Made by a program: the position numbers and the translations under genes
NCBI RefSeq assembly: GCF_030013205.1
Contig: NZ_CP122648.1
DNA from: Escherichia coli
GTDB taxonomy: Bacteria; Pseudomonadota; Gammaproteobacteria; Enterobacterales; Enterobacteriaceae
DNA: 64,000 bases
Direction: 5' to 3' (one strand)
Notes under the pieces: generated by a model
Databases searched by the model: none
Told to the model about the DNA's origin: nothing
What the model saw: only the letters and a program-made list of their open reading frames with translations
Shown here: positions 1-64,000 of the stretch, one piece after another
How positions within the stretch are numbered: position 1 is the first letter of the stretch
Layout of the letters: each line of letters starts with the position of its first letter

Positions 1-78
1 TCCGCCGGACAGCTTAATTAATTCCTTACTTGGCCGGTTTAAGTCAGCCACGATCCGGCCTTTTTTCAGGAGCTGAAT

Positions 79-1026
79 ATGAAAACACTACCTCCAGTCG
101 CACTAGGTACATGGTCCTGGGGCACAGGCTTTGCCGGCGGCGACACCGTCTTTGGTAATCATCTTTCTGATACTCAGATGGCAGAAGTGTTCACTGCGGC
201 CATGAGTAAGGGCCTCAATCTCTGGGATACCGCAGCAGTATATGGTATGGGGAGTTCCGAGACTGCGCTGGGAGCATTAGTCCATCAGTTTCCCCGCGAG
301 AACATAATTTTATCCACCAAATTCACGCCGCAGATTGCGGACAAGCAGTCTGCGCAGCCTGTCAGCGATATGCTTGAGGCCAGCCTTGGGCGCTTGGGCG
401 TGGACGCGATTGATATCTACTGGATCCATAATCCCCTCGACGTCGAAAAATGGACGCCAGGATTGATCCCACTTTTACAAAACGGTAAGGTAAAACGCGT
501 AGGTGTTTCCAACCACAATCTGGCACAAATCAGACGCGCCAATGAAATCCTTAACGCTTCCGGTTATTCCCTCAGTGCAGTACAAAATCACTACAGCCTG
601 CTCTATCGCGCTTCTGAAGAGGCCGGGATCCTTGATTATTGCCGACAAAATAACATCACGTTCTTTGCTTACATGGTCCTGGAGCAAGGCGCGCTCAGTG
701 GTCGTTATGATTCAAATCATCCCATGCCTGCCGGGAGTGGCCGGGCCGAAAGTTATAACGCAGTACTGCCGCAGATAGAAAGACTAACTGCCGCCATGAA
801 AAAAATGGGAGCCGAAAGGAATGCCAGCGTGGCACAGATAGCCATCGCATGGGCTATTGCGAAAGGTACCCTTCCCCTCGTTGGTGCGACTAAAGTCCAT
901 CACGTTCTGGACGCCGCCTGCGCTTCAGACATCCAGTTACGCGATGAGGAAATCATCCTGCTGGAACAACTCGCCGCAGAGACCAGAGTGGATACACGAG
1001 GCGCCTGGGAAAAACCGATGGTGTAA
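79..1026 (+). CDS. Aldo-keto reductase family oxidoreductase (315 aa)
   Basis: ORF translation has AKR hallmarks (N-terminal GTWSWG motif, TIM-barrel-length product); AGGAG Shine-Dalgarno about 8 nt upstream of ATG. Confidence 0.8.
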   Translation: MKTLPPVALGTWSWGTGFAGGDTVFGNHLSDTQMAEVFTAAMSKGLNLWDTAAVYGMGSSETALGALVHQFPRENIILSTKFTPQIADKQSAQPVSDMLEASLGRLGVDAIDIYWIHNPLDVEKWTPGLIPLLQNGKVKRVGVSNHNLAQIRRANEILNASGYSLSAVQNHYSLLYRASEEAGILDYCRQNNITFFAYMVLEQGALSGRYDSNHPMPAGSGRAESYNAVLPQIERLTAAMKKMGAERNASVAQIAIAWAIAKGTLPLVGATKVHHVLDAACASDIQLRDEEIILLEQLAAETRVDTRGAWEKPMV

Positions 1027-1128
1027 AGCCCGTCCGGAACAGACTGTCATGAATGACACACACGAACGGGCTGTTCCGGGTGATTCTAATCTGTATCACT
1101 TTTACTGCTTTGTATGAATGGTGAGAAT

Positions 1129-1805
1129 ATGAAAATCATTTGCCTCGAAGAACATTATCTCGACAGCGAGTTAGGGCGAGCGTGTATGCCTGTTGCGCTT
1201 GAGCAGGCACCTTTCCTTGGCGACTGGGGGAAAACCGTCGCTGATGGTCATAATCCTGACCGACTCCCTGCTTTCCCGCTTTAATAAACTGAATGTGCCA
1301 CTCTATCTTCATCCCGGGTTACCGCTTAAAAGCGTACAGCAGGCCTACTTCACGGGCTTCAGCGCAGAGGTCAACGCCAGGCTTTCTATGTTTGCCTGGG
1401 GCTGGCATCACGAAGCGGGGATCCATTTGTTGCGGCTGATGTTATCGGGCGCATTTGATAAATATCCCAACCTGCAGGTAATCAGTGGCCACTGGGGGGA
1501 GATGTTACCCTTCTGGCTCCAGCGTCTTGATGACAGCCTACCACTGGCTGCAACGGGTCTGTCACGCACGCTAACGAGAACCTTCCAGGAACACGTTTAC
1601 GTTACCCCGCCATATGCTAACACTGCCGCACTTCCAGTTTATCTACGCGTTAATGGGTGCTGAAAGGATCCTGTTCTCCGTCGATTATCCCTATCAGACC
1701 CTGGACGGTGTAAAAACCTTTATAGACAGTCTGCCCGTCAACAAGGCTGAAAAAGAGGCCATCGCATTTCGCAATGCAGAACGTTTACTGGGCATCACGG
1801 CGTAG
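1129..1805 (+). pseudogene. Amidohydrolase-2 (ACMSD-like metal-dependent hydrolase) gene, fragmented across three reading frames
   Basis: Short N-terminal ORF from ATG 1129 stops after about 50 codons; homologous segments continue in ORFs 1193..1663 and 1614..1805 in other frames; total span about 225 codons versus about 300 expected. Confidence 0.5.
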
Positions 1806-1954
1806 TTCACGGGTTCGTGATGACCGGTACAATGAGAACAGTTGACCATTATTAGTTTTTGTCTAAAAGTGAATGAGTCTTTACTGCTCTAAAAAAATAA
1901 TGTTGTCACTCTATACTGGATTTAATATTCACCAAAGATGTTTAACTGATTGAA

Positions 1955-2527
1955 ATGAAAAATATCCTTGTTATTTCAGGTCATCCTGAGCTTACCCATT
2001 CCGTCGCCAATGCCACTATTCTTGATGAAGTGGAGACCGCCCTTCCTGATGTTGAGATTCGTCGTCTGGACAGGCTCTATCCGGATGGCAAATTCAACAT
2101 CGCGGCGGAGCAGGAAAGCCTGCTCAGGGCCGATGTGATTGTCTGGCAGTTCCCTTTTTCCTGGTATGGGCTGCCAGGATTAATGAAAAAATGGCTGGAC
2201 GAGGTCTTTGTTCACGGCTTCGCGCATGGCTCAACGGCGAAACTGGGCGGTAAAAAGCTGATCCTCTCCTTTACAACGGGAGCGCCAGAGGAGCTCTATA
2301 CCGTCGACAGTTTCTTTGGCCATACCATTGAAGAGTATCTTATTCCGTTCGAAACCACGGCAAGGCTGTGCAATCTTGAGCTGCTGACGCCGGTTTATAC
2401 CTGCGGTATCAGCTATGCCGACCGGGATGCCGACAAAATCGCGCAGCAAAAAACGCTTGCCCGGGAACACGCTTCAAGGCTTGTCGAACTGCTCAATTCC
2501 GTCGTGAATAATCCAGAGGGAGAATAA
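1955..2527 (+). CDS. Flavodoxin-like fold NAD(P)H dehydrogenase (quinone) family protein (190 aa)
   Basis: Translation begins MKNILVISGHP with WQFPFSWYGLPGLMKKWLD, typical of flavodoxin-2 NAD(P)H quinone reductases; stop is 2 nt before next gene. Confidence 0.7.
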   Translation: MKNILVISGHPELTHSVANATILDEVETALPDVEIRRLDRLYPDGKFNIAAEQESLLRADVIVWQFPFSWYGLPGLMKKWLDEVFVHGFAHGSTAKLGGKKLILSFTTGAPEELYTVDSFFGHTIEEYLIPFETTARLCNLELLTPVYTCGISYADRDADKIAQQKTLAREHASRLVELLNSVVNNPEGE

Positions 2528-2529
2528 CA

Positions 2530-3549
2530 ATGCAGTATACCCGGCTCGGTAAAAGTGACTTACTTGTTTCCCGCATCTGCATGGGATGCATGGGGTTTGG
2601 CGATCCGTCGACGGGTCAGCATAGCTGGACGCTGGACGAAACAGCAAGCCGCGACATCATTCGCTATGGCCTTGAAAAGGGCATCAACTTTTACGATACC
2701 GCTATAGCCTACCAGAATGGCTCCAGTGAGCGATACGTTGGCCGGGCATTACGGGAGATGGCGAAACGCGATGATATCGTCCTGGCCACCAAGTTTCTGC
2801 CGCGAACCCCCGCACAAATTGCCGGAGGGATCAGCGGAAAAGAGGCAATCGCTCAATCCCTTGACCAGAGCCTGAAGAATCTGGGGATGGACTATATCGA
2901 CCTCTACATCTACCACATCTGGGATTACAACACGCCCATTATCGACGTGCTTGAAGCGTTACATACCGCTGTTACTGCTGGCAAAGTACGAGCTGTTGGT
3001 ATTTCAAACTGCTATGCCTGGCAGCTGGCGAAGGCGAACGCCCTTGCTGAACGCGAAGGGCTGACGCCCTTTGTTTCCGTACAGAGCCACTACAATCTAA
3101 TTATGCGCGAAGATGAACGGGAGCTCTTCGGCCTGTGCACTGAGGATAATATCGCAATGACCCCCTATAGCGCGCTGGCCAGCGGCCGCCTCTCTCGTAA
3201 AGAAGGCTATACACGGCGAGCCACAGAGGATGACTATGCGCGTGGAAAATATGACAGCACGGCTGAACAGGATCGCAGCATTATTGAGCGTGTAGCCGAA
3301 CTGGCCGAACGCCATCTGGTGTCAATGACGGAAATATCTCTCGCTTGGCTGCTGACAAAAGTCACATCACCTGTCGTAGGGGCTACAAAAAAAGCTCATG
3401 TCGATGGCGCGGTAAACGCAGTAAATCTTCAACTAAGTCCGGAGGAAATTCAGTTTCTGGAAGAAACCTACCAGCCGCATGTTCTGACGGGGATCATGGC
3501 GCAAAATACGCCGCAAACGAAAGATGTTAAGCAGGTCTGGATGCGATAG
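2530..3549 (+). CDS. Aldo-keto reductase (Tas/YajO-like, 339 aa)
   Basis: ORF translation (RLGKSDLLVSRICMGCMGFGD, IDLYIYH) matches the AKR family; tightly coupled to upstream gene. Confidence 0.8.
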   Translation: MQYTRLGKSDLLVSRICMGCMGFGDPSTGQHSWTLDETASRDIIRYGLEKGINFYDTAIAYQNGSSERYVGRALREMAKRDDIVLATKFLPRTPAQIAGGISGKEAIAQSLDQSLKNLGMDYIDLYIYHIWDYNTPIIDVLEALHTAVTAGKVRAVGISNCYAWQLAKANALAEREGLTPFVSVQSHYNLIMREDERELFGLCTEDNIAMTPYSALASGRLSRKEGYTRRATEDDYARGKYDSTAEQDRSIIERVAELAERHLVSMTEISLAWLLTKVTSPVVGATKKAHVDGAVNAVNLQLSPEEIQFLEETYQPHVLTGIMAQNTPQTKDVKQVWMR

Positions 3550-3664
3550 CCCTTATTCACTTTTCCTCCTCTCGTCTTTGAGAGCGCCAGTAGCGGTCGG
3601 TTACGTTCTTACCAGCACCAGTTGATCGAACGTCTTAAACAGTAACGTCAGTAAAAAGATCATC

Positions 3665-4390
3665 GTGAAAAAGACTTTTATGCTTTTAATTTGCATGCTA
3701 ATAAGCAGCCCTGTCTTTGCAACAAAACCGGACGCGCCGAATAAGTCGGAGATGAATATCTTCGAGCTCGGCATCAGACCCGATCGGGACAACGACTTTG
3801 CAGACGTGGCCAGACAGACGATTTCCGCTTCGGTTGATCATGAAGCAGGTACACTGGCGATGTATGCCCTGCAACGCAGCGACAATTCAGGTCAGGCATT
3901 CATGTTCGAACTCTATGAAAATGAGCGTGCTTATCGCAAACATCTCAATGCCGCCCCATACAAAGCATTCGCTGCTCGTGCACCTGACATTATTGACAGG
4001 AAGAAGAAAATTACCCTGGAGCCACAGTTTCTGGGCGACAAACACATCATACCGAATGAACGAACTATCAATAATCTGGTGATCGTCGAAGTAAAGCCTG
4101 AATTTCAGAGCGAATTTAGAAACATCGTCCTTCCTGAAATGGTCGAGTCGCTCAAAGTAGAGAAAGGCGTGTTAGCCATGTATGCCGGTACAGATTCAGA
4201 GACTCCAAAACGCTGGTATTTCTATGAGATTTACGCCAGTGAGGAGGATTATCAACTGCACCGACAAACGCTGCACTTCCTGGATTACCTCAGGCAAACG
4301 GCGCATATGAGCGCCAGGAAGGACGCAATCCCGGTAAAACCGGTATTTCTTCGTAACAAAGGCGGAATCAAACAGGAGCCGCAACGTTGA
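3665..4390 (+). CDS. Secreted protein with two tandem ABM (antibiotic biosynthesis monooxygenase-like) domains (241 aa)
   Basis: N-terminal signal-peptide-like segment (MKKTFMLLICMLISSPVFA); two repeats with the ABM-type YExYxxExxYxxH pattern (FELYENERAYRKHL and YEIYASEEDYQLHR). Confidence 0.55.
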   Translation: MKKTFMLLICMLISSPVFATKPDAPNKSEMNIFELGIRPDRDNDFADVARQTISASVDHEAGTLAMYALQRSDNSGQAFMFELYENERAYRKHLNAAPYKAFAARAPDIIDRKKKITLEPQFLGDKHIIPNERTINNLVIVEVKPEFQSEFRNIVLPEMVESLKVEKGVLAMYAGTDSETPKRWYFYEIYASEEDYQLHRQTLHFLDYLRQTAHMSARKDAIPVKPVFLRNKGGIKQEPQR

Positions 4391-4405
4391 CCAGTAAGGA
4401 TTAAC

Positions 4406-5170
4406 ATGAAAAGCGTACTTGCAGCAGCGGCTATGTCGCTTGTTATTTCTGATTTTGCCAATGCTGAGGAAACAAGAGGTAAAGCTATGATGAAAATAGA
4501 ACCGTCAGCGATTTCGGAAGCTGATATTCGTTCCGTCTCACCGGCTCTCGCGCGCTTTGGTCGCGAAGCTATTACTGAAGATCTGTGGACACGCGACGCC
4601 CTCTCACCGAGGGATCGTAGTGTGGTGACCGTCGCCATGCTGATTGCCCGCAACCAGCCTGCCGAGCTTAAGCACTATATTGACGTCGCTCTCGATAGCG
4701 GCGTGACGCCAGCGGAATTATCAGAAATCATTACCCATCTGGCGTTCTACTCAGGTTGGCCAAATGCAATGTCAGCCGTCAGCGTGATCAAAGCAGTATT
4801 TGAAACTCGTGGCGTCACGGCAGATGCACTTCCTGAAGCTTCTCCGGACCTGCTTCCTCTCAATCAGGAAGCAGAAAAGCAGCGTTCAGAGACAGTGGAA
4901 AAAAATGTTGGCCCAATATCTCCAGGCCTGGTTAAATTCACTGCTGATCCACTCTTCCTGGATCTCTGGCAAAGACCCGCGCTGAAACCCCGCGACAGAA
5001 GCCTGATTACGGTCAGCGCCTTAATCGCATCCGGACAGAGCGCGCAGATTGGCTATCACCTCAATAGAGCAATGGATAATGGACTTTCGGTGAGATCGTT
5101 ACCCAGGCCGCCTTCTATGCTGGCTGGCCAAACGCATTTACCGCTGCTCCGGTTGTGGGAGAGGTGCTAA
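4406..5170 (+). CDS. Carboxymuconolactone decarboxylase (CMD/AhpD-like) family protein with two CMD repeats; C-terminus apparently frameshifted
   Basis: Two repeats of the DRSxxTV...HLAFYxGWPNA pattern; the second repeat's conserved motif (EIVTQAAFYAGWPNAF) is encoded in a different frame from about 5092 and runs to a stop at 5196. Confidence 0.6.
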   Translation: MKSVLAAAAMSLVISDFANAEETRGKAMMKIEPSAISEADIRSVSPALARFGREAITEDLWTRDALSPRDRSVVTVAMLIARNQPAELKHYIDVALDSGVTPAELSEIITHLAFYSGWPNAMSAVSVIKAVFETRGVTADALPEASPDLLPLNQEAEKQRSETVEKNVGPISPGLVKFTADPLFLDLWQRPALKPRDRSLITVSALIASGQSAQIGYHLNRAMDNGLSVRSLPRPPSMLAGQTHLPLLRLWERC

Positions 5171-5610
5171 ACAATCGATCATCGAGTAAAAGGTAACATT
5201 ACTGAACACTAAAACCTGACGCACATCACAAAATTAGAACGATCAGTTCATGAACCAACAGACGTGACATCGAGTGATTTATGGACAGCGTTTAACACAG
5301 TTATGAACCAAAACTGAGTTCATAACTGTGAGTTTGAATCGTCATTTGATTAATATCCATTTAAAACAGTTTGTTATGCTGTTTCTGGTGCTGAAGTCAA
5401 TTATGTATATCCCTCAAACCCAGAATAGTTAAATGGAATTTGAGTGATGCGAAGCGATTTTACGGTCGTCGTTATTACTTCAGGGTTCCAGAACATAAAG
5501 CCTCTCCTCTTTCATGATTGGCCTGTGCATACCTGATATAGGCTGGCTGGTATGCAGGTTTGCCGTTTGCCGCATCTTCCCTGCGTTGAAGAGTCAGGCT
5601 GGCAAACCGC

Positions 5611-5865
5611 GTGCAAATGAACACCCCCTCTTTCCATCAACAATTCAGACAGCTTGCGGGAATGAGTCCACTCCGGTATCAGAAATGGCTACGCCTCAAT
5701 GAAGCCAGGCGACTGATGCTGAATGAACATTACGATGTCACCACTGCAGCCTATGCTGTCGGTTACGAAAGCTTATCCCATTTCAGTCGGGAATATTCGC
5801 GGATGTTTGGAGAGTCACCTAAGAGAGATATTACCAGGTTAAGAAAGTCTGTCGGTCAGCTTTAA
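5611..5865 (+). pseudogene. yneL: AraC-family regulator remnant, C-terminal HTH domain only (yneL-like)
   Basis: 84-aa ORF contains only the AraC-type HTH region (LAGMSPLRYQKWLRLNEARRLM ... SLSHFSREYSRMFGESP); no intact N-terminal domain ORF upstream. Confidence 0.55.
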
Positions 5866-6297
5866 TAAACCCTGCACTTATCTGTTTAGAGCAATTCCGT
5901 GTTAGTTACACCAGGCAAACATTAACCATAGCTAATGTTTTATAGCCATATAAACCATTGGCCGCTCTTGACCTTTCCTGACACTTCCCTTGTTCGCAAT
6001 AATATTCTGTTTAGTCGCTGTTTATAAATAACATGCATAATGAAATCGTAATGTTATTTAGCGACATAAAATGTCTTTGCAAATACTCTCTACAACAAGT
6101 GCTGCAATAAACTTGTTGTGATTAGGTGTCCTTGTAATTTAAAGATATTATCGTTCTTCGTGAAATGTAATAACCCTGGAACTATATTCTCAGGGCAATA
6201 TCCCATCAAGAATGATTCTTGTTTTATAAGCAATAACAGAATGACTTAATTGTTAACTTTCTTTATTCAGCTACTTAAATATAAATTTTGGAGAATT

Positions 6298-6861
6298 ATG
6301 AAACTCAAACATGTCGGTATGATTGTCGTTTCTGTGTTGGCGATGTCGTCTGCTGCGGTAAGCGCAGCCGAGGGTGATGAATCAGTAACGACCACTGTTA
6401 ATGGCGGTGTTATTCATTTTAAAGGTGAAGTGGTAAATGCCGCTTGTGCGATTGATTCAGAATCAATGAACCAAACGGTTGAGCTGGGTCAGGTCCGTTC
6501 TTCTCGTCTGGCTAAAGCGGGTGACCTCAGCTCCGCCGTTGGCTTCAATATCAAGCTGAATGATTGTGATACCAATGTTTCCAGTAATGCAGCTGTTGCA
6601 TTCCTGGGTACTACTGTCACCAGTAATGACGACACATTAGCGCTTCAGAGTTCAGCGGCAGGCTCTGCCCAAAATGTCGGTATTCAAATTTTGGACCGTA
6701 CGGGTGAGGTATTAATACTTGATGGTGCCACTTTTAGTGCTAAAACTGACTTGATTGATGGCACGAATATATTGCCGTTCCAGGCTAGATATATTGCTCT
6801 CGGGCAGTCAGTAGCTGGTACTGCAAACGCTGATGCGACCTTCAAAGTTCAATATCTATAA
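6298..6861 (+). CDS. Fimbrial major subunit (type-1-like pilin; F9/Fml-type operon)
   Basis: 187-aa product from internal ATG with GGAG RBS; signal peptide, conserved pilin Cys pair and C-terminal beta strand (ATFKVQYL); first gene of the chaperone-usher operon. Confidence 0.8.
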
Positions 6862-6902
6862 TTCAATCTTAAGGTGGCTATACGTCATCTGAAATTGAAA
6901 CA

Positions 6903-6933
6903 GGGTGTGTGTGGCATGGCTACGCACACCCGA
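6903..6933 (+). terminator. Hairpin after the major pilin gene (possible intra-operon attenuator)
   Basis: GGGTGTG ... CACACCC inverted repeat immediately downstream of the pilin stop codon. Confidence 0.3.
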
Positions 6934-7214
6934 GCAATTCACCAATGTTCATCTCATTATTAATGAGGAATAGTTTGTGTTTTGGAGCGGTATGAAAAAA
7001 TCACATAATATCTAAACGATCAATAAACAACAGTAGTTAAACTTACTGTTATTTAAAATATTTACTTTGTAGCAAGGTTTTCCTATTAAAAGAGAACCAA
7101 CATTTATTACAAACGCATTAAGTCTGGAAACCCGGCGAGTCGCCAATGTATTAGCAATATTTACTGATTGTCTGATGTAACGGTTTTCCCGCTTATCCTC
7201 TTAACACATGGAGA

Positions 7215-7934
7215 ATGCATCAGATGCAAACTACGCGTACCCCCTACTCTATTTCCTTTATGGCGACAGTGTTACTTTTATTGCTCTTTGCTTGCCATAG
7301 CACCATTGCCAACGCAGCTGTCGCACTGGGTGCGACGCGGGTAATTTATCCGGCAAACCAGAAACAGGTTTTATTGCCTGTCACGAATAATGATCCTGCC
7401 AGTGTCTATCTCATTCAGTCATGGATAGAAAATGCAGGTGACCAAAAAGACACCCAGTTTGTCATTACCCCACCGCTTTTTTCCATGCAAGGTAAAAAAG
7501 AGAATACGCTGCGGATAATCAACGCCACTAATCATCAGTTACCAGGCGACCGTGAAAGCCTGTTCTGGGTTAATGTTAAAGCTATTCCTGCTATGGAAAA
7601 AGACCAGAAGAATGAGAATACATTACAGCTGGCAATTATTAGCCGCATAAAAATGTTTTATCGCCCCACGAACCTGGCAATGGCACCTGAAGAAGCGCCA
7701 GCAATGCTTCGGTTTCGTCGCAGCGGTAGCAAACTCACTCTTATTAATCCAACGCCCTACTTCATTACCGTAACAAATATGAAAGCAGGAAATAGCAATC
7801 TCCCAAACACCATGGTGCCGCCAAAAGGTGAAGTATCGGTGGATATCCCGCATGCTGCAACCGGGGATATCAGTTTTCAGACGATCAATGATTACGGTGC
7901 ATTAACTCCGCGTATTAAGGCAACCATGCAGTAA
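7215..7934 (+). CDS. Periplasmic fimbrial chaperone (PapD/FimC family)
   Basis: 239-aa ORF with signal peptide and chaperone-type motifs (RVIYPA, FWVNVKAIP); positioned between pilin and usher. Confidence 0.85.
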   Translation: MHQMQTTRTPYSISFMATVLLLLLFACHSTIANAAVALGATRVIYPANQKQVLLPVTNNDPASVYLIQSWIENAGDQKDTQFVITPPLFSMQGKKENTLRIINATNHQLPGDRESLFWVNVKAIPAMEKDQKNENTLQLAIISRIKMFYRPTNLAMAPEEAPAMLRFRRSGSKLTLINPTPYFITVTNMKAGNSNLPNTMVPPKGEVSVDIPHAATGDISFQTINDYGALTPRIKATMQ

Positions 7935-7975
7935 GCCAGTGACCTAATTAATAATAAACTCAATCGGAATTAATA

Positions 7976-29765: not shown

Positions 29766-31301
29766 ATGGCTACATCAGTACAGACAGGTAAAGCTAAGCA
29801 GCTCACATTACTCGGATTCTTTGCCATAACGGCATCGATGGTAATGGCTGTTTATGAATACCCTACCTTCGCAACATCGGGCTTTTCATTAGTCTTCTTC
29901 CTGCTATTAGGCGGGATTTTATGGTTTATTCCCGTGGGACTTTGTGCTGCGGAAATGGCTACCGTCGACGGCTGGGAAGAAGGTGGTGTCTTCGCCTGGG
30001 TATCAAATACTCTGGGGCCGAGATGGGGATTTGCAGCGATCTCATTTGGCTATCTGCAAATCGCCATTGGTTTTATTCCGATGCTCTATTTCGTGTTAGG
30101 GGCACTCTCCTACATCCTGAAATGGCCAGCGCTGAATGAAGACCCCATTACCAAAACTATTGCAGCACTCATCATTCTTTGGGCGCTGGCATTAACGCAG
30201 TTTGGTGGCACGAAATACACGGCGCGAATTGCTAAAGTTGGCTTCTTCGCCGGTATCCTGTTACCTGCATTTATTTTGATCGCATTAGCGGCTATTTATC
30301 TGCACTCCGGTGCCCCCGTTGCTATCGAAATGGATTCGAAGACCTTCTTCCCTGACTTCTCTAAAGTGGGCACCCTGGTTGTATTTGTTGCCTTCATTTT
30401 GAGTTATATGGGGGTAGAAGCATCTGCAACCCACGTCAATGAAATGAGCAACCCAGGGCGCGACTATCCGTTGGCTATGTTATTGCTGATGGTGGCGGCA
30501 ATCTGCTTAAGCTCTGTTGGCGGTTTGTCTATTGCGATGGTCATTCCGGGTAATGAAATCAACCTCTCCGCAGGGGTAATGCAAACCTTTACCGTTCTGA
30601 TGTCCCATGTGGCACCGGAAATTGAGTGGACGGTTCGCGTGATCTCCGCACTGCTGTTGCTGGGTGTTCTGGCGGAAATCGCTTCCTGGATTGTTGGTCC
30701 TTCTCGCGGGATGTATGTCACAGCGCAGAAAAACCTGCTGCCAGCAGCATTCGCTAAAATGAACAAAAATGGCGTACCGGTAACGCTGGTCATTTCGCAG
30801 CTGGTGATTACTTCTATCGCGTTGATCATCCTCACCAATACCGGTGGCGGTAACAACATGTCCTTCCTGATCGCACTGGCGCTGACGGTGGTGATTTATC
30901 TGTGTGCTTATTTCATGCTGTTTATTGGCTACATTGTGTTGGTTCTTAAACATCCTGACTTAAAACGCACATTTAATATCCCTGGTGGTAAAGGGGTGAA
31001 ACTGGTCGTGGCTGTTGTCGGTCTGCTGACTTCAATTATGGCGTTTATTGTTTCCTTCCTGCCGCCGGATAACATCCAGGGTGACTCTACCGATATGTAT
31101 GTTGAATTACTGGTCGTGAGTTTCCTGGTGGTACTTGCCCTGCCCTTTATTCTCTATGCTGTTCATGATCGTAAAGGCAAAGGGAATACCGGCGTCACTC
31201 TGGAGCCAATCAACAGTCAGAACGCACCAAAAGGTCACTTCTTCCTGCACCCGCGTGCACGTTCACCACACTATATTGTGATGAATGACAAGAAACACTA
31301 A
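29766..31301 (+). CDS. gadC: Glutamate:GABA antiporter GadC (511 aa)
   Basis: 511-aa polytopic membrane protein of the APC type, directly downstream of gadB. Confidence 0.95.
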
Positions 31302-31325
31302 CCATGTCTGAATGGTTATAAGATA

Positions 31326-31355
31326 AGGGAGCGATAATTCATCGCTCCCTTTTTC
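31326..31355 (+). terminator. Rho-independent terminator of gadBC
   Basis: AGGGAGCGAT / ATCGCTCCCT stem with AATTC loop followed by TTTTTCG. Confidence 0.65.
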
Positions 31356-31431
31356 GTGCTTGCTGTCGTATTGACTTAACCGGGATAAGTACGAGAATGA
31401 GCGCACATCTGTTTACCGGAAACCAGCACAT

Positions 31432-32751
31432 ATGGATATCTGCTCCCGAAACGAGAAATTAGCGATTAGAAGACCAGCGATACTGGTTGCACTGGCACTT
31501 TTACTGTGTAGTTGTAAAAGCACGCCTCCAGAGTCCATGGTGACACCACCAGCGGGTTCAAAGCCACCAGCCACGACGCAACAATCGTCACAACCGATGC
31601 GTGGCATCTGGCTGGCTACGGTGTCTCGCCTCGACTGGCCACCGGTTTCCTCGGTTAACATTAGTAACCCCACCAGCCGGGCCCGTGTACAACAACAGGC
31701 GATGATCGACAAACTGGATCATCTGCAACGTCTCGGCATAAACACGGTCTTTTTCCAGGTCAAGCCGGACGGTACCGCCCTGTGGCCATCAAAAATTTTG
31801 CCGTGGTCCGATCTTATGACCGGAAAGATTGGTGAAAATCCAGGTTACGATCCGCTGCAATTTATGCTCGACGAAGCCCACAAGCGTGGGATGAAAGTAC
31901 ACGCCTGGTTTAACCCCTATCGCGTATCGGTTAATACGAAGCCCGGTACTATCAGGGAACTGAATAGCACTCTGTCTCAACAACCAGCGAGCGTCTATGT
32001 GCAACACCGCGACTGGATCAGAACGTCCGGCGATCGCTTTGTCCTCGACCCGGGCATCCCTGAAGTTCAGGACTGGATCACATCAATAGTCGCGGAAGTG
32101 GTTTCCCGCTATCCGGTAGATGGCGTGCAGTTTGACGACTATTTCTATACTGAGTCACCAGGTTCACGGCTAAATGATAACGAAACGTACCGCAAATACG
32201 GAGGCGCATTTGCGTCAAAAGCAGACTGGCGGCGCAACAATACTCAGCAGTTAATTGCGAAGGTATCGCACACCATTAAAAGCATTAAGCCGGAAGTCGA
32301 ATTTGGCGTTAGCCCGGCAGGCGTGTGGCGTAACCGATCACACGATCCGCTCGGTTCCGATACCCGAGGCGCGGCAGCCTATGACGAATCCTACGCTGAC
32401 ACCCGTCGATGGGTGGAACAAGGATTGCTGGATTACATTGCTCCCCAAATTTACTGGCCGTTCTCACGGAGTGCCGCACGTTATGACGTTTTGGCAAAAT
32501 GGTGGGCGGATGTCGTTAAACCGACCAGGACCCGCCTGTATATCGGTATCGCCTTCTATAAAGTGGGTGAACCTTCAAAGATAGAGCCAGACTGGATGAT
32601 TAACGGCGGCGTACCGGAACTGAAAAAGCAGCTCGATCTTAACGATGCTGTACCCGAAATTAGCGGCACCATCTTGTTCCGTGAGGACTATCTGAATAAA
32701 CCGCAGACTCAACAAGCGGTCAGCTATCTGCAAAGTCGTTGGGGCAGTTAA
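31432..32751 (+). CDS. yddW: Lipoprotein YddW, glycoside-hydrolase-like (439 aa)
   Basis: Lipobox-like N-terminus (LLLCSCKS); 439 aa; position between gadC and dosC. Confidence 0.85.
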   Translation: MDICSRNEKLAIRRPAILVALALLLCSCKSTPPESMVTPPAGSKPPATTQQSSQPMRGIWLATVSRLDWPPVSSVNISNPTSRARVQQQAMIDKLDHLQRLGINTVFFQVKPDGTALWPSKILPWSDLMTGKIGENPGYDPLQFMLDEAHKRGMKVHAWFNPYRVSVNTKPGTIRELNSTLSQQPASVYVQHRDWIRTSGDRFVLDPGIPEVQDWITSIVAEVVSRYPVDGVQFDDYFYTESPGSRLNDNETYRKYGGAFASKADWRRNNTQQLIAKVSHTIKSIKPEVEFGVSPAGVWRNRSHDPLGSDTRGAAAYDESYADTRRWVEQGLLDYIAPQIYWPFSRSAARYDVLAKWWADVVKPTRTRLYIGIAFYKVGEPSKIEPDWMINGGVPELKKQLDLNDAVPEISGTILFREDYLNKPQTQQAVSYLQSRWGS

Positions 32752-33127
32752 ATTCCCATTCTTACTTTGTAACAAGCCGGTGCTTTACCCACTGGCTTGT
32801 TACCCTCGTGAAATATCCCACTAGCAATCATGCTTACATAAGTCAAATTAACCACACAATTAACCACACTTAGTTAAACAGCCATAATTCCCCTAATAAA
32901 AATGTATGAATATGAAAAAACATACGATATTCGCTGTCACCGAAAAATAATTACGATGGGCTATACTCTTCTGAAGAACAGTAGCGTAGATTGAAACTGT
33001 CCTAAGTCGCTTATTTGTTTTCAGTATATCTTCATATTTCAGGAGAATATGGTGCAGTTAGTCGATCTCGCACGTTGCGTTTCGTTTTGATTCCGTCTGC
33101 TTTTCCAGCCTTATAAGGGTGTGAATT

Positions 33128-34510
33128 ATGGAGATGTATTTTAAAAGAATGAAAGATGAGTGGACCGGGCTTGTCGAACAAGCAGATCCGCTCATTCGTG
33201 CTAAAGCCGCGGAAATTGCCGTTGCGCATGCCCATTATCTGAGTATTGAGTTTTACCGAATTGTCCGTATCGACCCGCATGCCGAAGAATTCTTGAGTAA
33301 TGAACAAGTTGAGCGGCAGTTGAAAAGTGCGATGGAACGCTGGATTATTAACGTGCTTTCTGCCCAGGTTGACGATGTCGAAAGGCTAATACAAATCCAG
33401 CATACCGTTGCGGAAGTGCATGCCCGCATAGGAATCCCGGTAGAAATTGTCGAGATGGGGTTTCGGGTGCTGAAAAAAATCCTCTATCCAGTCATCTTCT
33501 CTTCGGATTATTCCGCCGCAGAAAAACTTCAGGTCTACCATTTCTCTATTAACAGTATTGATATCGCGATGGAAGTGATGACCCGCGCGTTTACCTTTAG
33601 TGACAGTAGTGCCTCAAAGGAAGATGAAAACTATCGTATCTTCTCGTTACTGGAAAACGCCGAAGAAGAAAAAGAACGGCAAATAGCCTCAATACTTTCA
33701 TGGGAAATAGATATTATCTATAAAGTCCTGCTGGATTCTGATTTAGGCAGTAGTTTGCCTTTAAGCCAGGCTGATTTTGGCCTGTGGTTTAACCATAAAG
33801 GTCGACATTATTTTAGCGGCATAGCCGAAGTGGGCCATATCTCCCGTTTGATTCAGGATTTCGACGGTATTTTCAATCAAACCATGCGTAACACCAGGAA
33901 TTTGAATAACAGAAGTCTGCGGGTGAAATTTTTATTACAGATAAGAAATACCGTATCGCAAATTATTACCTTGCTGCGTGAATTGTTTGAAGAAGTATCG
34001 CGCCACGAAGTCGGTATGGATGTACTGACGAAATTACTTAACCGCCGTTTCCTGCCGACTATCTTCAAACGCGAAATTGCCCATGCCAACCGGACCGGTA
34101 CATCGCTGTCAGTGCTGATTATTGACGTTGATAAATTCAAAGAGATCAACGATACGTGGGGCCATAACACTGGCGATGAAATTCTGCGTAAAGTCTCTCA
34201 GGCCTTTTATGACAACGTCCGCAGTAGTGATTATGTTTTCCGCTACGGGGGCGATGAATTTATCATTGTTTTGACTGAAGCTTCGGAAAACGAAACGTTA
34301 CGTACCGCAGAACGTATTCGCAGTCGGGTGGAGAAAACCAAACTGAAAGCCGCAAACGGCGAAGATATTGCCCTCTCACTTTCCATCGGTGCCGCCATGT
34401 TTAATGGTCATCCTGACTATGAGCGCCTCATTCAAATAGCCGATGAAGCTCTGTATATCGCCAAAAGACGAGGTAGAAACCGTGTTGAACTCTGGAAAGC
34501 CAGTCTTTAG
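33128..34510 (+). CDS. dosC: Globin-coupled sensor diguanylate cyclase DosC (460 aa)
   Basis: C-terminal GGDEF domain (RYGGDEF) after an N-terminal sensor region. Confidence 0.9.
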   Translation: MEMYFKRMKDEWTGLVEQADPLIRAKAAEIAVAHAHYLSIEFYRIVRIDPHAEEFLSNEQVERQLKSAMERWIINVLSAQVDDVERLIQIQHTVAEVHARIGIPVEIVEMGFRVLKKILYPVIFSSDYSAAEKLQVYHFSINSIDIAMEVMTRAFTFSDSSASKEDENYRIFSLLENAEEEKERQIASILSWEIDIIYKVLLDSDLGSSLPLSQADFGLWFNHKGRHYFSGIAEVGHISRLIQDFDGIFNQTMRNTRNLNNRSLRVKFLLQIRNTVSQIITLLRELFEEVSRHEVGMDVLTKLLNRRFLPTIFKREIAHANRTGTSLSVLIIDVDKFKEINDTWGHNTGDEILRKVSQAFYDNVRSSDYVFRYGGDEFIIVLTEASENETLRTAERIRSRVEKTKLKAANGEDIALSLSIGAAMFNGHPDYERLIQIADEALYIAKRRGRNRVELWKASL

Positions 34511-34534
34511 ATGCGCCAGGATGCAGAGGTAATC

Positions 34535-36934
34535 ATGAAGCTAACCGATGCGGATAATGCCGCCGATGGCATTTTTTTCCCCGCCCTTGAGCAAAATATG
34601 ATGGGCGCGGTGTTAATTAACGAAAATGATGAAGTGATGTTTTTCAACCCCGCCGCAGAGAAGCTCTGGGGGTACAAACGTGAAGAAGTTATTGGCAATA
34701 ACATTGATATGCTGATTCCGCGGGATTTGCGTCCCGCGCATCCTGAATACATCCGTCACAACCGTGAAGGCGGTAAAGCGCGCGTCGAGGGGATGAGTCG
34801 GGAGCTGCAGCTGGAGAAAAAAGACGGCAGTAAAATCTGGACCCGTTTTGCGCTATCGAAAGTGAGCGCCGAGGGGAAAGTTTATTACCTGGCGCTGGTA
34901 CGGGATGCCAGCGTAGAAATGGCGCAAAAAGAACAGACCCGACAATTGATTATTGCCGTTGACCATCTCGACCGACCAGTGATTGTCCTCGATCCGGAAC
35001 GCCATATTGTGCAGTGCAATCGTGCATTTACCGAAATGTTTGGTTACTGCATTAGCGAAGCCAGCGGTATGCAGCCCGATACACTCCTGAACATTCCAGA
35101 ATTCCCTGCTGATAACCGCATTCGTTTACAACAGTTGCTATGGAAAACCGCCCGCGATCAGGACGAATTTCTGCTGTTGACGCGCACCGGTGAAAAAATC
35201 TGGATTAAAGCCTCTATCAGCCCGGTCTATGATGTGCTCGCGCATCTGCAGAACCTGGTAATGACTTTCTCGGATATCACCGAAGAACGGAAAATCCGCC
35301 AGCTTGAAGGCAATATTCTCGCCGCCATGTGCAGCAGCCCGCCATTTCATGAAATGGGGGAAATTATTTGTCGTAACATCGAATCTGTACTCAACGAATC
35401 GCATGTTTCGCTGTTCGCGCTGCGCAACGGGATGCCGATACACTGGGCGTCATCTTCGCACGGTGCAGAAGTTCAAAATGCGCAAAGCTGGTCAGCGACC
35501 ATTCGTCAGCGTGATGGTGCGCCTGCGGGGATCCTGCAAATTAAAACCTCGTCAGGAGCAGAAACCAGCGCCTTTATCGAACGCGTGGCAGATATCAGCC
35601 AGCATATGGCCGCGCTGGCGCTGGAACAGGAAAAAAGCCGTCAGCATATTGAACAACTCATCCAATTTGATCCGATGACCGGTCTGCCAAATCGCAATAA
35701 CCTGCACAATTACCTCGATGACCTGGTCGACAAAGCCGTCTCTCCGGTGGTCTATCTCATCGGTGTTGACCATATTCAGGATGTGATTGATAGCCTTGGC
35801 TATGCGTGGGCCGATCAGGCATTGCTGGAAGTGGTCAATCGCTTTCGTGAAAAACTCAAACCGGATCAGTATCTCTGTCGTATCGAAGGTACGCAGTTTG
35901 TCCTCGTGAGCCTCGAAAACGACGTCAGTAACATTACCCAGATCGCCGATGAGCTACGGAATGTGGTCAGCAAGCCGATAATGATTGATGATAAACCATT
36001 CCCGCTTACCTTGAGTATTGGCATCAGCTACGACGTGGGTAAAAACCGCGATTACCTGCTCTCCACTGCTCACAATGCAATGGATTATATTCGCAAAAAT
36101 GGCGGTAACGGCTGGCAGTTCTTCAGCCCGGCGATGAACGAAATGGTAAAAGAGCGTTTGGTTTTAGGCGCGGCGCTGAAAGAAGCAATTAGCAATAACC
36201 AACTGAAACTGGTTTACCAGCCACAAATCTTCGCAGAAACGGGTGAACTGTACGGCATCGAAGCCCTTGCTCGCTGGCACGATCCCCTGCATGGTCATGT
36301 GCCCCCTTCACGGTTTATTCCTCTCGCAGAAGAGATCGGTGAAATCGAAAATATTGGACGCTGGGTCATCGCGGAAGCTTGCCGTCAGTTAGCAGAATGG
36401 CGTAGCCAGAATATTCATATCCCGGCGTTATCCGTTAACTTGTCGGCGTTGCACTTTCGCAGTAATCAGCTGCCTAATCAGGTGTCTGATGCAATGCACG
36501 CCTGGGGTATTGACGGCCACCAGCTGACGGTGGAAATCACGGAAAGCATGATGATGGAACACGATACCGAAATCTTTAAGCGCATTCAGATCCTGCGCGA
36601 TATGGGCGTGGGTTTATCGGTAGATGATTTTGGCACGGGCTTTTCCGGATTATCCCGCTTAGTCAGTCTTCCGGTAACGGAAATCAAAATTGACAAAAGT
36701 TTTGTCGATCGTTGTCTGACCGAAAAACGCATCCTTGCCTTACTTGAAGCCATTACCAGCATTGGGCAAAGCCTTAATTTAACCGTCGTGGCGGAAGGCG
36801 TCGAAACCAAAGAGCAATTTGAGATGCTACGCAAGATCCACTGTCGCGTTATTCAGGGATATTTATTTTCCCGCCCCCTGCCCGCCGAAGAAATTCCAGG
36901 CTGGATGAGCAGTGTGTTACCGCTGAAAATCTGA
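34535..36934 (+). CDS. dosP: Heme-regulated c-di-GMP phosphodiesterase DosP (799 aa)
   Basis: PAS region followed by degenerate GGDEF and EAL domain (EAL motif YGIEALARW); 799 aa from the internal Met. Confidence 0.9.
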   Translation: MKLTDADNAADGIFFPALEQNMMGAVLINENDEVMFFNPAAEKLWGYKREEVIGNNIDMLIPRDLRPAHPEYIRHNREGGKARVEGMSRELQLEKKDGSKIWTRFALSKVSAEGKVYYLALVRDASVEMAQKEQTRQLIIAVDHLDRPVIVLDPERHIVQCNRAFTEMFGYCISEASGMQPDTLLNIPEFPADNRIRLQQLLWKTARDQDEFLLLTRTGEKIWIKASISPVYDVLAHLQNLVMTFSDITEERKIRQLEGNILAAMCSSPPFHEMGEIICRNIESVLNESHVSLFALRNGMPIHWASSSHGAEVQNAQSWSATIRQRDGAPAGILQIKTSSGAETSAFIERVADISQHMAALALEQEKSRQHIEQLIQFDPMTGLPNRNNLHNYLDDLVDKAVSPVVYLIGVDHIQDVIDSLGYAWADQALLEVVNRFREKLKPDQYLCRIEGTQFVLVSLENDVSNITQIADELRNVVSKPIMIDDKPFPLTLSIGISYDVGKNRDYLLSTAHNAMDYIRKNGGNGWQFFSPAMNEMVKERLVLGAALKEAISNNQLKLVYQPQIFAETGELYGIEALARWHDPLHGHVPPSRFIPLAEEIGEIENIGRWVIAEACRQLAEWRSQNIHIPALSVNLSALHFRSNQLPNQVSDAMHAWGIDGHQLTVEITESMMMEHDTEIFKRIQILRDMGVGLSVDDFGTGFSGLSRLVSLPVTEIKIDKSFVDRCLTEKRILALLEAITSIGQSLNLTVVAEGVETKEQFEMLRKIHCRVIQGYLFSRPLPAEEIPGWMSSVLPLKI

Positions 36935-37191
36935 CAAATTCCTCTCGCCCGCACTCGCGGGTTTTCATTTAACGTGACACTGTCACTTAAATACTGTGAT
37001 TTCAGCTACGATTCCGGGAGATTCCTTCCTTAACTTCCCCTCTTGCACCAAAACTGCACTACGCTGCACAAATGTTGATCAAAAGTTAAAAAATATAACT
37101 TTAAGCCAGCATTCTGGCGCTTATCCCGGCATGGCATGAGATCTGCATAAGCGGAAAGCGCAGCAATTTTTGTCTTATACAGGAACTGTTT

Positions 37192-37773
37192 ATGTCGGAT
37201 ACCACCGAACTGGTTGATTTAGCCGTGATCTTCCCTGATCTGGAGATCGAACTGAAATACGCCTGCGCTGATAACATCACAGGTAAAGCTATTTATCAGC
37301 AAGCGCGTTGTCTGTTACACAAGGATGCGATTACCGCGCTGGCGAAAAGTATCAGTATCGCCCAGCTGTCAGGCTTACAACTGGTGATTTACGATGCGTA
37401 TCGCCCACAACAAGCACAGGCGATGTTGTGGCAAGCCTGCCCAGACCCGCAATATGTTGTTGATGTGGCGGTCGGTTCTAATCACAGCCGTGGCACGGCG
37501 ATCGACCTGACGCTTCGTGATGAGCACGGGAACATCCTGGATATGGGTGCAGAGTTCGATGAAATGCACGAACGTTCCCATGCTTATCACCCTTCCGTCC
37601 CGCCCGCCGCTCAGCGCAATCGGCTGTTGCTGAATGCGATTATGACTGGCGGTGGCTTTGTCGGTATCCCGAGCGAATGGTGGCACTTCGAATTACCCCA
37701 GGCAGCGAGTTACCCACTACTCGCTGATCAATTCACCTGTTTTATATCCCCTGGCACACAGCACGCCAGTTAA
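37192..37773 (+). CDS. ddpX: D-Ala-D-Ala dipeptidase DdpX (VanX homolog, 193 aa)
   Basis: 193-aa ORF with VanX-type metal-site residues (SNHSRG, EWWHFE). Confidence 0.9.
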   Translation: MSDTTELVDLAVIFPDLEIELKYACADNITGKAIYQQARCLLHKDAITALAKSISIAQLSGLQLVIYDAYRPQQAQAMLWQACPDPQYVVDVAVGSNHSRGTAIDLTLRDEHGNILDMGAEFDEMHERSHAYHPSVPPAAQRNRLLLNAIMTGGGFVGIPSEWWHFELPQAASYPLLADQFTCFISPGTQHAS

Positions 37774-37786
37774 TCAGGAAACTGTC

Positions 37787-39337
37787 ATGAAGAGATCGAT
37801 ATCGTTTCGTCCTACATTGCTCGCGATCGTCCTTGCCACAACAATGCCGGTTGCGCACGCCGCCGTACCGAAAGATATGCTGGTGATCGGTAAAGCTGCC
37901 GACCCACAAACCCTCGACCCGGCGGTAACAATTGATAATAACGACTGGACAGTGACCTACCCGTCTTATCAGCGACTGGTTCAGTACAAAACGGACGGTG
38001 ATAAAGGCTCAACCGACGTTGAAGGCGATCTGGCTAGTAGCTGGAAAGCGTCTGACGATCAAAAAGAGTGGACGTTCACCCTGAAGGACAATGCTAAATT
38101 TGCCGATGGCACACCTGTCACTGCCGAAGCAGTAAAACTCTCTTTTGAGCGGTTACTAAAAATCGGCCAGGGGCCAGCAGAAGCATTTCCCAAAGATTTA
38201 AAGATTGATGCTCCCGACGAACATACAGTGAGGTTTACCCTTAGCCAGCCATTCGCACCGTTCCTCTACACGCTGGCGAATGACGGTGCATCCATTATCA
38301 ATCCGGCGGTCTTAAAGGAGCATGCGGCGGATGATGCCCGTGGTTTCCTCGCGCAAAATACCGCTGGCTCCGGACCGTTTATGCTGAAAAGCTGGCAAAA
38401 AGGTCAGCAATTAGTTCTGGTGCCAAATCCGCATTACCCCGGCAATAAACCGAATTTCAAACGGGTATCGGTAAAAATTATCGGTGAAAGTGCTTCCCGT
38501 CGCCTGCAGCTCTCCCGTGGCGACATTGACATTGCCGATGCGCTGCCGGTGGATCAACTCAACGCACTGAAGCAGGAAAACAAAGTCAATGTGGCAGAGT
38601 ATCCGTCACTGCGCGTCACCTATCTGTATCTGAATAACAGCAAAGCGCCACTTAATCAGGCGGATCTGCGTCGGGCCATTTCCTGGTCTACCGATTATCA
38701 GGGTATGGTTAACGGCATTCTGAGTGGTAACGGAAAACAAATGCGCGGCCCGATTCCGGAAGGCATGTGGGGATACGATGCGACGGCAATGCAATACAAC
38801 CATGACGAAACGAAAGCCAAAGCCGAATGGGATAAAGTGACGAGCAAACCCACCAGCCTGACGTTTCTCTATTCTGATAATGATCCGAACTGGGAGCCCA
38901 TTGCTCTGGCGACACAATCCAGTCTCAACAAGCTGGGCATCAATGTGAAGCTGGAAAAACTGGCGAACGCCACCATGCGCGACAGAGTGGGTAAAGGTGA
39001 TTACGACATCGCGATTGGCAACTGGAGTCCGGATTTTGCCGACCCGTATATGTTTATGAATTACTGGTTTGAGTCAGACAAAAAAGGTCTGCCGGGTAAC
39101 CGCTCGTTCTATGAAAACAGTGAGGTCGATAAGTTACTGCGCAATGCGCTAGCGACCACCGACCAGACGCAGCGTACCCGGGACTACCAGCAGGCACAGA
39201 AAATCGTCATTGATGACGCTGCTTATGTGTACCTGTTCCAGAAAAACTACCAACTGGCGATGAACAAAGAGGTGAAAGGCTTTGTGTTCAATCCCATGCT
39301 GGAACAGGTCTTCAATATCAATACCATGAGTAAATAA
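37787..39337 (+). CDS. ddpA: D,D-dipeptide ABC transporter periplasmic binding protein DdpA (516 aa)
   Basis: Signal peptide from the internal Met (MKRSISFRPTLLAIVLATTMPVAHA); family-5 solute-binding protein length. Confidence 0.9.
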   Translation: MKRSISFRPTLLAIVLATTMPVAHAAVPKDMLVIGKAADPQTLDPAVTIDNNDWTVTYPSYQRLVQYKTDGDKGSTDVEGDLASSWKASDDQKEWTFTLKDNAKFADGTPVTAEAVKLSFERLLKIGQGPAEAFPKDLKIDAPDEHTVRFTLSQPFAPFLYTLANDGASIINPAVLKEHAADDARGFLAQNTAGSGPFMLKSWQKGQQLVLVPNPHYPGNKPNFKRVSVKIIGESASRRLQLSRGDIDIADALPVDQLNALKQENKVNVAEYPSLRVTYLYLNNSKAPLNQADLRRAISWSTDYQGMVNGILSGNGKQMRGPIPEGMWGYDATAMQYNHDETKAKAEWDKVTSKPTSLTFLYSDNDPNWEPIALATQSSLNKLGINVKLEKLANATMRDRVGKGDYDIAIGNWSPDFADPYMFMNYWFESDKKGLPGNRSFYENSEVDKLLRNALATTDQTQRTRDYQQAQKIVIDDAAYVYLFQKNYQLAMNKEVKGFVFNPMLEQVFNINTMSK

Positions 39338-39338
39338 C

Positions 39339-40361
39339 GTGACCTTCTGGAGTATTTTACGCCAACGCTGCTGGGGGCTGGTGCTCGTGGTGGCGGGCGT
39401 CTGTGTGATTACGTTTATTATCTCGCACCTGATCCCCGGCGATCCGGCGCGGTTACTGGCGGGTGACCGCGCCAGCGATGCTATCGTGGATAATATTCGC
39501 CAGCAACTGGGACTGGACCAGCCACTGTACGTACAGTTTTACCGCTACGTCAGCGACCTGTTTCAGGGTGACCTGGGAACATCCATTCGTACCGGGCGTC
39601 CGGTGCTGGAAGAGTTGCGCATATTTTTCCCGGCGACGCTGGAACTGGCTTTTTGTGCCCTGCTGCTGGCACTCCTGATTGGCATCCCGCTGGGCATACT
39701 CTCTGCAGTCTGGCGAAATCGCTGGCTGGATCATCTGGTGCGAATAATGGCCATTACCGGAATCTCCACACCTGCGTTCTGGCTTGGGCTGGGCGTCATT
39801 GTGCTGTTTTATGGTCATCTGCAAATTCTTCCCGGCGGCGGAAGGCTTGATGACTGGCTGGATCCACCAACGCACGTTACCGGCTTTTATCTGCTCGATG
39901 CGCTGCTTGAAGGTAACGGTGAAGTCTTCTTCAATGCGCTGCAACATCTCATCTTACCGGCATTAACGCTGGCGTTCGTTCACCTGGGGATTGTCGCTCG
40001 CCAGATCCGCTCAGCTATGCTGGAACAATTGAGTGAAGACTACATTCGTACCGCCCGGGCCAGCGGCTTGCCCGGCTGGTATATCGTTTTATGTTATGCG
40101 CTACCCAATGCGTTGATCCCCTCGATTACCGTATTGGGACTGGCGTTGGGCGATTTGTTGTATGGCGCAGTGCTCACCGAAACCGTTTTTGCCTGGCCCG
40201 GAATGGGTGCATGGGTAGTAACATCAATACAGGCGCTCGACTTCCCGGCAGTGATGGGCTTTGCCGTCGTGGTTTCATTTGCTTATGTGCTGGTGAACCT
40301 GGTGGTGGATTTGCTCTATTTGTGGATTGATCCGCGTATCGGACGTGGAGGTGGTGAATGA
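39339..40361 (+). CDS. ddpB: D,D-dipeptide ABC transporter permease DdpB (340 aa)
   Basis: GTG start 1 nt after the ddpA stop; polytopic membrane protein. Confidence 0.9.
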   Translation: MTFWSILRQRCWGLVLVVAGVCVITFIISHLIPGDPARLLAGDRASDAIVDNIRQQLGLDQPLYVQFYRYVSDLFQGDLGTSIRTGRPVLEELRIFFPATLELAFCALLLALLIGIPLGILSAVWRNRWLDHLVRIMAITGISTPAFWLGLGVIVLFYGHLQILPGGGRLDDWLDPPTHVTGFYLLDALLEGNGEVFFNALQHLILPALTLAFVHLGIVARQIRSAMLEQLSEDYIRTARASGLPGWYIVLCYALPNALIPSITVLGLALGDLLYGAVLTETVFAWPGMGAWVVTSIQALDFPAVMGFAVVVSFAYVLVNLVVDLLYLWIDPRIGRGGGE

Positions 40362-41254
40362 TGCTAAGCGAGGAAACGTCCGCCGTACGCCCACCAAAAC
40401 AAACGCGATTTAACGGTGCAAAACTGGTATGGATGCTGAAAGGCAGCCCGCTTACCGTGACCGGCGCAGTCATCATTGTATTAATGCTACTGATGATGAT
40501 TTTTTCACCGTGGCTGGCGACGCATGATCCCAACGCCATTGATTTAACCGCCCGCCTTTTGCCGCCTTCTGCGGCGCACTGGTTTGGCACCGATGAAGTG
40601 GGACGCGATCTGTTTAGCCGCGTACTGGTCGGCAGTCAGCAATCAATTCTCGCCGGATTAGTGGTAGTCGCCATTGCAGGTATGATGGGGTCGCTACTCG
40701 GGTGTCTATCCGGTGTGCTTGGCGGACGCGCAGACGCGATTATCATGCGCATCATGGACATTATGCTGTCGATTCCTTCGCTGGTGCTGACAATGGCACT
40801 GGCAGCCGCTCTCGGGCCGAGTTTGTTTAACGCCATGCTGGCGATTGCTATTGTGCGAATTCCCTTTTATGTGCGCCTGGCGCGGGGGCAAACATTAGTT
40901 GTTCGCCAGTATACCTATGTTCAGGCGGCGAAAACCTTTGGTGCGTCACGCTGGCATCTGATCAACTGGCATATTTTACGTAACTCCCTGCCGCCGCTGA
41001 TTGTGCAGGCATCGCTGGATATCGGTAGCGCGATTTTAATGGCCGCCACGTTGGGATTTATTGGCCTGGGTGCTCAACAACCGAGTGCTGAATGGGGGGC
41101 GATGGTGGCGAATGGTCGCAACTATGTACTCGATCAGTGGTGGTATTGCGCATTTCCGGGGGCAGCGATTTTGCTTACCGCCGTCGGGTTTAATCTCTTT
41201 GGTGATGGTATTCGCGATCTGCTTGACCCGAAAGCAGGAGGAAAGCAGTCATGA
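40358..41254 (+). CDS. ddpC: D,D-dipeptide ABC transporter permease DdpC (298 aa)
   Basis: ATGA start/stop overlap with ddpB; membrane permease. Confidence 0.9.
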   Translation: MMLSEETSAVRPPKQTRFNGAKLVWMLKGSPLTVTGAVIIVLMLLMMIFSPWLATHDPNAIDLTARLLPPSAAHWFGTDEVGRDLFSRVLVGSQQSILAGLVVVAIAGMMGSLLGCLSGVLGGRADAIIMRIMDIMLSIPSLVLTMALAAALGPSLFNAMLAIAIVRIPFYVRLARGQTLVVRQYTYVQAAKTFGASRWHLINWHILRNSLPPLIVQASLDIGSAILMAATLGFIGLGAQQPSAEWGAMVANGRNYVLDQWWYCAFPGAAILLTAVGFNLFGDGIRDLLDPKAGGKQS

Positions 41255-42237
41255 CCCAACCCGTTCTGGACATTCAACAACTGCATTTGAGTTTCCCCGG
41301 TTTTAACGGTGATGTTCACGCGCTCAACAATGTGTCATTGAAAATCAACCGCGGTGAAATTGTCGGTCTGGTGGGAGAATCCGGCTCGGGTAAATCAGTC
41401 ACTGCAATGTTGATTATGCGTCTGCTACCGACGGGCAGTTATTGCGTACATCGGGGACATATTTCACTGCTGGGAGAAGATGCTCTTAACGCTCGGGAAA
41501 AACAGCTTCGTCAGTGGCGCGGCGCACGAGTGGCGATGATCTTTCAGGAACCGATGACCGCCCTTAATCCGACACGTCGAATAGGTCTTCAGATGATGGA
41601 CGTGATCCGCCATCATCAACCAATAAGTCGTCGGGAAGCCAGAGCTAAAGCGATTGCCCTGCTGGAAGAGATGCAAATCCCGGATGCCGTGGAAGTTATG
41701 TCGCGCTATCCGTTTGAGCTTTCAGGTGGTATGCGCCAGCGGGTAATGATTGCGCTGGCATTCTCCTGCGAGCCGCAGTTGATTATTGCCGACGAACCGA
41801 CTACGGCGCTGGACGTCACGGTACAGTTGCAGGTACTGCGTCTGCTTAAACATAAAGCCCGCGCCAGTGGAACTGCGGTACTGTTCATCAGCCATGATAT
41901 GGCCGTGGTGTCGCAACTGTGCGATAGCGTTTACGTGATGTATGCCGGAAGCGTGATTGAAAGCGGCGTGACGGCAGACGTTATCCATCATCCCCGGCAT
42001 CCGTATACCATTGGTTTGCTGCAATGCGCACCGGAACATGGAATACCGCGCCAGCCATTACCCGCCATTCCAGGGACGGTACCAAACCTCACCCATTTGC
42101 CTGACGGCTGCGCTTTTCGCGATCGTTGCTATGCGGCAGGTGCACAGTGTGAAAACGTCCCGGCGCTGACAGCGTGTGGTGACAACAACCACCGCTGCGC
42201 CTGTTGGTATCCTCAGCAGGAGGTCATTAGTGTCTGA
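41251..42237 (+). CDS. ddpD: D,D-dipeptide ABC transporter ATPase DdpD (328 aa)
   Basis: Walker A GESGSGKS, ABC signature LSGGMRQR; 4-nt overlap with ddpC. Confidence 0.9.
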   Translation: MTQPVLDIQQLHLSFPGFNGDVHALNNVSLKINRGEIVGLVGESGSGKSVTAMLIMRLLPTGSYCVHRGHISLLGEDALNAREKQLRQWRGARVAMIFQEPMTALNPTRRIGLQMMDVIRHHQPISRREARAKAIALLEEMQIPDAVEVMSRYPFELSGGMRQRVMIALAFSCEPQLIIADEPTTALDVTVQLQVLRLLKHKARASGTAVLFISHDMAVVSQLCDSVYVMYAGSVIESGVTADVIHHPRHPYTIGLLQCAPEHGIPRQPLPAIPGTVPNLTHLPDGCAFRDRCYAAGAQCENVPALTACGDNNHRCACWYPQQEVISV

Positions 42238-43156
42238 CACGTTATTAACGTTACGCGACGTCCATATCAATTTCCCTGCCCGAAAAAACTGGCTTGGTAA
42301 AACTACGGAACATGTTCATGCCATCAATGGTATTGATTTACAGATCCGTCGTGGTGAAACCTTAGGGATCGTCGGTGAGTCAGGCTGCGGCAAAAGCACC
42401 CTCGCACAGCTTTTAATGGGTATGCTGCAACCGAGCCACGGGCAGTACATCTGTTCAGGATCACAACGCATTATGCAGATGGTGTTTCAGGACCCGCTCT
42501 CTTCGCTTAATCCGCGCTTACCGGTGTGGCGCATCATCACGGAACCGCTCTGGATTGCTAAGCGTAGTAGTGAACAACAGCGGCGAGCGTTGGCAGAGGA
42601 GCTGGCTGTGCAGGTGGGTATTCGTCCGGAGTATCTCGACCGCTTGCCTCATGCGTTCTCAGGCGGGCAGCGGCAACGTATCGCCATTGCCAGAGCACTC
42701 TCTTCGCAGCCTGACGTGATTGTGCTTGATGAACCAACCTCGGCGCTGGATATCTCCGTGCAGGCGCAGATCCTCAATTTACTGGTAACGCTACAGGAAA
42801 ATCGCGAGCTGACTTATGTGCTGATTTCACACAATGTCTCCGTGATACGTCATATGAGCGATCGGGTGGCGGTGATGTATCTCGGACAGATTGTGGAACT
42901 AGGAGACGCGCAACAGGTGCTGACAGCTCCGGCACATCCATACACCCGATTATTGCTGGATTCCCTCCCCGCCATTGATAAACCGCTGGAGGAAGAATGG
43001 GCATTACGTAAAACGGATCTACCAGGAAACCGCACGTTGCCACAAGGCTGTTTTTTCCGCGAACGCTGCCCTTTGGCAACCCACGGATGTGAAGTCCGGC
43101 AATCATTAACAATAAGGGAGGACGGACGTGAGATCCGGTGCTGGCGGGCGCTGTAG
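42230..43156 (+). CDS. ddpF: D,D-dipeptide ABC transporter ATPase DdpF (308 aa, GTG start)
   Basis: Walker A GESGCGKST, signature FSGGQRQR; GTG at 42230 gives the 308-aa product and an 8-nt overlap with ddpD. Confidence 0.85.
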   Translation: MSDTLLTLRDVHINFPARKNWLGKTTEHVHAINGIDLQIRRGETLGIVGESGCGKSTLAQLLMGMLQPSHGQYICSGSQRIMQMVFQDPLSSLNPRLPVWRIITEPLWIAKRSSEQQRRALAEELAVQVGIRPEYLDRLPHAFSGGQRQRIAIARALSSQPDVIVLDEPTSALDISVQAQILNLLVTLQENRELTYVLISHNVSVIRHMSDRVAVMYLGQIVELGDAQQVLTAPAHPYTRLLLDSLPAIDKPLEEEWALRKTDLPGNRTLPQGCFFRERCPLATHGCEVRQSLTIREDGREIRCWRAL

Positions 43157-43211
43157 AGACGCTAACAACGCATCAGGCAATCACGCGCCTGACGCGTCAT
43201 CCGGCAACGCT

Positions 43212-43643
43212 TTACGATTTCAACTGGTAATCAAGCGTAATTTCAGCTTTCAGTACCTGAGAAACCGGGCATCCTGCTTTTGCTTTCTGGATAATGCCGT
43301 CAAAAGTAGAGGCATCAATACCCGGCACCGCAACTTCGCTTTTCAGTGCGATTTTAGTAATCGCAAAACCGGCATCCACTTTATCCAGCGACACATCTGC
43401 GGTGGTATCAATCGATGTTGGCGTGAATCCCGCTTCCCCCAGCATTAATGAAAGCGCCATTGAGAAACATGCGGCATGCGCTGCGCCAATCAGTTCTTCA
43501 GGGTTGGTTCCTTTTTCGCCTTCAAAACGCGTGTTAAATCCATACGGCTGTTGGTTCAGCACGCCGCTCTCGGTGGATACTGTTCCCTTCCCGCGTTTGA
43601 TATCGCCTTCCCAGTGTGCCTGACCTTTCTTATGGATTGTCAT
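43212..43643 (-). CDS. osmC: Osmotically inducible peroxiredoxin OsmC (143 aa)
   Basis: 143-aa ORF convergent with ddpF; OsmC/Ohr-family sequence with conserved Cys pair. Confidence 0.9.
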   Translation of the reverse strand: MTIHKKGQAHWEGDIKRGKGTVSTESGVLNQQPYGFNTRFEGEKGTNPEELIGAAHAACFSMALSLMLGEAGFTPTSIDTTADVSLDKVDAGFAITKIALKSEVAVPGIDASTFDGIIQKAKAGCPVSQVLKAEITLDYQLKS

Positions 43644-43987
43644 TGTTGCTCTCCTGTGGGCTTAAAAAGGAAATTATAGACTACGTGAGAAACCGCACGA
43701 GGATAAGCAGGATATTCCGAATAAAATCCGGCGAAAACATTATCTCTGAACTTAAATTAAATTCCCACAATAGATAACGGGGAATATATAATCCAAAAGA
43801 TATTGTATCAATATTAATCGGATCGCCCCAATTACAATCCCTATGAATATCATGGTGTTAAAATATAAAAATTATCAACCAGGACTAATCTTAACAACGA
43901 AGCGGCAAATATTTGCCATGCTGAATGTGCTTTATAAATCTGCGATCCGTAGCAGACACCAAAAATACACAGACACGGAGAATCGCT

Positions 43988-44203
43988 ATGTTTACTTATT
44001 ATCAGGCAGAAAATTCAACAGCAAAACCCGCTCTGGTTAATGCCATTGAGCAAGGCCTTCGGGCAGAGCACGGTGTTGTCACTGAAGATGACATTCTCAT
44101 GGAGCTGACCAAATGGGTGGAAGCTTCTGATAACGACATCCTCAGTGATATCTACCAGCAAACGATCAATTATGTGGTCAGTGGCCAGCACCCTACGCTT
44201 TAA
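43988..44203 (+). CDS. bdm: Biofilm-dependent modulation protein Bdm (71 aa)
   Basis: Internal Met of the track ORF (MFTYYQAENSTAKPALV) gives 71 aa; divergent from osmC. Confidence 0.8.
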   Translation: MFTYYQAENSTAKPALVNAIEQGLRAEHGVVTEDDILMELTKWVEASDNDILSDIYQQTINYVVSGQHPTL

Positions 44204-44304
44204 GGTGCTATGCTTGATCGGCAACCTAATTTAGGGGTTTAGCACGTGTTTCTTCGCTACGGCGATGTTGTCCTTAAAACTAGCAACAGGATTGAGGAGT
44301 TAAA

Positions 44305-44442
44305 ATGAAATCGAACCGTCAGGCACGTCATATTCTTGGACTGGACCATAAAATTTCTAACCAGCGCAAAATAGTTACCGAAGGTGACAAATCCAGCGTG
44401 GTAAATAACCCAACCGGCAGAAAACGCCCCGCTGAAAAGTAA
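44305..44442 (+). CDS. sra: Stationary-phase ribosome-associated protein Sra (45 aa)
   Basis: Short ORF not in the track (below 60 aa): [45 protein letters not shown], with GAGGAG RBS upstream. Confidence 0.8.
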
Positions 44443-44472
44443 TTCATAACCATCAGTCCTCAATGACGATTA

Positions 44473-44507
44473 AACACCATTGCCTGCGCAATGGTGTTTT
44501 TGTTTTT
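44473..44507 (+). terminator. Rho-independent terminator after sra
   Basis: AACACCATTG / CAATGGTGTT stem followed by TTTTGTTTTT. Confidence 0.6.
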
Positions 44508-44598
44508 ATCTGCTTTATACTTGGGGCCGACGCCCTGGCGGTAAAGCAAAGACGATAAAAGCGTGCCAGGGATGGATATTCAAAAAAGAGTGAGTGAC

Positions 44599-46296
44599 AT
44601 GGAACCAAAAACAAAAAAACAGCGTTCGCTTTATATTCCTTACGCTGGCCCTGTACTGCTGGAATTTCCGTTGTTGAATAAAGGCAGCGCCTTCAGCATG
44701 GAAGAACGCCGTAACTTCAACCTGCTGGGGTTACTGCCGGAAGTGGTCGAAACCATCGAAGAACAAGCGGAACGAGCATGGATCCAGTATCAGGGATTCA
44801 AAACCGAAATCGACAAACACATCTACCTGCGTAACATCCAGGACACTAACGAAACCCTCTTCTACCGTCTGGTAAACAATCATCTTGATGAGATGATGCC
44901 TGTTATTTATACCCCAACCGTCGGCGCAGCCTGTGAGCGTTTTTCTGAGATCTACCGCCGTTCACGCGGCGTGTTTATCTCTTACCAGAACCGCCACAAT
45001 ATGGACGATATTCTGCAAAACGTGCCGAACCATAATATTAAAGTGATTGTGGTGACTGACGGCGAACGTATTCTGGGGCTTGGTGACCAGGGCATCGGCG
45101 GGATGGGCATTCCGATCGGTAAACTGTCGCTCTATACCGCTTGTGGCGGCATCAGCCCGGCGTATACCCTTCCGGTGGTGCTGGATGTCGGAACGAACAA
45201 CCAACAGCTGCTTAACGATCCGCTGTATATGGGCTGGCGTAATCCGCGTATCACTGACGACGAATACTATGAATTCGTTGATGAATTTATCCAGGCTGTG
45301 AAACAACGCTGGCCGGACGTGCTGTTGCAGTTTGAAGACTTCGCACAAAAAAATGCGATGCCGTTACTTAACCGCTATCGCAATGAAATTTGTTCTTTTA
45401 ACGATGACATTCAGGGCACCGCGGCGGTAACGGTCGGCACACTGATCGCAGCCAGCCGCGCGGCGGGTGGTCAACTGAGCGAGAAAAAAATCGTCTTCCT
45501 TGGCGCAGGTTCAGCGGGATGCGGCATTGCCGAAATGATCATCGCCCAGACCCAGCGCGAAGGATTAAGCGAGGAAGCGGCGCGGCAGAAAGTCTTTATG
45601 GTCGATCGCTTTGGCCTGCTGACGGACAAGATGCCGAACCTGCTGCCTTTCCAGACCAAACTGGTGCAGAAGCGCGAAAACCTCAGTGACTGGGATACCG
45701 ACAGCGATGTGCTGTCACTGCTGGATGTGGTGCGTAATGTAAAACCAGATATTCTGATTGGCGTCTCAGGACAGACCGGGCTGTTTACGGAAGAGATCAT
45801 CCGTGAGATGCATAAACACTGTCCGCGTCCGATCGTGATGCCGCTGTCTAACCCGACGTCACGCGTGGAAGCCACACCGCAGGACATTATCGCCTGGACT
45901 GAAGGTAACGCGCTGGTCGCCACTGGCAGTCCGTTTAATCCAGTGGTATGGAAAGATAAAATCTACCCTATCGCCCAGTGCAACAACGCCTTCATTTTCC
46001 CGGGCATCGGGCTGGGCGTTATTGCTTCCGGCGCGTCACGTATCACCGATGAGATGCTGATGTCGGCAAGTGAAACGCTTGCTCAGTATTCGCCGCTGGT
46101 CCTGAACGGCGAAGGCCTGGTACTACCGGAACTGAAAGATATTCAGAAAGTCTCCCGCGCAATTGCGTTTGCGGTTGGCAAAATGGCGCAGCAGCAAGGC
46201 GTGGCGGTGAAAACGTCTGCCGAAGCTTTGCAACAAGCCATTGATGATAATTTCTGGCACGCCGAATACCGCGACTACCGCCGTACCTCCATCTAA
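44599..46296 (+). CDS. maeA: NAD-dependent malic enzyme (565 aa)
   Basis: Translation from [32 protein letters not shown] is the malic enzyme N-terminus; 565 aa. Confidence 0.9.
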
Positions 46297-46429
46297 GCCT
46301 GCGCCCGGTGGTGAAAGCTGCCGGGCAATTTTCCTCTCCCTTTTTCAGATCTCATCCATACTGGGTAGTGGCGAATAAATCTCATTTGCCTCACCTGCTA
46401 TGCAGAACATCATCCGAAAAGGAGGAACT

Positions 46430-47440
46430 ATGAAGGCTGCAGTTGTTACGAAGGATCATCATGTTGACGTTACGGATAAAACACTGCGCTCACTGAAACA
46501 TGGCGAAGCCCTGCTGAAAATGGAGTGTTGTGGTGTATGTCATACCGATCTTCATGTTAAGAATGGCGATTTTGGTGACAAAACCGGCGTAATTCTGGGC
46601 CATGAAGGCATCGGTGTGGTGGCAGAAGTTGGCCCAGGTGTCACCTCATTAAAACCAGGCGATCGTGCCAGCGTGGCGTGGTTTTACGAAGGATGCGGTC
46701 ATTGCGAATACTGTAACAGTGGTAACGAAACGCTCTGCCGTTCAGTTAAAAATGCCGGATACAGCGTTGATGGAGGGATGGCGGAAGAGTGCATCGTGGT
46801 CGCCGATTACGCGGTAAAAGTGCCAGATGGTCTGGACTCGGCGGCGGCCAGCAGCATTACCTGTGCGGGGGTCACCACCTACAAAGCCGTTAAGCTGTCA
46901 AAAATTCGTCCAGGGCAGTGGATTGCTATCTACGGTCTTGGCGGTCTGGGTAACCTCGCCCTGCAATACGCGAAGAATGTCTTTAACGCCAAAGTGATCG
47001 CCATTGATGTCAATGATGAGCAGTTAAAACTGGCAACCGAAATGGGCGCAGATTTAGCGATTAACTCACGCACCGAAGACGCCGCCAAAATTGTGCAGGA
47101 GAAAACTAGTGGCGCTCACGCTGCGGTGGTAACAGCGGTAGCTAAAGCTGCGTTTAACTCGGCAGTTGATGCTGTCCGTGCAGGTGGGCGTGTTGTGGCA
47201 GTCGGTCTGCCGCCGGAGTCTATGAGCCTGGATATCCCACGCCTTGTGCTGGATGGCATTGAAGTGGTCGGTTCTCTGGTCGGCACGCGCCAGGATCTAA
47301 CCGAAGCCTTCCAGTTTGCCGCCGAAGGCAAAGTGGTGCCGAAAGTCGCCCTGCGTCCGTTAGCGGACATCAACACCATCTTTACCGAGATGGAAGAAGG
47401 CAAAATCCGTGGCCGTATGGTGATTGATTTCCGCCGCTAA
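46430..47440 (+). CDS. adhP: Zinc-dependent alcohol dehydrogenase AdhP (336 aa)
   Basis: GHEGxG zinc-ADH motif, Cys cluster CGHCEYC, Rossmann GLGGLG; 336 aa from the internal Met. Confidence 0.9.
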
Positions 47441-47556
47441 GAGGCCTTTGCTGCGACTGCCATGTTCGGGTCGCAGCATCGCACACTCTCCAACATGAAA
47501 TGGCTAAATGGATTATTGTTGCGTAGGAAGGAACGCTACTGAGAGTAAAGACACTA

Positions 47557-47841
47557 ATGAAAATGGCCAATCATCCCCGCCCGGGGGACATTATTCAGGA
47601 ATCACTGGACGAACTTAATGTCAGCCTGCGCGAGTTTGCCAGAGCAATGGAAATTGCGCCCTCAACGGCAAGCCGATTGCTGACCGGAAAAGCAGCTTTG
47701 ACACCAGAAATGGCGATTAAACTTTCCGTGGTGATCGGCAGTTCGCCGCAAATGTGGCTAAATCTGCAAAACGCCTGGAGTCTGGCAGAGGCAGAAAAAA
47801 CGGTGGATGTGTCGCGATTACGCCGTCTGGTTACGCAATAA
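47557..47841 (+). CDS. yddM: HigA-like XRE-family HTH protein YddM (94 aa)
   Basis: 94-aa ORF with an HTH region ([27 protein letters not shown]) typical of HigA-type antitoxins. Confidence 0.85.
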
Positions 47842-47872
47842 AAAAAATGGCGCTTCTTAAAGCGCCATTTTC
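47841..47872. terminator. Bidirectional terminator between convergent yddM and fdnI
   Basis: AAAATGGCGCT / AGCGCCATTTT stem with A-tract on one side and T-tract on the other. Confidence 0.6.
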
Positions 47873-47892
47873 AGCTTAAAGTTCAAAAGAGA

Positions 47893-48546
47893 TTATATCC
47901 CTTCTTCACTCTCTTTTTTCGCTTCTGCCTTCTCGATTTCACGATACCAGCGCGGATGGTGTTTCTTCGCCCAGCGACGGCTCACCTTCCCTTCGATCAT
48001 CCCTTTAATCGATCCTTTCACCCAGAAAGCCATATACATATGGATCAGGATGGCGTGGATCAGGATGATACCCGCAGCCGCATGGATCAGCAGGCTATAA
48101 CGGACAACCTGTATCGGGAAGTACTGCGCAAAGTACGGACGCCAGATAATCACCCCGGTCACCAGCAGCACGAAAATCATGCTCATGATTGACCAGAACA
48201 TCATCTTTTGCCCGGCGTTGTACTTACCGACATCCGCCACTTTGTGCTCATTGCCTTTTAATACTTCGACAATGTTCAACAGCCACGGAATATCTTTCTT
48301 ATCCGGGATGTTGTGATGCACAAAACGCACAAACATAAACATCAGCGCGACGAAAATCGCAATGCCGAAGAACGGGTGCAAAATGCGTCCCATCTGCGGC
48401 GTACCGAAGGTTTGCGTCAGCCATTGCAGCGTCGGGAAGAAGAACGAAATCCCGGACAGCGCCACCAGGAAGAAGCAAATCACCACGGTCCAGTGACAGG
48501 CGCGATCAATAAATTTGGTGCGCACAATCATTTTCGACTTACTCAT
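47893..48546 (-). CDS. fdnI: Formate dehydrogenase-N gamma subunit (cytochrome b556, 217 aa)
   Basis: Membrane protein with conserved His residues; start at the internal Met [12 protein letters not shown]. Confidence 0.9.
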
Positions 48547-49423
48547 GATGATCCTCCTCGTCATCGTCCACTTCCTTATTCGGGCCAATACCGATGTAGT
48601 GGAAAATCAACCCGGCAAAAGTGGCAATAAAGCCAGCCGCTGCCAGCGGTTTCAACGCGCCTTTCCACAGGCTTACCGAGGTATCGATCTTCGGATCTTT
48701 CGGCAGACCGTGATACAGCTCCGGCTGATCGGCGTGATGCAGCACGTACATAACGTGCGTACCACCGACCCCTTCCGGGTTGTAGACGTCAGCATGTTCG
48801 TAACCACGCGCTTTCAGTTTCGCCACGCGCTGTTCCGCCAGCTCCAGCATCTCCTTCTTGGTGCCGAAGTGGATAGCCCCGGTCGGACAGGTTTTCACAC
48901 AAGCCGGTTCCTGGCCGACGCTGACGCGATCGACGCAGAGCGTGCATTTATATACCCGGTTATCCTCTTTGTTGAGGCGCGGAATATTAAACGGACACCC
49001 GGCAATGCAGTAACCACAGCCGATGCAGTTTTCCGACTGGAAATCGACAATCCCGTTAGCGTACTGAATGATTGCACCAGCAGACGGGCACGCCTTCAGG
49101 CAGCCCGGATCTTCACAGTGCATACAGCCGTCTTTACGGATCAGCCACTCCAGCTTGCCGTTCTGTTCGGTTTCGCTAAAGCGCATCACCGTCCAGGACT
49201 TGGCGCTCAGATCTGCGGGGTTATCGTAAACCCCGACGCAGTGCCCCACTTCATCACGGATGTCGTTCCACTCCGAACACGCCACCTGACAGGCTTTACA
49301 GCCGATACAGGTGGAAACGTCGATAAGTTTTGCGACTTCTGCTTTGTAATCACGCACCTGAGAAGGCGGCGTGATGGAGTTAGTTGCGGACCTTTTGATA
49401 ATGTCCTGCGTTTCCATAGCCAT
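48539..49423 (-). CDS. fdnH: Formate dehydrogenase-N beta subunit (4x[4Fe-4S], 294 aa)
   Basis: Four CxxCxxCxxxC ferredoxin motifs; overlaps the fdnI start by 8 nt. Confidence 0.9.
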
Positions 49424-49435
49424 CTGTTCGCCCCC

Positions 49436-52400
49436 TTACGCCTTCTCGATGTTGACTAAGAACGCTTTATATTCCGGCGTTTGCGAGTTTGCATCACCGA
49501 CATTCGGCGTCAGAGTGTTAGCGATATAACCTTTACGCGCGACACCCTCAAAGCCCCAGTGGATTGGAATACCCACCGTTTCAACCTGCTGACCGTTTAC
49601 ATTCAGCGGTTTCAGACGGCGCGTTACCACCGCCACCGCGCGGATAAAGCCACGCTTGCTTGAGACAGTGACACGATCGCCATTATTAATGCCTTTCGCC
49701 GCCGCCAGCGTTTCGCTGATTTCCACAAACTGTTCCGGCTGAGCAATTGCGTTGAGCAACGCGTGCTTGGTCCAGGTGTGGAAGTGCTCGGTCAGACGAT
49801 AGGTCGTACCCACATACGGGAACTGCTCTTTTTTACCCATCCGCAGCGCGTCTTGTTCATACAGACGAACGACCGGGTTAGACACCACGTTCGGATGCAG
49901 CGGGTTAGTGCCCAGCGGCGTTTCAATTGGCTCGTAGTGTTCCGGGAACGGACCTTCCGCCATTTTGTTGATGGCAAACAGGCGTCCCATCCCTTCCGGC
50001 TGCATGATAAACGGCCCGGTTGGCGTACCCGGCGCGGCATTGCCGAAGTCCGGAATATCGTTACCCGTCCACTTGCTGCCGTTCCACTGGATCAGCATCC
50101 GTTTCGGATCCCACGGTTTACCGCTGATATCCGCCGAAGCACGGTTGTAGAGTACGCGACGGTTGAGCGGCCACGCCCAGGCCCATCCCAGCGTATTCCC
50201 CAGACCGGACGGGTCGGAGTTATCGCGGTTAGCCATCTGGTTGCCCTGCTCTGTCCAGCTACCGGTGTAGATCCAGCAAGACGATGCGGTTGTACCGTCA
50301 TCACGCAGATGCGCAAAGCTACTCAGCAACTGACCTTTCTTCGCAATCAGCACGCCATTAGCATCATAGAGATCTTCCAGCGCATAGCCGTTATTCTCTT
50401 TCGCCACTTCGTCAGACTGCGGTTCGTGCGGCTGCTTGTAGTTCCAGCTCATCTTCATCAGCGGTTCTACGCCTTTACCACCTTCGGCCTGGTACAGCTC
50501 GCGCAGATGATGGTAGATACCCGCCAGAATTTCGCCGTCGTTACGCGCTTCGCCCGGCGCATCCTGACCTTTCCAGTGCCACTGCAACCAGCGACCGGAG
50601 TTAGCGATAGAACCATCTTCTTCAGCAAAGCAGGTCGAAGGCAGACGGAATACCTCAGTCTGAATAGACGCCGGATCGACATCGTTCGACTCGCCGTGGT
50701 TCTGCCAGAAGGTAGAAGTTTCAGTCACCAGCGGATCGATAACCACCATGTACTTCAGCTTGCTCAGGCAGCTCACCACTTTGTTTTTGTCCGGGAAGGA
50801 CGCAACCGGGTTAAAGCCCTGGCAGAAATAACCGGTGACTTTGCCTTCATCCATCATGTTGAAATACTTGATGACGTCGTAGGTCTGGTCCCACTTAGGC
50901 AGCCAGTCGTAGCCCCAGTTGTTCTCTTTCTGCGCGGCATCGCCGTAGAAAGATTTCATCAGGCTAACGAAGAACTTCGGATAGTTGCTCCAGTAGTTCA
51001 CCTGATCAGCCAGCGTCGCTTTCGGCGTGTTCGCTTCCAGATACGACTGCAAATCAACCTGTTTTTCTGACGGCAGCGTCAGATAACCTGGCAGGCTGGT
51101 AGAGAGCAGGCCTAAGTCAGTCAGGCCCTGAATGTTGGAGTGACCACGCAATGCGTTCACGCCGCCACCAGCCATACCCATGTTACCGAGCAGCAATTGG
51201 ATCATCGCCATGGTGCGGATGTTCTGCGCACCCACGGTGTGCTGCGTCCAGCCCAGCGCGTACAGGAAGGTGGTGGTGCGATCCGGCGCGCTGGTGGAGG
51301 CCAGCACTTCACACACTTTCAGGAAGTCGGCTTTTGGCGTACCGCAGATGTTTTCTACTACATCCGGCGTGTAGCGGGAAACGTGCTCTTTCAGCAGGTT
51401 CCACACACAGCGCGGATGAGTCAGTGTTTCATCGCGTTTCGCATAGCCGTTTTCATCGAACTGATAGTTCCAGGACGATTTATCGTACTGGCGTTTTTCA
51501 GCGTCGTAGCCGCTGAACAGACCGTCTTCGAAAGCAAAATCATCACGCACCAGCAGGCTGGCATTGGTGTAATGCTTAACGTATTCGGCATTGATTTTGT
51601 TGTTTTCGATCAGGTAGCGCAAAACGCCAGACAGGAACGTAATGTCCGTACCGGAACGAATAGGTGCGTAAATATCCGCTACAGAAGCGGTACGCGTAAA
51701 ACGGGGATCGACAACGATCAAGGTTGCATCGTTGTTGTTTTTCGCTTCCATCGCCCAGCGGAAACCGACGGGATGCGCTTCAGCAGCGTTACCGCCCATC
51801 ACCATCACGACGTTAGCGTTTTTGATATCCACCCAGTGGTTGGTCATCGCACCGCGACCAAATGTTGGAGCAAGACTTGCTACCGTTGGTCCGTGTCAGA
51901 CGCGCGCCTGGTTGTCTACCGCCAGCATCCCGAGGGAGCGGGCAAATTTCTGGGTCAGCATCCCGGTTTCGTTGCTGGCACCGGAGGCACACAGCATACC
52001 GGTAGAAAGCCAACGGTTTACCGTTACGCCCTGCTCGTTCTTTTCAATAAAGTTAGCGTCACGGTCAGCTTTCATCAGCTTCGCAATACGGGAGAATGCT
52101 TCTTCCCAGCTAATGCGCTGCCATTTGTCAGAACCTGGCGCACGATATTCCGGGTAGCGCAGACGGTTTTCGCTGTTGACGTAATCCAGCAAACCGGCCC
52201 CTTTCGGGCACAGCGCACCACGGCTTACCGGATGATCCGGGTCACCTTCAATGTGATAAATCGCTTCTCTGGCGTTTTTCGCGCCATCACCCAGGCTATA
52301 CATCAATAGCCCGCAACCTACGGAACAGTATGTGCAGGTGTTACGGATCTCTTTAGCGCGTAATAATTTGTAGTTTCGCGCCTGAGCCAGTGCTTGCTTT

Positions 52401-52483
52401 GGGGCAAAGCCCAATGCCGCTACTGTTGTTCCAGCCATACCGCCCGCGCAGATTTTAAAAAATTGTCTGCGACTGACGTCCAT
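49436..52483 (-). CDS. fdnG: Formate dehydrogenase-N alpha subunit, selenoprotein with in-frame UGA at codon 196 (1015 aa)
   Basis: Two adjacent same-frame minus-strand ORFs (51896..52483 and 49436..51847) separated by TGA at 51896..51898; Tat-type N-terminus MDVSRRQFFK; sequence across the UGA reads ...QARV-U-HGPTVASLAPTFGRG. Confidence 0.9.
51855..51895 (-). other. Putative SECIS hairpin directly 3' of the fdnG UGA
   Basis: mRNA segment downstream of UGA contains the small hairpin AGCAAG-UC-UUGCU at the distance expected for a bacterial SECIS. Confidence 0.55.
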
Positions 52484-52547
52484 TGCTTTCCTCTTTTTTC
52501 AGGGGTATTACTGCGCGAGGAAACTAACAGTAAAATTCTGAATCTTT

Positions 52548-52561
52548 TTGCGCGAAATCAA
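52548..52561 (-). promoter_or_regulatory. Putative FNR site in the fdnG promoter
   Basis: Reverse strand reads TTGATTTCGCGCAA (FNR consensus TTGAT-N4-ATCAA, one half-site degenerate), about 70 nt upstream of the fdnG ATG. Confidence 0.45.
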
Positions 52562-52607
52562 AAAGAACACGTGTTTGCCACAAAATAATCCGCCTGCGCA
52601 AATTGAC

Positions 52608-52623
52608 CTACCTCAATAGCGGT
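52608..52623 (-). promoter_or_regulatory. Putative NarL 7-2-7 heptamer pair upstream of fdnG
   Basis: TACCTCA-AT-AGCGGTA: two inverted TACYYMT-like heptamers with 2-bp spacing. Confidence 0.45.
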
Positions 52624-52714
52624 AGAAAAACGCACCACTGCCTGACAGGCCAGTTAAAAAAATGCTATAAAATTCAGCTTAATTTTTAACGGCAAGAGAG
52701 ACAAAACAGCGAGC

Positions 52715-64000: not shown

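Follow-up and report, generated by a model that had tools for sequence, protein, structure and literature searches.

The genes at positions 79-5170 of the window analysed (64,000 nucleotides of an Escherichia coli contig, NZ_CP122648.1) are probably, at roughly 0.6, the window-truncated part of a ~7.2 kb horizontally mobile operon of redox and detoxification enzymes under LysR control. The left boundary at 79 is an artefact of the window edge, as the co-directional unit runs on upstream, and the unit comprises nine genes in E. coli and eleven in its fullest version, not six. The initial annotation is confirmed as an observation: the six co-directional genes that it placed in 79-5170 were all found there, on the + strand, and all the domains it claimed (two AKR, Amidohydro_2, Flavodoxin_2, tandem ABM and tandem CMD) pass in Pfam. 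Its interpretation is only partly supported.

Gene content of the unit

The features of the locus within the window are as follows.

1-17, + strand: final 17 nt of a DJ-1/PfpI gene (Hsp31/glyoxalase III class), from RefSeq annotation of the 100% identical K_EC180 locus
79-1026, + strand: AKR1, aldo-keto reductase, 315 aa, intact (Pfam Aldo_ket_red, E 3.4e-55)
~1129-1805, + strand: Amidohydro_2 pseudogene spread over three frames (Pfam E 3e-14 on the window's own fragments)
1955-2527, + strand: Flavodoxin_2 NAD(P)H-dependent (quinone) oxidoreductase, 190 aa, intact here (Pfam E 7.9e-39)
2530-3549, + strand: AKR2, aldo-keto reductase, 339 aa, intact (Pfam E 1.9e-68)
3550-3664, no strand: short intergenic scar; in relatives, one or two further genes for exported proteins occupy this place
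3665-4390, + strand: tandem-ABM protein with N-terminal predicted signal peptide, 241 aa from a GTG at 3665 (two Pfam ABM domains)
4406-5196, + strand: tandem-CMD (PcaC-like) protein with predicted signal peptide, a pseudogene here (three-way alignment and Pfam)
5197-5440, no strand: right-hand non-coding flank, part of the indel, common to Enterobacter sichuanensis up to ~5434
5539-5598, - strand: alpha/beta-hydrolase fragment of 20 codons (aa 219-238; tblastn)
5599/5611-5865, + strand: yneL-type AraC remnant, C-terminal HTH_18 only (E 9e-20)

The complete unit reads, from a divergent LysR gene, 102-aa MIase/YciI-fold protein, DJ-1/PfpI, AKR1, Amidohydro_2 decarboxylase, Flavodoxin_2, AKR2, tandem ABM and tandem CMD; the LysR gene, the 102-aa gene and the rest of the DJ-1/PfpI gene lie upstream of the window (positions 6974-9017 of locus L001). 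A scan for promoters and terminators inside the window gave chance-level results, so the operon structure is deduced from spacing and synteny.

In AKR1, the D-Y-K-H motif can be read directly (WDTAAVYG, STKF, WIHNP), and AKR2 starts 2 nt past the stop of the Flavodoxin_2 gene. The Flavodoxin_2 protein scores 149 bits against the KefF model (cut-off 210 bits), and its PDB relatives (KefF, GSP14, MdaB, NQO1 and NQO2) place it closer to KefF than to MdaB. Upstream, the DJ-1/PfpI protein (Pfam DJ-1_PfpI, E 1e-13; PDB relatives 4p5p, 1qvv and 4lru) is nearest to Hsp31/glyoxalase III. The predicted structure of the 102-aa protein (pLDDT 92.7) matches ClcF, TftG (a hydroxyhydroquinone enzyme) and muconolactone isomerase at TM ~0.7.

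The two ABM domains of the tandem-ABM protein are recognized with E 5e-10 and 8e-11, and its PDB relatives, 3mcs and 3f44, are structural-genomics tandem ABMs. RefSeq starts this gene at 3695, and the leader is thereby lost. The CMD protein (PDB relative 4g9q), for which Pfam was run on both the intact and the window versions, has a first domain with E 4e-16 and a second with E 3e-7 that breaks off at position 55 of the 84-position model. Leader features (a K-rich n-region, a hydrophobic core and an AxA motif) support a signal peptide on both the ABM and the CMD protein; these features persist across Enterobacterales, Neisseria and Pasteurellaceae although the sequences have diverged, and the Streptococcus homologues used for comparison lack them. 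Export of both proteins is thus a sequence-based prediction. As families, ABM and CMD are functionally very broad, and 'quinol monooxygenase' is simply the RefSeq label.

The regulator and the yneL remnant

The predicted regulator of the module is the divergent LysR gene located just off the window, which is associated with a conserved LysR-type box. Its product carries Pfam HTH_1 (the LysR HTH) and LysR_substrate domains and is not orthologous to any characterised LTTR, the best model match being YafC (163 bits for a cut-off of 470 bits). In 13 loci of other genera, the module is accompanied by this LysR and a conserved T-N11-A box. Upstream of the operon, whatever its first gene, the sequence ATTnTTA..TA....CTAA and a -10-like TTATACT do not vary among these 13 loci.

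The initial annotation had instead proposed that the cluster was regulated by the AraC-type yneL remnant, which lies in the same orientation ~400 bp downstream of the CMD gene. Adjacency aside, the evidence makes this proposal highly improbable. The yneL gene persists in K-12, where the module is absent. A fuller version of its product in Klebsiella (128 aa, with the entire DNA-binding domain) is encoded divergently from an alpha/beta-hydrolase, with no module genes within 16 kb, and a fragment of this very hydrolase, 85% identical by tblastn to a 360-aa Enterobacter mori hydrolase, abuts yneL in the window. Furthermore, no AraC gene is present at the CMD end of the module copies of Pantoea, Rahnella, Pectobacterium, Serratia or the E. 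mori plasmid, yet the copies of other genera all have the LysR and its box. The remnant itself begins inside the first HTH (RefSeq notes 'missing N-terminus') and is 95.5% identical in DNA to K-12 yneL over the shared part, with K-12 homology from 5656. The K-12 pseudogene (b1506) occupies the same locus; compared with it, the window copy has 57 more nt at the 5′ end and the adjoining hydrolase fragment, in place of which K-12 has an unrelated 112-bp stretch. Thus, yneL is the leftover of a former divergent partner of the alpha/beta-hydrolase, and neither belongs to the module.

Distribution and decay

The suggestion that this is strain-variable content holds: among 5,426 complete E. coli genomes, 448 reach the threshold for presence, a coverage of at least 80% of 79-5170, and 92% of E. 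coli genomes are without the module. K-12, as the initial annotation stated, lacks the cluster and has yneL beside hipBA (hipB-hipA-yneL'-ydeT'), with a 7.76-kb gap between hipA and yneL and a deletion end at ~5440. Outside E. coli, module order is retained in Pantoea, Rahnella, Pectobacterium, Serratia and Enterobacter mori plasmids. DNA identity reaches 91.5% with Rahnella rivi and Enterobacter sichuanensis and 89% with Pantoea deserta, and the cross-genus homology extends only from the LysR stop through the CMD stop, the flanks being without homology. A full 11-gene copy (91.3% identity) is carried by 213-214-kb E. mori plasmids, where AKR, SDR and alkene-reductase genes surround it in a block. 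In E. coli, the module borders showed no integrase, IS or tRNA. From this distribution, the module appears to be horizontally mobile and common to plant-associated enterobacteria and their plasmids. A smaller core, made of LysR, the Flavodoxin_2 reductase and the exported tandem ABM, often with an AKR, reaches Neisseria and Pasteurellaceae.

What E. coli carries is a reduced derivative in the course of decay: two genes for exported proteins are missing from every copy, and the decarboxylase is dead in each. The missing genes (DUF1330-like and a second flavodoxin-like reductase) correspond to the scar at 3550-3664: both are present in Rahnella and the E. mori plasmid, one each in Pantoea and E. 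sichuanensis, a fusion remnant in Pectobacterium and none in E. coli. The initial annotation was right that two enzymes, the amidohydrolase and the CMD protein, are decaying. Alignment of the amidohydrolase to intact 344-aa orthologues of Pantoea, Rahnella and Serratia maps two lesions, a 356-bp internal deletion between ATCCTGAC microhomologies (junction 1261/1262) and a 2-bp deletion after 1612, and the Pfam match spans model positions 24-289 in Pantoea but no more than 127-289 in the window. The 356-bp junction occurs in 469 E. coli genomes and is fixed species-wide in all E. coli copies; the 2-bp deletion occurs in 359. In the CMD gene, a 13-bp deletion after 5088 causes a frameshift that ends the ORF at 5170 and truncates the second domain. 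It is found in only 17 genomes, all swine isolates; in the present swine ETEC/O139:H1 lineage, the CMD gene is thus broken in addition to the decarboxylase. The decay is therefore layered and of different ages, the amidohydrolase lesion being species-wide and the CMD lesion restricted to one swine lineage.

By coincidence, the LysR gene also appears damaged in this strain: its poly-C tract is C8 and out of frame, and induction of the module is therefore probably poor or absent here. The tract is C7 and in frame in a near-identical strain, and as its length varies (C7, C8, C9) among near-identical assemblies, the frameshift may be a sequencing or assembly artefact.

Whatever its ancestral function, the region could be a functionally dead, silent relic in this strain, a reading that we consider possible without favouring it. 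The out-of-frame LysR, the dead amidohydrolase, the truncated CMD protein and the two lost genes are consistent with it, as are a T3->T2 frameshift in the Flavodoxin_2 reductase gene of sister swine strains, IS66 insertions inside the module in some of them, and the large majority of E. coli genomes that do without it. However, five ORFs are intact, with amino-acid identities of 85-98% to orthologues vs ~91% for DNA, and hence do not look as though they had drifted neutrally for long; the LysR tract may be variable or wrongly assembled, and basal LysR-independent expression is possible.

Function and related systems

A literature search found no paper or experiment addressing the module. As matches to characterised NCBIfam equivalogs are all below the curated cut-offs, no enzyme can be assigned to a specific substrate. 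The theme of quinone, aldehyde or aromatic detoxification proposed initially fits the closest characterised relatives, from which we infer that the module may serve the LysR-induced detoxification of quinone or hydroxyquinol-type electrophiles. In such a scheme, LysR would be activated by an aromatic electrophile of quinone, hydroquinone or hydroxyquinol type, with plant phenolics as its probable source. Quinones and reactive carbonyls would then be reduced in the cytoplasm by NAD(P)H enzymes, namely the quinone reductase, both AKRs and the glyoxalase III-like DJ-1 protein. In the periplasm, where NAD(P)H is unavailable, compounds of this class would be handled by the exported, cofactor-independent ABM and CMD proteins.

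This scheme would parallel the MdaB-YgiN quinone redox pair of E. coli and Salmonella, for which a redox cycle was reportedly proposed by Adams and Jia in 2005. Both systems pair a Flavodoxin_2 reductase with an ABM protein, the most widely conserved core of the module, and both presumably protect against quinones. PMC8765430 documents MdaB as a quinone reductase with a protective role, and PMC2653508 treats mdaB-ygiN together. They differ in that YgiN is single-domain and cytoplasmic, whereas the module ABM is a fused tandem with a signal peptide and is predicted to be periplasmic; in addition, the module reductase is nearer to KefF than to MdaB, and AKRs, DJ-1, CMD, a decarboxylase, an MIase-fold protein and a dedicated LysR are added. 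Other comparable systems are Neisseria CrgA-mdaB, a divergent unit of LysR regulator and quinone reductase, and the MhqR/YodB electrophile and quinone stress regulons of Bacillus subtilis. In these as in the module, NAD(P)H quinone reductases and similar detoxification enzymes have a transcription factor as neighbour; the architecture of the module is of LTTR type, with a T-N11-A box, and its regulator is closest to YafC, below cut-off.

A defence directed mainly against reactive carbonyls (methylglyoxal or glyoxal), built on a DJ-1/Hsp31-type glyoxalase III and YdjG-like AKRs, is an unlikely alternative focus. The best NCBIfam match is YdjG methylglyoxal reductase for both AKRs and HchA/glyoxalase III for the DJ-1 protein, which carries the Cys-His nucleophile motif AVCHGP, but none of the scores comes near its equivalog cut-off (117 and 124 vs 550 bits for AKR1 and AKR2; 67 vs 365 bits for DJ-1). 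DJ-1 and AKR1 are, moreover, absent from many related loci that retain the core, and the exported ABM and CMD proteins, the quinone-reductase-type flavoprotein of the core and the MIase/TftG-like protein would be left unexplained.

Somewhat less probable still is a catabolic fragment for a hydroxy-aromatic acid, of beta-ketoadipate or hydroxyquinol type, running from the decarboxylase to a lactone isomerase (the 102-aa protein) and then to CMD/PcaC. The likeness to beta-ketoadipate and chloroaromatic enzymes (PcaC, CatC/ClcF, TftG, and LigW/gamma-resorcylate decarboxylases) concerns the two CMD domains, the MIase/YciI-like fold, which matches muconolactone and chloromuconolactone isomerases, and the Amidohydro_2 protein, whose PDB relatives (LigW and the 2,3-DHBA, gamma-resorcylate and salicylate decarboxylases) act on hydroxy-aromatic acids. 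However, these proteins either score under the equivalog thresholds or share no more than the fold (14-21% identity), including CMD, for which PcaC models are nearest (116 bits vs a cut-off of 155.7). Ring-cleavage dioxygenase, cycloisomerase, enol-lactonase, thiolase, CoA-transferase and transporter genes are absent from all module loci, and a CMD protein that is apparently exported does not fit the chemistry of PcaC, which is cytoplasmic. The decarboxylase can be dispensed with, as it is dead in every E. coli copy and missing from the Pectobacterium and Raoultella versions, and the lactone enzymes lie outside the conserved core of reductase and ABM.

With quinone detoxification as the preferred reading, the module is real but ordinary, a strain-variable set of quinone/aldehyde-type redox enzymes that is slowly decaying in E. 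coli.

Extent of the operon and its probable regulator

The redox-enzyme module is best described as an accessory, putatively LysR-controlled oxidoreductase and detoxification operon, uncharacterised and of a familiar sort. The six genes of the initial annotation, together with their domain families, were all recovered by ORF listing and Pfam scans (run on spacer-joined concatenates; matches are local, with per-domain coordinates and E-values).

Features of the module and of its right-hand neighbours (window coordinates unless a locus is named)
79-1026, +, aldo-keto reductase AKR1, Aldo_ket_red, E 3e-55
about 1129-1805, +, amidohydrolase pseudogene in three frames, Amidohydro_2, model positions 127-289 only
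1955-2527, +, Flavodoxin_2 reductase, Flavodoxin_2, E 7.9e-39
2530-3549, +, aldo-keto reductase AKR2, Aldo_ket_red, E 2e-68
3665-4390, +, tandem ABM protein, two domains, E 5e-10 and 8e-11
4406-5170, +, tandem CMD protein, domain 2 ending at model position 55 of 84
5539-5598, -, alpha/beta-hydrolase fragment of 20 codons (amino acids 219-238), directly abutting the AraC remnant
5599-5865, +, AraC remnant (yneL), HTH_18, E 9e-20
L001 8011-8319 (off-window), gene of the 102-aa protein, whose family is represented by proteins P0005-P0120

The boundary drawn around these six genes was wrong, as the unit extends beyond the window. Over positions 1-6500, the window matches the chromosome of the swine isolate K_EC180 (locus L001), as well as a group of swine ETEC/O139:H1 genomes, with 100% identity. 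In the RefSeq annotation of this K_EC180 locus, the same-direction run goes on upstream with a DJ-1/PfpI gene, whose final 17 nt are window 1-17, and a 102-aa ‘hypothetical’ gene, while a LysR-family gene is divergent; all three lie just after hipBA. The E. coli unit therefore consists of LysR plus eight genes. Between the DJ-1/PfpI gene and AKR1, a 12-bp deletion at window 23 distinguishes the window lineage from ST69 and WCHEC4533, the other two genomes compared. A promoter and terminator scan of window 1-6300 gave counts at shuffle level. The module is present, under generic annotation, in hundreds of RefSeq genomes, and literature searches with yneL, with enzyme names plus LysR/quinone and with YgiN/MdaB found no paper on it.

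The LysR protein carries HTH_1 and LysR_substrate domains, and its gene is divergent from the operon. Alignment of the LysR-operon intergenic regions of 13 loci uncovers an invariant ATTnTTA..TA....CTAA block with T-N11-A, a LysR-type box situated off-window at about L001 7900-7920, and an equally invariant, -10-like TTATACT. Both elements are kept whichever gene leads the operon, and this invariance of the box supports LysR as the putative regulator of the module.

The regulatory role initially given to the AraC remnant is contradicted by the persistence of yneL in K-12, which lacks the module, and by the situation in Klebsiella, where a 128-aa yneL-type gene and an alpha/beta-hydrolase gene form a divergent pair and module genes are missing within 16 kb. 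The remnant covers HTH_18 positions 5-76 only, is flagged by RefSeq as ‘missing N-terminus’ and starts inside HTH1 by comparison with the Klebsiella version, in which the DNA-binding domain is complete. The closest relatives of the remnant are short throughout (82-154 aa); a search for a full-length AraC ancestor found none, and hints of an AraC_N-type N-terminus come from distant members only. The hydrolase, reduced to 20 codons in the window, is intact in the Enterobacter mori chromosome (360 aa, L030 18518-19600), and the fragment abutting the AraC remnant points to one deletion as the event by which a divergent hydrolase/AraC pair was collapsed. The presence in K-12, the short relatives, the Klebsiella pairing and the abutting fragment together make yneL the stump of such a pair and, as judged from sequence, a mere neighbour of the redox module. 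The earlier interpretation is thus only partly supported, because both its regulator and its boundary were wrong.

Relatives of the module and its horizontal spread

Relatives were found by scanning a genome collection with the ABM protein and then running tblastn with every module protein. The E. coli gene order (LysR divergent from 102-aa protein, DJ-1, AKR1, amidohydrolase, reductase, AKR2, ABM and CMD) occurs at 75-98% amino acid identity in Pantoea deserta, Rahnella rivi, Pectobacterium peruviense, Serratia plymuthica and S. inhibens. Trimmed versions are found in Raoultella, Erwinia and Chimaeribacter, and a minimal core of LysR, Flavodoxin_2 reductase and tandem ABM, often accompanied by an AKR, in Buttiauxella, other Rahnella species, Neisseria, Eikenella and Pasteurellaceae. 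DNA identity of the E. coli module reaches 91.5% with the copies in Rahnella rivi and Enterobacter sichuanensis and 89% with the one in Pantoea deserta. Homology between genera runs from the LysR stop to the CMD stop, and none is detectable in the flanks. Such high DNA identity without flank homology makes vertical descent between families impossible, and the module is, on this comparative evidence, horizontally transferred. A complete, longer module of 11 genes (10.4 kb, 91.3% identity) resides on 213-214-kb Enterobacter mori plasmids, one of them from a plant isolate, surrounded by further AKR, SDR, NADP-oxidoreductase and alkene-reductase genes. Taken together, these data show the E. coli copy to be a reduced form derived from a plasmid-borne module that occurs in plant-associated Enterobacterales. 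Its history is clear: it spread horizontally and then decayed step by step in E. coli. No integrase, IS, tRNA or direct repeat is annotated at the borders in that species, and the GC content of the module (49.8%) is not atypical.

Matches on E. coli plasmids were considered as intact module copies and rejected, since they are scraps only. For example, the ETEC virulence plasmid pE300444_144 (L034 8897-9372) carries a CMD C-terminal fragment and a sliver of NAD(P)H oxidoreductase, about 92% identical to the module, adjoining the enterotoxin B-subunit gene and IS remnants. Similar scraps of 370-410 bp occur on several Klebsiella and E. coli plasmids. Two full-coverage PLSDB ‘plasmid’ matches are 4.9-Mb records, that is, mislabelled chromosomes. 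At the equivalent site of the Enterobacter mori chromosome (L030 9836-17812), only a 100-bp ABM fragment survives; beyond it come about 7 kb of large genes, and the alpha/beta-hydrolase lies after these. These large genes resemble a defence island, with receiver-like and nucleosidase-like domains and proteins of 966 and 676 aa. Short matches of both E. coli flanks at this site suggest that the module once sat at the same Enterobacter site.

The hipA-yneL-ydeT interval and decay of the E. coli copy

In K-12 MG1655 the order is hipB-hipA-yneL'-ydeT', and BLAST of both loci identifies two separate K-12 deletions relative to the window strain. The first, of 7.76 kb (L001 6685-14440, equivalent to window -2315 to 5440), takes out precisely the segment from LysR to CMD and about 250 bp more. 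[quoted passage not shown] The fimA-chaperone-usher-ydeS-ydeR-ydeQ operon is complete in the window, where RefSeq flags the usher as ‘frameshifted’ although an 883-aa ORF is open at 7976-10627. The view that the cluster is missing from K-12 and strain-variable is thus borne out, both by the K-12 locus and by the survey of 5,426 complete E. coli genomes, only 448 of which cover 80% or more of 79-5170. This explains why content varies in the hipA-yneL-ydeT interval, a deletion and rearrangement hotspot where K-12 lost the module as well as the first part of the ydeQRST fimbrial operon.

Other differences are observed in the same interval. Between the hipA flank and yneL, K-12 has about 112 bp (L002 10544-10655) unmatched in the window haplotype, including the inverted repeat GCAGTGTCTGTCGCATAGACACTGC, in the place taken in the window by the hydrolase fragment together with the initial 57 nt of the AraC remnant. 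The 90 bp beside this stretch are only 88% identical to the window, against 95-97% in the flanks, so that the two haplotypes either diverged anciently or recombined there. In the module-bearing strain WCHEC4533 (L003 1-1992), an ISNCY transposase remnant and a SIR2-family gene replace hipBA on the left flank, another sign of the interval as a rearrangement hotspot.

Lesions have accumulated within the module itself. Alignment with intact orthologues of 344 aa shows that the E. coli amidohydrolase has lost 356 bp internally (junction 1261/1262, between ATCCTGAC microhomologies), a deletion that a junction-spanning probe detects in 469 genomes, essentially every carrier; 359 of these 469 have an extra 2-bp deletion after 1612. 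The 13-bp CMD deletion after 5088 is confined to 17 genomes, all swine, and because of it domain 2 stops early in the window; in ST69 and other lineages CMD is intact at 267 aa, and the ST69 orthologue contains two full PF02627 domains. The window reductase is intact, and sister strains have a T3->T2 frameshift in this gene. IS66-family elements (ISCro1, ISEc23) inside the 6.5-kb region of several module-bearing genomes (EC556, EC571, EC581, KK19-02) represent further independent inactivation. Of the decay first ascribed to the regulator and two enzymes, the amidohydrolase and CMD lesions stand, whereas the AraC remnant is not the regulator of the module.

The LysR gene itself also looks affected. 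In the swine lineage, two A->C substitutions in the L001 7405 region (window about -1595) have turned CCACCACCCC into a pure C-run, for which the tract of WCHEC4533 is a one-substitution intermediate. Among the genomes sampled for tract length, which are near-identical, K_EC180 and the window strain have C8, which puts the gene out of frame, W13-16 has C9, and ETEC6333 has C7, which keeps the frame. This variation is either genuine slippage, resembling phase variation, or assembly error. ST69 (NZ_CP102488) is an example of a strain in which both LysR and CMD are intact. The module of the window strain is probably poorly inducible or non-inducible, and part of it is dead.

Encoded proteins and proposed function

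All NCBIfam matches of module proteins to characterised equivalogs lie under the curated cut-offs, and for this reason no specific substrate can be assigned to the enzymes. Both AKRs cover PF00248 model positions 2-289 of 291, with Asp-Tyr-Lys-His tetrad motifs (DTA..Y, TKF, H) read by eye, and score 117 and 124 bits against the YdjG methylglyoxal reductase equivalog (NF049922, cut-off 550 bits). The Flavodoxin_2 reductase spans model positions 1-194 of 198, and its nearest characterised relatives among PDB entries are KefF, GSP14, MdaB and NQO1/2. It reaches 149.3 of the 210 bits required for KefF (NF002044), and no kefC-like K+ efflux gene is annotated at the identical module locus. The DJ-1/PfpI protein (DJ-1_PfpI, E 1.2e-13), in whose sequence an AVCHGP Cys-His nucleophile elbow is readable, is related to the Hsp31/glyoxalase III class (PDB 4p5p, 1qvv, 4lru) and scores 66.7 bits against the 365-bit HchA cut-off. 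A pure methylglyoxal defence would explain only part of the gene set.

The amidohydrolase is best judged from intact orthologues, whose nearest characterised relatives are LigW and the 2,3-DHBA, gamma-resorcylate and salicylate decarboxylases; the complete Pantoea protein (Amidohydro_2, E 1.8e-34) matches LigW and 2,3-DHBD among PDB relatives with E 1e-45 to 1e-43. A complete catabolic pathway is unlikely: genes for ring cleavage, for later pathway steps and for transport are all missing, and the module can do without the decarboxylase.

The 102-aa protein is a member of a family of ~99 aa that is strongly conserved, with 65-70% identity even in Burkholderiales, Myxococcota and Acidobacteria. 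It has no match in Pfam or NCBIfam, and a PDB sequence search returned noise only. Its AlphaFold (AF2) model (pLDDT 92.7) yields Foldseek matches to ClcF, TftG, HI0828 and 1mli (TM 0.65-0.71, E 6e-6 to 2e-3), at 14-21% identity in the structural alignments. These are, respectively, 5-chloromuconolactone isomerase, 5-chloro-2-hydroxyhydroquinone dehydrochlorinase, a YciI-like protein and muconolactone isomerase. The model thus predicts a dimeric alpha+beta barrel of the muconolactone isomerase/YciI-like type, and the name ‘superoxide dismutase’, borne by some NCBI and UniRef records of the family, therefore looks unsupported.

Sequence comparison indicates that the N-terminal leaders of ABM and CMD are kept across Proteobacteria and missing from Gram-positive homologues, and a signal peptide is predicted for CMD. 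For ABM, the RefSeq start (ATG at 3695, 231 aa) removes most of the predicted signal peptide, and GTG at 3665 restores the leader MKKTFMLLICMLISSPVFA, conserved at the protein level in other genera. The closest structures of the tandem proteins are structural-genomics entries only (3mcs and 3f44 for ABM, uncharacterised; 4g9q for CMD), and for the tandem ABM ‘quinol monooxygenase’ is no more than a RefSeq label. A link to LsrG and AI-2 was considered, LsrG being the best NCBIfam match and the lsr operon being near in K-12, and was rejected because the score is 56.5 bits against a 135-bit cut-off, ABM is predicted to be exported, and the module, itself mobile, shows no linkage to lsr in other genomes. 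The intact CMD orthologue scores 116.4 bits against the 155.7-bit cut-off of the PcaC equivalog TIGR02425, and no pca genes are present at the E. coli locus or on the Enterobacter mori plasmid. Every E. coli copy is without the one or two exported-protein genes (DUF1330-like, second flavodoxin-like reductase) seen between AKR2 and ABM in relatives. The second flavodoxin-like NAD(P)H oxidoreductase of fuller modules (L008 9337-9960, L005 2280-2900, L038 14302-14850) opens, in its longest ORF, with the RR-containing hydrophobic leader MMVLRQRRAAALFLFAFIFLMPVSHA, the RefSeq start being shorter and leaderless. This leader is possibly a Tat signal, and an exported flavoprotein reductase would be unusual.

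A redox cycle has been proposed for MdaB and YgiN, and the reductase and ABM of the module appear to resemble this pair. A protective role of MdaB is documented (PMC8765430), and mdaB and ygiN have been discussed together (PMC2653508). The core (LysR, a putative two-electron quinone reductase and a cofactor-less ABM predicted to be exported), the accessory genes (AKRs, glyoxalase III-like, hydroxy-aromatic decarboxylase, TftG/MIase-like and CMD) and the plant-associated hosts point to inducible protection against redox-cycling aromatic electrophiles such as quinones, hydroquinones and hydroxyquinol. LysR would be the sensor for the proposed induction. The cytoplasm would host the reactions that need NAD(P)H, and those that need no cofactor would take place in the periplasm. 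Tentatively, with a probability of roughly 0.3, the module may be an uncharacterised, widespread two-compartment defence, in which LysR and a cytoplasmic quinone reductase would act together with an exported tandem ABM/CMD pair neutralising periplasmic quinols and quinones, and with a new MIase/YciI-fold family of ~99 aa acting on hydroxyquinol-type intermediates; fuller versions would add an exported DUF1330 protein and possibly a Tat-exported flavoprotein.

The module raises no conceptual puzzle, and its copy in this genome is probably crippled. The value of the analysis lies mostly in annotation and housekeeping: a variable interval is explained, yneL is separated from the module and the E. 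coli copy is recognised as a reduced derivative. If the proposed function is true, the module would amount to a portable determinant of resistance to plant or dietary quinones and polyphenols, and the exported ABM/CMD pair and the 99-aa protein would become tractable targets for the function of three large ‘unknown chemistry’ families.

What the first reader, a model, noticed from the sequence alone, without database searches (positions are those of the whole stretch)
1129..1805. Amidohydrolase-2 gene is a frameshifted, internally shortened pseudogene
The coding signal is spread over three frames and the total span is only about 225 codons, which indicates a deletion plus frameshifts rather than one sequencing error. 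This is gene decay inside the accessory cluster.
Basis: seen in the sequence. Interest (0 to 1): 0.3.

Follow-up and report, generated by a model that had tools for sequence, protein, structure and literature searches.

The report
Dead amidohydrolase gene in E. coli
Window 1129-1805 is the broken remnant of a 344-codon metal-dependent decarboxylase-type (Amidohydro_2) gene, inactivated by a 356-base deletion and a 2-base deletion; this is ordinary gene decay in an accessory E. coli gene cluster.

Summary
Window 1129-1805 (677 nt) holds one PF04909 (Amidohydro_2) gene spread over three reading frames. Alignment to intact syntenic orthologues of 344 codons shows exactly two lesions. One is a 356-bp deletion (3x118+2) with its junction at 1261-1264. 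It removes residues 46-163 and shifts the frame. The other is a 2-bp (GG) deletion between 1612 and 1613. Restoring both in silico gives a single 344-codon ORF.

The three conserved metal-ligand positions (Glu7/His9, His180, Asp305) now lie in three different frames. Barrel strands β2-β4 are gone.

The locus occurs in 472 of 5,426 complete E. coli genomes. No complete E. coli genome contains the deleted 356 bp. The 2-bp deletion is in about 77% of carriers. Some alleles add a third frameshift or a further 91-bp deletion.

The surrounding cluster is also eroded, with a 953-bp and a 13-bp deletion inside the window and a frameshifted LysR regulator upstream of it.

Two refinements apply. The shortening and the first frame change are one event. 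The gene is closer to hydroxybenzoate-type decarboxylases (LigW, γ-resorcylate decarboxylase) than to ACMSD itself. RefSeq lists the fragments as ordinary CDSs. Interest is low.

The parts
1129..1263 (+). 5' remnant: ancestral codons 1-45 (MKIICLEEHY...GHNPDR), frame 1. It holds the Glu7/His9 metal-ligand motif (EEH, 1147-1155).
   Evidence: Base-for-base match to nt 16-150 of the intact L006 ORF with one SNP. The ATG at 1129 is the start used by RefSeq for the intact E. mori gene. Motif position.
1261..1264 (+). Junction of the 356-bp deletion (CC[GA]C). There are 2 nt of microhomology (GA), so the breakpoint can be placed anywhere within 1261-1264. The deletion removes ancestral residues 46-163 and shifts the frame.
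   Evidence: Alignment A2 has a 356-column gap. Prefix and suffix walks confirm it, as does mafft ('window gap after 1261 len 356'). Intact flanks are ...AATCCTGACCGAAGCC... and ...CATCCTGACTATGACTCC....
1264..1284 (+). Out-of-frame read-through of frame 1 (LPAFPL) ending at a premature TAA (1282-1284).
   Evidence: Translation.
1262..1612 (+). Middle remnant: ancestral codons 164-280 (DSLLSRF...YVTP[P/S]), frame 2. It holds His180 (YLHPG, 1298-1318) and His240 (ISGHWGE, 1481-1501).
   Evidence: Pfam PF04909 E=1.8e-8. Alignment A2. Coordinates.
1612..1613 (+). Site of the 2-bp (GG) deletion inside the Gly281 codon (ancestral TCA GGT ATG, now CCA-TATG). This is the second frame shift.
   Evidence: Alignments A1 and A2, and ('small window gap after 1612 len 2'). 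It is absent from about 22% of E. coli carriers.
1613..1663 (+). Out-of-frame tail of frame 2 (YANTAALPVYLRVNGC) ending at a premature TGA (1661-1663).
   Evidence: Translation.
1613..1805 (+). 3' remnant: the last base of the Gly281 codon (1613), then ancestral codons 282-344 (MLTLPHF, 1614 onward) and the original TAG stop (1803-1805), frame 3. It holds Asp305 (FSVDYPY, 1674-1694).
   Evidence: Pfam PF04909 E=1.1e-7, profile 227-289 of 289. Alignment A2. Coordinates.
79..1026 (+). Upstream neighbour in the same cluster: an intact aldo/keto reductase (315 aa).
   Evidence: Pfam PF00248 E=9.9e-57. Annotation.
1955..3549 (+). Downstream neighbours, both intact: an NAD(P)H-dependent oxidoreductase (Flavodoxin_2, 1955-2527) and a second aldo/keto reductase (2530-3549).
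   Evidence: Pfam. Annotation.
3562..3563 (+). Junction of a second cluster deletion (953 bp). It removed the DUF1330 gene and most of a second Flavodoxin_2 gene that are present in the intact clusters.
   Evidence: blastn and mafft against L006 and L007. Gene content of the intact loci.
4406..5196 (+). Carboxymuconolactone-decarboxylase-family gene of the same cluster, frameshifted by a 13-bp deletion at about 5088-5091.
   Evidence: 13-nt gap. The ORF ends early at 5170. RefSeq marks it 'frameshifted' in the near-identical K_EC180 record.

Best explanation
Window 1129-1805 is a non-functional relic (pseudogene) of a 344-residue metal-dependent enzyme. The enzyme is a TIM-barrel protein of the Amidohydro_2 family, on the branch that contains non-oxidative aromatic-acid decarboxylases.

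Shown:
- One 356-bp deletion, with only 2 nt of microhomology at its ends, removed residues 46-163 and shifted the frame.
- Later, a 2-bp deletion in the Gly281 codon shifted the frame again.
- Translation from the original start stops after 51 codons.

Inferred:
- No product can contain all metal ligands or a closed barrel, so no enzyme is made.
- The relic persists only because it sits between intact genes of an accessory redox/detoxification-type cluster next to hipBA, and that cluster is itself eroding in E. coli.
- The 356-bp deletion came first, because it is in every carrier examined. The 2-bp deletion, a 1-bp insertion and a 91-bp deletion followed in sub-lineages.
For: 1. Collinear alignment to intact syntenic orthologues gives exactly two gaps, of 356 and 2 nt. 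In-silico repair yields one 344-codon ORF.
2. Full-length homologues have 343-349 residues across Enterobacterales and beyond. An intact copy lies in the same gene order on a 214-kb Enterobacter mori plasmid.
3. An AlphaFold2 model of the intact orthologue (pLDDT 88.9, pTM 0.91) places strands at 78-83, 117-122 and 147-150, all inside the deleted 46-163. Thirty-four columns that are invariant among 26 homologues fall in that segment.
4. The ligand equivalents lie in three different frames. LigW His188 and Asp314 map onto His180 and Asp305 through the alignment. γ-RSD Glu8/His10 are equated with Glu7/His9 by the N-terminal EEH motif. Ligand identities come from PMC8187880.
5. The locus is in 472 of 5,426 complete E. 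coli genomes. The deleted 356 bp has no match in any complete E. coli genome.
6. There is a nested series of further lesions. The 2-bp deletion is in 358 of 466 carriers. A 1-bp insertion after 1698 is in the allele of L022 and an estimated ~26% of carriers. A 91-bp deletion is in isolate 362. An H9N ligand change is in another allele.
7. pN/pS among the E. coli remnants is 0.29-1.74, against 0.08-0.23 among intact orthologues.
8. The same cluster carries a 953-bp deletion, a 13-bp deletion and a frameshifted LysR regulator.
Against: - There are no expression or proteomic data, so translation of the fragments cannot be excluded.
- RefSeq/PGAP lists the fragments as ordinary CDSs with WP_ accessions rather than as a pseudogene.
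- The pN/pS contrast rests on only 2-7 substitutions per class and is suggestive only.
- In isolate 362 the extra 91-bp deletion happens to restore the frame (356+91=447), giving a 195-codon ORF.
- The substrate and function of the intact enzyme are unknown. NCBIfam gives no hit.
Confidence: 0.95

Rival explanations
1. The frame changes are sequencing or assembly errors in an otherwise intact gene.
For: Single-base indels are common in long-read assemblies. Several 'frameshifted' or 'internal stop' flags in the near-identical K_EC180 record (usher, ydeM, fdnH) are not reproduced in the window.
Against: The query (window 1000-1950) is 100% identical in at least 23 listed, independently assembled complete genomes. 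The 356-bp deletion is in every allele examined, and its sequence is absent from all 5,426 complete E. coli genomes. The 2-bp deletion is shared by 358 genomes. A 356-bp loss cannot be a base-calling error.
Confidence: 0.01
2. One or more fragments are real, functional small proteins, as the RefSeq CDS calls imply. Candidates are the 139- or 187-residue C-terminal piece, or the frame-restored 195-residue form.
For: PGAP annotates them as 'amidohydrolase family protein' and 'hypothetical protein' without a pseudogene flag. The C-terminal ORF is uninterrupted in about 22% of carriers. The P0012 form, which matches the frame-restored ORF of isolate 362, has 40 member sequences.
Against: Every fragment lacks at least one metal ligand and three to four barrel strands. 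The annotated internal start at ATG 1244 has no Shine-Dalgarno-like sequence before it. The same ORF is broken again in 77% of carriers, and a third time in the L022-type allele. Substitutions include ligand losses, such as H9N.
Confidence: 0.04
3. The frame changes are programmed (ribosomal frameshifting) or phase-variable, so a full product is made conditionally.
For: There are two frame changes within one gene. A third lesion in other alleles lies in a short C run (CCC to CCCC after 1698).
Against: One hundred and eighteen codons are physically missing, so no recoding can restore the enzyme. The GG site is not in a repeat tract. Intact orthologues and about 22% of E. coli alleles read straight through the second site. 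The repeat finder gave only short two-copy families, which are often chance matches.
Confidence: 0.005

Closest known systems
Amidohydro_2 (PF04909 / COG2159) non-oxidative aromatic-acid decarboxylases: LigW 5-carboxyvanillate decarboxylase (4inf/4qrn), γ-resorcylate decarboxylase (3s4t/4qro, 2dvt) and 2,3-dihydroxybenzoate decarboxylase (6m53)
   Same: The intact orthologue (P0001) matches these at E=3e-45 to 7e-41 over about 280 residues. It keeps the N-terminal E-x-H, the 'LHP' His, the 'GHxGE' His and the 'DYP' Asp. The predicted fold is an eight-stranded barrel.
   Different: The window copy lacks residues 46-163 and is split over three frames, so it cannot be a working member. The substrate of the intact enzyme is unknown, and no NCBIfam equivalog matches.
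PDB 3nur, 'Amidohydrolase' (357-residue chain; function not stated in the entry name)
   Same: This is the best solved relative, at E=1.3e-68. It aligns end to end (query 7-348), including the N-terminal EEHY motif.
   Different: No paper in the searched library mentions 3nur together with 'amidohydrolase', so it gives no functional transfer.
   Same: Same Pfam family and fold, with E about 1e-15.
   Different: It is 30 to 50 orders of magnitude weaker than the hydroxybenzoate-decarboxylase branch and 3nur. The gene is not an ACMSD orthologue.
Intact syntenic clusters: Enterobacter mori LgD10 plasmid NZ_CP119171.1, and Logan contigs L006 and L007
   Same: Same gene order: LysR | small ORF, DJ-1/PfpI, AKR, amidohydrolase, Flavodoxin_2, AKR..., ABM, CMD. 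Nucleotide identity is 88-100%.
   Different: These carry the full 1,035-nt gene plus the DUF1330 and second Flavodoxin_2 genes that the window lost. Their flanking genes differ from the E. coli hipBA/fimbrial context.

Membership tests
Pfam PF04909 Amidohydro_2 (by descent) | Sequence match to the family HMM above the gathering score | tested here: met
   The frame-2 piece scores 35 bits and the frame-3 piece 32.3 bits, against a 26.4-bit cut-off. The homologues listed carry PF04909.
Pfam PF04909 Amidohydro_2 (as a working enzyme) | A complete (β/α)8 barrel in one polypeptide | tested here: not met
   Residues 46-163 are deleted. In the model of the intact orthologue these hold strands 78-83, 117-122 and 147-150. 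Pfam profile positions 1-129 are unmatched.
Pfam PF04909 Amidohydro_2 (as a working enzyme) | Metal ligands together in one chain: Glu/His on β1, His on β5 and Asp on β8. These are Glu8/His10/His164/Asp287 in γ-RSD and Glu19/His188/Asp314 in LigW (PMC8187880). | tested here: not met
   The codons survive but lie in frames 1, 2 and 3 (1147-1155, 1298-1318, 1674-1694), separated by premature stops. LigW His188 and Asp314 were mapped through the alignment, with a constant chain-index offset of 22 that I inferred. The Glu/His site was equated by its N-terminal EEH motif.
ACMSD proper (EC 4.1.1.45) | Closest similarity to characterised ACMSDs | tested here: not met
   ACMSD chains score E about 1e-15, against 1e-45 for LigW and 1e-68 for 3nur.
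Pseudogene (unitary, by deletion and frameshift) | Collinear homology to a full-length gene, with the ORF interrupted | tested here: met
   There are two gaps of 356 and 2 nt. Premature stops lie at 1282-1284 and 1661-1663. Repair gives 344 codons.
Pseudogene (unitary, by deletion and frameshift) | The lesions are real, meaning reproducible in independent genomes | tested here: met
Pseudogene (unitary, by deletion and frameshift) | Relaxed selective constraint and accumulation of further lesions | tested here: inconclusive
   pN/pS is 0.29-1.74 against 0.08-0.23, but from very few substitutions. The further indels in sub-lineages support it qualitatively.
Pseudogene (unitary, by deletion and frameshift) | No functional product expressed | not testable with these tools
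   This needs transcriptomic, ribosome-profiling or proteomic data.
Programmed ribosomal frameshift gene | Frameshift site conserved among homologues, with a slippery motif | tested here: not met
   Orthologues and about 22% of E. coli alleles are in frame at the second site. The first 'shift' is a 356-bp deletion.

The most novel reading that the evidence does not exclude
Loss of this enzyme may be selected rather than neutral. The gene has been hit independently several times in clusters that are otherwise retained:
- the 356-bp deletion, present in every E. coli carrier examined;
- a separate 31-bp deletion in the E. mori 08-091 plasmid;
- a copy in the E. cloacae complex that appears truncated near residue 195;
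- ligand substitutions, H180N in the otherwise intact L006 allele and H9N in an E. coli allele.

This could mean that the decarboxylase activity is harmful or useless in host-associated Enterobacteriaceae while its reductase neighbours are kept.
Probability: 0.1. Interest if true: 0.3.

Novelty: already known. Interest (0 to 1): 0.1.

Why it matters
It matters little beyond annotation hygiene. RefSeq lists the three pieces as separate proteins: a 'hypothetical protein' (WP_001327998.1) and two 'amidohydrolase family protein' entries (WP_001314733.1 and WP_001314732.1). They are fragments of one dead gene. They should be merged and flagged as a pseudogene, otherwise they inflate pan-genome and protein-family counts.

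The nested lesions give simple lineage markers for this accessory island. The order is the 356-bp deletion, then the 2-bp deletion, then the 1-bp insertion, with a 91-bp deletion on a side branch.

The locus is also a clean small example of stepwise erosion of a horizontally shared redox/detoxification cluster.

Tried and rejected
1. Sequencing error: rejected, because hundreds of complete genomes show the same lesions.
2. Total record length, or the '(x2)' annotation, as a proxy for the 2-bp allele: this misled me at first and suggested about half of carriers. A 101-nt query across the site gave 358 of 466 with the deletion. The discrepancy is explained by a third allele class with an extra 1-bp insertion, whose last fragment is not annotated.
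3. An 8-nt direct repeat (ATCCTGAC) flanks the deleted segment in intact genes. The junction does not fall in it, and only 2 nt (GA) of microhomology is used.
4. The promoter and terminator scan of 950-2050 gave counts at shuffle level. Hairpins at 1027-1079 and 1786-1829 were seen but have no T-tract.
5. NCBIfam gave no specific family for the intact protein. A literature search for 3nur found nothing.
6. I tried to identify the organism of L006 from its flank. It matched only a mobile UvrD-helicase/IS3 region at 93% in E. coli, so the source remains unknown.
7. K_EC180 pseudogene flags for the usher, ydeM and fdnH genes do not apply to the window, where those ORFs are intact.

Full report
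**Observation**

Window 1129-1805 (677 nt, + strand) carries coding signal in three successive frames.
- Frame 1 runs from ATG 1129: MKIICLEEHYLDSELGRACMPVALEQAPFLGDWGKTVADGHNPDR, then six unrelated codons and TAA at 1282-1284.
- Frame 2 runs from 1262: DSLLSRFNKLNVPLYLHPG...ISGHWGE...EHVYVTP, then an unrelated tail and TGA at 1661-1663.
- Frame 3 runs from 1613/1614: MLTLPHFQFIYALMGAERILFSVDYPYQ...AERLLGITA, then TAG at 1803-1805.

Pfam PF04909 (Amidohydro_2) matches the second and third pieces above its curated threshold. The scores are 35 and 32.3 bits against 26.4, on profile positions 130-192 and 227-289 of 289. The first piece gives no hit, and profile positions 1-129 are unmatched.

**What the lesions are**

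A database search with the concatenated pieces returned 2,889 relatives. The full-length ones have 343-349 residues. The closest, P0001-P0004, read straight through both breaks.

Two of these lie on contigs with the same gene order as the window (L006, L007). An intact copy also sits in the same cluster on a 214-kb Enterobacter mori plasmid (NZ_CP119171.1).

Nucleotide alignment of the window with L006 and L007 shows exactly two gaps inside the gene.
- **A 356-nt gap after window position 1261.** It has 2 nt of microhomology: intact CC-GA-AGCC ... TAT-GA-CTCC becomes CCGACTCC. The breakpoint can therefore be placed anywhere in 1261-1264.
- **A 2-nt gap (GG) between 1612 and 1613.** It lies inside the Gly281 codon.

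Because 356 = 3x118+2, the internal shortening and the first frame change are one event. Inserting the 356 nt from L006 and the GG back into the window gives a single ORF of 344 codons.

I take ATG 1129 as the true start. RefSeq uses it for the intact E. mori gene (1,035 nt), and most homologues have 343-344 residues. The 349-residue Logan calls begin at the upstream ATG 1114.

**Why the remnant cannot work**

The intact protein's best solved relatives are as follows.

| Solved structure | E-value |
|---|---|
| 3nur, 'Amidohydrolase' (aligned end to end) | 1.3e-68 |
| LigW 5-carboxyvanillate decarboxylase | 3e-45 |
| 2,3-dihydroxybenzoate decarboxylase | 2e-44 |
| γ-resorcylate decarboxylase (3s4t/4qro; 2dvt) | 5e-43; 7e-41 |
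| ACMSD | about 1e-15 |

In these enzymes the catalytic metal is held by Glu8/His10/His164/Asp287 (γ-RSD) or Glu19/His188/Asp314 (LigW), according to PMC8187880. In the HMMER alignment, LigW His188 and Asp314 fall on the H of 'YLHPG' and the D of 'VDYPY'. The constant chain-index offset of 22 used for this mapping is my inference. The N-terminal 'EEH' corresponds to the Glu/His pair.

In the window these sites are at 1147-1155 (frame 1), 1298-1318 (frame 2) and 1674-1694 (frame 3). No single translation product can assemble the metal site.

An AlphaFold2 model of the intact orthologue has pLDDT 88.9 and pTM 0.91 (26-sequence alignment). It shows barrel strands at 4-10, 78-83, 117-122, 147-150, 177-180, 236-238, 275-277 and about 300. 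The deleted residues 46-163 take out the second, third and fourth strands with their helices. They also take out 34 columns that are invariant among the 26 homologues.

That the remnant is inactive is an inference from these facts. It was not measured.

**The lesions are real, and ordered in time**

The stretch 1000-1950 occurs in 472 of 5,426 complete E. coli genomes, almost always once and on the chromosome. Fifty-four are at least 99% identical, and at least 23 listed records are 100% identical. The 356 nt that are missing have no megablast match in any complete E. coli genome. At that sensitivity, every complete E. coli carrier therefore has the large deletion.

A 101-nt query across the second site separates the alleles. 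In 358 of 466 carriers the match is ungapped (at least 99% identity), so the 2-bp deletion is present. In 102 carriers the match is at 93-94% identity, and the two alleles of that class read base by base (L002, L023) have the GG present.

Four allele classes were read base by base.

| Allele class | Lesions | Example |
|---|---|---|
| B | 356-bp deletion only; 187-codon C-terminal ORF | WCHEC96200 |
| A | 356-bp and 2-bp deletions | the window, strain 755 |
| C | 356-bp and 2-bp deletions, plus a C inserted after 1698 | WP4-S17-ESBL-08 |
| D | 356-bp deletion plus a further 91-bp deletion; 447 nt lost in all, so the frame is restored over a 195-codon ORF that also lacks the His180 region | isolate 362 |

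Class B alleles additionally carry C1153A, which turns the ligand His9 into Asn.

pN/pS among the E. coli remnants is 0.29-1.74. Among intact orthologues over the same codons it is 0.08-0.23. The direction fits relaxed constraint, but the counts (2-7 substitutions) are too small to carry weight.

**Context**

The window is 99.886% identical to E. coli K_EC180 from position 2,535,086 of that chromosome onward. There the cluster lies between hipBA and an N-terminally truncated HTH regulator followed by fimbrial genes.

The intact cluster, as seen in E. mori, L006 and L007, has this content:
- a LysR regulator, divergently transcribed;
- a 101-residue ORF;
- a DJ-1/PfpI protein;
- an aldo/keto reductase;
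- the amidohydrolase;
- a Flavodoxin_2 NAD(P)H oxidoreductase;
- a second aldo/keto reductase;
- a DUF1330 protein;
- a second Flavodoxin_2 protein;
- an ABM monooxygenase;
- a CMD-family protein.

In the window both aldo/keto reductases, the first Flavodoxin_2 gene and the ABM gene are intact. A 953-bp deletion at 3562|3563 has removed DUF1330 and most of the second Flavodoxin_2 gene. A 13-bp deletion near 5088-5091 frameshifts the CMD gene. In K_EC180 the LysR gene, which lies upstream of the window, is also frameshifted. 'Gene decay inside the accessory cluster' is therefore an accurate description.

**Independent damage elsewhere**

- The E. mori 08-091 plasmid copy has its own 31-bp deletion between CTGGCTG repeats and no CDS call.
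- A 161-residue E. cloacae form (P0037), and an E. sichuanensis contig that begins at residue 195 (L016), suggest another truncation.
- The otherwise intact L006 allele has Asn in place of His180, and its upstream aldo/keto reductase is split.

This recurrence is the basis of the only mildly novel reading, that loss is selected. I rate that at about 10%.

**Rivals**

- **Sequencing error** is excluded by reproducibility.
- **Programmed frameshifting** is excluded because 118 codons are physically absent and the second site is in frame in orthologues and in about 22% of alleles.
- **Functional fragments**, as RefSeq's CDS calls imply, are unlikely. Every fragment lacks ligands and strands. The annotated internal start at 1244 has no ribosome-binding sequence before it. 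The ORF keeps being broken in sub-lineages. Only expression data can exclude this reading.

**Comparison with the known, and verdict**

By descent this is a member of PF04909, on the hydroxybenzoate-decarboxylase-like branch rather than ACMSD proper. As an enzyme it fails the family's structural and ligand requirements. The kind of feature, a deletion-plus-frameshift pseudogene in a decaying horizontally shared cluster, is entirely ordinary. The only new content is:
- the exact lesions;
- their order in time;
- the point that the public annotation splits one dead gene into two or three 'proteins'.

Interest is 0.1.

Noticed in passing
window 3562-3664: A 953-bp deletion relative to the intact clusters (L006, L007, E. 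mori plasmid) removed the DUF1330 gene and most of a second Flavodoxin_2 NAD(P)H-oxidoreductase gene. Only about 90 nt of that gene's 3' end remains, in the 'intergenic' stretch before the ABM gene.
   Followed up: partly
window 4406-5196 (lesion about 5088-5091): The carboxymuconolactone-decarboxylase-family gene of the same cluster is frameshifted by a 13-bp deletion. The ORF ends at 5170, whereas intact relatives have 267 codons.
   Followed up: partly
window 30-5434 compared with L006 and L007: The identity is mosaic. Window 430-1830 (the 3' two-thirds of the aldo/keto reductase plus the pseudogene) is about 99% identical to L006, while the flanks are only 86-93% identical. This suggests a recent recombinational exchange of that segment between lineages. 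The organism of L006 is unknown.
   Followed up: partly
L006:4214-5263 and L006:3179-4127: The 'intact' L006 orthologue has Asn instead of the conserved metal-ligand His180 (YLNPG). Its upstream aldo/keto reductase is split into 136- and 117-residue ORFs by a 1-nt indel. That lineage is decaying in a different way.
   Followed up: partly
L019:1501-2519 (Enterobacter mori 08-091 plasmid pHS08-091): There is an independent 31-bp deletion in the same amidohydrolase gene, between CTGGCTG direct repeats. No CDS is listed there.
   Followed up: yes
L005 (E. coli isolate 362) and P0012: A further 91-bp deletion next to the 356-bp junction brings the total loss to 447 nt and restores the frame. RefSeq calls the resulting 195-codon ORF an 'amidohydrolase family protein'. 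It lacks the His180 region as well.
   Followed up: yes
L017 (MAG labelled Collinsella sp., contig of 3,619 nt): This contig carries the E. coli-type deleted form of the gene at 97% protein identity. It is probably an E. coli contig mis-binned into an actinobacterial MAG.
   Followed up: no
window 1027-1079 and 1786-1829: Two imperfect hairpins lie at the ends of the pseudogene. One is just after the aldo/keto reductase stop (arms 1034-1047 / 1066-1079). The other spans the pseudogene stop (arms 1786-1799 / 1816-1829). Neither has a T-tract, and their role is unknown.
   Followed up: no
window about 20137-22598: An ABC-transporter gene is interrupted by an IS1 element. The split ORFs are 20137-21282 and 22209-22598, and the IS1 ORF is at 21276-21779 on the minus strand. 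The K_EC180 annotation agrees.
   Followed up: partly
window about 59374-63935: narZ appears truncated at about 62301, followed by a small ORF and an IS91-family transposase (62703-63935).
   Followed up: no
window 7976-10627, 18674-19846 and 48539-49423: The fimbrial usher, ydeM and fdnH genes are flagged 'frameshifted' or 'internal stop' in the 99.9%-identical K_EC180 record. In the window they are uninterrupted ORFs. Those flags are strain-specific or assembly errors.
   Followed up: partly

What the first reader, a model, noticed from the sequence alone, without database searches (positions are those of the whole stretch)
5078..5196. Frameshift at the C-terminus of the tandem-CMD gene
The annotated frame ends with a non-conserved tail (RSLPRPPSMLAGQTHLPLLRLWERC), while the +2 frame encodes EIVTQAAFYAGWPNAFTAAPVVGEVL, a near-perfect second copy of the CMD motif seen in repeat 1 (EIITHLAFYSGWPNAMSAV). 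A 1-nt deletion or assembly error near 5088..5092 is implied.
Basis: seen in the sequence. Interest (0 to 1): 0.35.

Follow-up and report, generated by a model that had tools for sequence, protein, structure and literature searches.

The report
Thirteen-base deletion breaks CMD gene
A real 13-base deletion, inherited by one pig-associated E. coli lineage and already flagged as 'frameshifted' in RefSeq, shifts the reading frame and destroys the end of a two-domain CMD-family gene, so this is an ordinary pseudogene and not a sequencing error.

Summary
ORF 4406..5170 (254 aa) ends in an unconserved tail, and another frame from 5089 encodes GEIVTQAAFYAGWPNAFTAAPVVGEVLNNRSSSKR*, the missing end of a second CMD domain (E=1e-10 against repeat 1). 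The lesion is a 13-bp deletion (TGTTGAGGAAGCT) between 5088 and 5089, not a 1-nt loss, and it is not an assembly error. Window 1-50000 is identical to E. coli ETEC4067. The same junction occurs in 17 complete genomes, all from pigs or wild boar; the six records inspected come from Belgium, France, Japan and Korea. The exact 254-aa product is recorded on 110 contigs. About 285 other E. coli genomes carry the intact 267-aa allele, and in the one intact record compared base by base the 13 bp is the only difference over 2.3 kb. Twenty orthologues from other genera and the solved homologue 4G9Q keep the intact frame. The frameshift replaces the last two helices of domain 2, which hold 19 invariant residues, so the gene is most likely inactivated. 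PGAP already annotates 4406..5196 as a frameshifted pseudogene. No slippery site, repeat or homopolymer suggests recoding or phase variation. Verdict: an ordinary, already annotated, lineage-specific pseudogene. Low interest.

The parts
4406..5196 (+). Whole frameshifted pseudogene of a signal-peptide-bearing tandem (dual) CMD-family protein. The intact allele is 804 nt / 267 aa.
   Evidence: PGAP annotates exactly these coordinates as 'carboxymuconolactone decarboxylase family protein, frameshifted' in the identical record NZ_CP122685.1. Intact allele WP_000843776.1 is in L002.
4406..5170 (+). ORF as it now reads: 254 aa. Residues 1-229 match the intact protein and are followed by a 25-aa out-of-frame tail, RSLPRPPSMLAGQTHLPLLRLWERC.
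   Evidence: Pfam CMD 95.2 bits against 125.4 bits for the intact allele.
4406..4465 (+). Probable Sec signal peptide MKSVLAAAAMSLVISDFANA (an ANA|EE cleavage site is inferred).
   Evidence: Read from the sequence. The N-terminal pattern is conserved in orthologues. AF2 pLDDT is below 50 for residues 1-36. No signal-peptide predictor was run.
4565..4792 (+). CMD domain 1 (aa 54-129), intact, containing EIITHLAFYSGWPNAMSAV.
   Evidence: Pfam PF02627 best stretch 54-129.
4931..5088 (+). The part of CMD domain 2 still read in frame (from aa 176). Native coding ends two bases into codon 228. S228 and V229 are recreated by chance across the junction.
   Evidence: Pfam stretch 176-255 in the intact protein. 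Junction mapping.
5088..5089 (+). Deletion junction. Thirteen bases (TGTTGAGGAAGCT) of the intact allele are missing between these two positions. The placement is unique and there is no microhomology.
   Evidence: Alignment A1. A script found only one placement that reproduces the window, and zero other mismatches in 2301 nt.
5089..5196 (+). Out-of-frame remnant encoding the last two helices of domain 2: GEIVTQAAFYAGWPNAFTAAPVVGEVLNNRSSSKR plus the original stop.
   Evidence: It is 100% identical to the intact allele. Helices H229-242 and H245-266 in the AF2 model.
3665..4390 (+). Upstream, same-strand tandem-ABM ('putative quinol monooxygenase') gene that ends 15 nt before the CMD start. It is a probable operon partner and is given as context only.

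Best explanation
The window is E. coli chromosome, identical to porcine strain ETEC4067. An ancestor of one pig/wild-boar-associated ETEC/STEC lineage, which includes O139:H1 ST1 edema-disease strains, lost 13 bp (TGTTGAGGAAGCT, codons 228-232) from an accessory gene for an exported tandem-CMD ('dualCMD') protein. Because 13 is not a multiple of three, translation leaves the native frame after residue 229 and ends 25 codons later. The last two helices of the second CMD domain are lost, including the family's most conserved EIVTxAAFYAGWPNAF motif. Shown: the deletion, its position, its presence in independent assemblies, its restriction to one lineage, the ancestral intact state, and the conservation of the lost segment. 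Inferred: that the product is non-functional, for example misfolded or unable to form the ring-shaped trimer reported for dualCMDs.
For: Searches show the two frames. Searches show a 13-bp deletion at 5088|5089 with unique placement, and it is the only difference over 2301 nt from the intact allele of CFSAN018748; 17 complete genomes, all from pig or wild boar, match the junction at 100% over 80 nt, and 285 genomes fall in the 80-90% identity band (86.0% in every listed row, spanning 93 instead of 80 bases), consistent with the 13-base gap of the intact allele. PGAP marks the gene 'frameshifted' in carriers from Korea, Japan, France and Belgium, and these genomes differ from each other nearby (IS66, IS2, other frameshifts). 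W13-16 and P15-25 are O139:H1 ST1, sequenced with PacBio plus Illumina; the only genomes 100% identical to the window over 24 kb are deletion carriers, and the next best is 98.8%; window 1-50000 equals NZ_CP122685.1; the exact 254-aa product is on 110 contigs in NCBI and Logan. PDB 4G9Q (269 aa) aligns without a gap through the deleted segment and the motif; 20 orthologues at 67-89% identity all keep the intact frame, and the lost 38 residues contain 19 invariant and 4 nearly invariant columns; in the AF2 model (pLDDT 72.7) the lost part corresponds to helices 229-242 and 245-266.
Against: Loss of function is inferred, not measured. Domain 1 and the signal peptide are untouched, and a 254-aa product could still be made. 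The function of the intact protein is itself unknown, so no phenotype can be predicted. I did not build a whole-genome phylogeny, so a single origin rests on the identical junction without microhomology and on the locus-level similarity of the carriers.
Confidence: 0.93

Rival explanations
1. Sequencing or assembly error: the true genome carries an intact gene.
For: In principle, single complete genomes built from long reads can carry indel errors. Two French carriers show an extra frameshift in a neighbouring gene that could be of this kind.
Against: A 13-bp loss outside any homopolymer or repeat is not a typical read error. The identical junction appears in 17 complete genomes, and the six records inspected come from four countries. 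Two were assembled from PacBio plus Illumina reads. The exact product is on 110 contigs, including Logan read-run assemblies.
Confidence: 0.01
2. A single-nucleotide deletion near 5088-5092.
For: The net frame change is equivalent to -1 nt, so from one sequence alone this is the simplest guess.
Against: Alignment with the intact allele shows 13 consecutive bases missing and no other difference in 2301 nt. The intact protein has VEEAG where the window has only V plus the shift.
Confidence: 0.005
3. The truncated protein is still functional, or has a new function. The exported domain 1 plus three-quarters of domain 2 and the new 25-aa tail would form a working variant retained by the pig lineage.
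For: The signal peptide, the RBS (TAAGGA) and domain 1 (Pfam 54-129) are intact. The allele persists in isolates from four countries.
Against: The lost segment is the most conserved part of the domain (19 invariant columns) and forms two helices of its fold. The remnant is still 100% identical to the intact allele in the old frame, which indicates recent origin and not selection on the new tail. Persistence is expected from clonal inheritance alone. Neighbouring genes in the same island are also decaying.
Confidence: 0.05
4. Programmed ribosomal frameshifting or a reversible phase-variable indel restores the full-length protein.
For: A -1 shift right after codon 228 would rejoin the native frame.
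Against: There is no X XXY YYZ heptamer and no homopolymer of 4 or more bases near the junction, and no tandem repeat. The great majority of E. coli carriers (about 285 genomes in the gapped band) and all 20 orthologues aligned encode the protein in one frame, so a frameshift is not a conserved feature of the gene. A 13-bp deletion of unique sequence cannot revert by slippage.
Confidence: 0.01

Closest known systems
RefSeq/PGAP pseudogene 'carboxymuconolactone decarboxylase family protein, frameshifted' (e.g. QDX30_RS12520 in NZ_CP122685.1, IGX36_RS12500 in NZ_CP062203.1)
   Same: It is the same sequence at the same coordinates (window 4406-5196), with the same call of a frameshift.
   Different: Nothing differs. 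This analysis only adds the nature of the lesion (13-bp deletion), its distribution and its structural consequence.
Intact E. coli allele WP_000843776.1 (267 aa) and its Enterobacterales orthologues
   Same: 100% identical DNA apart from the 13 bp. Same gene neighbourhood: AKR, NAD(P)H oxidoreductase, AKR, tandem-ABM, then CMD.
   Different: The window's copy lacks codons 228-232 and reads out of frame afterwards.
dualCMD proteins with solved structures: 4G9Q (Rhizobium meliloti) and 2Q0T (Paraburkholderia xenovorans)
   Same: Two CMD signatures in one ~265-aa chain. 4G9Q aligns over residues 25-262 at E=8.5e-74. PMC5615479 describes them as homotrimers forming the same ring as canonical CMD hexamers.
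   Different: The function of dualCMDs is unknown (PMC5615479). The E. coli protein has a probable signal peptide. The window's copy has lost the end of domain 2.
Canonical gamma-carboxymuconolactone decarboxylase PcaC (TIGR02425; PDB 2AF7)
   Same: Same Pfam domain and motif type, E-x-x-x-[HQ]-x-A-x-Y-x-G-x-P.
   Different: It scores 113.2 bits, below the equivalog cut-off of 155.7. It is a tandem, not a single, domain. No pca genes lie in the neighbourhood. It is probably exported.

Membership tests
Pfam CMD (PF02627) family | Match to the CMD profile above the gathering score (23 bits) | tested here: met
   Window ORF 95.2 bits, intact allele 125.4 bits, two stretches each.
dualCMD (tandem CMD) subgroup | Two complete CMD signatures in one polypeptide | tested here: not met
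   The intact allele meets it: domains 54-129 and 176-255, 43% identical to each other. In the window the second signature EIVTQAAFYAGWPNAF lies out of frame after 5088|5089, so the encoded 254-aa product no longer has it.
dualCMD (tandem CMD) subgroup | Homotrimeric ring assembly, as reported for 4G9Q and 2Q0T | not testable with these tools
   Known only from PMC5615479. No oligomer modelling was done.
PcaC, 4-carboxymuconolactone decarboxylase (TIGR02425 equivalog) | Score at or above the curated cut-off of 155.7 bits | tested here: not met
   113.2 bits for the intact protein, summed over two domains.
PcaC, 4-carboxymuconolactone decarboxylase (TIGR02425 equivalog) | Protocatechuate / beta-ketoadipate pathway gene context | tested here: not met
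   Annotated neighbours are aldo/keto reductases, an NAD(P)H oxidoreductase, amidohydrolase fragments, an ABM protein, an HTH remnant and fimbrial genes. No pca genes are annotated across window 1-50000.
AhpD-type alkylhydroperoxidase (CMD superfamily) | Catalytic CXXC motif (from my own knowledge of AhpD) | tested here: not met
   The intact 267-aa protein contains no cysteine at all.
Frameshifted pseudogene | Frame disruption relative to intact, conserved orthologues, derived within the species | tested here: met
   13-bp deletion against the intact E. coli allele. About 285 genomes fall in the 80-90% band expected of the intact allele. Intact frame in 20 orthologues and in 4G9Q. PGAP flag 'frameshifted'.
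Programmed ribosomal frameshift site | Slippery sequence at the shift site, and conservation of the frameshift among orthologues | tested here: not met
   No XXXYYYZ heptamer or homopolymer in 5050-5120. The orthologues are single-frame.

The most novel reading that the evidence does not exclude
The 254-aa product (signal peptide, intact CMD domain 1, a partial domain 2 and a new 25-aa tail) is stably exported and retains or alters activity, or loss of this periplasmic dualCMD was selected during adaptation of the porcine O139:H1/ST1-type edema-disease lineage. In either case the deletion would be a functional, pathoadaptive change and not neutral decay.
Probability: 0.04. Interest if true: 0.25.

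Novelty: already known. Interest (0 to 1): 0.07.

Why it matters
It matters little beyond housekeeping. The gene should be treated as a pseudogene and not as a 254-aa protein, although GenBank holds it as a protein (BDY72548.1, BDY82633.1, STL96303.1). The frameshift should not be 'corrected' as an assembly error. The 13-bp deletion is a clean, irreversible indel marker for one porcine ETEC/STEC lineage and could serve for clone typing. It also adds one example to the visible gene decay in this accessory island. The intact protein, an exported dualCMD paired with an exported tandem-ABM protein, has no known function. That is a mildly interesting open question, but it is not what the finding is about.

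Tried and rejected
(1) Recoding or phase variation. I scanned 5050-5120 for X XXY YYZ heptamers and homopolymers of 4 or more bases and found none. Tandem Repeats Finder on 4900-5300 gave 0 rows.

(2) Deletion mechanism. A direct-repeat search in the intact allele found no family. It found only an imperfect 10-nt inverted repeat (CCTCAATAGA/TCTGTTGAGG, L002 4460-4469/4488-4497) whose right arm overlaps the start of the deleted block. By eye, CTGTTGAG and CTGGTGAG lie 12 nt apart, which does not fit a 13-nt loss. No microhomology exists at the junction. The mechanism is left open.

(3) The promoter/terminator scan of 3500-6300 gave counts no higher than shuffles and was uninformative.

(4) The plasmid collection holds only intact-type, gapped matches, in E. 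coli and Enterobacter mori records. No deletion allele was found on plasmids.

(5) A literature search for 'ETEC4067' returned nothing. '4G9Q' led only to a paper stating that dualCMD function is unknown.

They were repeated.

(7) I did not run a fold search. The sequence match to 4G9Q (E=8.5e-74) made it unnecessary.

Full report
**Observation.** The window holds an ORF at 4406..5170 (+, 254 aa). Translating the three + frames of 5061-5200 shows that the ORF frame ends ...NRAMDNGLSVRSLPRPPSMLAGQTHLPLLRLWERC*. Another frame reads GEIVTQAAFYAGWPNAFTAAPVVGEVLNNRSSSKR* (5089-5193, stop 5194-5196). BLASTP of that out-of-frame peptide against the N-terminal half of the same protein gives 15/30 identities and E=1e-10. 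The resemblance to the repeat-1 motif EIITHLAFYSGWPNAMSAV is therefore real and well beyond chance, although 'near-perfect' overstates it (12/19 identical in the motif, by my count).

**What the lesion is.** The 2.3 kb around the gene matches E. coli chromosomes. Fourteen records match at 100% over 2301 bases. The other listed full-length matches (H15-H30) span 2314 bases at 99.4%. Aligning the window with one of these (CFSAN018748, locus L002) shows one block of 13 bases, TGTTGAGGAAGCT, present there and absent from the window.
- A script confirmed that removing those 13 bases makes the two sequences identical over all 2301 positions.
- Only one placement of the deletion reproduces the window, between 5088 and 5089, and there is no microhomology at the junction.
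- The intact gene is 804 nt / 267 aa (WP_000843776.1).
- The deletion removes the last base of codon 228 and codons 229-232. S228 and V229 are recreated by chance, so the two proteins are identical for 229 residues. The native 38-residue C-terminus (EEAGEIVTQAAFYAGWPNAFTAAPVVGEVLNNRSSSKR) is then replaced by 25 unrelated residues.

**Real mutation or artefact.** An 80-nt probe centred on the junction matches 17 complete E. coli genomes at 100% over its full length, all from pigs or wild boar. Another 285 genomes fall in the 80-90% band. Every listed one is at 86.0% and spans 93 bases instead of 80, which is the intact allele with the 13-base gap.
- The six carrier records I inspected come from South Korea (K_EC180), Japan (EC556), France (W13-16 from wild boar, P15-25 from pig) and Belgium (ETEC1748, ETEC4067).
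- They differ from each other nearby: an IS66 insertion in EC556, IS2 in the usher gene of ETEC1748, an usher frameshift in K_EC180, and an oxidoreductase frameshift in the French strains. They are therefore independent isolates and assemblies.
- W13-16 and P15-25 are O139:H1 ST1 edema-disease strains sequenced with PacBio RSII plus Illumina (PMC8798679).
- The exact 254-aa product is recorded on 110 contigs from NCBI and Logan assemblies.
- Window 1-50000 is byte-identical to NZ_CP122685.1 (ETEC4067) 2529781-2579780.
- A 13-base loss in unique sequence, with no homopolymer and no repeat, is not a typical read error. Assembly error is excluded for practical purposes.

**Lineage.** A 24-kb stretch elsewhere in the window (13000-37000) is 100% identical over its full length only in six genomes, all deletion carriers. 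The next best genome is 98.8% identical. Combined with an identical junction that lacks microhomology, the parsimonious reading is one deletion in the ancestor of a porcine ETEC/STEC clone that includes O139:H1 ST1. The out-of-frame remnant has not accumulated a single change relative to the intact allele, so the event is recent.

**Ancestral state and what is lost.**
- Pfam finds two CMD (PF02627) stretches in both alleles, but the score drops from 125.4 to 95.2 bits in the window's product.
- The solved homologue 4G9Q (269 aa, E=8.5e-74) aligns without a gap from residue 25 to 262. This includes ...LSEEQAAEVITHLAFYAGWPNAMSALPV... opposite the deleted and frameshifted part.
- One database search returned thousands of relatives. 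Twenty orthologues at 67-89% identity (Enterobacter, Dickeya, Pectobacterium, Klebsiella, Cronobacter, Pantoea, Raoultella, Serratia, Erwinia, Yersinia, Aeromonas and others) all keep the single frame.
- Within the 38 lost residues, 19 columns are invariant (E231 A232 G233 E234 V236 F241 Y242 G244 W245 P246 A248 F249 A251 V254 V255 G256 E257 V258 L259) and 4 are nearly invariant.
- An AlphaFold2 model built on this alignment (mean pLDDT 72.7, pTM 0.71) places helices at 229-242 and 245-266. These are the counterparts of helices 102-115 and 118-134 in domain 1.
- The frameshift therefore removes the last two helices of domain 2, including the family's signature helix-turn-helix.
- PMC5615479 reports dualCMDs (4G9Q, 2Q0T) as ring-forming homotrimers of unknown function. 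Losing two helices of one pseudo-subunit would be expected to disturb both the fold and the ring. This step is inference.

**Family placement.** The protein is a CMD-family member and, in its intact form, a dualCMD.
- It is not a PcaC equivalog: TIGR02425 gives 113.2 bits against a cut-off of 155.7, and no pca genes lie nearby.
- It cannot be an AhpD-type peroxidase, because it has no cysteine.
- Its N-terminus (MKSVLAAAAMSLVISDFANA|EE) looks like a Sec signal peptide and is conserved among orthologues.
- The gene directly upstream, ending 15 nt before the CMD start, encodes a tandem-ABM protein that also has a signal-peptide-like N-terminus if it starts at GTG 3665. The biological role of the pair is unknown.

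**Alternatives.**
- Programmed frameshifting or phase variation is not supported. There is no slippery heptamer, homopolymer or repeat at the site, and the frameshift is absent from all orthologues.
- A residual or new function of the 254-aa product cannot be excluded with sequence tools, but nothing supports it.

**Novelty and verdict.** PGAP already annotates window 4406-5196 as 'carboxymuconolactone decarboxylase family protein; frameshifted' in every carrier inspected. This is a real, ordinary, already recorded, lineage-specific pseudogene. Interest is low. The only practical uses are as a clonal indel marker and as a caution against treating the GenBank 254-aa entries as a genuine protein.

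Noticed in passing
window 1129-1805: An amidohydrolase-family gene is broken into small annotated pieces (1244-1663, 1653-1805, plus a 'hypothetical' at 1129-1284). This is further decay in the same accessory oxidoreductase island.
   Followed up: no
window 5599-5865: Remnant of an AraC-type helix-turn-helix regulator lacking its N-terminus, annotated as a pseudogene. My 2.3-kb query (3600-5900) found a match in 4274 of 5426 E. coli genomes, but only 461 cover 80% or more of it. The CMD island is therefore accessory, while some part of the query, probably this remnant, is widespread.
   Followed up: partly
window 3665-3695: PGAP starts the tandem-ABM 'putative quinol monooxygenase' at 3695 (MLISSPVFATKPD...). 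Starting at GTG 3665 gives MKKTFMLLICMLISSPVFA|TKPD, a much better Sec signal peptide. The annotated start is probably too short, and both this protein and the dualCMD are probably periplasmic.
   Followed up: partly
window 5296-5330: Perfect 13-nt inverted repeat CACAGTTATGAAC(9 nt)GTTCATAACTGTG in the 400-nt non-coding gap between the CMD pseudogene and the HTH remnant. It could be a terminator-like or operator-like element, or a scar.
   Followed up: no
window 20137-22598: An IS1 element (transposase 21276-21973, minus strand) splits the yddA ABC-transporter gene into two pseudogene halves. P15-25 has intact yddA, so this insertion is younger than the CMD deletion.
   Followed up: partly
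window 3600-5900, compared with L002: Apart from the 13 bp, this island segment is 100% identical in CFSAN018748. Fifteen other listed records show the same 99.4% / 2314-base match, as expected if they too differ only by the gap (from human, cow, duck, chicken and wastewater sources). None of these 16 is among the 45 best matches to the flanking core, which fall to 98% identity. Proteins at least 90% identical also occur in Enterobacter and Klebsiella aerogenes. This suggests recent horizontal spread or recombination of the island.
   Followed up: partly
proteins P0005, P0010, P0067: Other sporadic damaged or odd alleles of the same gene exist in public data: a 7-aa in-frame deletion (KPRDRSL), a 12-aa in-frame deletion in domain 1, and a LolA-CMD chimera on a 2.2-kb contig that is probably an assembly artefact.
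   Followed up: no
loci L001, L003, L004, L005, L006 (relatives of the window): Carriers of the deletion show further lineage-internal decay around the locus: IS66 (ISCro1) between the AKR and ABM genes (EC556), IS2 in the fimbrial usher (ETEC1748), an usher frameshift (K_EC180), an NAD(P)H-oxidoreductase frameshift (W13-16, P15-25) and an internal stop in dosP (P15-25). All of these genes are intact in the window.
   Followed up: partly

What the first reader, a model, noticed from the sequence alone, without database searches (positions are those of the whole stretch)
5240..5865. Truncated AraC regulator preceded by palindromic GTTCATGAAC-type motifs
Only the HTH domain of the AraC-family gene survives. 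Upstream lie a perfect 10-bp palindrome GTTCATGAAC (5246..5255) and a 12-bp inverted repeat ACAGTTATGAAC-N9-GTTCATAACTGT (5297..5329). These could be operator sites of the lost regulator or scars of the deletion that removed its N-terminal domain.
Basis: seen in the sequence. Interest (0 to 1): 0.4.

Follow-up and report, generated by a model that had tools for sequence, protein, structure and literature searches.

The report
Mobile island end beside dif
The "truncated AraC regulator" is the known dead gene yneL of E. coli, and the palindromes in front of it are not its operators but part of the conserved right end of a mobile genomic island that inserts exactly at the edge of dif, the site where the chromosome dimer is resolved.

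Summary
In detail: GTTCATGAAC lies at 5246-5255, the inverted repeat is a perfect 13-bp repeat at 5296-5308/5318-5330, and the 84-aa AraC-type ORF is at 5611-5865. The interpretation does not hold.

The ORF is the E. coli pseudogene yneL, equal to residues 217-303 of a 304-aa YqhC-like regulator. DNA between 5435 and 5597 consists of leftover pieces of two neighbouring genes. K-12 carries a different, incompatible deletion.

Both palindromes lie in a discrete 238-nt AT-rich module (5197-5434) that ends in the invariant string CAAACCCAGAAT-AGTTAAAT. This module is the right end of a 7.75-kb island. The island's left end abuts the XerD arm of a perfect dif site, just before the window starts.

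The same two ends bracket unrelated cargo on the 1008S13 chromosome and on plasmids. Ten of ten sampled left ends abut TTATGTTAAAT. Autonomous members carry a four-gene recombinase operon with GInt-like architecture; the window's copy has none. About 11-12% of complete E. coli genomes carry the dif/left-end junction.

The ATGAAC repeats are most likely recombinase-binding sites; this is inferred, not shown. I found no paper describing Xer-site targeting by such elements.

The parts
1..5434 (+). Right-hand 5.4 kb of a 7,753-bp island inserted at dif. The island starts 2,318 bp before the window, directly after the dif XerD arm in the source genome. Cargo: a LysR regulator (outside the window), aldo/keto reductases, amidohydrolase fragments, an NAD(P)H oxidoreductase, an ABM monooxygenase and a CMD-family gene. 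It has no recombinase gene.
   Evidence: The window is 100% identical to E. coli K_EC180. In that genome the order is hipA, perfect dif (L095 32740-32767), island (L095 32768-40520 = up to window 5434), then the yneL remnant.
4406..5196 (+). Last cargo gene: a carboxymuconolactone decarboxylase (CMD) family pseudogene, frameshifted by a deletion of about 14 bp near 5091.
   Evidence: Pfam CMD, PGAP 'frameshifted', and a length difference against L008 and other E. coli.
5197..5434 (.). Right-end module of the island: 238 nt, 35% G+C, non-coding. It contains both palindromes of the finding.
   Evidence: Full-length copies at 70-76% identity sit next to unrelated cargo, and all end at the same base. 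No Rfam family matches and there is no phage match.
5246..5255 (.). First palindrome, GTTCATGAAC, made of two overlapping ATGAAC repeats. The conserved core is TCATGAAC(C/A)AA.
   Evidence: The perfect symmetry is not conserved (ATTCATGAAC in Chimaeribacter, GCTCATGAAC in 1008S13), and the site is absent from the distant Citrobacter copy.
5296..5330 (.). 13-bp perfect inverted repeat CACAGTTATGAAC-N9-GTTCATAACTGTG, that is two inverted GTTATGAAC repeats.
   Evidence: -19.5 kcal/mol as RNA, z = -5.4. The inner 8 bp are invariant in the four full-length variants and one arm carries a substitution in the distant Citrobacter copy. No pair changes on both sides.
5399..5407 (.). Conserved sub-terminal box, AATTATGTA.
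   Evidence: Conserved in all right-end copies, including those truncated by IS elements.
5415..5426 (.). Terminal inverted-repeat motif CAAACCCAGAAT. Its partner at the island's left end is ATGGTGGGTTTG (10 of 12 complementary). The pair is a perfect CCCAGAAT/ATTCTGGG in the Chimaeribacter element.
5427..5434 (.). Terminal AGTTAAAT. Its last 7 bases repeat the end of the dif XerD arm (TTATGTTAAAT) found at the island's other border, so this is the inferred crossover region.
   Evidence: Before/after pairs: K-12 versus 1008S13, and plasmid R27 versus NZ_CP024236.
5435..5440 (.). Six chromosomal bases directly after the island end. They differ between E. coli lineages (GGAATT here, CATGTC in K-12, CGTATC in O157), after which the flanks converge on TGAGTGATGCGAAG.
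   Evidence: The meaning is unproven; it may be a recombination footprint.
5445..5516 (-). Two leftover pieces of a DUF2255 gene: its 5' end and upstream region.
   Evidence: blastn to L008 6001-6026 and 6045-6087. The gene is intact in L008 and in Klebsiella.
5539..5596 (-). Leftover internal piece of an alpha/beta (dienelactone-type) hydrolase gene.
   Evidence: blastn to L008 6547-6599 and to Klebsiella loci at 93%.
5598..5865 (+). yneL: the C-terminal remnant (residues 217-303 of 304) of a YqhC-like AraC-family regulator. It is a pseudogene.
   Evidence: K-12 carries a shorter, frameshifted version produced by a different deletion.

Best explanation
Two unrelated things lie side by side here.

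(1) 5598-5865 is yneL, the decayed C-terminal stump of a YqhC-like AraC regulator. Its ancestral neighbours, a divergently transcribed hydrolase and a DUF2255 gene, were removed by several deletions, which differ between E. coli lineages.

(2) The palindromes belong to the 238-nt right-end module (5197-5434) of a 7.75-kb island. The island is inserted exactly at the outer edge of the XerD-binding arm of the chromosomal dif site.

The island belongs to a family with a conserved left end of about 70 nt, variable cargo and this right end. The two ends carry 12-bp terminal inverted repeats around the shared bases (G)TTAAAT. Autonomous relatives carry a four-gene operon at the left end: two divergent tyrosine recombinases, a large protein and a small protein. 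This is the architecture described for GInt islands. The window's island has lost that operon and keeps only the two ends.

Shown: the boundaries, the family, the exact target position and the insertion before/after pairs. Inferred: the element's recombinases, not XerCD, cut within or beside TTAAAT. Also inferred: the ATGAAC/GTTCAT repeats (palindrome 1, both arms of the 13-bp inverted repeat, and two copies in the left end) are accessory 'arm-type' binding sites that assemble the recombination complex.
For: yneL:
- PGAP annotates a partial pseudogene.
- Pfam HTH_18 covers profile positions 6-76 of 80.
- tblastn places the fragment at residues 217-303 of a 304-aa regulator.
- The upstream DNA matches hydrolase and DUF2255 fragments, not the regulator's N-terminus.
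- K-12 keeps L008 6119-6189 but lacks 6547-6604 and 8119-8177, so the deletions were independent.

Island:
- A perfect dif lies directly after hipA, and the island starts at the next base.
- The dif sequence and its position between hipA and yneL are confirmed in the literature.
- All 11 distinct right-end copies fetched (12 loci) end ...CCCAGAATAGTTAAAT and are unrelated beyond that point.
- E. coli 1008S13 has a different island in the same slot. Its right flank is identical to the sequence that follows dif in K-12.
- Left ends are conserved for about 70 nt.
- Ten of ten sampled left ends abut a 28-bp Xer-type site with a perfect XerD arm and variable central regions and XerC arms. Six of these came from a search that did not include the Xer site.
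- Plasmid NZ_CP024236 shows a new element inserted precisely between the XerD arm and the resident left end seen in R27.
- The four-gene operon in the Enterobacter plasmid gives sub-threshold Phage_integrase hits for proteins 1 and 2 and an NCBIfam integrase hit at 2.6e-24. It is 95-97% identical to the decayed operon next to dif in 1008S13.
- The published GInt description matches: ginABCD, cargo, a 0.2-0.4 kb AT-rich 3' end, and 10-11-nt imperfect direct repeats. GInts occur in 7.5% of Escherichia replicons. hipA-ydeT is defence hotspot #20.

Repeats: ATGAAC enrichment and conserved positions in both ends.
Against: - No experiment or read-level evidence of excision or circles was available.
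- Homology of the four-gene operon to reference GinABCD proteins was not tested. The Pfam hits are below threshold and a PDB sequence search found nothing.
- The window's own island has no recombinase, so its mobility is only inferred from its ends.
- The stem of the 13-bp repeat shows no compensatory changes, so hairpin and duplex protein site cannot be told apart.
- The Chimaeribacter and Klebsiella-plasmid right-end copies retain a relic of the CMD gene's last codons (not examined in 1008S13 or Citrobacter). Part of the module could therefore be hitch-hiking 3' flank of an ancestral cargo gene rather than functional recombination sequence.
- Palindrome 1 is missing from the most distant copy.
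Confidence: 0.78

Rival explanations
1. The motifs are operator sites of the lost AraC regulator.
For: Dyad symmetry and proximity to the remnant in this strain.
Against: - In the undeleted arrangement the motifs are about 2.5 kb and two genes away from the regulator, beyond a convergent gene.
- The half-site is absent from the regulator's divergent promoter in L008 and L010.
- The motifs are absent from K-12 and O157, which have the same remnant.
- The motifs occur on plasmids that lack the regulator.
Confidence: 0.02
2. The motifs are scars of the deletion that removed the N-terminal domain.
For: None beyond proximity.
Against: The motifs are 100% identical in L008, which has no deletion, and lie inside a colinear block. 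The junctions are elsewhere, at about 5440, 5516-5539 and 5597/5598.
Confidence: 0.01
3. The island is an IMEX. It has no recombinase of its own and is integrated and excised by host XerC/XerD at dif. A variant of this idea is a hybrid site at which an element recombinase cooperates with host XerD, as shown for the Tn6022-associated XerC-like protein.
For: - The island sits at dif, the window's copy has no recombinase, and its terminal 7 bases equal the end of the XerD arm.
- IMEXs are known in Enterobacter.
- There is a precedent for a hybrid dif-like site.
Against: - The crossover lies outside dif's central region, and dif stays perfect.
- The right end reads AATAGTTAAAT rather than TTATGTTAAAT in every context. 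The sequence where a XerC arm should lie matches only 4 of 11 positions by direct reading.
- Relatives with the same ends encode their own recombinase operon.
- Known dif-integrating phages instead leave a repeat of the XerC side.
Confidence: 0.1
4. The 13-bp hairpin is simply the 3'-end stem-loop (terminator or stabiliser) of the CMD operon transcript. It would be inherited passively with the ancestral cargo flank and have no role in recombination.
For: - It lies 100 nt after the CMD stop codon.
- It forms a stable hairpin on both strands.
- The minus-strand fold of the block has z = -3.2.
- Relics of the CMD 3' codons accompany the module in the Chimaeribacter and Klebsiella-plasmid elements.
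Against: - There is no U-tract and no terminator call.
- The arms are among the best conserved parts of the module in elements that lost CMD long ago.
- The distant Citrobacter copy keeps the arm sequences but not the pairing.
- The same hexamer recurs in the left end.
- CMD orthologues without the island have unrelated 3' flanks.
Confidence: 0.1

Closest known systems
GInt islands (Genomic Islands with three Integrases; Tn6571 family; Bardaji et al. 2017, PMC5385486)
   Same: Tripartite layout: a multi-recombinase four-gene operon at one end, variable cargo (metabolic or anti-phage), and a 0.2-0.4 kb AT-rich 3' end. Also short imperfect direct repeats at the borders, strict site specificity, presence on chromosomes and plasmids, and presence in E. 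coli defence hotspots.
   Different: Published targets are gene ends (ssb, an ABC transporter, nrd). Here the target is the outer edge of the XerD arm of dif and of plasmid Xer-type sites. The authors reported no recognisable feature in the 3' end, whereas here there are terminal inverted repeats and ATGAAC repeats. The window's copy lacks the operon. Protein homology to GinABCD was not tested.
[quoted passage not shown]
   Same: Tyrosine-recombinase transposon-like elements with imperfect terminal inverted repeats (motifs C and C') flanking a 6-bp spacer, target specificity, and a small auxiliary protein.
   Different: The SE gene order is intA-tfp-intB-srap, whereas here two recombinase-like genes come first, as in GInt. 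SEs are mostly found in marine Gammaproteobacteria.
IMEX elements (CTXphi, TLCphi, gonococcal genetic island, EludIMEX-1/EcloIMEX)
   Same: Integrated at dif, and arrays can accumulate at the site.
   Different: IMEXs recombine within the dif core using host XerCD and are flanked by hybrid dif sites. Here dif is untouched, the junction is at the arm's outer edge, and relatives encode their own recombinases.
IS1202-family insertion sequences that target pdif/dif in Acinetobacter (PMC10132070)
   Same: A mobile element that uses Xer sites on plasmids and chromosomes as a landmark, at a fixed distance and orientation (abstract).
   Different: That element is a DDE-type IS inserting 5 bp from the XerC arm. 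The element here abuts the XerD arm and is of the tyrosine-recombinase type.
yneL pseudogene of E. coli K-12 and the YqhC subfamily of AraC regulators
   Same: Same locus between dif and the F9 (ydeQRST) fimbrial genes, with an HTH_18 domain. Relatives have the AraC_N (PF06719) ligand domain and sit divergently from oxidoreductase or hydrolase genes.
   Different: The window's remnant is 58 nt longer at its 5' end than K-12's and is not frameshifted. It arose by a different deletion.

Membership tests
AraC/XylS transcription regulators (YqhC-like subfamily) | Complete C-terminal DNA-binding domain with two helix-turn-helix motifs (about 100 aa) | tested here: not met
   HTH_18 is matched from profile position 6. 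The fragment starts at residue 217 of 304, whereas homologues begin the domain at about residue 195-200.
AraC/XylS transcription regulators (YqhC-like subfamily) | N-terminal ligand-binding/dimerisation domain (AraC_N, PF06719) | tested here: not met
   Absent. The upstream DNA derives from hydrolase and DUF2255 genes. The domain is present in L008, L010 and Klebsiella.
AraC/XylS transcription regulators (YqhC-like subfamily) | Own promoter and ribosome-binding site for the surviving ORF | tested here: inconclusive
   No sigma-70-like site on the + strand between 5000 and 5611, a GTG start, and no Shine-Dalgarno sequence by direct reading. Expression was not testable.
GInt (Tn6571-family) islands | ginABCD operon (two catalytic tyrosine recombinases, one recombinase-fold protein, one small protein) at the 5' end | tested here: not met
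   The window's island has none. Relatives with the same ends have a four-gene overlapping operon of 507, 556, 845 and 167 aa with weak integrase signals. Homology to reference GinABCD was not tested.
GInt (Tn6571-family) islands | Short (0.2-0.4 kb) AT-rich 3' end after variable cargo | tested here: met
   238 nt at 35% G+C, shared by elements with unrelated cargo.
GInt (Tn6571-family) islands | Imperfect 10-11-nt direct repeats at the two borders | tested here: met
   TTATGTTAAAT at the left border and AATAGTTAAAT at the right (7 of 11 identical, the last 7 contiguous).
GInt (Tn6571-family) islands | Site-specific insertion | tested here: met
   Ten of ten left ends lie at the XerD-arm edge, and there are two natural before/after pairs.
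GInt (Tn6571-family) islands | Excision to a circular intermediate that depends on the four genes | not testable with these tools
   Needs PCR or genetics. The only indirect support is a right-end|left-end joint in a tandem array.
[quoted passage not shown] | A dif-like attP with XerC and XerD arms, crossover in the central region, and an element flanked by hybrid dif sites | tested here: not met
   The left site is an intact dif. The right end has 7 of 11 XerD-arm matches and 4 of 11 XerC-arm matches, and the junction is outside the central region (by direct reading).
Intrinsic (Rho-independent) terminator | G+C-rich stem followed by a U-tract | tested here: not met
   No terminator-like site between 5000 and 6400. 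The stem is AT-rich and is followed by GAGUUUGAAUCG.
Any curated RNA family (Rfam 15) | Covariance-model match | tested here: not met
   No match with E <= 1 in 4900-6400.

The most novel reading that the evidence does not exclude
A family of GInt-type tyrosine-recombinase islands uses the XerD-binding arm of Xer sites as a universal attachment site. That covers chromosomal dif and the dimer-resolution sites of IncF, IncHI and other plasmids. The islands insert at the arm's outer edge without damaging the site and pile up in tandem. This lets defence and metabolic cargo shuttle between plasmids and the chromosome terminus. Recombinase-less derivatives such as the island in this window could be moved in trans. 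The ATGAAC repeats and the 13-bp inverted repeat of the finding would be the arm-type sites of this system, and XerD bound to its arm might serve as the landmark.
Probability: 0.5. Interest if true: 0.7.

Novelty: new variant of a known kind. Interest (0 to 1): 0.55.

Why it matters
For the finding as written, the result is a correction. There is no lost regulon or operator to look for, and yneL is an ordinary decaying pseudogene.

What replaces it is more useful. It gives a sequence-level definition of both ends of an island family that occupies the E. coli dif locus in roughly one genome in nine and is widespread on enterobacterial plasmids.

It explains mechanistically why hipA-ydeT is a defence-island hotspot (#20 of Hochhauser et al.): the landmark is dif itself. 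It also suggests a route by which cargo moves between plasmids and the terminus of the chromosome.

It supplies candidate recognition sequences for GInt-type elements, whose ends were described as featureless. Finally, it raises a testable question: do such insertions, or XerD occupancy, influence each other at a site essential for chromosome segregation?

Tried and rejected
- By eye I thought the frames upstream of 5599 still encoded the first helix-turn-helix (GYRLAG.../...SSLR*RVRLANRVQM against the Klebsiella protein). blastn showed that this DNA derives from the hydrolase gene on the other strand, so I rejected it.
- Terminator scan: nothing found.
- Rfam: nothing found.
- Phage origin of the block, for example a filamentous-phage attP: no match in 50,697 phage records.
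- cer/psi-like Xer site with accessory sequences: the geometry is similar, but no XerC arm is recognisable, so I rejected it.
- LysR-type T-N11-A box or other known operator consensus: no fit by direct reading.
- Small ORF 5328-5432 (34 aa, GTG start): indels in the diverged copies break the frame and there is no ribosome-binding site, so I rejected it.
- Covariation in the hairpin: none.
- More distant CMD orthologues (79 loci) were fetched to compare 3' flanks. Only L011 shares the block, which showed that the block is not tied to the CMD gene family.
- Pfam, NCBIfam and PDB sequence searches on the recombinase-like proteins gave only weak or no hits.
- EcloIMEX and EludIMEX papers: a different locus (setB-yeiP) and no usable sequences.
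Full report
**Observation.** The sequence shows GTTCATGAAC at 5246-5255. It shows ACAGTTATGAAC-N9-GTTCATAACTGT at 5297-5329 and an 84-aa ORF at 5611-5865. The inverted repeat extends one base further on each side, giving 13 bp at 5296-5308/5318-5330. The ORF matches Pfam HTH_18 (E=6e-22) and HTH_AraC.

A perfect 10-bp palindrome is not unusual here: there are 51 in the window against about 67 expected. A perfect 13-bp inverted repeat with a short loop is expected 0.03 times and is the longest in the window. The two motifs share the direct repeat AGTT(C)ATGAACCAA, spaced 53 bp apart.

**Where the window comes from.** The region is 100% identical to E. coli K_EC180. PGAP annotates 5599-5865 as a helix-turn-helix regulator that is 'incomplete; missing N-terminus'. 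In K-12 the same remnant lies between hipA and the truncated fimbrial usher gene ydeT. This is yneL, for which no function has been reported. Downstream lies the complete F9 (ydeQRST-type) fimbrial operon.

**What the regulator was.** Relatives of the fragment have an AraC_N (PF06719) domain followed by two HTH motifs, which is the YqhC type. Locus L008, from a sequencing-run assembly of unknown organism, carries the same upstream genes as the window. It then has, on the minus strand, a DUF2255 gene and an alpha/beta hydrolase. Divergent from them is a full-length regulator open frame of about 304 codons, which the gene caller split in two.

Klebsiella pneumoniae has the same three genes. Its dif site, with one mismatch, lies about 3 kb to their left. 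Some E. coli carry an intact copy at about 90% identity in another island next to intS/argW, paired with an iron-containing alcohol dehydrogenase. The window's fragment equals residues 217-303 of that 304-aa protein. The ligand domain and the start of the DNA-binding domain are therefore gone.

**How the regulator was lost.** blastn against L008 gives this map:
- window 5445-5470 and 5473-5516 are pieces of the 5' part of DUF2255;
- 5539-5591 is an internal piece of the hydrolase;
- 5598-5866 is the regulator's 3' end.

That implies at least three deletions, of about 0.4, 0.46 and 1.5 kb. O157:H7 shares this pattern. K-12 keeps L008 6119-6189, the DUF2255-hydrolase intergenic hairpin, but lacks 6547-6604 and 8119-8177. 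The two patterns cannot be derived from each other, so the cluster decayed independently in different lineages. My first impression, that frames upstream of 5599 still encoded the first HTH, was wrong.

**The palindromes do not belong to the regulator.** Window 3625-5434 is colinear with L008 3770-5592, and both motifs are 100% identical there. In that undeleted arrangement they lie just after the CMD-family gene (stop codon at 5194-5196). They are about 2.5 kb and two genes away from the regulator. The half-site GTTCAT/ATGAAC is absent from the regulator's divergent promoter in L008 and L010, and from the LysR-operon promoter. K-12 and O157 have the remnant but not the motifs. No terminator-like site and no Rfam family are found.

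**A discrete, dispersed module.** CMD orthologues from 79 other species share the 3' flank only in Enterobacter sichuanensis. The 238 nt at 5197-5434 nevertheless have full-length copies at 70-76% identity in unrelated contexts:
- beside restriction/TIGR02391/Hachiman genes on Klebsiella, Enterobacter, Salmonella, Raoultella, Serratia and E. coli plasmids;
- beside AVAST genes on a Chimaeribacter plasmid;
- in E. coli 1008S13, between an integrase-bearing island and yneL.

All copies end at the same invariant string...CAAACCCAGAATAGTTAAAT, and are unrelated beyond it. The best conserved interior parts are TCATGAAC(C/A)AA, the two arms GTTATGAAC/GTTCATAAC, an AATTATGTA box and the last 20 nt.

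**The link to dif.** In K-12 and O157 the sequence at the same breakpoint is GGTGCGCATAATGTATATTATGTTAAAT. This is the E. coli dif site, known to lie between hipA and yneL. In the window's genome a perfect dif follows hipA (L095 32740-32767). The island begins at the next base and ends with the module at window 5434, a length of 7,753 bp.

The island encodes a LysR regulator, oxidoreductases and the CMD-family gene, with no recombinase. Its borders carry the imperfect direct repeat TTATGTTAAAT / AATAGTTAAAT.

Strain 1008S13 has a different island in the same slot. A perfect dif is followed by the same left-end sequence, the same kind of right end, and then exactly the bases that follow dif in K-12. 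This is a natural empty/occupied pair.

**An element family with defined ends.** The left ends of the two chromosomal islands are conserved for about 70 nt (ATGGTGGGTTTGTTCTTAAGTTCATG...GATGAATCAGTCAG) and then diverge. The first 12 nt of the left end are the inverted complement of CAAACCCAGAAT at the right end (10 of 12). In the Chimaeribacter element the pair is a perfect CCCAGAAT/ATTCTGGG around AGTTAAAT.

On an Enterobacter plasmid the left end is followed by four overlapping genes of 507, 556, 845 and 167 aa, then defence cargo and the right end. Proteins 1 and 2 give weak tyrosine-recombinase signals: Pfam Phage_integrase at E=0.011 and 0.045, and NCBIfam integrase_1 at 2.6e-24 for protein 2. 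By my reading, protein 1 carries GLRVGE...HVGRHT...LGGWS...Y motifs. The operon next to dif in 1008S13 is 95-97% identical to it, but is frameshifted and cut by IS3.

This layout matches the published description of GInt islands:
- a ginABCD operon;
- cargo;
- a 0.2-0.4 kb AT-rich 3' end;
- 10-11-nt imperfect border repeats;
- 6-nt staggered cuts.

GInts are found in 7.5% of Escherichia replicons and in E. coli defence hotspots. hipA-ydeT is hotspot #20, occupied in 62 of 783 genomes, and dif is not mentioned there.

**Target specificity.** On the Enterobacter and Chimaeribacter plasmids the left end also abuts a Xer-type site:
- GGTGCGCTTAA-TGCTAT-TTATGTTAAAT on the Enterobacter plasmid;
- AGTGCGCTTAA-CGTGCA-TTATGTTAAAT on the Chimaeribacter plasmid.

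A search with the left end alone found 156 plasmid records in 10 genera. All six sampled (Klebsiella x2, Pantoea, S. Typhi R27, S. Derby, Serratia) have a perfect XerD arm immediately upstream. Their central regions and XerC arms differ. That makes ten of ten contexts.

Plasmid NZ_CP024236 has the same Xer site as R27 (one base differs in the XerC arm). It then has a complete element, then the resident left end that directly follows the site in R27. This is a second before/after pair and shows tandem accretion.

In E. coli, the dif/left-end junction is present in 584-651 of 5,426 complete genomes and the right-end module in 556.

**Mechanism.**

Shown: precise insertion at the outer edge of the XerD arm, an intact dif, conserved ends with terminal inverted repeats, and relatives that encode their own recombinases.

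Inferred: the element's recombinases cut within or next to TTAAAT, and the ATGAAC/GTTCAT repeats are accessory binding sites. The repeats sit at right-end positions 50/54, 107 and 122 and at left-end positions +20 and +53. There are 5 copies against 0.2 expected.

The stem of the 13-bp repeat shows no compensatory change. Nine of 13 pairs never vary and none changes on both sides. The distant Citrobacter copy keeps the arm sequences while losing pairing. A hairpin, perhaps in a single-stranded intermediate, therefore cannot be distinguished from a duplex protein site.

A canonical Xer (IMEX) mechanism is unlikely. The junction lies outside dif's central region, and the right end reads AATAGTTAAAT in every context. 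No XerC arm is recognisable there.

A hybrid mechanism involving host XerD has a precedent in Acinetobacter and is not excluded.

The Chimaeribacter and Klebsiella-plasmid right-end copies carry a relic of the CMD gene's last codons. The CMD cargo therefore seems ancestral, and the left part of the module may be hitch-hiking flank.

**Novelty.** yneL and its pseudogene status are known. GInt-type islands and the hipA-ydeT hotspot are known. In the searchable library I found no description of GInt-type or similar tyrosine-recombinase islands that target the XerD arm of dif and of plasmid Xer sites, nor of these end motifs. The nearest precedents are IS1202-family elements at the XerC side of Acinetobacter pdif sites and IMEXs. 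The library lacks most subscription journals, so prior description cannot be excluded.

**Verdict.** The motifs mark the right end of a recombinase-less, GInt-like island sitting at dif.

Noticed in passing
window 5435-5656; L002 4794-5000; L003 5008-5170: K-12 and the window/O157 type carry different, mutually incompatible deletions of the ancestral DUF2255-hydrolase-AraC cluster. yneL was therefore truncated at least twice independently within E. coli.
   Followed up: yes
window 5435-5440: The six bases directly after dif or the island end differ between lineages (GGAATT, CATGTC, CGTATC), while the flanks beyond are about 90-95% identical. This could be a 6-bp recombination footprint of past insertions and excisions, as described for SE/GInt/Tn554-type elements.
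   Followed up: partly
window ~5091, ~1262 and 1915-3625: The cargo is decaying and rearranged relative to L008. There is a deletion of about 14 bp that frameshifts the CMD gene, a 355-bp internal deletion in the amidohydrolase gene, and a 1.7-kb extra segment (NAD(P)H oxidoreductase plus a second aldo/keto reductase) that L008 lacks. The island's LysR gene is also frameshifted; it lies outside the window.
   Followed up: partly
L010 9038-12482 (E. coli WP2-S18-ESBL-07): Some E. coli carry an intact copy of the regulator (304 aa, about 90% identical) with the hydrolase and an iron-containing alcohol dehydrogenase. It lies in an island next to intS/tRNA-Arg, in a yqhC/yqhD-like divergent arrangement.
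   Followed up: partly
L096 20238-21010 (E. coli PCP06021): A different integrase-bearing element, whose integrase is 29% identical to protein 1 of the family, starts directly after the right-end GTTAAAT. Its first 40 nt also contain AGTTCATAAC. This suggests that related families stack at the same joint.
   Followed up: no
L102 401-451 (E. coli plasmid pRHB14-C16_2): A right end truncated by IS3 terminates in GTTAAAC instead of GTTAAAT. This would fit a terminal hexamer copied from a donor Xer site with a variant XerD arm.
   Followed up: no
L106 (S. Typhi plasmid R27) and L110 11054-16315: The classic IncHI1 plasmid R27 carries a left end of this family directly at its Xer-type site. In the related plasmid L110 that same left end is followed by tricarballylate (tcu) genes. 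The tcu region may therefore be old cargo of such an element.
   Followed up: partly
window 15286-15316, 29630-29657, 44472-44499, 47844-47871: There are four other perfect inverted repeats with stems of at least 12 bp and short loops. They are probably terminators or REP-type elements and were not examined.
   Followed up: no
window 7976-10627: PGAP flags the F9 usher gene of this strain as frameshifted, yet the window shows one uninterrupted 883-aa ORF.
   Followed up: no

What the first reader, a model, noticed from the sequence alone, without database searches (positions are those of the whole stretch)
39339..43156. Translationally coupled ddp operon with GTG starts and overlapping junctions
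ddpB starts with GTG 1 nt after ddpA, ddpB/ddpC and ddpC/ddpD share ATGA overlaps, and ddpF starts with GTG 8 nt inside ddpD. Naive ORF calling over-extends ddpA and ddpF.
Basis: seen in the sequence. Interest (0 to 1): 0.15.

Follow-up and report, generated by a model that had tools for sequence, protein, structure and literature searches.

The report
Known E. coli ddp operon junctions
This is the already-annotated E. coli ddpXABCDF D-Ala-D-Ala dipeptidase and ABC-transporter operon, whose tightly abutting or overlapping gene junctions and GTG starts are read correctly but are ordinary for bacterial transporter operons.

Summary
These are ddpA TAA, then 1 nt, then ddpB GTG (39339), ATGA overlaps at 40358 and 41251, and ddpF GTG (42230) 8 nt inside ddpD. 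All match the RefSeq annotation, K-12 MG1655 included.

The short starts are right. DdpF's formyl-Met peptide MSDTLLTLR was found at this GTG by published N-terminomics. At least 3,267 E. coli genomes carry an in-frame TAA directly before that GTG. In 77 of 81 orthologous loci the ddpF start is ATG, and in the 56 that share the 8-nt overlap it lies at the aligned codon. DdpA's start is followed by a signal peptide.

The tight B/C, C/D and D/F junctions (-8, -4 or -1) are conserved across about 80 species, and these are the standard spacings linked to termination-reinitiation coupling. Coupling itself is inferred, not shown for ddp.

One new detail emerged. All 78 non-Escherichia orthologues have a 22-378 nt ddpA-ddpB spacer with a G-rich SD and ATG, and most spacers examined also have a GC hairpin. 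Only Escherichia has TAAcGTG, so a lineage-specific deletion removed ddpB's ribosome-binding site.

Verdict: observation confirmed, already known, low interest.

The parts
36944..36962 (+). Terminator-like hairpin plus T-run after dosP, separating the dosCP transcript from ddp
   Evidence: GCCCGCACTCGCGGGT TTTCATTT. This is a consensus scan only.
37132..37147 (+). Sigma-54 (-24/-12)-like element TGGCAT-N5-CTGCA, 45 nt upstream of ddpX ATG
   Evidence: It is the only match to TGGCAYN5YTGCW in the window, although 32% of shuffles give at least one match. The ddpX promoter is reported as RpoN/NtrC-dependent in PMC8743547.
37192..37773 (+). ddpX, D-Ala-D-Ala dipeptidase (193 aa)
   Evidence: Pfam Peptidase_M15, E=5.9e-79. 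Annotation.
37787..39337 (+). ddpA, periplasmic substrate-binding protein (516 aa). ATG lies 13 nt after the ddpX TAA and a weak SD (AGGA) precedes it.
   Evidence: Pfam SBP_bac_5, E=1.6e-101. The start is followed by MKRSISFRPTLLAIVLATTMPVAHA|AV, which has signal-peptide features. An ATG with a GGAG-type SD about 13-15 nt after the ddpX stop is seen in most orthologous loci. The in-vitro TIS signal is 59-151 CPM.
39335..39341 (+). ddpA/ddpB junction TAA-c-GTG, with no SD. Derived state found only in Escherichia.
   Evidence: (SD dG -2.2).
39339..40361 (+). ddpB, permease (340 aa), GTG start
   Evidence: Pfam BPD_transp_1_N aligns from residue 7 to profile position 5, and BPD_transp_1 also matches. 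The first codons after the start (T-F-W-S-I-L-R-Q-R in E. coli) align closely with orthologues, where the start is ATG in 78 of 82 loci. The in-vitro TIS signal at this GTG is 26-42 CPM in 5 of 5 replicates.
40347..40363 (+). ddpB/ddpC junction: SD GGAGGT (40347-40352) inside ddpB, then ATGATG overlapping TGA (ATGA)
   Evidence: SD dG -13.8. One search finds -4 in 44 of 82 loci, mostly with the tandem second ATG.
40358..41254 (+). ddpC, permease (298 aa, or 297 aa if the second ATG at 40361 is used)
   Evidence: Pfam OppC_N and BPD_transp_1. Annotation.
41236..41254 (+). ddpC/ddpD junction: SD AGGAGGA (41236-41242) and ATGA overlap (41251-41254)
   Evidence: SD dG -10.3. One search finds -4 in 24 loci, -1 in 36 and +1/+2 in 17.
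41251..42237 (+). ddpD, ATPase (328 aa)
   Evidence: Pfam ABC_tran and oligo_HPY. The in-vitro TIS signal is 77-120 CPM.
42218..42237 (+). ddpD/ddpF junction: SD AGGAGGT (42218-42224), GTG 42230, ddpD TGA 42235-42237 (8-nt overlap NTGNNTGA)
   Evidence: SD dG -11.5. One search finds -8 in 56 of 81 loci, and the ddpF start is ATG in 77 of 81.
42230..43156 (+). ddpF, ATPase (308 aa), GTG start
   Evidence: N-terminal peptide MSDTLLTLR was mapped to this GTG in K-12 (PMC13245402, Table S2 row 13). Pfam ABC_tran and oligo_HPY. An in-frame TAA lies directly 5' in at least 3,267 genomes.

Best explanation
The region is the known E. coli ddpXABCDF operon. It encodes a VanX-like D-Ala-D-Ala dipeptidase and a Dpp/Opp-type ABC importer (binding protein DdpA, permeases DdpB and DdpC, ATPases DdpD and DdpF). 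It is transcribed from an RpoN/NtrC-dependent promoter upstream of ddpX. The annotated short starts are the real ones.

The four transporter subunits made after DdpA are laid out so that a ribosome finishing one gene is already on the next start codon. At B/C, C/D and D/F (-4, -4, -8) a strong SD sits inside the upstream gene's last codons. The most likely mechanism is termination-reinitiation, helped by SD pairing, giving near-equimolar BCDF. This arrangement is ancestral.

The A/B junction is different. Other genera have a spacer with an SD and ATG, and most of those examined also have a GC hairpin, which allows independent, tunable initiation. In Escherichia one deletion removed the spacer. 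It left TAAcGTG, with the new G plausibly coming from the spacer and the TG from the old ATG. ddpB is therefore now initiated without an SD, by reinitiation after ddpA and/or by weak SD-independent de novo initiation in an A/U-rich context.

Shown: gene identity, start positions, junction conservation, the ddpF N-terminus and in-vitro start use. Inferred: coupling, its contribution to stoichiometry and the deletion scenario.
For: Identity and starts:
- Annotation; Pfam architecture.

ddpF start:
- The formyl-Met peptide MSDTLLTLR lies at the annotated GTG.
- The SD is strong (dG -11.5) against -2.6 for the upstream GTGs.
- In 77 of 81 orthologues the ddpF start is ATG, and in the 56 loci with the 8-nt overlap it is at the aligned codon.
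- TAA directly precedes the GTG in 1,270 + 1,997 genomes; 652 genomes have the open allele.

ddpB start:
- No in-frame start lies upstream.
- The N-terminal Pfam domain and the first codons after the start are conserved in orthologues.
- An in-vitro TIS peak is present.

ddpA start:
- Signal-peptide features follow it, and a conserved ATG plus SD lies 13-15 nt after ddpX.

Coupling geometry:
- It is conserved across about 80 loci.
- -4, -1 and -8 are the known coupling spacings, and 13 of 14 tested overlapping pairs were strictly coupled.
- The ddpF TIS is absent on an isolated fragment in vitro yet used in vivo.

Escherichia-specific spacer loss:
-.

Genes are functional:
- dN/dS is 0.00-0.16 for all six genes.
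Against: - No experiment has tested coupling in ddp.
- INRI-seq detects de novo initiation at the ddpB, ddpC and ddpD starts on isolated fragments, so coupling is not obligatory for them.
- No conserved SD-occluding hairpin was found at D/F. Local folding around all the starts is not unusual, with z from -1.7 to +1.4.
- The ddpF N-terminus rests on one peptide in one study.
- The tandem ATGs of ddpC (40358 and 40361) cannot be resolved.
- The single-deletion model assumes an Enterobacter-like ancestral spacer that cannot be verified.
Confidence: 0.8

Rival explanations
1. Each ddp gene is initiated independently from its own ribosome-binding site. The overlaps are only genome compaction and have no functional coupling.
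For: Strong SDs precede ddpC, ddpD and ddpF (dG -13.8, -10.3 and -11.5). In-vitro initiation occurs at the ddpB, ddpC and ddpD starts on isolated fragments. No conserved occluding structure was found.
Against: The exact -8, -4 and -1 geometry is retained over about 80 species despite sequence turnover. ddpF gives no in-vitro TIS signal when uncoupled, yet its N-terminus is made in vivo. Native E. coli overlapping pairs tested elsewhere were strictly coupled. ddpB has no SD at all in Escherichia.
Confidence: 0.25
2. The longer upstream starts are the real ones, namely ddpA from GTG 37652 and ddpF from GTG 42176.
For: Both ORFs are open in this window.
Against: ddpF:
- TAA immediately precedes the GTG in at least 3,267 E. 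coli genomes, K-12 included.
- An N-terminal peptide maps to the short start.
- The upstream GTGs have no SD.
- The ddpF start is ATG in 77 of 81 orthologues, at the aligned codon in the 56 with the 8-nt overlap.

ddpA:
- The extension lies inside ddpX in another frame and would bury the signal peptide 45 residues in.
- Most orthologous loci have no upstream in-frame start at all.
- The in-vitro TIS lies at the annotated ATG.
Confidence: 0.02
3. ddpB really starts at one of the downstream GTGs (39381, 39387 or 39390), which follow a G-rich SD-like run.
For: Their SD scores (-8.4 to -9.1) are better than the annotated GTG's (-2.2).
Against: Such a start would remove 14-17 residues. These include the conserved MTFWSILRQR motif and the beginning of the BPD_transp_1_N domain and its first transmembrane segment. 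INRI-seq places a TIS peak at the annotated GTG and lists no alternative TIS at +42 to +51. Orthologues start at the aligned ATG.
Confidence: 0.05
4. The transporter half of the operon is cryptic or decaying in E. coli. Loss of the ddpB ribosome-binding site would then be a step towards pseudogenisation rather than a coupling device.
For: - The SD and spacer are lost only in Escherichia.
- The whole ddp region is absent from about 1,140 of 5,426 genomes.
- A ddpB frameshift allele occurs in 86 genomes, many of them O157:H7.
- Under nitrogen limitation ddpX mRNA rises 104.5-fold but ddpF only 2.2-fold.
Against: All six genes are under strong purifying selection within Escherichia, with dN/dS 0.00-0.16 and ddpB 0.03-0.08. 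The TAAcGTG junction is invariant in at least 4,223 genomes. The ddpF protein N-terminus is detected. The ddpB GTG is initiation-competent in vitro.
Confidence: 0.12

Closest known systems
E. coli K-12 ddpXABCDF operon (b1488-b1483; formerly yddS-yddO with vanX homologue)
   Same: Gene order, lengths, start codons and all four junction geometries are identical. DNA identity is about 97%. dosCP is the upstream neighbour and osmC the downstream neighbour.
   Different: There are only allelic differences. The relevant one is that this window has TTA where K-12 has TAA immediately 5' of the ddpF GTG. As a result the 326-aa 'long' ORF exists here but not in K-12.
Overlapping or abutting unidirectional gene pairs coupled by termination-reinitiation (Huber et al. 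2019, PMC6728339; Huber et al. 2023, PMC10666635; review PMC12548453)
   Same: The spacings -4 (ATGA), -8 (NTGNNTGA) and +1 fall within the -8 to +10 window. In that window coupling is efficient and heteromeric-complex subunits are enriched 4.5-fold in E. coli.
   Different: The ddp pairs were not among the pairs tested. Whether ddp downstream genes depend on upstream translation is unknown.
Dpp/Opp-type (PepT family) ABC importer operons, such as dppABCDF and oppABCDF
   Same: The domain set is the same: an SBP_bac_5 binding protein, two BPD_transp_1 permeases (BPD_transp_1_N and OppC_N) and two ABC_tran + oligo_HPY ATPases.
   Different: The operon is preceded by an M15 dipeptidase gene. In Escherichia there is no intergenic spacer between the binding-protein and permease genes, whereas ddp orthologues in other genera keep a spacer with an SD, usually with a hairpin.

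Membership tests
ddpXABCDF operon (E. coli) | Six co-directional genes in the order X-A-B-C-D-F between dosP and osmC | tested here: met
   The region is 100% identical to NZ_CP062203 over 37000-43300.
ddpXABCDF operon (E. coli) | M15 D-Ala-D-Ala dipeptidase plus Dpp/Opp-type ABC transporter domain set | tested here: met
   Pfam hits: Peptidase_M15, SBP_bac_5, BPD_transp_1 (twice), OppC_N, BPD_transp_1_N, ABC_tran + oligo_HPY (twice).
ddpXABCDF operon (E. coli) | RpoN/NtrC-dependent promoter upstream of ddpX | tested here: inconclusive
   A -24/-12-like motif lies at 37132-37147, but chance matches are common. The literature supports the promoter.
ddpXABCDF operon (E. coli) | Transport of D-Ala-D-Ala | not testable with these tools
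   The function is still labelled 'putative' in the K-12 annotation.
Translationally coupled gene pairs (termination-reinitiation) | Co-directional pair with stop-start distance between -8 and about +10 nt | tested here: met
   The distances are +1, -4, -4 and -8.
Translationally coupled gene pairs (termination-reinitiation) | Junction geometry conserved in orthologues | tested here: met
   This holds for B/C, C/D and D/F. It does not hold for A/B, which is tight only in Escherichia.
Translationally coupled gene pairs (termination-reinitiation) | Downstream translation depends on upstream translation reaching the junction | not testable with these tools
   The only indirect hint is that the ddpF TIS is undetected on an isolated fragment in vitro but used in vivo.
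Translationally coupled gene pairs (termination-reinitiation) | Products are subunits of one heteromeric complex | tested here: met
   Met by homology to the ABC importer subunits BCDF. The complex itself was not shown experimentally here.

The most novel reading that the evidence does not exclude
In the Escherichia lineage a single small deletion excised the ddpA-ddpB spacer together with ddpB's Shine-Dalgarno sequence and the A of its ATG. In an Enterobacter-like ancestor this would be about 22 nt: TAAcg[...gtgtA]TGacg becoming TAAcGTGacc. The deletion fortuitously recreated an in-frame GTG. ddpB, and through polarity the whole BCDF module, was thereby switched from independent initiation to SD-less initiation or reinitiation dependent on ddpA. 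This would set a low permease-to-binding-protein ratio and would explain the steep ddpX (104-fold) to ddpF (2.2-fold) induction gradient.
Probability: 0.3. Interest if true: 0.25.

Novelty: already known. Interest (0 to 1): 0.1.

Why it matters
The finding matters little beyond annotation hygiene. It confirms that the reference starts of ddpA, ddpB and ddpF are right, and that a 'first start after stop' ORF caller would mis-call two of them in this allele.

The one fresh point is a compact natural example of how a gene can lose its ribosome-binding site yet stay under purifying selection. Escherichia deleted the ddpA-ddpB spacer with its SD, leaving an SD-less GTG 1 nt after the stop. That junction could serve as a convenient native test case for reinitiation versus SD-independent initiation, by swapping the Escherichia junction with the Citrobacter or Enterobacter one.

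Tried and rejected
- I looked for an SD-occluding hairpin at the ddpD/ddpF junction (CCTGTTGG...CAGCAGG in E. coli) that could explain the in-vitro silence of ddpF. Single-sequence folds of 55 distinct orthologous junctions show no common structure, so I do not claim it.
- Local folding energies around all five starts are unremarkable against shuffles, with z from -1.7 to +1.4.
- The Ribo-RET preprint has no supplementary tables held. The in-vivo Ribo-RET values reproduced in the INRI-seq table are zero for all ddp genes, which means not expressed and is uninformative.
- TRAINSPOTTER lists only ddpF among the ddp genes. One of its tables was cut when stored, so absence of the others means nothing.
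- My automatic 'closest start' picker mis-assigned some distant loci, such as apparent gaps of 24-83 nt at B/C or C/D. Inspection shows a start within a few nt of the stop in these loci except the L075 pseudogene.
- I assumed the window equals NZ_CP062203 throughout. It does not: identity is 99.886% with 6 gaps over 64 kb, and it is identical only across the ddp region. The fdnH 'internal stop' annotated in that record is not present in the window.
Full report
**Observation.** The window between 37192 and 43156 holds six co-directional ORFs.
- Reading the sequence directly, ddpA ends with TAA at 39335-39337. One base (39338) follows, and ddpB begins with GTG at 39339.
- The ddpB TGA (40359-40361) overlaps the ddpC ATG (40358) as ATGA, with a second ATG at 40361.
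- The ddpC TGA (41252-41254) overlaps the ddpD ATG (41251) as ATGA.
- The ddpF GTG (42230) lies 8 nt inside ddpD, whose TGA is at 42235-42237.
- The mechanical ORF list starts ddpA at GTG 37652 (561 aa) and ddpF at GTG 42176 (326 aa).

**Identity.**
- The stretch 37000-43300 is 100% identical to several swine E. coli genomes and 95-99% identical to most others.
- Pfam gives the expected domain set: an M15 D-Ala-D-Ala dipeptidase, an SBP_bac_5 binding protein, two BPD_transp_1 permeases, and two ABC_tran + oligo_HPY ATPases.
- The operon is reported as RpoN/NtrC-dependent (PMC8743547). A -24/-12-like motif, TGGCAT-N5-CTGCA, sits at 37132-37147.
- A terminator-like hairpin follows dosP at 36944-36962.

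**Are the short starts right? ddpF.**
- A strong SD (AGGAGGT, dG -11.5) lies 5 nt before GTG 42230. The upstream GTGs score only -2.6.
- The ddpF start is ATG in 77 of 81 orthologous loci. The 8-nt overlap NTGnnTGA is kept in 56 of them, where the start sits at the aligned codon. Close Escherichia relatives (L003, L004) also have ATG there, so the E. coli GTG is a derived ATG-to-GTG change at a conserved start.
- In K-12 and five of the seven other E. coli genomes inspected, the codon immediately 5' of the GTG in the ddpF frame is TAA.
- Exact 35-mer counts give 1,270 + 1,997 genomes with TAA-GTG, against 652 with this window's TTA-GTG. The 'long' ORF is therefore impossible in most of the species.
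- Published N-terminomics (TRAINSPOTTER, PMC13245402, Table S2 row 13) identified the initiator-Met peptide MSDTLLTLR at this GTG in K-12.

**Are the short starts right? ddpB.**
- No in-frame start exists upstream.
- The BPD_transp_1_N domain aligns from residue 7 to profile position 5.
- The first codons after the start (T-F-W-S-I-L-R-Q-R in E. coli) align closely with the orthologues, which begin with ATG in 78 of 82 loci.
- Cell-free initiation profiling (INRI-seq, PMC9825163) shows a TIS peak at this GTG in 5 of 5 replicates.
- The downstream GTGs have better SD scores, but using them would delete this conserved N-terminus.

**Are the short starts right? ddpA.**
- ATG 37787 is followed by a typical signal peptide (MKRSISFRPTLLAIVLATTMPVAHA|AV).
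- A conserved ATG plus GGAG-type SD lies about 13-15 nt after ddpX in most orthologous loci, most of which have no upstream in-frame start.
- An in-vitro TIS peak is also present at the annotated ATG.

**The ddpC start is unresolved.** The two adjacent ATGs of ddpC (40358 and 40361) cannot be told apart with the data available.

**Coupling.**
- The B/C, C/D and D/F junctions stay at -8, -4, -1 or within a few nt across Citrobacter, Enterobacter, Pantoea, Serratia, Rahnella and even Neisseriales-type relatives. An SD is embedded in the upstream gene's last codons.
- These are the three spacing classes known to be enriched in prokaryotes (PMC12548453).
- They lie within the -8 to +10 window in which E. 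coli pairs show efficient termination-reinitiation and 4.5-fold enrichment for heteromeric-complex subunits (PMC10666635; PMC6728339).
- Coupling is therefore the most likely mechanism, but it is inferred.
- INRI-seq shows that the ddpB, ddpC and ddpD starts are usable de novo on isolated fragments.
- ddpF gives zero signal in all five replicates although its N-terminus is made in vivo. That is compatible with ddpF depending on upstream translation, but it does not prove it.
- I found no conserved SD-occluding hairpin and no unusual local folding.

The A/B junction is not like the others.
- All 78 non-Escherichia orthologues have a 22-378 nt ddpA-ddpB spacer with a G-rich SD and an ATG.
- In 8 of the 11 spacers folded, a GC-rich hairpin (-19 to -27.5 kcal/mol) is also present. 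The short Enterobacter and Lelliottia spacers and Mixta lack a strong one.
- Only the four Escherichia loci have TAAcGTG. That core is exact in at least 4,223 E. coli genomes.
- DdpA's C-terminus (...TMSK*) is unchanged in most of the relatives aligned, and DdpB's N-terminus is closely conserved, so the spacer was cleanly excised.
- With an Enterobacter-like ancestor, one 22-nt deletion would yield exactly this GTG: TAAcg[gcccacgccggggggaagtgtA]TGacg.
- ddpB remains under strong purifying selection, with dN/dS 0.03-0.08. It is therefore still expressed, either by reinitiation after ddpA or by SD-independent initiation in the A/U-rich context.
- INRI-seq also sees initiation at the ATG of ddpA codon Met514, 13 nt upstream. 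That ATG opens the mini-ORF MSK*, which ends 1 nt before the GTG.
- The reported 104.5-fold (ddpX) versus 2.2-fold (ddpF) induction under nitrogen limitation is compatible with weak expression past ddpA. It has other possible explanations.

**Comparison and verdict.** This is the known ddp operon with its known annotation. The overlaps and GTG starts are ordinary for ABC-transporter operons, and fdnH/fdnI in the same window overlap by 8 nt too. Novelty is 'already known' and interest is low. The only fresh element is the Escherichia-specific loss of the ddpB ribosome-binding site, a minor evolutionary note.

Noticed in passing
window 37000-43160 (whole ddp region): About 1,140 of 5,426 complete E. 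coli genomes lack the entire ddp region. They match the query only over the last ~130 bases, on the osmC side (examples include O18 and cerebrospinal-fluid isolates). ddp is therefore accessory within the species.
   Followed up: partly
window ~39375-39381 (G5 run in ddpB codons 13-14); L084:2340-3361: O157:H7 strain TT12A has G4 instead of G5 here, which frameshifts ddpB (annotated as a pseudogene). The exact 91-nt frameshift allele occurs in 86 genomes, many of them independent O157:H7 assemblies, so it looks like a real lineage-specific inactivation.
   Followed up: partly
window 42227-42229: This window's allele has TTA where most E. coli have TAA (in the ddpF frame) directly before the ddpF GTG. 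Counts are 652 genomes with TTA against at least 3,267 with TAA. Only the TTA allele leaves the 326-aa long ORF open.
   Followed up: yes
window 39326-39337: In-vitro initiation profiling in K-12 reports an additional TIS at the ATG of ddpA codon Met514, 13 nt upstream of the ddpB GTG. It defines a 3-codon mini-ORF (MSK*) that ends 1 nt before the ddpB start (PMC9825163, Table S3).
   Followed up: no
window 42248-42250 (ddpF codon 7, ACG): The N-terminomics study lists a second, minor DdpF proteoform starting at +6 on an ACG codon (peptide MLRDVHINFPAR). I did not evaluate it further.
   Followed up: no
window ~21270-21980 and ~20130-22600: In the nearest annotated genome an IS1 element splits the yddA-type ABC transporter gene into two pseudogene fragments. 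Nearby ydeM, a fimbrial usher and a carboxymuconolactone decarboxylase gene are annotated as frameshifted. Coordinates are approximate because the window differs from that record by 6 small gaps.
   Followed up: no
window ~59490-63930: In the nearest annotated genome narZ is truncated at its 3' end, followed by a small hypothetical gene and an IS91-family transposase. Coordinates are approximate.
   Followed up: no
window 34511 vs 34535 (dosP) and 44563 vs 44599 (maeA): The mechanical ORF list also over-extends dosP by 8 codons and maeA by 12 codons relative to the annotation. Over-extension is thus a general property of 'first start after stop' calling and is not special to ddp.
   Followed up: partly

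Follow-up and report, generated by a model that had tools for sequence, protein, structure and literature searches.

The yddM gene of Escherichia coli is predicted to encode an antitoxin, but no toxin gene accompanies it in the stretch of E. coli DNA analyzed here (64 kb in length, hereafter the window). This raises the question of whether yddM has lost its toxin, conceals it, or never had one, and what a solitary antitoxin is kept for. The initial annotation described YddM as an XRE helix-turn-helix (HTH) protein of the antitoxin type. It held that the 116-bp upstream spacer and the convergent fdnI gene leave no room for a toxin gene, and suggested an orphan antitoxin or possibly a repurposed regulator. 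Our analysis supports a more specific history: with a probability of about 0.9, yddM is the surviving antitoxin of an ancestral higB-higA operon, from which first higB and then a palindrome were deleted, and it was kept, most likely as a regulator.

Results

YddM is a HigA-family protein encoded between adhP and fdnI

The features of the locus are listed below, with the evidence for each in parentheses.

46430-47440, plus strand: adhP (alcohol dehydrogenase), upstream flank (ORF list; RefSeq annotation of the identical or orthologous stretch)
47449-47478, plus strand: adhP-proximal hairpin TGCTGCGAC-N12-GTCGCAGCA (inverted repeat, RNA fold)
47516-47523, plus strand: TTGTTGCG box, candidate -35 region (alignment A3)
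47527-47534, plus strand: GAAGGAAC, junction of a lineage-specific 29-bp deletion (alignments A1 and A2)
47543-47556, plus strand: GAGTAAAGACACTA, last DNA trace of the higB 3' end (alignment A1)
47557-47841, plus strand: yddM, intact gene for a 94-residue HigA-family antitoxin of the XRE-HTH type (ORF list, profiles, PDB match)
47843-47872, no strand: bidirectional terminator hairpin common to yddM and fdnI (terminator scan)
47893-48546, minus strand: fdnI (formate dehydrogenase-N gamma subunit), convergent downstream flank (ORF list)

The adhP gene ends with a TAA stop codon whose final base is 47440, and is separated by 116 bp (47441-47556) from the ATG that opens the 94-codon yddM frame. 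A 51-bp spacer (47842-47892) follows, up to the stop of fdnI at 47893, with fdnI facing yddM. The hairpin close to adhP has a folding energy of -19.7 kcal/mol (z = -2.0) and is invariant across alleles (alignments A1 and A2). It is not a canonical terminator, as the U-tract is absent, and read-through from adhP into yddM is therefore possible. The terminator hairpin between yddM and fdnI is strong (-16.2 kcal/mol, z = -5.8). An Rfam scan of 46300-48700 with E up to 1 returned no sRNA or cis-regulatory family, and its sub-threshold matches corresponded to the terminator hairpin only. The window is 100% identical to strain CFSAN018748 over the queried stretch, where RefSeq annotates adhP, yddM, and fdnI alone, without a toxin gene, and names the yddM product a HigA family addiction module antitoxin.

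The length of the yddM-fdnI spacer tracks the number of copies of a ~178-bp unit, in which REP-type palindromes are combined with one further terminator hairpin of the same kind. No such unit is present in the window (spacer of 51 bp), strains CRE1493 (L004 1731-1958) and GN02270 have one (spacer of 228 bp), and K-12-like strains have two in tandem (spacer of 406 bp; L003 1731-2136).

YddM matched Pfam HTH_3 over residues 14-65 (7.6e-10), as expected of an XRE/Cro-type HTH protein. It also matched the NCBIfam equivalog TIGR02607 (antidote_HigA) with 93.7 bits against a cut-off of 47.7, over model positions 1-80 of 81. Over all 94 residues, YddM is 100% identical to the crystallized E. coli protein deposited as antitoxin HigA (PDB 2ICP/2ICT). 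Because the sequence is that of the solved protein, YddM has the HigA fold and dimer, and a non-antitoxin fold can be set aside. By homology, YddM is a dimeric XRE HTH repressor.

No toxin gene is present in the window

When the whole 64-kb window was searched by tblastn with the cognate 92-residue toxin (see below) at E up to 100, the best match had E = 0.7 and the spacer was empty. Six-frame translation of 47441-47556 gave short, stop-ridden frames with no toxin remnant at the protein level, and neither the ORF list nor the six frames contained an ORF of plausible size in or across the adhP-yddM spacer. Thus, the lack of room for a toxin between the genes, deduced earlier from the 116-bp and 51-bp spacers, was confirmed, and no HigB/RelE remnant or toxin ORF overlapping the 3' end of adhP came to light by tblastn or in the six frames. 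Two parts of a complete higBA module are missing from the window: an adjacent co-transcribed toxin gene, and a palindromic operator in the module's own promoter, as the putative operator palindrome is absent from the spacer.

These results refute a HigB-family toxin inside the window, and a non-homologous toxin would have no ORF to encode it. An unrecognized toxin, overlapping the adhP 3' end or encoded nearby, is hardly conceivable: no point in its favor was found, RefSeq annotates no toxin in the identical genome, and the E. coli toxin gene is confined to one place per genome.

The cognate toxin gene lies upstream of yddM in other E. coli strains and in related genera

The adhP-yddM-fdnI stretch is near-universal among 5,426 complete E. 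coli genomes, and in some strains an extra gene lies between adhP and yddM. In GN02270, this gene is an intact 92-residue ORF (WP_000605676.1), the stop codon of which overlaps the yddM start codon (TGATG). Its product matched Pfam PF05015 (HigB-like_toxin) at 1.4e-17, is 56.5% identical to HigB of Proteus vulgaris Rts1, and retains the catalytic residues H54, D90, Y91, and H92. The toxin gene was found in 1,331 of the 5,426 genomes (about a quarter), always as a single copy. We found yddM in 5,412 of the genomes (full length in 5,408, no match in 14), such that about three quarters of E. coli genomes carry an orphan yddM.

Toxin-plus and toxin-less strains encode one and the same antitoxin protein (WP_000781370.1). 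YddM of the window should therefore have kept the ability to bind the cognate toxin and the corresponding operator.

The toxin gene is not always intact where it is present. A 1-nt deletion frameshifts the toxin in strain Ecol_745 (L001 1486-1763), where the antitoxin protein is unchanged. In an evenly spaced sample, 12 of 29 full-length toxin matches had 278 instead of 279 bases, like the Ecol_745 frameshift. A large share of the toxin-bearing genomes, ST131 included, therefore probably carry an inactive toxin.

A different toxin deletion was observed in E. coli O157:H7 TR01 (L005 1402-1546), where the last 47 nt of higB are kept at 100% identity. This allele consists of a B2-type leader, a K-12-type TTGTTGCG..GGAACAATAAT segment, and then the higB end, and arose either by a separate deletion or by recombination. 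Only 2 of the 1,331 toxin matches covered less than 80% of the gene, which makes such an allele rare.

Relatives were scanned with YddM in one genome per species (GTDB). Of the 41 loci returned, the 30 enterobacterial ones were examined, and 24 of these had an intact abutting toxin ORF, often adjoining fdnI. Such a HigB-like ORF was present in E. albertii, three further Escherichia lineages, and most Citrobacter, and also in loci of Cedecea, Buttiauxella, Pluralibacter, Enterobacter, Chimaeribacter, and Erwinia. Linkage to fdnI was seen in Escherichia, Citrobacter, Pluralibacter, and some Enterobacter. YddM is orthologous to an antitoxin encoded directly behind a HigB-like toxin gene, given that a PF05015 ORF abuts it at the same locus in the 1,331 toxin-bearing E. 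coli genomes and at these 24 enterobacterial loci. In E. albertii NBRC 107761 (L006 2223-2782), neither the toxin nor the antitoxin differs from its E. coli counterpart at any residue (100% identity), which reflects either unusually tight conservation or cross-species exchange.

At the remaining six loci the toxin has decayed beside an intact YddM homolog: Citrobacter sp. FP75, C. portucalensis, three Xenorhabdus, and Chimaeribacter californicus (L009, L015, L029, L030, L032, and L034). These are independent events. In Citrobacter sp. FP75, an internal deletion fused the toxin N-terminus to its last 12 residues.

Since toxin and antitoxin occur together in E. albertii and in 24 of the 30 enterobacterial loci, the comparison indicates that the toxin-bearing two-gene state is ancestral and that toxin loss is derived and recurrent. 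At this very site, the toxin gene is still found in roughly one in four E. coli genomes and in sister genera, and yddM is therefore an orphan by deletion. With an intact antitoxin ORF, no partner in the window, and intact modules at the same site in relatives, the designation of yddM as an orphan antitoxin is well founded.

The opposite history, in which yddM was never part of a toxin-antitoxin (TA) pair here and a toxin gene was later inserted beside a stand-alone XRE regulator, can be given almost no weight. It draws on the leader, which is non-homologous between the two haplotypes (87 nt in toxin-plus and 37 nt in toxin-less alleles, from the adhP hairpin to the TTGTTGCG box), so that they differ by more than one simple deletion. 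It is contradicted by synteny, as the pair adjoins fdnI in E. albertii, other Escherichia, many Citrobacter, Pluralibacter, and Enterobacter. Moreover, the higBA control motif survives in toxin-less alleles, as does a remnant of the 3' end of the toxin gene, and in TR01 a different deletion left 47 nt of that end.

Some single records depart from the usual arrangement. A Tn3-family TnAs1 insertion truncates yddM in strain E6474 (L053 1-1683), with loss of its N-terminus and of adhP. In PEC011, an IS200C copy lies between yddM and fdnI (L054 839-1297); the record is a 517-kb 'plasmid' carrying adhP-yddM-fdnI and is probably a chromosomal fragment. A 214-bp contig of coverage 1 in a Clostridium sp. 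CMCC3677 assembly (L036) is 100% identical to the 5' end of E. coli yddM, which suggests contamination.

Two deletions removed higB and part of its control region

The first deletion, of ~268 bp, is common to the window and K-12-type alleles (alignments A1 and A2) and begins just ahead of the higB start codon and ends ~14 nt short of the stop codon. In alignment A1, GAGTAAAGACACTA of the window (47543-47556) is paired with GAGGACTATCACTG, the last codons of the toxin gene in its intact form. These ~14 nt are all that can be traced of the toxin gene, with no similarity at the protein level. The Shine-Dalgarno sequence for the antitoxin, which is internal to the toxin gene, is degraded in the window from GAGGA to GAGTA (alignment A1).

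The control region upstream of higB was aligned for 16 toxin-plus loci of 7 genera; alignment A3 comprises 18 sequences of 7 genera. The conserved block consists of TTGTTGCG, the palindrome GGAACA-N9-10-TGTTCC, and a third GGAAC half-site, and GTTGCG is invariant or nearly so across the 18 sequences. GGAACA-N10-TGTTCC is likely the HigA operator, and we infer a -35 role for the TTGTTGCG box. K-12-type alleles retain the control block, with a palindrome of 9-nt arms, and in them two GAAGGAAC copies flank AATAATGATAGTGTTCCCAGT.

The second deletion removed 29 bp of the window allele between these two direct GAAGGAAC repeats; one of the repeats and the right arm of the palindrome (GGAACA..TGTTCC) were lost with them. 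The TTGTTGCG box is the only fully kept piece of the conserved control region in the window. A search for GGAACA-N10-TGTTCC with up to 2 mismatches gave no match near yddM and, across the window, a single 2-mismatch match at 29716, which is fewer than expected by chance.

The frequency of the window-type allele was counted directly with the 40-mer across the deletion junction, which occurs in 182 of 5,426 E. coli genomes (3.4%). The 254 records with at least 99% identity had been considered as a proxy for this allele and were dropped, as PEC011 has the 145-bp spacer at 99.3% identity.

A further change in the control region was observed in O104:H4 2009EL-2071 (L047) and strain L3Cip3 (L048), where an 11-bp inversion converts GCGTAGGAAGG to CCTTCCTACGC. 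It lies between the 9-nt inverted repeats ATTATTGTT and AACAATAAT, about 40-70 nt upstream of yddM, within the conserved higBA control block, and alters the left arm of the palindrome. The variable control region of toxin-less strains (29-bp deletion, 11-bp inversion) argues against a strong autoregulation constraint.

Scans with the sigma-70 consensus returned no promoter-like site in the upstream regions of the window, K-12-type, or toxin-plus alleles, and thus lend no support to the promoter that we infer upstream of yddM. The window allele would be expressed either by read-through from adhP or from a weak residual promoter. Since the palindrome is lost and the Shine-Dalgarno sequence is degraded, the allele might be poorly expressed or silent.

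The yddM coding sequence appears to be under purifying selection

The YddM protein is identical in the window, in K-12-like, O157, O104, and B2 strains, and in E. albertii. Compared with other E. coli alleles, the window gene has no non-synonymous and 4-12 synonymous differences, and E. albertii NBRC 107761 yddM differs from that of E. coli by 12 synonymous ones. The protein is thus the same across lineages with a dS of 0.06-0.2, and dN/dS against Citrobacter is 0.04-0.09. Among 10 toxin-less alleles, 12 segregating sites are synonymous and 3 non-synonymous (P = 8.7e-6 under neutrality, assuming that 76% of sites are non-synonymous). Part of this synonymous polymorphism is common to toxin-plus alleles, and could predate the deletion or stem from recombination. 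When only variants private to toxin-less alleles were considered, as a conservative measure, the numbers were 6 and 2 (P = 0.0036, same assumption). The synonymous excess, together with the near-universal retention of the gene, argues for continuing purifying selection on the yddM coding sequence while its control region erodes, with the caveat that the sample is small and recombination could blur the signal.

These data also bear on whether yddM is simply a neutral relic, functionless since the loss of the toxin and slowly decaying, and intact only through its short length and the recency of the deletion. Such a fate would fit the separate erosion of the control region, namely the 29-bp deletion in 182 genomes, the O104:H4-type inversion, and the decay of the Shine-Dalgarno sequence. 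It would also fit the few genomes that have truncated or lost yddM (TnAs1 in E6474; no match in 14 of 5,426), and the repeated decay of the toxin in other genera while the antitoxin persists, which is the pattern anticipated if loss has to begin with the toxin. A purely neutral relic is nevertheless disfavored, and we consider it unlikely, given full-length retention in 5,408 of 5,426 genomes, an unchanged protein at this dS, the 12-to-3 synonymous ratio, and the DNA binding and expression effects reported from K-12 experiments.

Possible roles of the orphan antitoxin

The K-12 experiments concern the same protein. One report describes ChIP-exo of YddM with motif analysis of the binding regions and a deletion strain (PMC6237786). 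Genetic interactions of yddM with stress regulators have been described (PMC9283627), and a single-cell CRISPRi screen found expression changes consistent with putative YddM binding sites. A Keio yddM mutant is hypersusceptible to epetraborole, a phenotype that was not complemented (PMC12457515). Collectively, these studies favor a residual regulator role for YddM, short of establishing one, and the early suggestion of a repurposed regulator stands as a possibility.

A protective role would be another reason to keep yddM: the orphan antitoxin might neutralize a HigB arriving on a plasmid or by recombination, and thus guard against post-segregational killing. Roles of this kind have been proposed for orphan antitoxins in reviews (PMC7354431). 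YddM is identical to the toxin's partner in toxin-plus strains and should accordingly be able to neutralize that toxin, and HigB-family toxins were found on 539 plasmids, 99 of them from Escherichia. However, the genuine plasmid homologs are all less than 60% identical to the cognate toxin, and the three plasmid matches of at least 90% include H61, a 4.9-Mb PLSDB 'plasmid' that is a mislabeled E. coli chromosome. YddM is only 41% identical to Rts1 HigA. Rts1 HigB ('host inhibition of growth') is growth-inhibitory in E. coli K-12, a yddM-carrying host. In addition, the Rts1 hig promoter shows full activity in BW25113 to which no HigA has been supplied (PMC12266136). Native YddM therefore evidently neither cross-protects against Rts1 HigB nor cross-represses the hig promoter in K-12. 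Protection against the cognate toxin is a plausible anti-addiction role, yet one with no visible plasmid target, and as an explanation for the retention of yddM we regard it as improbable.

The survival of yddM as the antitoxin of a decayed higB-higA operon is supported directly by the anatomy and homology of the locus, its deletions, its ancestry, and the selection signature. The sequence of events reads as follows. A type II higB-higA operon of the Proteus vulgaris Rts1 type resided in the chromosome, flanked by adhP and fdnI. The ~268-bp deletion, which occurred in the common ancestor of most non-B2 E. coli, took almost all of higB and placed higA (yddM) directly after the original control region. 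In the window lineage, the 29-bp deletion between the GAAGGAAC repeats then removed the likely HigA operator and likely -10 region. YddM itself came through both deletions unchanged, with its toxin and operator targets both absent at the window locus. The protein has most likely been kept as a DNA-binding regulator, present at a low level, that would act elsewhere and be held by purifying selection.

A bolder proposal is that orphan HigA has been exapted as a transcription factor with non-toxin targets, is maintained by purifying selection in about 75% of E. coli, and is uncoupled from self-repression by the palindrome loss in the window lineage. We put this forward tentatively, as a possibility well below even odds. 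If it were true, the 182-genome lineage with altered regulon output would amount to a small natural rewiring experiment.

Comparison with known systems

The orphan yddM is already known, with a RefSeq name, a PDB structure, and a published orphan status in K-12 and HS. Bustamante and Vidal (2020) reported that K-12 and HS retain only the antitoxin of the pair (PMC7232551). In the same work, the TA20 pair (ParE-2/HigA-2) of the AIEC strain NRG857c has a 279-bp toxin gene that overlaps a 285-bp antitoxin gene, about 35 kb from hipBA. Our assignment of TA20 to the yddM locus rests on the lengths of the two genes, their one-base overlap, and their location relative to hipBA, and not on sequence comparison. 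Our analysis adds the deletion breakpoints, the cross-genus control motif and the finding that 3.4% of E. coli genomes have lost it, the selection signal, and the recurrent toxin decay across genera. The locus is in itself ordinary and carries little weight beyond correct annotation. It provides a clean, well-populated example of chromosomal TA decay in which the toxin was lost first and the antitoxin was kept and constrained. The routes of toxin loss were deletion in the window, frameshift in ST131-like strains, and independent events in Citrobacter, Xenorhabdus, and Chimaeribacter.

The closest complete system is HigB(ParE-2)/HigA-2 of E. coli CFT073 and NRG857c (antitoxin structures 2ICP/2ICT), which occupies the same site between adhP and fdnI and has a 100% identical antitoxin and the same TTGTTGCG box. 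In contrast, the window lacks the 279-bp toxin gene, 29 bp of the control region including the palindrome, the TGATG translational coupling, and the internal Shine-Dalgarno sequence. E. coli K-12 yddM (b1477) is the same orphan antitoxin with the same toxin deletion and an identical protein. K-12 has the full GGAACAATAATGATAGTGTTCC palindrome, a 145-bp spacer, and two ~178-bp REP-containing units between yddM and fdnI, whereas the window has a 116-bp spacer and neither the palindrome nor the REP unit.

HigB-HigA of Proteus vulgaris Rts1 belongs to the same family, and its reversed gene order is that of the intact E. coli form. The Rts1 toxin shares 56.5% identity with the cognate toxin, and the 41% identity of its HigA to YddM extends over 81 residues. 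The Rts1 system is plasmid-borne, complete, and experimentally characterized, with distinct operator sequences, whereas the window holds the antitoxin only. Rts1 HigA, an obligate dimer, contains two complete HTH motifs; its operators overlap the -35 and -10 regions, and on its own it represses the hig promoter about 211-fold (PMC12266136). The GraT-GraA system of Pseudomonas putida is a homologous HigBA-type module, more distant and complete, in which the toxin is a de-repressor; GraA (6F8S) matches YddM at 1.8e-11, and its dimer agrees with E. coli HigA in the spacing of the HTH motifs (PMC6393540).

Finally, K-12 has another orphan HigA-type protein, the XRE/HigA-like YbaQ (PDB 2EBY), which matches YddM at 5.6e-9. 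YbaQ was reported as an antitoxin whose ParE-type toxin occurs only in pathogenic strains (PMC7232551), and it has also been studied as a transcription factor (PMC6237786). It has 113 residues, is encoded at a different locus, and is a distant paralog of YddM.

What the first reader, a model, noticed from the sequence alone, without database searches (positions are those of the whole stretch)
51855..51898. Selenocysteine recoding site in fdnG
An in-frame TGA sits at codon 196 between two same-frame ORF segments and is followed by a hairpin-forming sequence, the hallmark of Sec incorporation. Naive ORF callers would split this gene.
Basis: partly seen in the sequence, partly recalled or inferred. 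Interest (0 to 1): 0.3.

Follow-up and report, generated by a model that had tools for sequence, protein, structure and literature searches.

The report
Known selenocysteine UGA in fdnG
The in-frame TGA is the well-known selenocysteine codon (Sec196) of the Escherichia coli nitrate-inducible formate dehydrogenase gene fdnG, followed by its textbook SECIS hairpin; it is real and correctly read, but ordinary.

Summary
On the minus strand, a 1015-codon frame (52483..49436) has one internal TGA, at codon 196 (window 51896-51898). A mechanical ORF caller splits it into same-frame ORFs of 195 and 803 aa.

The gene is E. coli fdnG. It is 100% identical to fdnG of porcine E. coli strains. Its protein differs at 3 residues from the solved FDH-N alpha subunit (PDB 1KQF), which carries the non-standard residue at 196.

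The 59 nt around the TGA (51843-51901) match Rfam SECIS_3 at 84.3 bits against a threshold of 63. This is the only Rfam hit in the window. The fold has an 11-nt spacer, a bulged U17, and G23 and U24 in the apical loop.

Fold energy alone is unremarkable (z = -1.45). The support comes from conservation:
- The block is 59/59 identical in seven other Enterobacterales genera, although the flanks are 70-87% identical.
- It lies inside the longest identical run (71 nt) between fdnG and fdoG.
- Its apical helix shows two compensatory pairs in more distant orthologues.
- Three Cys-codon homologues fall below the Rfam threshold.

The feature is already known.

The parts
49436..52483 (-). fdnG, alpha (catalytic) subunit of formate dehydrogenase-N. 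1015 codons plus a TAA stop, read through one internal UGA.
   Evidence: Translation. 100% identical to annotated fdnG. TIGR01553 at 1622.7 bits against a cut-off of 814.2. Full-length match to PDB 1KQF_A with 3 substitutions: F342L, A666S, S787N.
51896..51898 (-). UGA codon 196, decoded as selenocysteine (Sec196).
   Evidence: The only internal stop in the frame. It aligns with residue X196 of 1KQF_A. It is TGA in 14 orthologues and TGT/TGC (Cys) in 3 homologues at the same column.
51843..51901 (-). Bacterial SECIS element: a full-length match to Rfam RF01989 SECIS_3, including the UGA.
   Evidence: 84.3 bits against a gathering score of 63, E = 1.8e-20, model positions 1-59 of 59. 59/59 nt identical in 8 sequences from seven other Enterobacterales genera.
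51867..51884 (-). Apical mini-hairpin, the inferred SelB-binding part. It covers nt 15-32 counting U of UGA as 1: GG-U-AGCAA / GUC / UUGCU-CC. Bulged U17 is at 51882. Loop residues G23 and U24 are at 51876 and 51875.
   Evidence: The MFE structure and the Rfam consensus structure agree on it. All 7 pairs are paired in all 6 distinct sequences, and 2 pairs change by compensation. The features match the E. coli SECIS description in PMC8659212.
51851..51896 (-). Lower stem of the SECIS. The spacer nt 3-13 pairs with nt 38-48, so part of the UGA and the 11-nt spacer are included.
   Evidence: MFE fold. This helix is less well supported than the apical one: 87% of cells are paired and no pair is compensatory, and the window's own pairing is shifted by one register from the Rfam consensus.
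51896..52483 (-). N-terminal segment (codons 1-195 plus UGA), which a naive ORF caller reports as a separate 195-aa ORF. It starts with a twin-arginine motif (SRRQFFK, residues 4-10) and holds the Cys cluster CxxCxxxC.
   Evidence: the ORF listing and the translation. Reading these motifs as a Tat signal and a 4Fe-4S site is an inference from the sequence motifs and the 1KQF match.
48539..49423 (-). fdnH, the beta (Fe-S) subunit and next gene of the operon.
   Evidence: ORF. Annotation of the collinear strain.
47893..48546 (-). fdnI, the gamma (cytochrome b) subunit and last gene of the operon.
   Evidence: ORF 47893..48588. The annotated start in the collinear strain corresponds to 48546.

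Best explanation
Window 51896-51898 (minus strand) is the UGA that encodes selenocysteine 196 of E. coli FdnG, the molybdopterin-containing catalytic subunit of nitrate-inducible formate dehydrogenase-N. The mRNA immediately 3' of the UGA, inside the reading frame, forms the bacterial SECIS hairpin. Its apical stem-loop starts 11 nt after the UGA and presents a bulged U17 and loop residues G23 and U24. The mechanism is inferred from established knowledge of the E. coli sel system. The specialised elongation factor SelB, carrying Sec-tRNA(Sec) (selC product, anticodon UCA, charged through SelA and SelD), binds this apical loop. SelB then delivers the tRNA to the ribosomal A site when the UGA arrives there. 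It outcompetes release factor 2, so translation continues to the full 1015-residue protein. Without selenium or SelB, translation would end at a 195-residue fragment. Shown here: the frame, the codon, gene identity, the SECIS model match, the structural hallmarks, nucleotide-level constraint, covariation, and the near-universal presence of selAB and selC in E. coli. Taken from the literature: SelB binding and actual Sec insertion.
For: - Frame and codon: there is one in-frame TGA at codon 196, with the same frame on both sides.
- Gene identity: the sequence is 100% identical to annotated fdnG, a single CDS in RefSeq. It matches PDB 1KQF_A over 1-1015 with X at 196. It scores 1622.7 bits on TIGR01553.
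- SECIS model: Rfam SECIS_3 scores 84.3 bits against a threshold of 63, E = 1.8e-20, the only Rfam hit in the window. K-12 fdnG and fdoG give the same score, and fdhF gives SECIS_2 at 87.1 bits.
- Structural hallmarks: an 11-nt spacer, an unpaired U17, G23 and U24 in the loop, MFE -14.6 kcal/mol. These meet the E. coli SECIS description (PMC8659212) and the general bSECIS criteria (PMC13188914).
- Constraint at the RNA level: fdnG and fdoG are 74.6% identical in nucleotides, yet their longest identical run (71 nt) begins at codon 195.
- Across genera: eight sequences from seven other Enterobacterales genera are 59/59 identical in the block. Outside it, nucleotide identity is 70-87%, and only 49-64% of identical residues use the same codon, against 20/20 inside.
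- Covariation: the apical helix is 100% paired in 6 distinct sequences, with two compensatory pairs (A-U to G-C, and A-U to C-G). Structures slid by 1-3 columns pair only 24-49% of cells.
- Natural control: all 14 TGA-bearing orthologues score 78-86 bits. The 3 homologues with TGT/TGC at that codon score 35.7-44.7 bits, below threshold.
- Trans factors: selAB is present in 5425 of 5426 complete E. coli genomes and selC in 5424 of 5426.
- Literature: Berg et al. 1991 (J Biol Chem 266:22380 and 22386) showed that the fdnG UGA encodes Sec and needs the mRNA stem-loop. I know these papers only as cited in PMC13188914.
Against: Nothing contradicts this reading, but four weaknesses remain.

- The hairpin's free energy is not significantly better than that of shuffled sequences (z = -1.45).
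- The lower stem has mismatches against the Rfam consensus pairing and shows no compensatory change.
- The covariation sample is small (6 distinct sequences), and the encoded peptide is itself highly conserved active-site sequence, so part of the conservation is protein-level.
- The window holds no sel genes and no tRNA gene. The presence of the machinery in the source genome is therefore inferred from the species, not seen.
Confidence: 0.98

Rival explanations
1. The TGA is a true stop. The locus is then a pseudogene, or two separate genes of 195 aa and 803 aa, and the downstream hairpin is incidental.
For: A mechanical ORF list gives two ORFs. One GenBank record annotates the homologous gene as two CDSs. 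Hairpin stability alone is within the range of shuffles.
Against: The TGA and its surroundings are at least 99% identical in 5368 of 5433 E. coli records. The TGA is kept in 14 orthologues spanning gamma-, beta- and alphaproteobacteria, where other homologues have Cys. The solved structure 1KQF is one continuous 1015-residue chain with the non-standard residue at 196. RefSeq annotates one CDS. A null mutation would not be fixed across a species and across genera.
Confidence: 0.01
2. The UGA is read through, but the nucleotide conservation downstream reflects only selection on the active-site peptide (U-H-G-P-T-V-A-S-L-A-P-T-F-G-R-G-A-M-T). The RNA structure would have no role.
For: The encoded peptide is almost invariant, even in Cys-type homologues. 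That alone explains much of the conservation at first and second codon positions.
Against: Synonymous sites are frozen only where the codon is TGA. In Enterobacterales Sec-type genes, 20/20 codons in the block are identical, against 49-64% in the flanks. In the Cys-type homologues, which encode nearly the same peptide, only 7/17, 9/15 and 7/14 codons are identical, and they fall below the Rfam threshold. The changes seen in distant Sec-type orthologues are compensatory in the apical helix. Berg, Baron and Stewart 1991 reported that the stem-loop is essential (cited).
Confidence: 0.01

Closest known systems
E. coli K-12 fdnG Sec196 UGA and its SECIS (Rfam RF01989 SECIS_3; Berg et al. 1991; PDB 1KQF)
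   Same: It is the same gene and the same element. No nucleotide differs between gene positions 400 and 755, a stretch that contains the whole recoding region. The Rfam score is identical at 84.3 bits. The codon number is the same, and so is the operon and its neighbourhood.
   Different: There is only strain-level variation elsewhere in the gene: 50 nucleotide differences and 3 amino-acid differences from K-12, namely F342L, A666S and S787N.
E. coli fdoG (formate dehydrogenase-O alpha subunit) Sec196 recoding site
   Same: Paralogue with the UGA at the same codon number. A 71-nt stretch that begins in codon 195 and holds the UGA and SECIS is identical. The SECIS_3 score is the same.
   Different: The rest of the gene is 74.6% identical in nucleotides and 76.9% in amino acids. 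It sits at a different locus (fdoGHI-fdhE, next to fdhD).
E. coli fdhF (formate dehydrogenase-H) Sec140 SECIS, the reference bacterial SECIS (Rfam RF01988 SECIS_2)
   Same: The architecture is the same: UGACACGG..CC, an 11-nt spacer, the apical helix GGU-GCA, a bulged U17, and G23 and U24 in the loop. The SelB-dependent mechanism is the same according to the literature.
   Different: fdhF has a 4-nt GGUC loop and a 17-nt mini-hairpin. fdnG has a 3-nt GUC loop closed by an extra A22-U26 pair, giving 18 nt. The lower stems differ. The window scores only 28.8 bits on SECIS_2 against a threshold of 70. The UGA is at codon 140 of a 715-residue cytoplasmic enzyme.
Cys-type FdnG homologues (E. coli IncF plasmid copy, Providencia, Paracoccus)
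   Same: They belong to the same enzyme family and have nearly the same active-site peptide.
   Different: They have TGT or TGC in place of TGA. The SECIS is not kept: SECIS_3 scores 35.7-44.7 bits, below the threshold of 63, and synonymous sites are free to vary.

Membership tests
Bacterial SECIS, E. coli FDH-N/FDH-O type (Rfam RF01989 SECIS_3) | Covariance-model score at or above the curated gathering threshold, over the full model length. | tested here: met
   84.3 bits against 63, model positions 1-59 of 59, E = 1.8e-20. It is the sole gathering-level hit in the window.
Bacterial SECIS, E. coli FDH-N/FDH-O type (Rfam RF01989 SECIS_3) | An in-frame UGA at the position occupied by Sec or Cys in homologues, with the hairpin immediately 3' inside the ORF. 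| tested here: met
   Codon 196 aligns with X196 of 1KQF_A. The same column holds TGA in 14 orthologues and TGT/TGC in 3 homologues. The hairpin starts within the spacer directly after the UGA.
Bacterial SECIS, E. coli FDH-N/FDH-O type (Rfam RF01989 SECIS_3) | The E. coli minimal SECIS: an apical stem-loop 11 nt after the UGA, a bulged U17, and G23 and U24 unpaired in the apical loop (as described in PMC8659212). | tested here: met
   The spacer is nt 4-14 (11 nt). The mini-hairpin is nt 15-32. U17 (51882) is unpaired, and G23 and U24 (51876, 51875) lie in the loop, in both the MFE fold and the Rfam consensus structure. The hairpin is 18 nt where fdhF has 17, because of the extra A22-U26 pair.
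Bacterial SECIS, E. coli FDH-N/FDH-O type (Rfam RF01989 SECIS_3) | General bSECIS model (PMC13188914): a loop of 3-9 nt, an upper stem of 4-16 bp, a G in the first two loop positions, 16-37 nt between the UGA and the loop, and MFE of -7.5 kcal/mol or lower. | tested here: met
   The loop is GUC (3 nt) with G first. The upper stem has 7 bp. There are 19 nt between the UGA and the loop. MFE is -14.6 kcal/mol.
Bacterial SECIS, E. coli FDH-N/FDH-O type (Rfam RF01989 SECIS_3) | The structure is supported by covariation or by conservation beyond coding constraint. | tested here: met
   The apical helix is 100% paired with 2 compensatory pairs, and slid controls pair 24-49% of cells. Synonymous sites are frozen in Sec-type homologues but not in Cys-type ones. 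The sample is small (6 distinct sequences), and the lower helix shows no compensatory change.
Bacterial SECIS, E. coli FDH-N/FDH-O type (Rfam RF01989 SECIS_3) | The element binds SelB and directs Sec insertion in vivo. | not testable with these tools
   This has been established experimentally for the identical K-12 sequence (Berg et al. 1991, as cited in PMC13188914; Sec in the crystal structure 1KQF).
Bacterial SECIS, E. coli FDH-N/FDH-O type (Rfam RF01989 SECIS_3) | The host encodes the sel machinery (selA, selB, selC, selD). | tested here: inconclusive
   None of these genes lies in the window, which has no tRNA gene at all. At species level, selAB is in 5425 of 5426 complete E. coli genomes and selC in 5424 of 5426. 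selD was not searched. The source genome itself is not available.
Formate dehydrogenase-N alpha subunit FdnG (NCBIfam TIGR01553; Mo-bis-MGD oxidoreductases) | Equivalog HMM score above the curated cut-off over the full length. | tested here: met
   1622.7 bits against 814.2, residues 2-1014 on profile positions 1-1009. The query had C in place of U because the tool rejects U.
Formate dehydrogenase-N alpha subunit FdnG (NCBIfam TIGR01553; Mo-bis-MGD oxidoreductases) | It is fdnG and not the paralogue fdoG: near-identity to K-12 FdnG and the fdnGHI locus context. | tested here: met
   3 aa differences from K-12 FdnG / 1KQF_A, against 76.9% aa identity to FdoG. fdnH and fdnI lie downstream, yddG is divergent upstream, and yddM-adhP-maeA lie beyond.
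Formate dehydrogenase-N alpha subunit FdnG (NCBIfam TIGR01553; Mo-bis-MGD oxidoreductases) | A twin-arginine signal and an N-terminal 4Fe-4S cysteine motif. | tested here: met
   Residues 4-10 read SRRQFFK. The motifs C-T-Y-C-S-V-G-C and a later C-P-K-G are visible in the translation. Their function is inferred from the match to 1KQF.

The most novel reading that the evidence does not exclude
The invariant block is longer than the minimal SelB-binding hairpin. It is 59/59 identical across seven other Enterobacterales genera, and it lies within a 71-nt run shared by fdnG and fdoG. The block includes the lower stem and about 10-20 nt 3' of the hairpin that are unpaired in the Rfam model. This extra invariance might reflect a further function. 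Candidates are tuning of recoding efficiency, ribosome pausing or RF2 competition, or recurrent gene conversion between fdnG and fdoG confined to the recoding site. My data do not separate these from simple dual RNA-plus-protein constraint.
Probability: 0.2. Interest if true: 0.25.

Novelty: already known. Interest (0 to 1): 0.04.

Why it matters
The finding matters only for annotation quality. The codon must be marked as selenocysteine (a translation exception), or else fdnG is split into two spurious ORFs. That error exists in public records: CP022659.1 names the N-terminal piece a 'sulfate ABC transporter substrate-binding protein'. Biologically, Sec196 is the molybdenum ligand of the respiratory formate dehydrogenase used during anaerobic nitrate respiration. 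This has been established since 1991 for the genetics and 2002 for the structure. Nothing new is learned about recoding.

Tried and rejected
- Thermodynamic significance of the hairpin. z = -1.45, with 19 of 200 shuffles as good. I do not use it as evidence.
- SECIS_2, the fdhF-type family. The window scores only 28.8 bits against a threshold of 70, so the element belongs to SECIS_3 and not SECIS_2.
- Pseudogene or two-gene reading. Rejected because the TGA is conserved across 5425 genomes and 14 orthologues, and because of the 1KQF chain.
- Purely protein-level conservation. Rejected using the Cys-type homologues as a natural control.
- Sel machinery in the window. There is no tRNA gene and no sel genes among the annotated neighbours.
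Protein tools rejected a sequence containing 'U' or '*', so I substituted C at 196 for the database scans.
- Assumed full collinearity of the window with strain CFSAN018748. This was wrong: the window differs by an IS1 insertion, an IS91 junction and its left end.
- Large scans. I did not run the costly genome or metagenome scans, because the plasmid/chromid collection already gave orthologues from three proteobacterial classes.
Full report
**1. The observation**

The feature lies on the minus strand. Translating window 52483..49436 (-) gives 1016 codons. There is a single internal stop at codon 196, and the frame ends in TAA. The internal stop is TGA at window 51896-51898.

A mechanical ORF list reports two minus-strand ORFs. 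One is 51896..52483 (195 aa). The other is 49436..51847 (803 aa, starting at an internal ATG). They are in the same frame, because 52483-51847 = 636 = 212x3. The frame is open directly after the TGA.

So is the remark that a naive ORF caller splits the gene.

**2. What the gene is**

- The 3048-nt frame is 100% identical to the RefSeq-annotated fdnG of several porcine E. coli strains.
- A match covering at least 80% of it is present in 5425 of 5426 complete E. coli genomes.
- RefSeq annotates it as one CDS, 'formate dehydrogenase-N subunit alpha'. It is followed by fdnH and fdnI and preceded by the divergent yddG.
- In the window, fdnH is 48539..49423 (-) and fdnI is 47893..48546 (-).
- With C substituted for the stop, the protein scores 1622.7 bits on NCBIfam TIGR01553, against a cut-off of 814.2.
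- It aligns over residues 1-1015 with PDB 1KQF chain A, 'formate dehydrogenase, nitrate-inducible, major subunit'. That sequence has the non-standard residue X at position 196.
- Against K-12 fdnG there are 50 nucleotide and 3 amino-acid differences. None lies between gene positions 400 and 755, so the recoding region is identical to that of K-12.
- Against the paralogue FdoG, identity is only 76.9% in amino acids. The gene is therefore fdnG and not fdoG.

**3. The RNA element**

The 59 nt at window 51843-51901 (-) match Rfam RF01989 (SECIS_3) over the whole model. The score is 84.3 bits against a gathering score of 63, with E = 1.8e-20. It is the only family to reach its gathering score anywhere in the 64 kb.

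I number from the U of UGA as position 1. The minimum-free-energy fold and the Rfam consensus structure agree on these features:

- an 11-nt spacer (nt 4-14);
- an apical hairpin at nt 15-32, GG-U-AGCAA / GUC / UUGCU-CC (window 51884..51867);
- an unpaired U17 (51882);
- G23 and U24 (51876, 51875) in the loop.

These are the features given for the E. coli SECIS in the review PMC8659212. It describes an upper stem-loop 11 nt from the UGA, a bulged U17, and G23/U24 in the apical loop, with U17 and G23 as the SelB contacts.

The element also meets the general bSECIS criteria listed in PMC13188914. Its loop is 3 nt with G first, its upper stem is 7 bp, there are 19 nt between the UGA and the loop, and its MFE is -14.6 kcal/mol.

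One caveat applies. Fold stability alone is not distinctive: z = -1.45, and 19 of 200 shuffles fold at least as well.

The lower stem is the weaker part. In the window it pairs one register away from the Rfam consensus.

**4. Is it more than chance or coding constraint?**

Four independent lines say yes.

(a) *Paralogue comparison.* fdnG (window) and fdoG (K-12) are 74.6% identical in nucleotides. Only 60% of identical residues use the same codon. Yet their longest identical run, 71 nt, starts in codon 195 and covers the UGA and the SECIS. The next longest run is 35 nt.

(b) *Orthologues.* A tblastn search of the plasmid/chromid collection gave FdnG homologues from gamma-, beta- and alphaproteobacteria, and I fetched 17 of them. 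Eight sequences come from seven other Enterobacterales genera: Salmonella (two), Klebsiella, Yersinia, Enterobacter, Plesiomonas, Citrobacter and Proteus.

| Measure (eight Enterobacterales sequences) | Inside the 59-nt block | In the flanks |
|---|---|---|
| Nucleotide identity to the window | 59/59 | 70-87% |
| Identical residues using the same codon | 20/20 | 49-64% |

(c) *Covariation.* The analysis used six distinct Sec-type sequences: the Enterobacterales type, Paraburkholderia, Burkholderia/Caballeronia, Shinella, Ensifer and Pseudomonas putida (alignment; counts below).

- The apical helix is paired in 100% of cells.
- Two of its pairs change by compensation (21-33 A-U to G-C, and 24-30 A-U to C-G).
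- Structures slid by 1-3 columns pair only 24-49% of cells.
- The sample is small, and the lower helix shows only one-sided changes and some mismatches.

(d) *Natural negative control.* Three homologues carry TGT or TGC (Cys) at the same codon: an E. coli IncF-plasmid copy, Providencia and Paracoccus. They encode almost the same peptide.

| Group | SECIS_3 score (threshold 63) | Identical codons in the block |
|---|---|---|
| 14 TGA-bearing orthologues | 78-86 bits | 20/20 in the eight Enterobacterales sequences; 8-11 of 19-20 in the four more distant ones tested |
| 3 Cys-codon homologues | 35.7-44.7 bits | 7/17, 9/15 and 7/14 |

Within E. coli, the 81-nt region is at least 99% identical in 5368 of 5433 records. 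The one variant I inspected lies in the fdoG copy. It is a synonymous CAC to CAT change that turns a C-G pair of the lower stem into U-G.

**5.

K-12 fdoG gives the same SECIS_3 score of 84.3 bits. K-12 fdhF instead matches the sister family SECIS_2 (87.1 bits), with its UGA at codon 140.

fdhF and fdnG share UGACACGG, the 11-nt spacer, the GGU-GCA helix with bulged U17, and G23 and U24. They differ in three ways. fdhF has a GGUC loop where fdnG has GUC closed by an extra A-U pair. The lower stems differ. The window scores only 28.8 bits on SECIS_2.

**6. Mechanism**

Shown here:

- the codon and its frame;
- the gene's identity;
- the hairpin's hallmarks;
- nucleotide-level constraint that appears only when the codon is TGA;
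- near-universal presence in E. coli of selAB (5425 of 5426 genomes) and selC (5424 of 5426).

Inferred from established knowledge of the E. coli sel system:

- SelB, bound to GTP and Sec-tRNA(Sec), binds the apical loop through U17 and G23/U24.
- It delivers the tRNA to the A-site UGA in competition with RF2.
- The result is full-length FdnG, in which Sec196 ligates the molybdenum.

The sources for these steps are Berg, Li, Heider and Stewart 1991 and Berg, Baron and Stewart 1991, as cited in PMC13188914. The others are the review PMC8659212 and PDB 1KQF. The window holds no tRNA gene and no sel genes, so the machinery is encoded elsewhere in the genome.

**7. Rivals**

A true stop or pseudogene is excluded by conservation of the TGA across the species and across classes, and by the continuous crystal-structure chain. 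The idea that conservation reflects only the peptide is excluded by the Cys-type control and by the compensatory changes.

**8. Verdict**

The feature is already known and is annotated routinely by RefSeq. Interest is very low.

One mildly open point remains. The invariant block (59-71 nt) is longer than the minimal SelB-binding hairpin. My data cannot separate an added functional constraint, gene conversion between fdnG and fdoG, or simple dual RNA-plus-protein constraint.

**9. Context noticed on the way**

The window comes from an E. coli chromosome of the porcine ETEC/O139 type. It is largely collinear with strain CFSAN018748, apart from:

- an IS1 insertion in yddA;
- an IS91-like element that truncates narZ;
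- a different left end.

Noticed in passing
window ~21261-22028: A 768-bp IS1 copy is inserted in the ABC-transporter gene yddA. The flanks overlap by about 8 bp in the uninterrupted reference, which is consistent with a target-site duplication. Forty-one of 5426 genomes hold a match covering at least 80% of the 1301-nt query that spans the insertion.
   Followed up: partly
window ~62298-64000: narZ (nitrate reductase Z alpha subunit) is truncated at about 62298 by an IS91-like element. Its ORFs lie at about 62383-62748 and 62748-63935. In the matching strains an RHS fragment follows where the rest of narZ and narYWV would be. Only 6 of 5426 genomes share the junction; the five listed are all porcine ETEC.
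   Followed up: partly
window 1-1596: The left end is not collinear with strain CFSAN018748. The segment holds aldo/keto reductase, amidohydrolase and NAD(P)H oxidoreductase genes, and is found in only 479 of 5426 E. coli genomes.
   Followed up: partly
window 53855-54955 (+): An intact 366-aa porin gene lies between yddG and the LRR-protein gene. RefSeq annotates it as ompC in the identical strain. K-12 has only the short yddL fragment at this place.
   Followed up: no
L016 (CP022659.1 39129-39785): This public GenBank record splits the homologous Salmonella fdnG at the UGA. It names the 195-codon N-terminal piece 'sulfate ABC transporter substrate-binding protein'.
   Followed up: yes
L018 (NZ_CP042296.1 27209-27865) and hits H65-H74: A third, Cys-type (TGT) fdnG homologue, 73% identical over the 199-aa query, is carried on conjugative IncF plasmids of 167-242 kb in E. 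coli and Escherichia sp. It has no functional-looking SECIS (SECIS_3 at 44.7 bits).
   Followed up: partly
window 51831-51901 (-), compared with L002 and L010-L017: The recoding block is invariant well beyond the minimal hairpin. A 71-nt run is identical between fdnG and fdoG, and 59/59 nt are identical across seven other Enterobacterales genera, including about 10 nt that are unpaired in the Rfam model. The data do not separate dual coding constraint, gene conversion or an extra function.
   Followed up: partly
L003 912-1432 (K-12, between yjcO and gltP; not in the window): Five tandem matches to Rfam naRNA4 (REP-derived nucleoid-associated RNA) lie in the yjcO-gltP intergenic region, about 0.8 kb beyond the 3' end of fdhF in K-12. 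I saw them only because that locus was fetched for comparison.
   Followed up: no

What the first reader, a model, noticed from the sequence alone, without database searches (positions are those of the whole stretch)
52548..52623. FNR and NarL sites arranged for anaerobic nitrate induction of fdnGHI
An FNR half-site pair and a 7-2-7 NarL heptamer pair lie at appropriate distances upstream of fdnG, indicating the regulatory region is intact.
Basis: partly seen in the sequence, partly recalled or inferred. Interest (0 to 1): 0.25.

Follow-up and report, generated by a model that had tools for sequence, protein, structure and literature searches.

The report
Known fdnG FNR/NarL promoter region
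This is the already well-studied switch region in front of the E. coli nitrate-linked formate dehydrogenase genes (fdnGHI), with its oxygen-sensor (FNR) and nitrate-sensor (NarL) binding sites intact, so it is an ordinary, textbook feature.

Summary
The window is E. coli, 100% identical over 25 kb to porcine ETEC chromosomes. fdnG lies on the minus strand, with its ATG at 52483. On the fdnG strand, an FNR box TTGATTTCGCGCAA (52561..52548) sits 71.5 bp upstream of the ATG. A NarL 7-2-7 inverted repeat TACCGCT-AT-TGAGGTA (52624..52609, one base beyond the finding's end) lies 62 bp further upstream. This matches the published K-12 layout: FNR at -42.5 and NarL heptamers at -109/-100. Every element is identical to K-12; the three intergenic SNPs fall between the sites. 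Consensus counts alone are not above chance in 64 kb. However, in 80 distinct Enterobacteriaceae fdnG upstream regions the FNR box and an extended -10 (TGnTAGTTT) are conserved, and a 7-2-7 sits exactly 62 bp from the FNR box in 73 of the 80. fdnGHI itself is intact. One nuance was not in the finding. A second, much better FNR-consensus site (52603..52616, about -97.5) is found only in Escherichia and overlaps the -100 NarL heptamer. It is the site that a published FNR ChIP-seq study predicted under the yddG/fdnG peak.

The parts
52548..52561 (-). FNR box of the fdnG promoter. It reads TTGATTTCGCGCAA on the fdnG strand. Its centre is 52554.5, which is -42.5 relative to the inferred start and 71.5 bp upstream of the ATG.
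   Evidence: Sequence. Identical to K-12. PWM 10.3 bits, rank 11 of 63,987. An equivalent box was found in all 82 Enterobacteriaceae sequences examined (variants listed). Published position is -42.5 (PMC3349551).
52609..52624 (-). NarL/NarP 7-2-7 inverted heptamer pair. On the fdnG strand it reads TACCGCT (52624..52618, centre -109), AT, TGAGGTA (52615..52609, centre -100). The pair is centred at -104.5.
   Evidence: Sequence. 2 mismatches to TACYYMTNNAKRRGTA. Identical to K-12. The same register, 62 bp from the FNR centre, is kept in 73 of 80 distinct sequences despite 63 different 16-mers. The outer TA dinucleotides and position 6 are the most conserved columns. Supported by the literature.
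52521..52529 (-). Extended -10 element TGtTAGTTT of the fdnG promoter. There is no -35 hexamer; the FNR box occupies that position.
   Evidence: Read from the sequence. It is the strongest conserved block downstream of the FNR box in the anchored alignment. The generic sigma-70 scan finds no -35/-10 pair here, as expected for an activator-dependent promoter.
52512..52512 (-). Inferred fdnG transcription start (an A), 29 nt upstream of the ATG.
   Evidence: Inferred, not measured. It is the position that places the FNR centre at -42.5 and the heptamers at -100/-109 as published. It lies 8 nt downstream of the conserved -10 hexamer.
52578..52590 (-). Conserved block at -78..-66. It reads GATTATTTTGTGG here; the family consensus is GACTATTwaGkrG. 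It overlaps the published weak NarL heptamer at about -77.
   Evidence: High per-column conservation in 80 sequences. It is a poor match to the NarL consensus. Its role was not resolved here.
52633..52639 (-). Position of the published -124 NarL heptamer. It reads AGTGGTG on the fdnG strand; the reverse complement is CACCACT.
   Evidence: Located only by the published coordinate. It is not conserved outside Escherichia and is variable within Escherichia.
52603..52616 (.). Second, near-consensus FNR site, TTGAGGTAGGTCAA on the fdnG strand, centred at about -97.5. It overlaps the -100 NarL heptamer by 8 bp.
   Evidence: It is the only exact TTGA-N6-TCAA in the window. It is the top-scoring 14-mer of 63,987 with the FNR PWM, at 15.7 bits. 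Myers et al. 2013 Table S6 lists it as the predicted FNR site at the yddG/fdnG ChIP-seq peak. It is present in only 7 of 82 sequences, all Escherichia-type.
49436..52483 (-). fdnG coding sequence, 1015 codons, with the in-frame TGA for selenocysteine at codon 196 (51898..51896).
   Evidence: ORF list. Comparison with K-12 shows 3 amino-acid differences and the single expected internal TGA. RefSeq annotation of an identical genome.
47893..49423 (-). fdnH (48539..49423) and fdnI (47893..48546).
   Evidence: ORFs. Each has one amino-acid difference from K-12 and no internal stops. Annotation.
52642..52671 (+). Putative divergent yddG promoter: cTGACA, 18 nt, TGcTATAAA.
   Evidence: Read by eye. 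The -10 part is moderately conserved at a fixed distance from the fdnG FNR box (columns -159..-151). Not tested further.

Best explanation
This is the E. coli fdnGHI (formate dehydrogenase-N) control region, functionally equivalent to the K-12 one.

Under anaerobiosis an FNR dimer binds the box centred at -42.5 (52548..52561). That box replaces a -35 hexamer, and FNR recruits RNA polymerase to a weak extended -10 (TGtTAGTTT, 52529..52521), which is class II activation.

With nitrate, NarX/NarQ phosphorylate NarL. A NarL-P dimer then binds the 7-2-7 inverted heptamers at -109/-100 (52624..52609). The centre-to-centre distance of 62 bp is about 6 helical turns, so NarL sits on the same face of the DNA as FNR. 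NarL-P strongly boosts FNR-dependent transcription of fdnGHI.

NarP can occupy the same 7-2-7 site. From my own knowledge of Wang & Gunsalus 2003, NarP does not activate there.

Shown here: presence of the sites, their identity to K-12, their positions and their conservation. Inferred from the literature: protein binding, the transcription start and the activation mechanism.
For: - **Identity to K-12.** The region is 99% identical to K-12 MG1655 over 321 bp, and all boxes are unchanged.
- **Distribution in E. coli.** It is present between yddG and fdnG in 5,413 of 5,426 complete E. coli genomes.
- **Published layout.** The 62-bp spacing equals the published -42.5 and -104.5 positions (PMC3349551). 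A 7-2-7 is reported for fdnG (PMC2718512). [quoted passage not shown]
- **In vivo occupancy.** There is an FNR ChIP-chip/ChIP-seq peak in the yddG/fdnG intergenic region, and fdnG is 'activated by FNR in NO3- and by NarL' (PMC3688515).
- **Phylogenetic footprint, 80 distinct Enterobacteriaceae sequences.** The FNR half-sites and the extended -10 are near-invariant. The 7-2-7 register at exactly 62 bp has a mean of 2.9 mismatches against 8.9 +/- 1.06 elsewhere, while the flanks are randomised.
- **Link to fdnG rather than yddG.** Three loci with no yddG within 1.5 kb keep the same arrangement.
- **Operon integrity.** fdnGHI is intact with Sec196.
Against: - No binding, expression or transcription-start data exist for this strain. 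The start is back-calculated.
- The primary papers (Li & Stewart 1992; Li et al. 1994; Darwin et al. 1996; Wang & Gunsalus 2003) could not be read here. Positions therefore come from a secondary citation and from my own recollection.
- The -42.5 box is a weak FNR match. It is below the PWM threshold used by Myers et al., who list only the upstream site.
- The published ChIP-seq peak centre (1545309, U00096.2) is about 10 bp from the upstream site centre and about 44 bp from the -42.5 centre.
Confidence: 0.93

Rival explanations
1. In vivo, FNR mainly occupies the stronger Escherichia-specific box at about -97.5 (52603..52616), not the box named in the finding. On this reading FNR and NarL-P compete for, or exchange on, overlapping DNA, and the -42.5 box is filled only with help from NarL.
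For: - The upstream site is the best FNR PWM hit in the whole window: 15.7 against 10.3 bits.
- It is the only exact TTGA-N6-TCAA core in the window.
- It is the only site in this intergenic region that passes Myers et al.'s threshold (Table S6).
- The ChIP-seq peak centre lies about 10 bp from it.
- That ChIP was done without nitrate, a condition in which fnr deletion did not change fdnG expression (Table S9).
- It overlaps the -100 heptamer by 8 bp.
Against: - The upstream site is absent from 75 of 82 relatives, which nonetheless keep the -42.5 box and the 7-2-7. It therefore cannot be the core of the mechanism.
- Only the -42.5 box is correctly placed relative to the conserved -10.
- From my own recollection, published deletion and mutation work assigns anaerobic induction to -42.5.
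- The ChIP peak centres are labelled 'approximate', and two sites 55 bp apart would merge into one peak.
Confidence: 0.25
2. The motifs are chance matches with no regulatory role.
For: Counts of consensus matches in the 64-kb window are no higher than in shuffled sequence.
Against: - Exact identity to the experimentally characterised K-12 region.
- Strong, register-specific conservation across genera while neighbouring columns are randomised.
- An in vivo FNR peak.
Confidence: 0.01
3. The NarL and upstream FNR sites serve, or also serve, the divergent yddG promoter. With a putative yddG start near 52678, the 7-2-7 centre would be at about -61.5 and the upstream FNR site at about -68.5.
For: - yddG and fdnG are divergent neighbours in 73 of 80 loci.
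- A near-consensus extended -10 promoter for yddG can be read at 52642..52671.
- Its -10 is kept at a fixed distance from the fdnG FNR box.
- -61.5 is a classical class I activator position (general knowledge).
Against: - The yddG promoter is near-consensus and should not need an activator.
- Myers et al. assign the peak's target to fdnG (Table S9).
- Three loci lacking yddG keep the arrangement.
- The yddG start is unmapped.
Confidence: 0.1

Closest known systems
E. coli K-12 fdnG operon control region (fdnGp; Li & Stewart 1992, Li et al. 1994, Darwin et al. 1996, Wang & Gunsalus 2003)
   Same: It is the same locus and the same neighbours (yddG, divergent). The FNR box, both 7-2-7 heptamers, the extended -10, the ribosome-binding site and the start codon are all identical, and the spacings are the same.
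   Different: There are three single-base differences in non-site positions, at about -84 and -59/-58. The window carries the allele that is commoner among E. coli genomes; the K-12 allele is 97.9% identical over 141 bp.
narG operon control region (FNR at -41.5 plus upstream NarL heptamers and IHF)
   Same: It follows the same logic: a class II FNR site plus distal NarL-P sites gives anaerobic, nitrate-induced expression (PMC4549865).
   Different: narG lacks a 7-2-7 site and depends on heptamers near -89 and -195. From my own knowledge it also needs IHF. fdnG uses a single 7-2-7 at -104.5.
napF, nirB, nrfA and yeaR control regions (7-2-7 sites)
   Same: They use the same kind of NarL/NarP dimer target, an inverted heptamer pair with a 2-bp spacer.
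   Different: In those promoters the 7-2-7 lies close to or overlapping the core promoter, for example -40 to -49 at napF and -38 to -47 at yeaR. Here it is about 60 bp upstream of the FNR site.

Membership tests
Orthologue of the K-12 fdnG promoter region | Sequence identity and the same genomic context (yddG divergent; fdnGHI downstream) | tested here: met
   99% identity over 321 bp. Annotation of an identical genome gives yddG | fdnG fdnH fdnI. fdnGHI is 98.5% identical to K-12 at the nucleotide level and is intact.
Class II FNR-dependent promoter | FNR box resembling TTGAT-N4-ATCAA | tested here: met
   TTGATTTCGCGCAA has 2 mismatches, both in one half-site. PWM score is 10.3 bits, rank 11 of 63,987. 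The match is weak but conserved in all relatives.
Class II FNR-dependent promoter | Box centred near -41.5 relative to the transcription start, replacing the -35 hexamer | tested here: inconclusive
   The box centre is 28.5 bp upstream of the first base of the conserved -10 hexamer, so it falls at -40.5 to -42.5 for plausible starts. The published value is -42.5. No start-site data could be obtained.
Class II FNR-dependent promoter | FNR binding and FNR-dependent anaerobic transcription | not testable with these tools
   Published for K-12: an FNR ChIP peak at yddG/fdnG, and activation by FNR in nitrate. Not measured for this strain.
NarL/NarP 7-2-7 site | Two heptamers matching TACYYMT in inverted orientation with a 2-bp spacer | tested here: met
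   TACCGCT-AT-TGAGGTA has 1 mismatch per heptamer. Folded half-site frequencies across 80 sequences reproduce T-A-(C/A)-Y-Y-M-T.
NarL/NarP 7-2-7 site | Binding of phosphorylated NarL and nitrate-dependent activation | not testable with these tools
   Taken from the literature: 7-2-7 reported for fdnG, NarL heptamers at -100/-109, regulation by NarL/NarP.

The most novel reading that the evidence does not exclude
In Escherichia only, a high-affinity FNR site at about -97.5 (52603..52616) has evolved on top of the promoter-proximal NarL heptamer. Without nitrate, FNR would sit there unproductively, which would explain the ChIP-seq peak centre and the absence of an fnr effect in nitrate-free medium. 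NarL-P would have to displace it, or hand FNR over to the weak -42.5 box. This would add an FNR/NarL competition step, or a link to the divergent yddG promoter, to the classical fdnG model.
Probability: 0.2. Interest if true: 0.4.

Novelty: already known. Interest (0 to 1): 0.08.

Why it matters
It matters little beyond annotation. It confirms that this porcine ETEC-like E. coli keeps the textbook anaerobic, nitrate-inducible control of formate dehydrogenase-N.

Two by-products may be mildly useful to specialists:
- The FNR-to-NarL spacing of exactly 62 bp is kept across most Enterobacteriaceae genera, which argues for a stereospecific interaction.
- Escherichia carries an additional strong FNR box overlapping the NarL site. 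Genome-wide ChIP analysis picked this box as 'the' fdnG FNR site, whereas the classical functional site is the weaker -42.5 box.

Tried and rejected
- **Primary papers.** Li & Stewart 1992 (PMC206306), Wang & Gunsalus 2003 (PMC180993), Lin & Stewart 2010 (PMC3068693) and Stewart & Bledsoe 2003 (PMC151514) are not held. Site positions therefore come from a secondary citation.
- **Literature searches.** Searches for '104.5', 'ChIP-exo' and 'fdnG promoter' gave nothing useful.
- **MotifAdjuster supplements.** They hold no fdnG entry.
- **Start-site data.** The supplements of Kim et al. 2012 contain no fdnG start site.
- **Generic promoter scan.** The sigma-70 promoter/terminator scan found nothing in 52400..52800. 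This is uninformative for an activator-dependent promoter with a 3-of-6 hexamer, and the scan also misses the yddG TATAAA because it requires a T at position 6.
- **Consensus counting as a significance test.** It was tried and found non-discriminating, so it was replaced by PWM ranking and a phylogenetic footprint.
- **Synteny as a way to separate fdnG-linked from yddG-linked function.** It is only weakly informative, because 73 of 80 loci keep yddG.
- **The conserved -78..-66 block as a second 7-2-7.** It was the second-best register, with a mean of 5.1 mismatches, but it is too poor a match to call.

Full report
**What is there**

The finding lies in the 231-bp intergenic region 52484..52714. 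This region sits between two divergent genes.
- On the minus strand is a 1015-codon gene starting at 52483. It has an in-frame TGA at codon 196.
- On the plus strand is a 293-codon gene starting at 52715.

A 321-bp query across the region matches 5,413 of 5,426 complete E. coli genomes, always between yddG and fdnG. A 25-kb stretch of the window is 100% identical to several porcine ETEC chromosomes. There RefSeq annotates adhP, yddM, fdnI, fdnH, fdnG, yddG, an ompC-like porin, narU and narZ. The features in the finding must therefore be read on the minus strand.

**The motifs**

On the fdnG strand:
- The FNR box is TTGATTTCGCGCAA (52561..52548). One half-site is perfect (TTGAT). The other is degenerate (GCGCAA, which is TTGCG on the other strand).
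- The NarL site is TACCGCT-AT-TGAGGTA (52624..52609), a 7-2-7 inverted repeat with one mismatch per heptamer to TACYYMT.

The finding's start coordinate is exact. Its end coordinate is one base short.

**Is it more than chance?**

Counting consensus matches does not show it.
- TTGATNNNNATCAA with up to 2 mismatches occurs 55 times in the window, against 43 +/- 6.6 in shuffles.
- The 7-2-7 pattern with up to 2 mismatches occurs 6 times, against 4.2 +/- 2.0.

I then built a symmetrised PWM from 62 FNR sites that lie under ChIP-seq peaks in Myers et al. 2013 Table S6, leaving out fdnG's own entry. The finding's box scores 10.3 bits and ranks 11th of 63,987 positions. That is just under the range of the training sites, 11.5 to 20.4.

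The decisive evidence is comparative.

**Comparison with K-12**

Aligned to MG1655 (NC_000913.3), the 321 bp differ at four positions. One is a synonymous-looking change inside yddG. The other three are intergenic, at window 52596 and at 52571-52570. In fdnG promoter numbering these are about -84 and -59/-58, between the boxes.

The FNR box, both heptamers, the -10 region, the Shine-Dalgarno sequence and the ATG are all identical to K-12.

The window's allele is the common one among E. coli. Over 141 bp, 4,096 records are at least 99% identical, whereas K-12-type strains are 97.9% identical.

Within Escherichia the half-sites are invariant. Variation falls in the FNR spacer, in position 7 of the -109 heptamer (T or C), and in the flanks.

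**Positions**

Babujee et al. 2012 (PMC3349551) summarise the K-12 layout as an FNR site at -42.5 and NarL heptamers at -77, -100, -109 and -124, citing Darwin et al. 1996.

In the window the FNR centre is 52554.5 and the heptamer centres are 52612 and 52621.
- Setting FNR at -42.5 puts +1 at 52512, which is an A 29 nt before the ATG.
- With that start the heptamers fall exactly at -100 and -109.
- The 62-bp centre-to-centre spacing is therefore an internal consistency check, and it is met.

The start itself is inferred; I found no start-site data.

An extended -10, TGtTAGTTT (52529..52521), lies 8 nt upstream of that A. There is no -35 hexamer, and the generic sigma-70 scan finds nothing. Both points fit a class II activator-dependent promoter.

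**Phylogenetic footprint**

A scan of one genome per species with the first 195 residues of FdnG returned 80 loci from Escherichia, Citrobacter, Salmonella, Enterobacter, Klebsiella, Raoultella, Kluyvera and other genera.

Anchoring the upstream regions on the FNR box gave 82 sequences, 80 of them distinct. This count includes the window and K-12.
- **FNR box.** It is TTGATTT-N3/4-GCAA in essentially all sequences. TTGATTTGACGCAA is the commonest form, in 58.
- **Extended -10.** It is near-invariant.
- **7-2-7 register.** At exactly 62 bp upstream of the FNR centre, the 16-mer has a mean of 2.9 mismatches to the 7-2-7 consensus. All other registers average 8.9 +/- 1.06. 73 of 80 sequences have at most 4 mismatches there, although 63 different 16-mers occur.
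- **Most conserved columns.** These are the outer TA dinucleotides and position 6 of each heptamer (C on the left, G on the right), as expected for NarL heptamers.
- **Flanks.** Columns flanking the repeat are essentially random.
- **Exceptions.** The two Salmonella loci and one other have a spacing of 61 bp. Four distant genera have their best 7-2-7 about 39-42 bp from the box instead.
- **Distance to the ATG.** It varies (67-75 bp in most, 119-128 bp in Citrobacter and Salmonella) while the FNR-NarL spacing does not.

A further conserved block at -78..-66 (GACTATTwaGkrG; GATTATTTTGTGG in E. coli) overlaps the published weak -77 heptamer, but it matches the NarL consensus poorly. The -124 heptamer is not conserved outside Escherichia.

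**Operon integrity**

fdnG, fdnH and fdnI are full length and 98.5% identical to K-12 at the nucleotide level. They carry 3, 1 and 1 amino-acid differences respectively. The only internal stop is the TGA at FdnG codon 196.

**Mechanism**

The best explanation is the established one.
- Anaerobic FNR binds at -42.5 and recruits RNA polymerase to a promoter with no -35.
- Nitrate, through NarX/NarQ, phosphorylates NarL.
- NarL-P binds the 7-2-7 at -104.5, about six helical turns away and so on the same face of the DNA, and strongly stimulates transcription.
- From my own knowledge of Wang & Gunsalus 2003, NarP can bind the same site without activating.

Literature support available here:
- The fdn operon is regulated by Fnr, NarL and NarP (PMC1805755).
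- fdnG is one of four genes with a reported 7-2-7 site (PMC2718512).
- NarL dimers prefer 7-2-7 sites (PMC4549865).
- There is an FNR ChIP peak in the yddG/fdnG intergenic region, and fdnG is 'activated by FNR in NO3- and by NarL' (PMC3688515).

Binding and activation were not, and cannot be, tested here.

The best FNR match in the whole window is not the finding's box. It is TTGAGGTAGGTCAA at 52603..52616, about -97.5.
- It is the only exact TTGA-N6-TCAA core in the window.
- It scores 15.7 bits and ranks first.
- It overlaps the -100 NarL heptamer by 8 bp.

Myers et al. 2013 Table S6 lists exactly this sequence (1545292 in U00096.2; PatSer 14.43) as the predicted FNR site at the yddG/fdnG ChIP-seq peak. 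The -42.5 box is not in their list. Their approximate peak centre, 1545309, is about 10 bp from the upstream site's centre and about 44 bp from the -42.5 centre. The coordinate offset of 1,976 was checked against L001.

That experiment was done without nitrate, a condition in which fnr deletion did not change fdnG expression (Table S9).

The upstream site occurs in only the seven Escherichia-type sequences of the 82. It therefore cannot be part of the conserved core mechanism. It may be an Escherichia-specific extra layer, or it may be fortuitous. I rate a real regulatory role at about 0.2.

**Relation to yddG**

yddG is the divergent neighbour in 73 of 80 loci. A near-consensus extended -10 promoter for it can be read at 52642..52671.

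Three loci without yddG within 1.5 kb (L063, L075, L076) keep the FNR box and the 7-2-7 at 62 bp. This ties the arrangement to fdnG.

**Verdict**

The feature is already known, and interest is low.

Noticed in passing
window 52603..52616: A near-consensus FNR site, TTGAGGTAGGTCAA on the fdnG strand, lies at about -97.5 and overlaps the -100 NarL heptamer. It is the top FNR PWM hit in the whole window. Myers et al. 2013 list it under the yddG/fdnG ChIP-seq peak. It is present only in Escherichia.
   Followed up: partly
window 52578..52590: A block at -78..-66 of the fdnG promoter (family consensus GACTATTwaGkrG) is strongly conserved across Enterobacteriaceae. It overlaps the published weak -77 NarL heptamer but matches the NarL consensus poorly. 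It could be a weak NarL site, an alpha-CTD contact or another factor's site.
   Followed up: partly
window 52642..52671 (+): A putative near-consensus extended -10 promoter for yddG: cTGACA, 18 nt, TGcTATAAA. Relative to its likely start (about 52678), the NarL 7-2-7 would be centred near -61.5.
   Followed up: no
window 59497..63935: In the identical ETEC genome, narZ (nitrate reductase Z alpha subunit) is annotated as truncated, missing its C-terminus. It is followed by a small hypothetical gene and an IS91-family transposase. The second respiratory nitrate reductase therefore appears to be disrupted by an insertion sequence in this strain.
   Followed up: no
window 53855..54955 (+): An intact 366-aa OmpC-type porin gene lies next to yddG. 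K-12 has only the short yddL remnant at this position.
   Followed up: no
L007-L016, L019-L023, L031, L033 (Citrobacter, Salmonella and a few other loci): In these genera the conserved FNR box is 119-128 bp from the fdnG ATG instead of 67-75 bp. The 5' leader therefore carries about 50-55 extra bases, while the FNR-NarL spacing is unchanged.
   Followed up: no
L077, L079, L080, L081 (Enterobacteriaceae LSJC7, Tenebrionibacter, Cedecea, Buttiauxella): In these more distant genera the best 7-2-7 match lies about 109-111 bp from the fdnG ATG. Where the FNR box distance was recorded (L077, L081) this is about 39-42 bp upstream of the box rather than 62 bp, roughly two helical turns closer.
   Followed up: no
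window 58965..58978: The second-best FNR PWM hit in the window, GTGACGTTGATCAA, lies inside narU upstream of narZ. Myers et al. list the equivalent K-12 site as predicted but not bound in ChIP.
   Followed up: no
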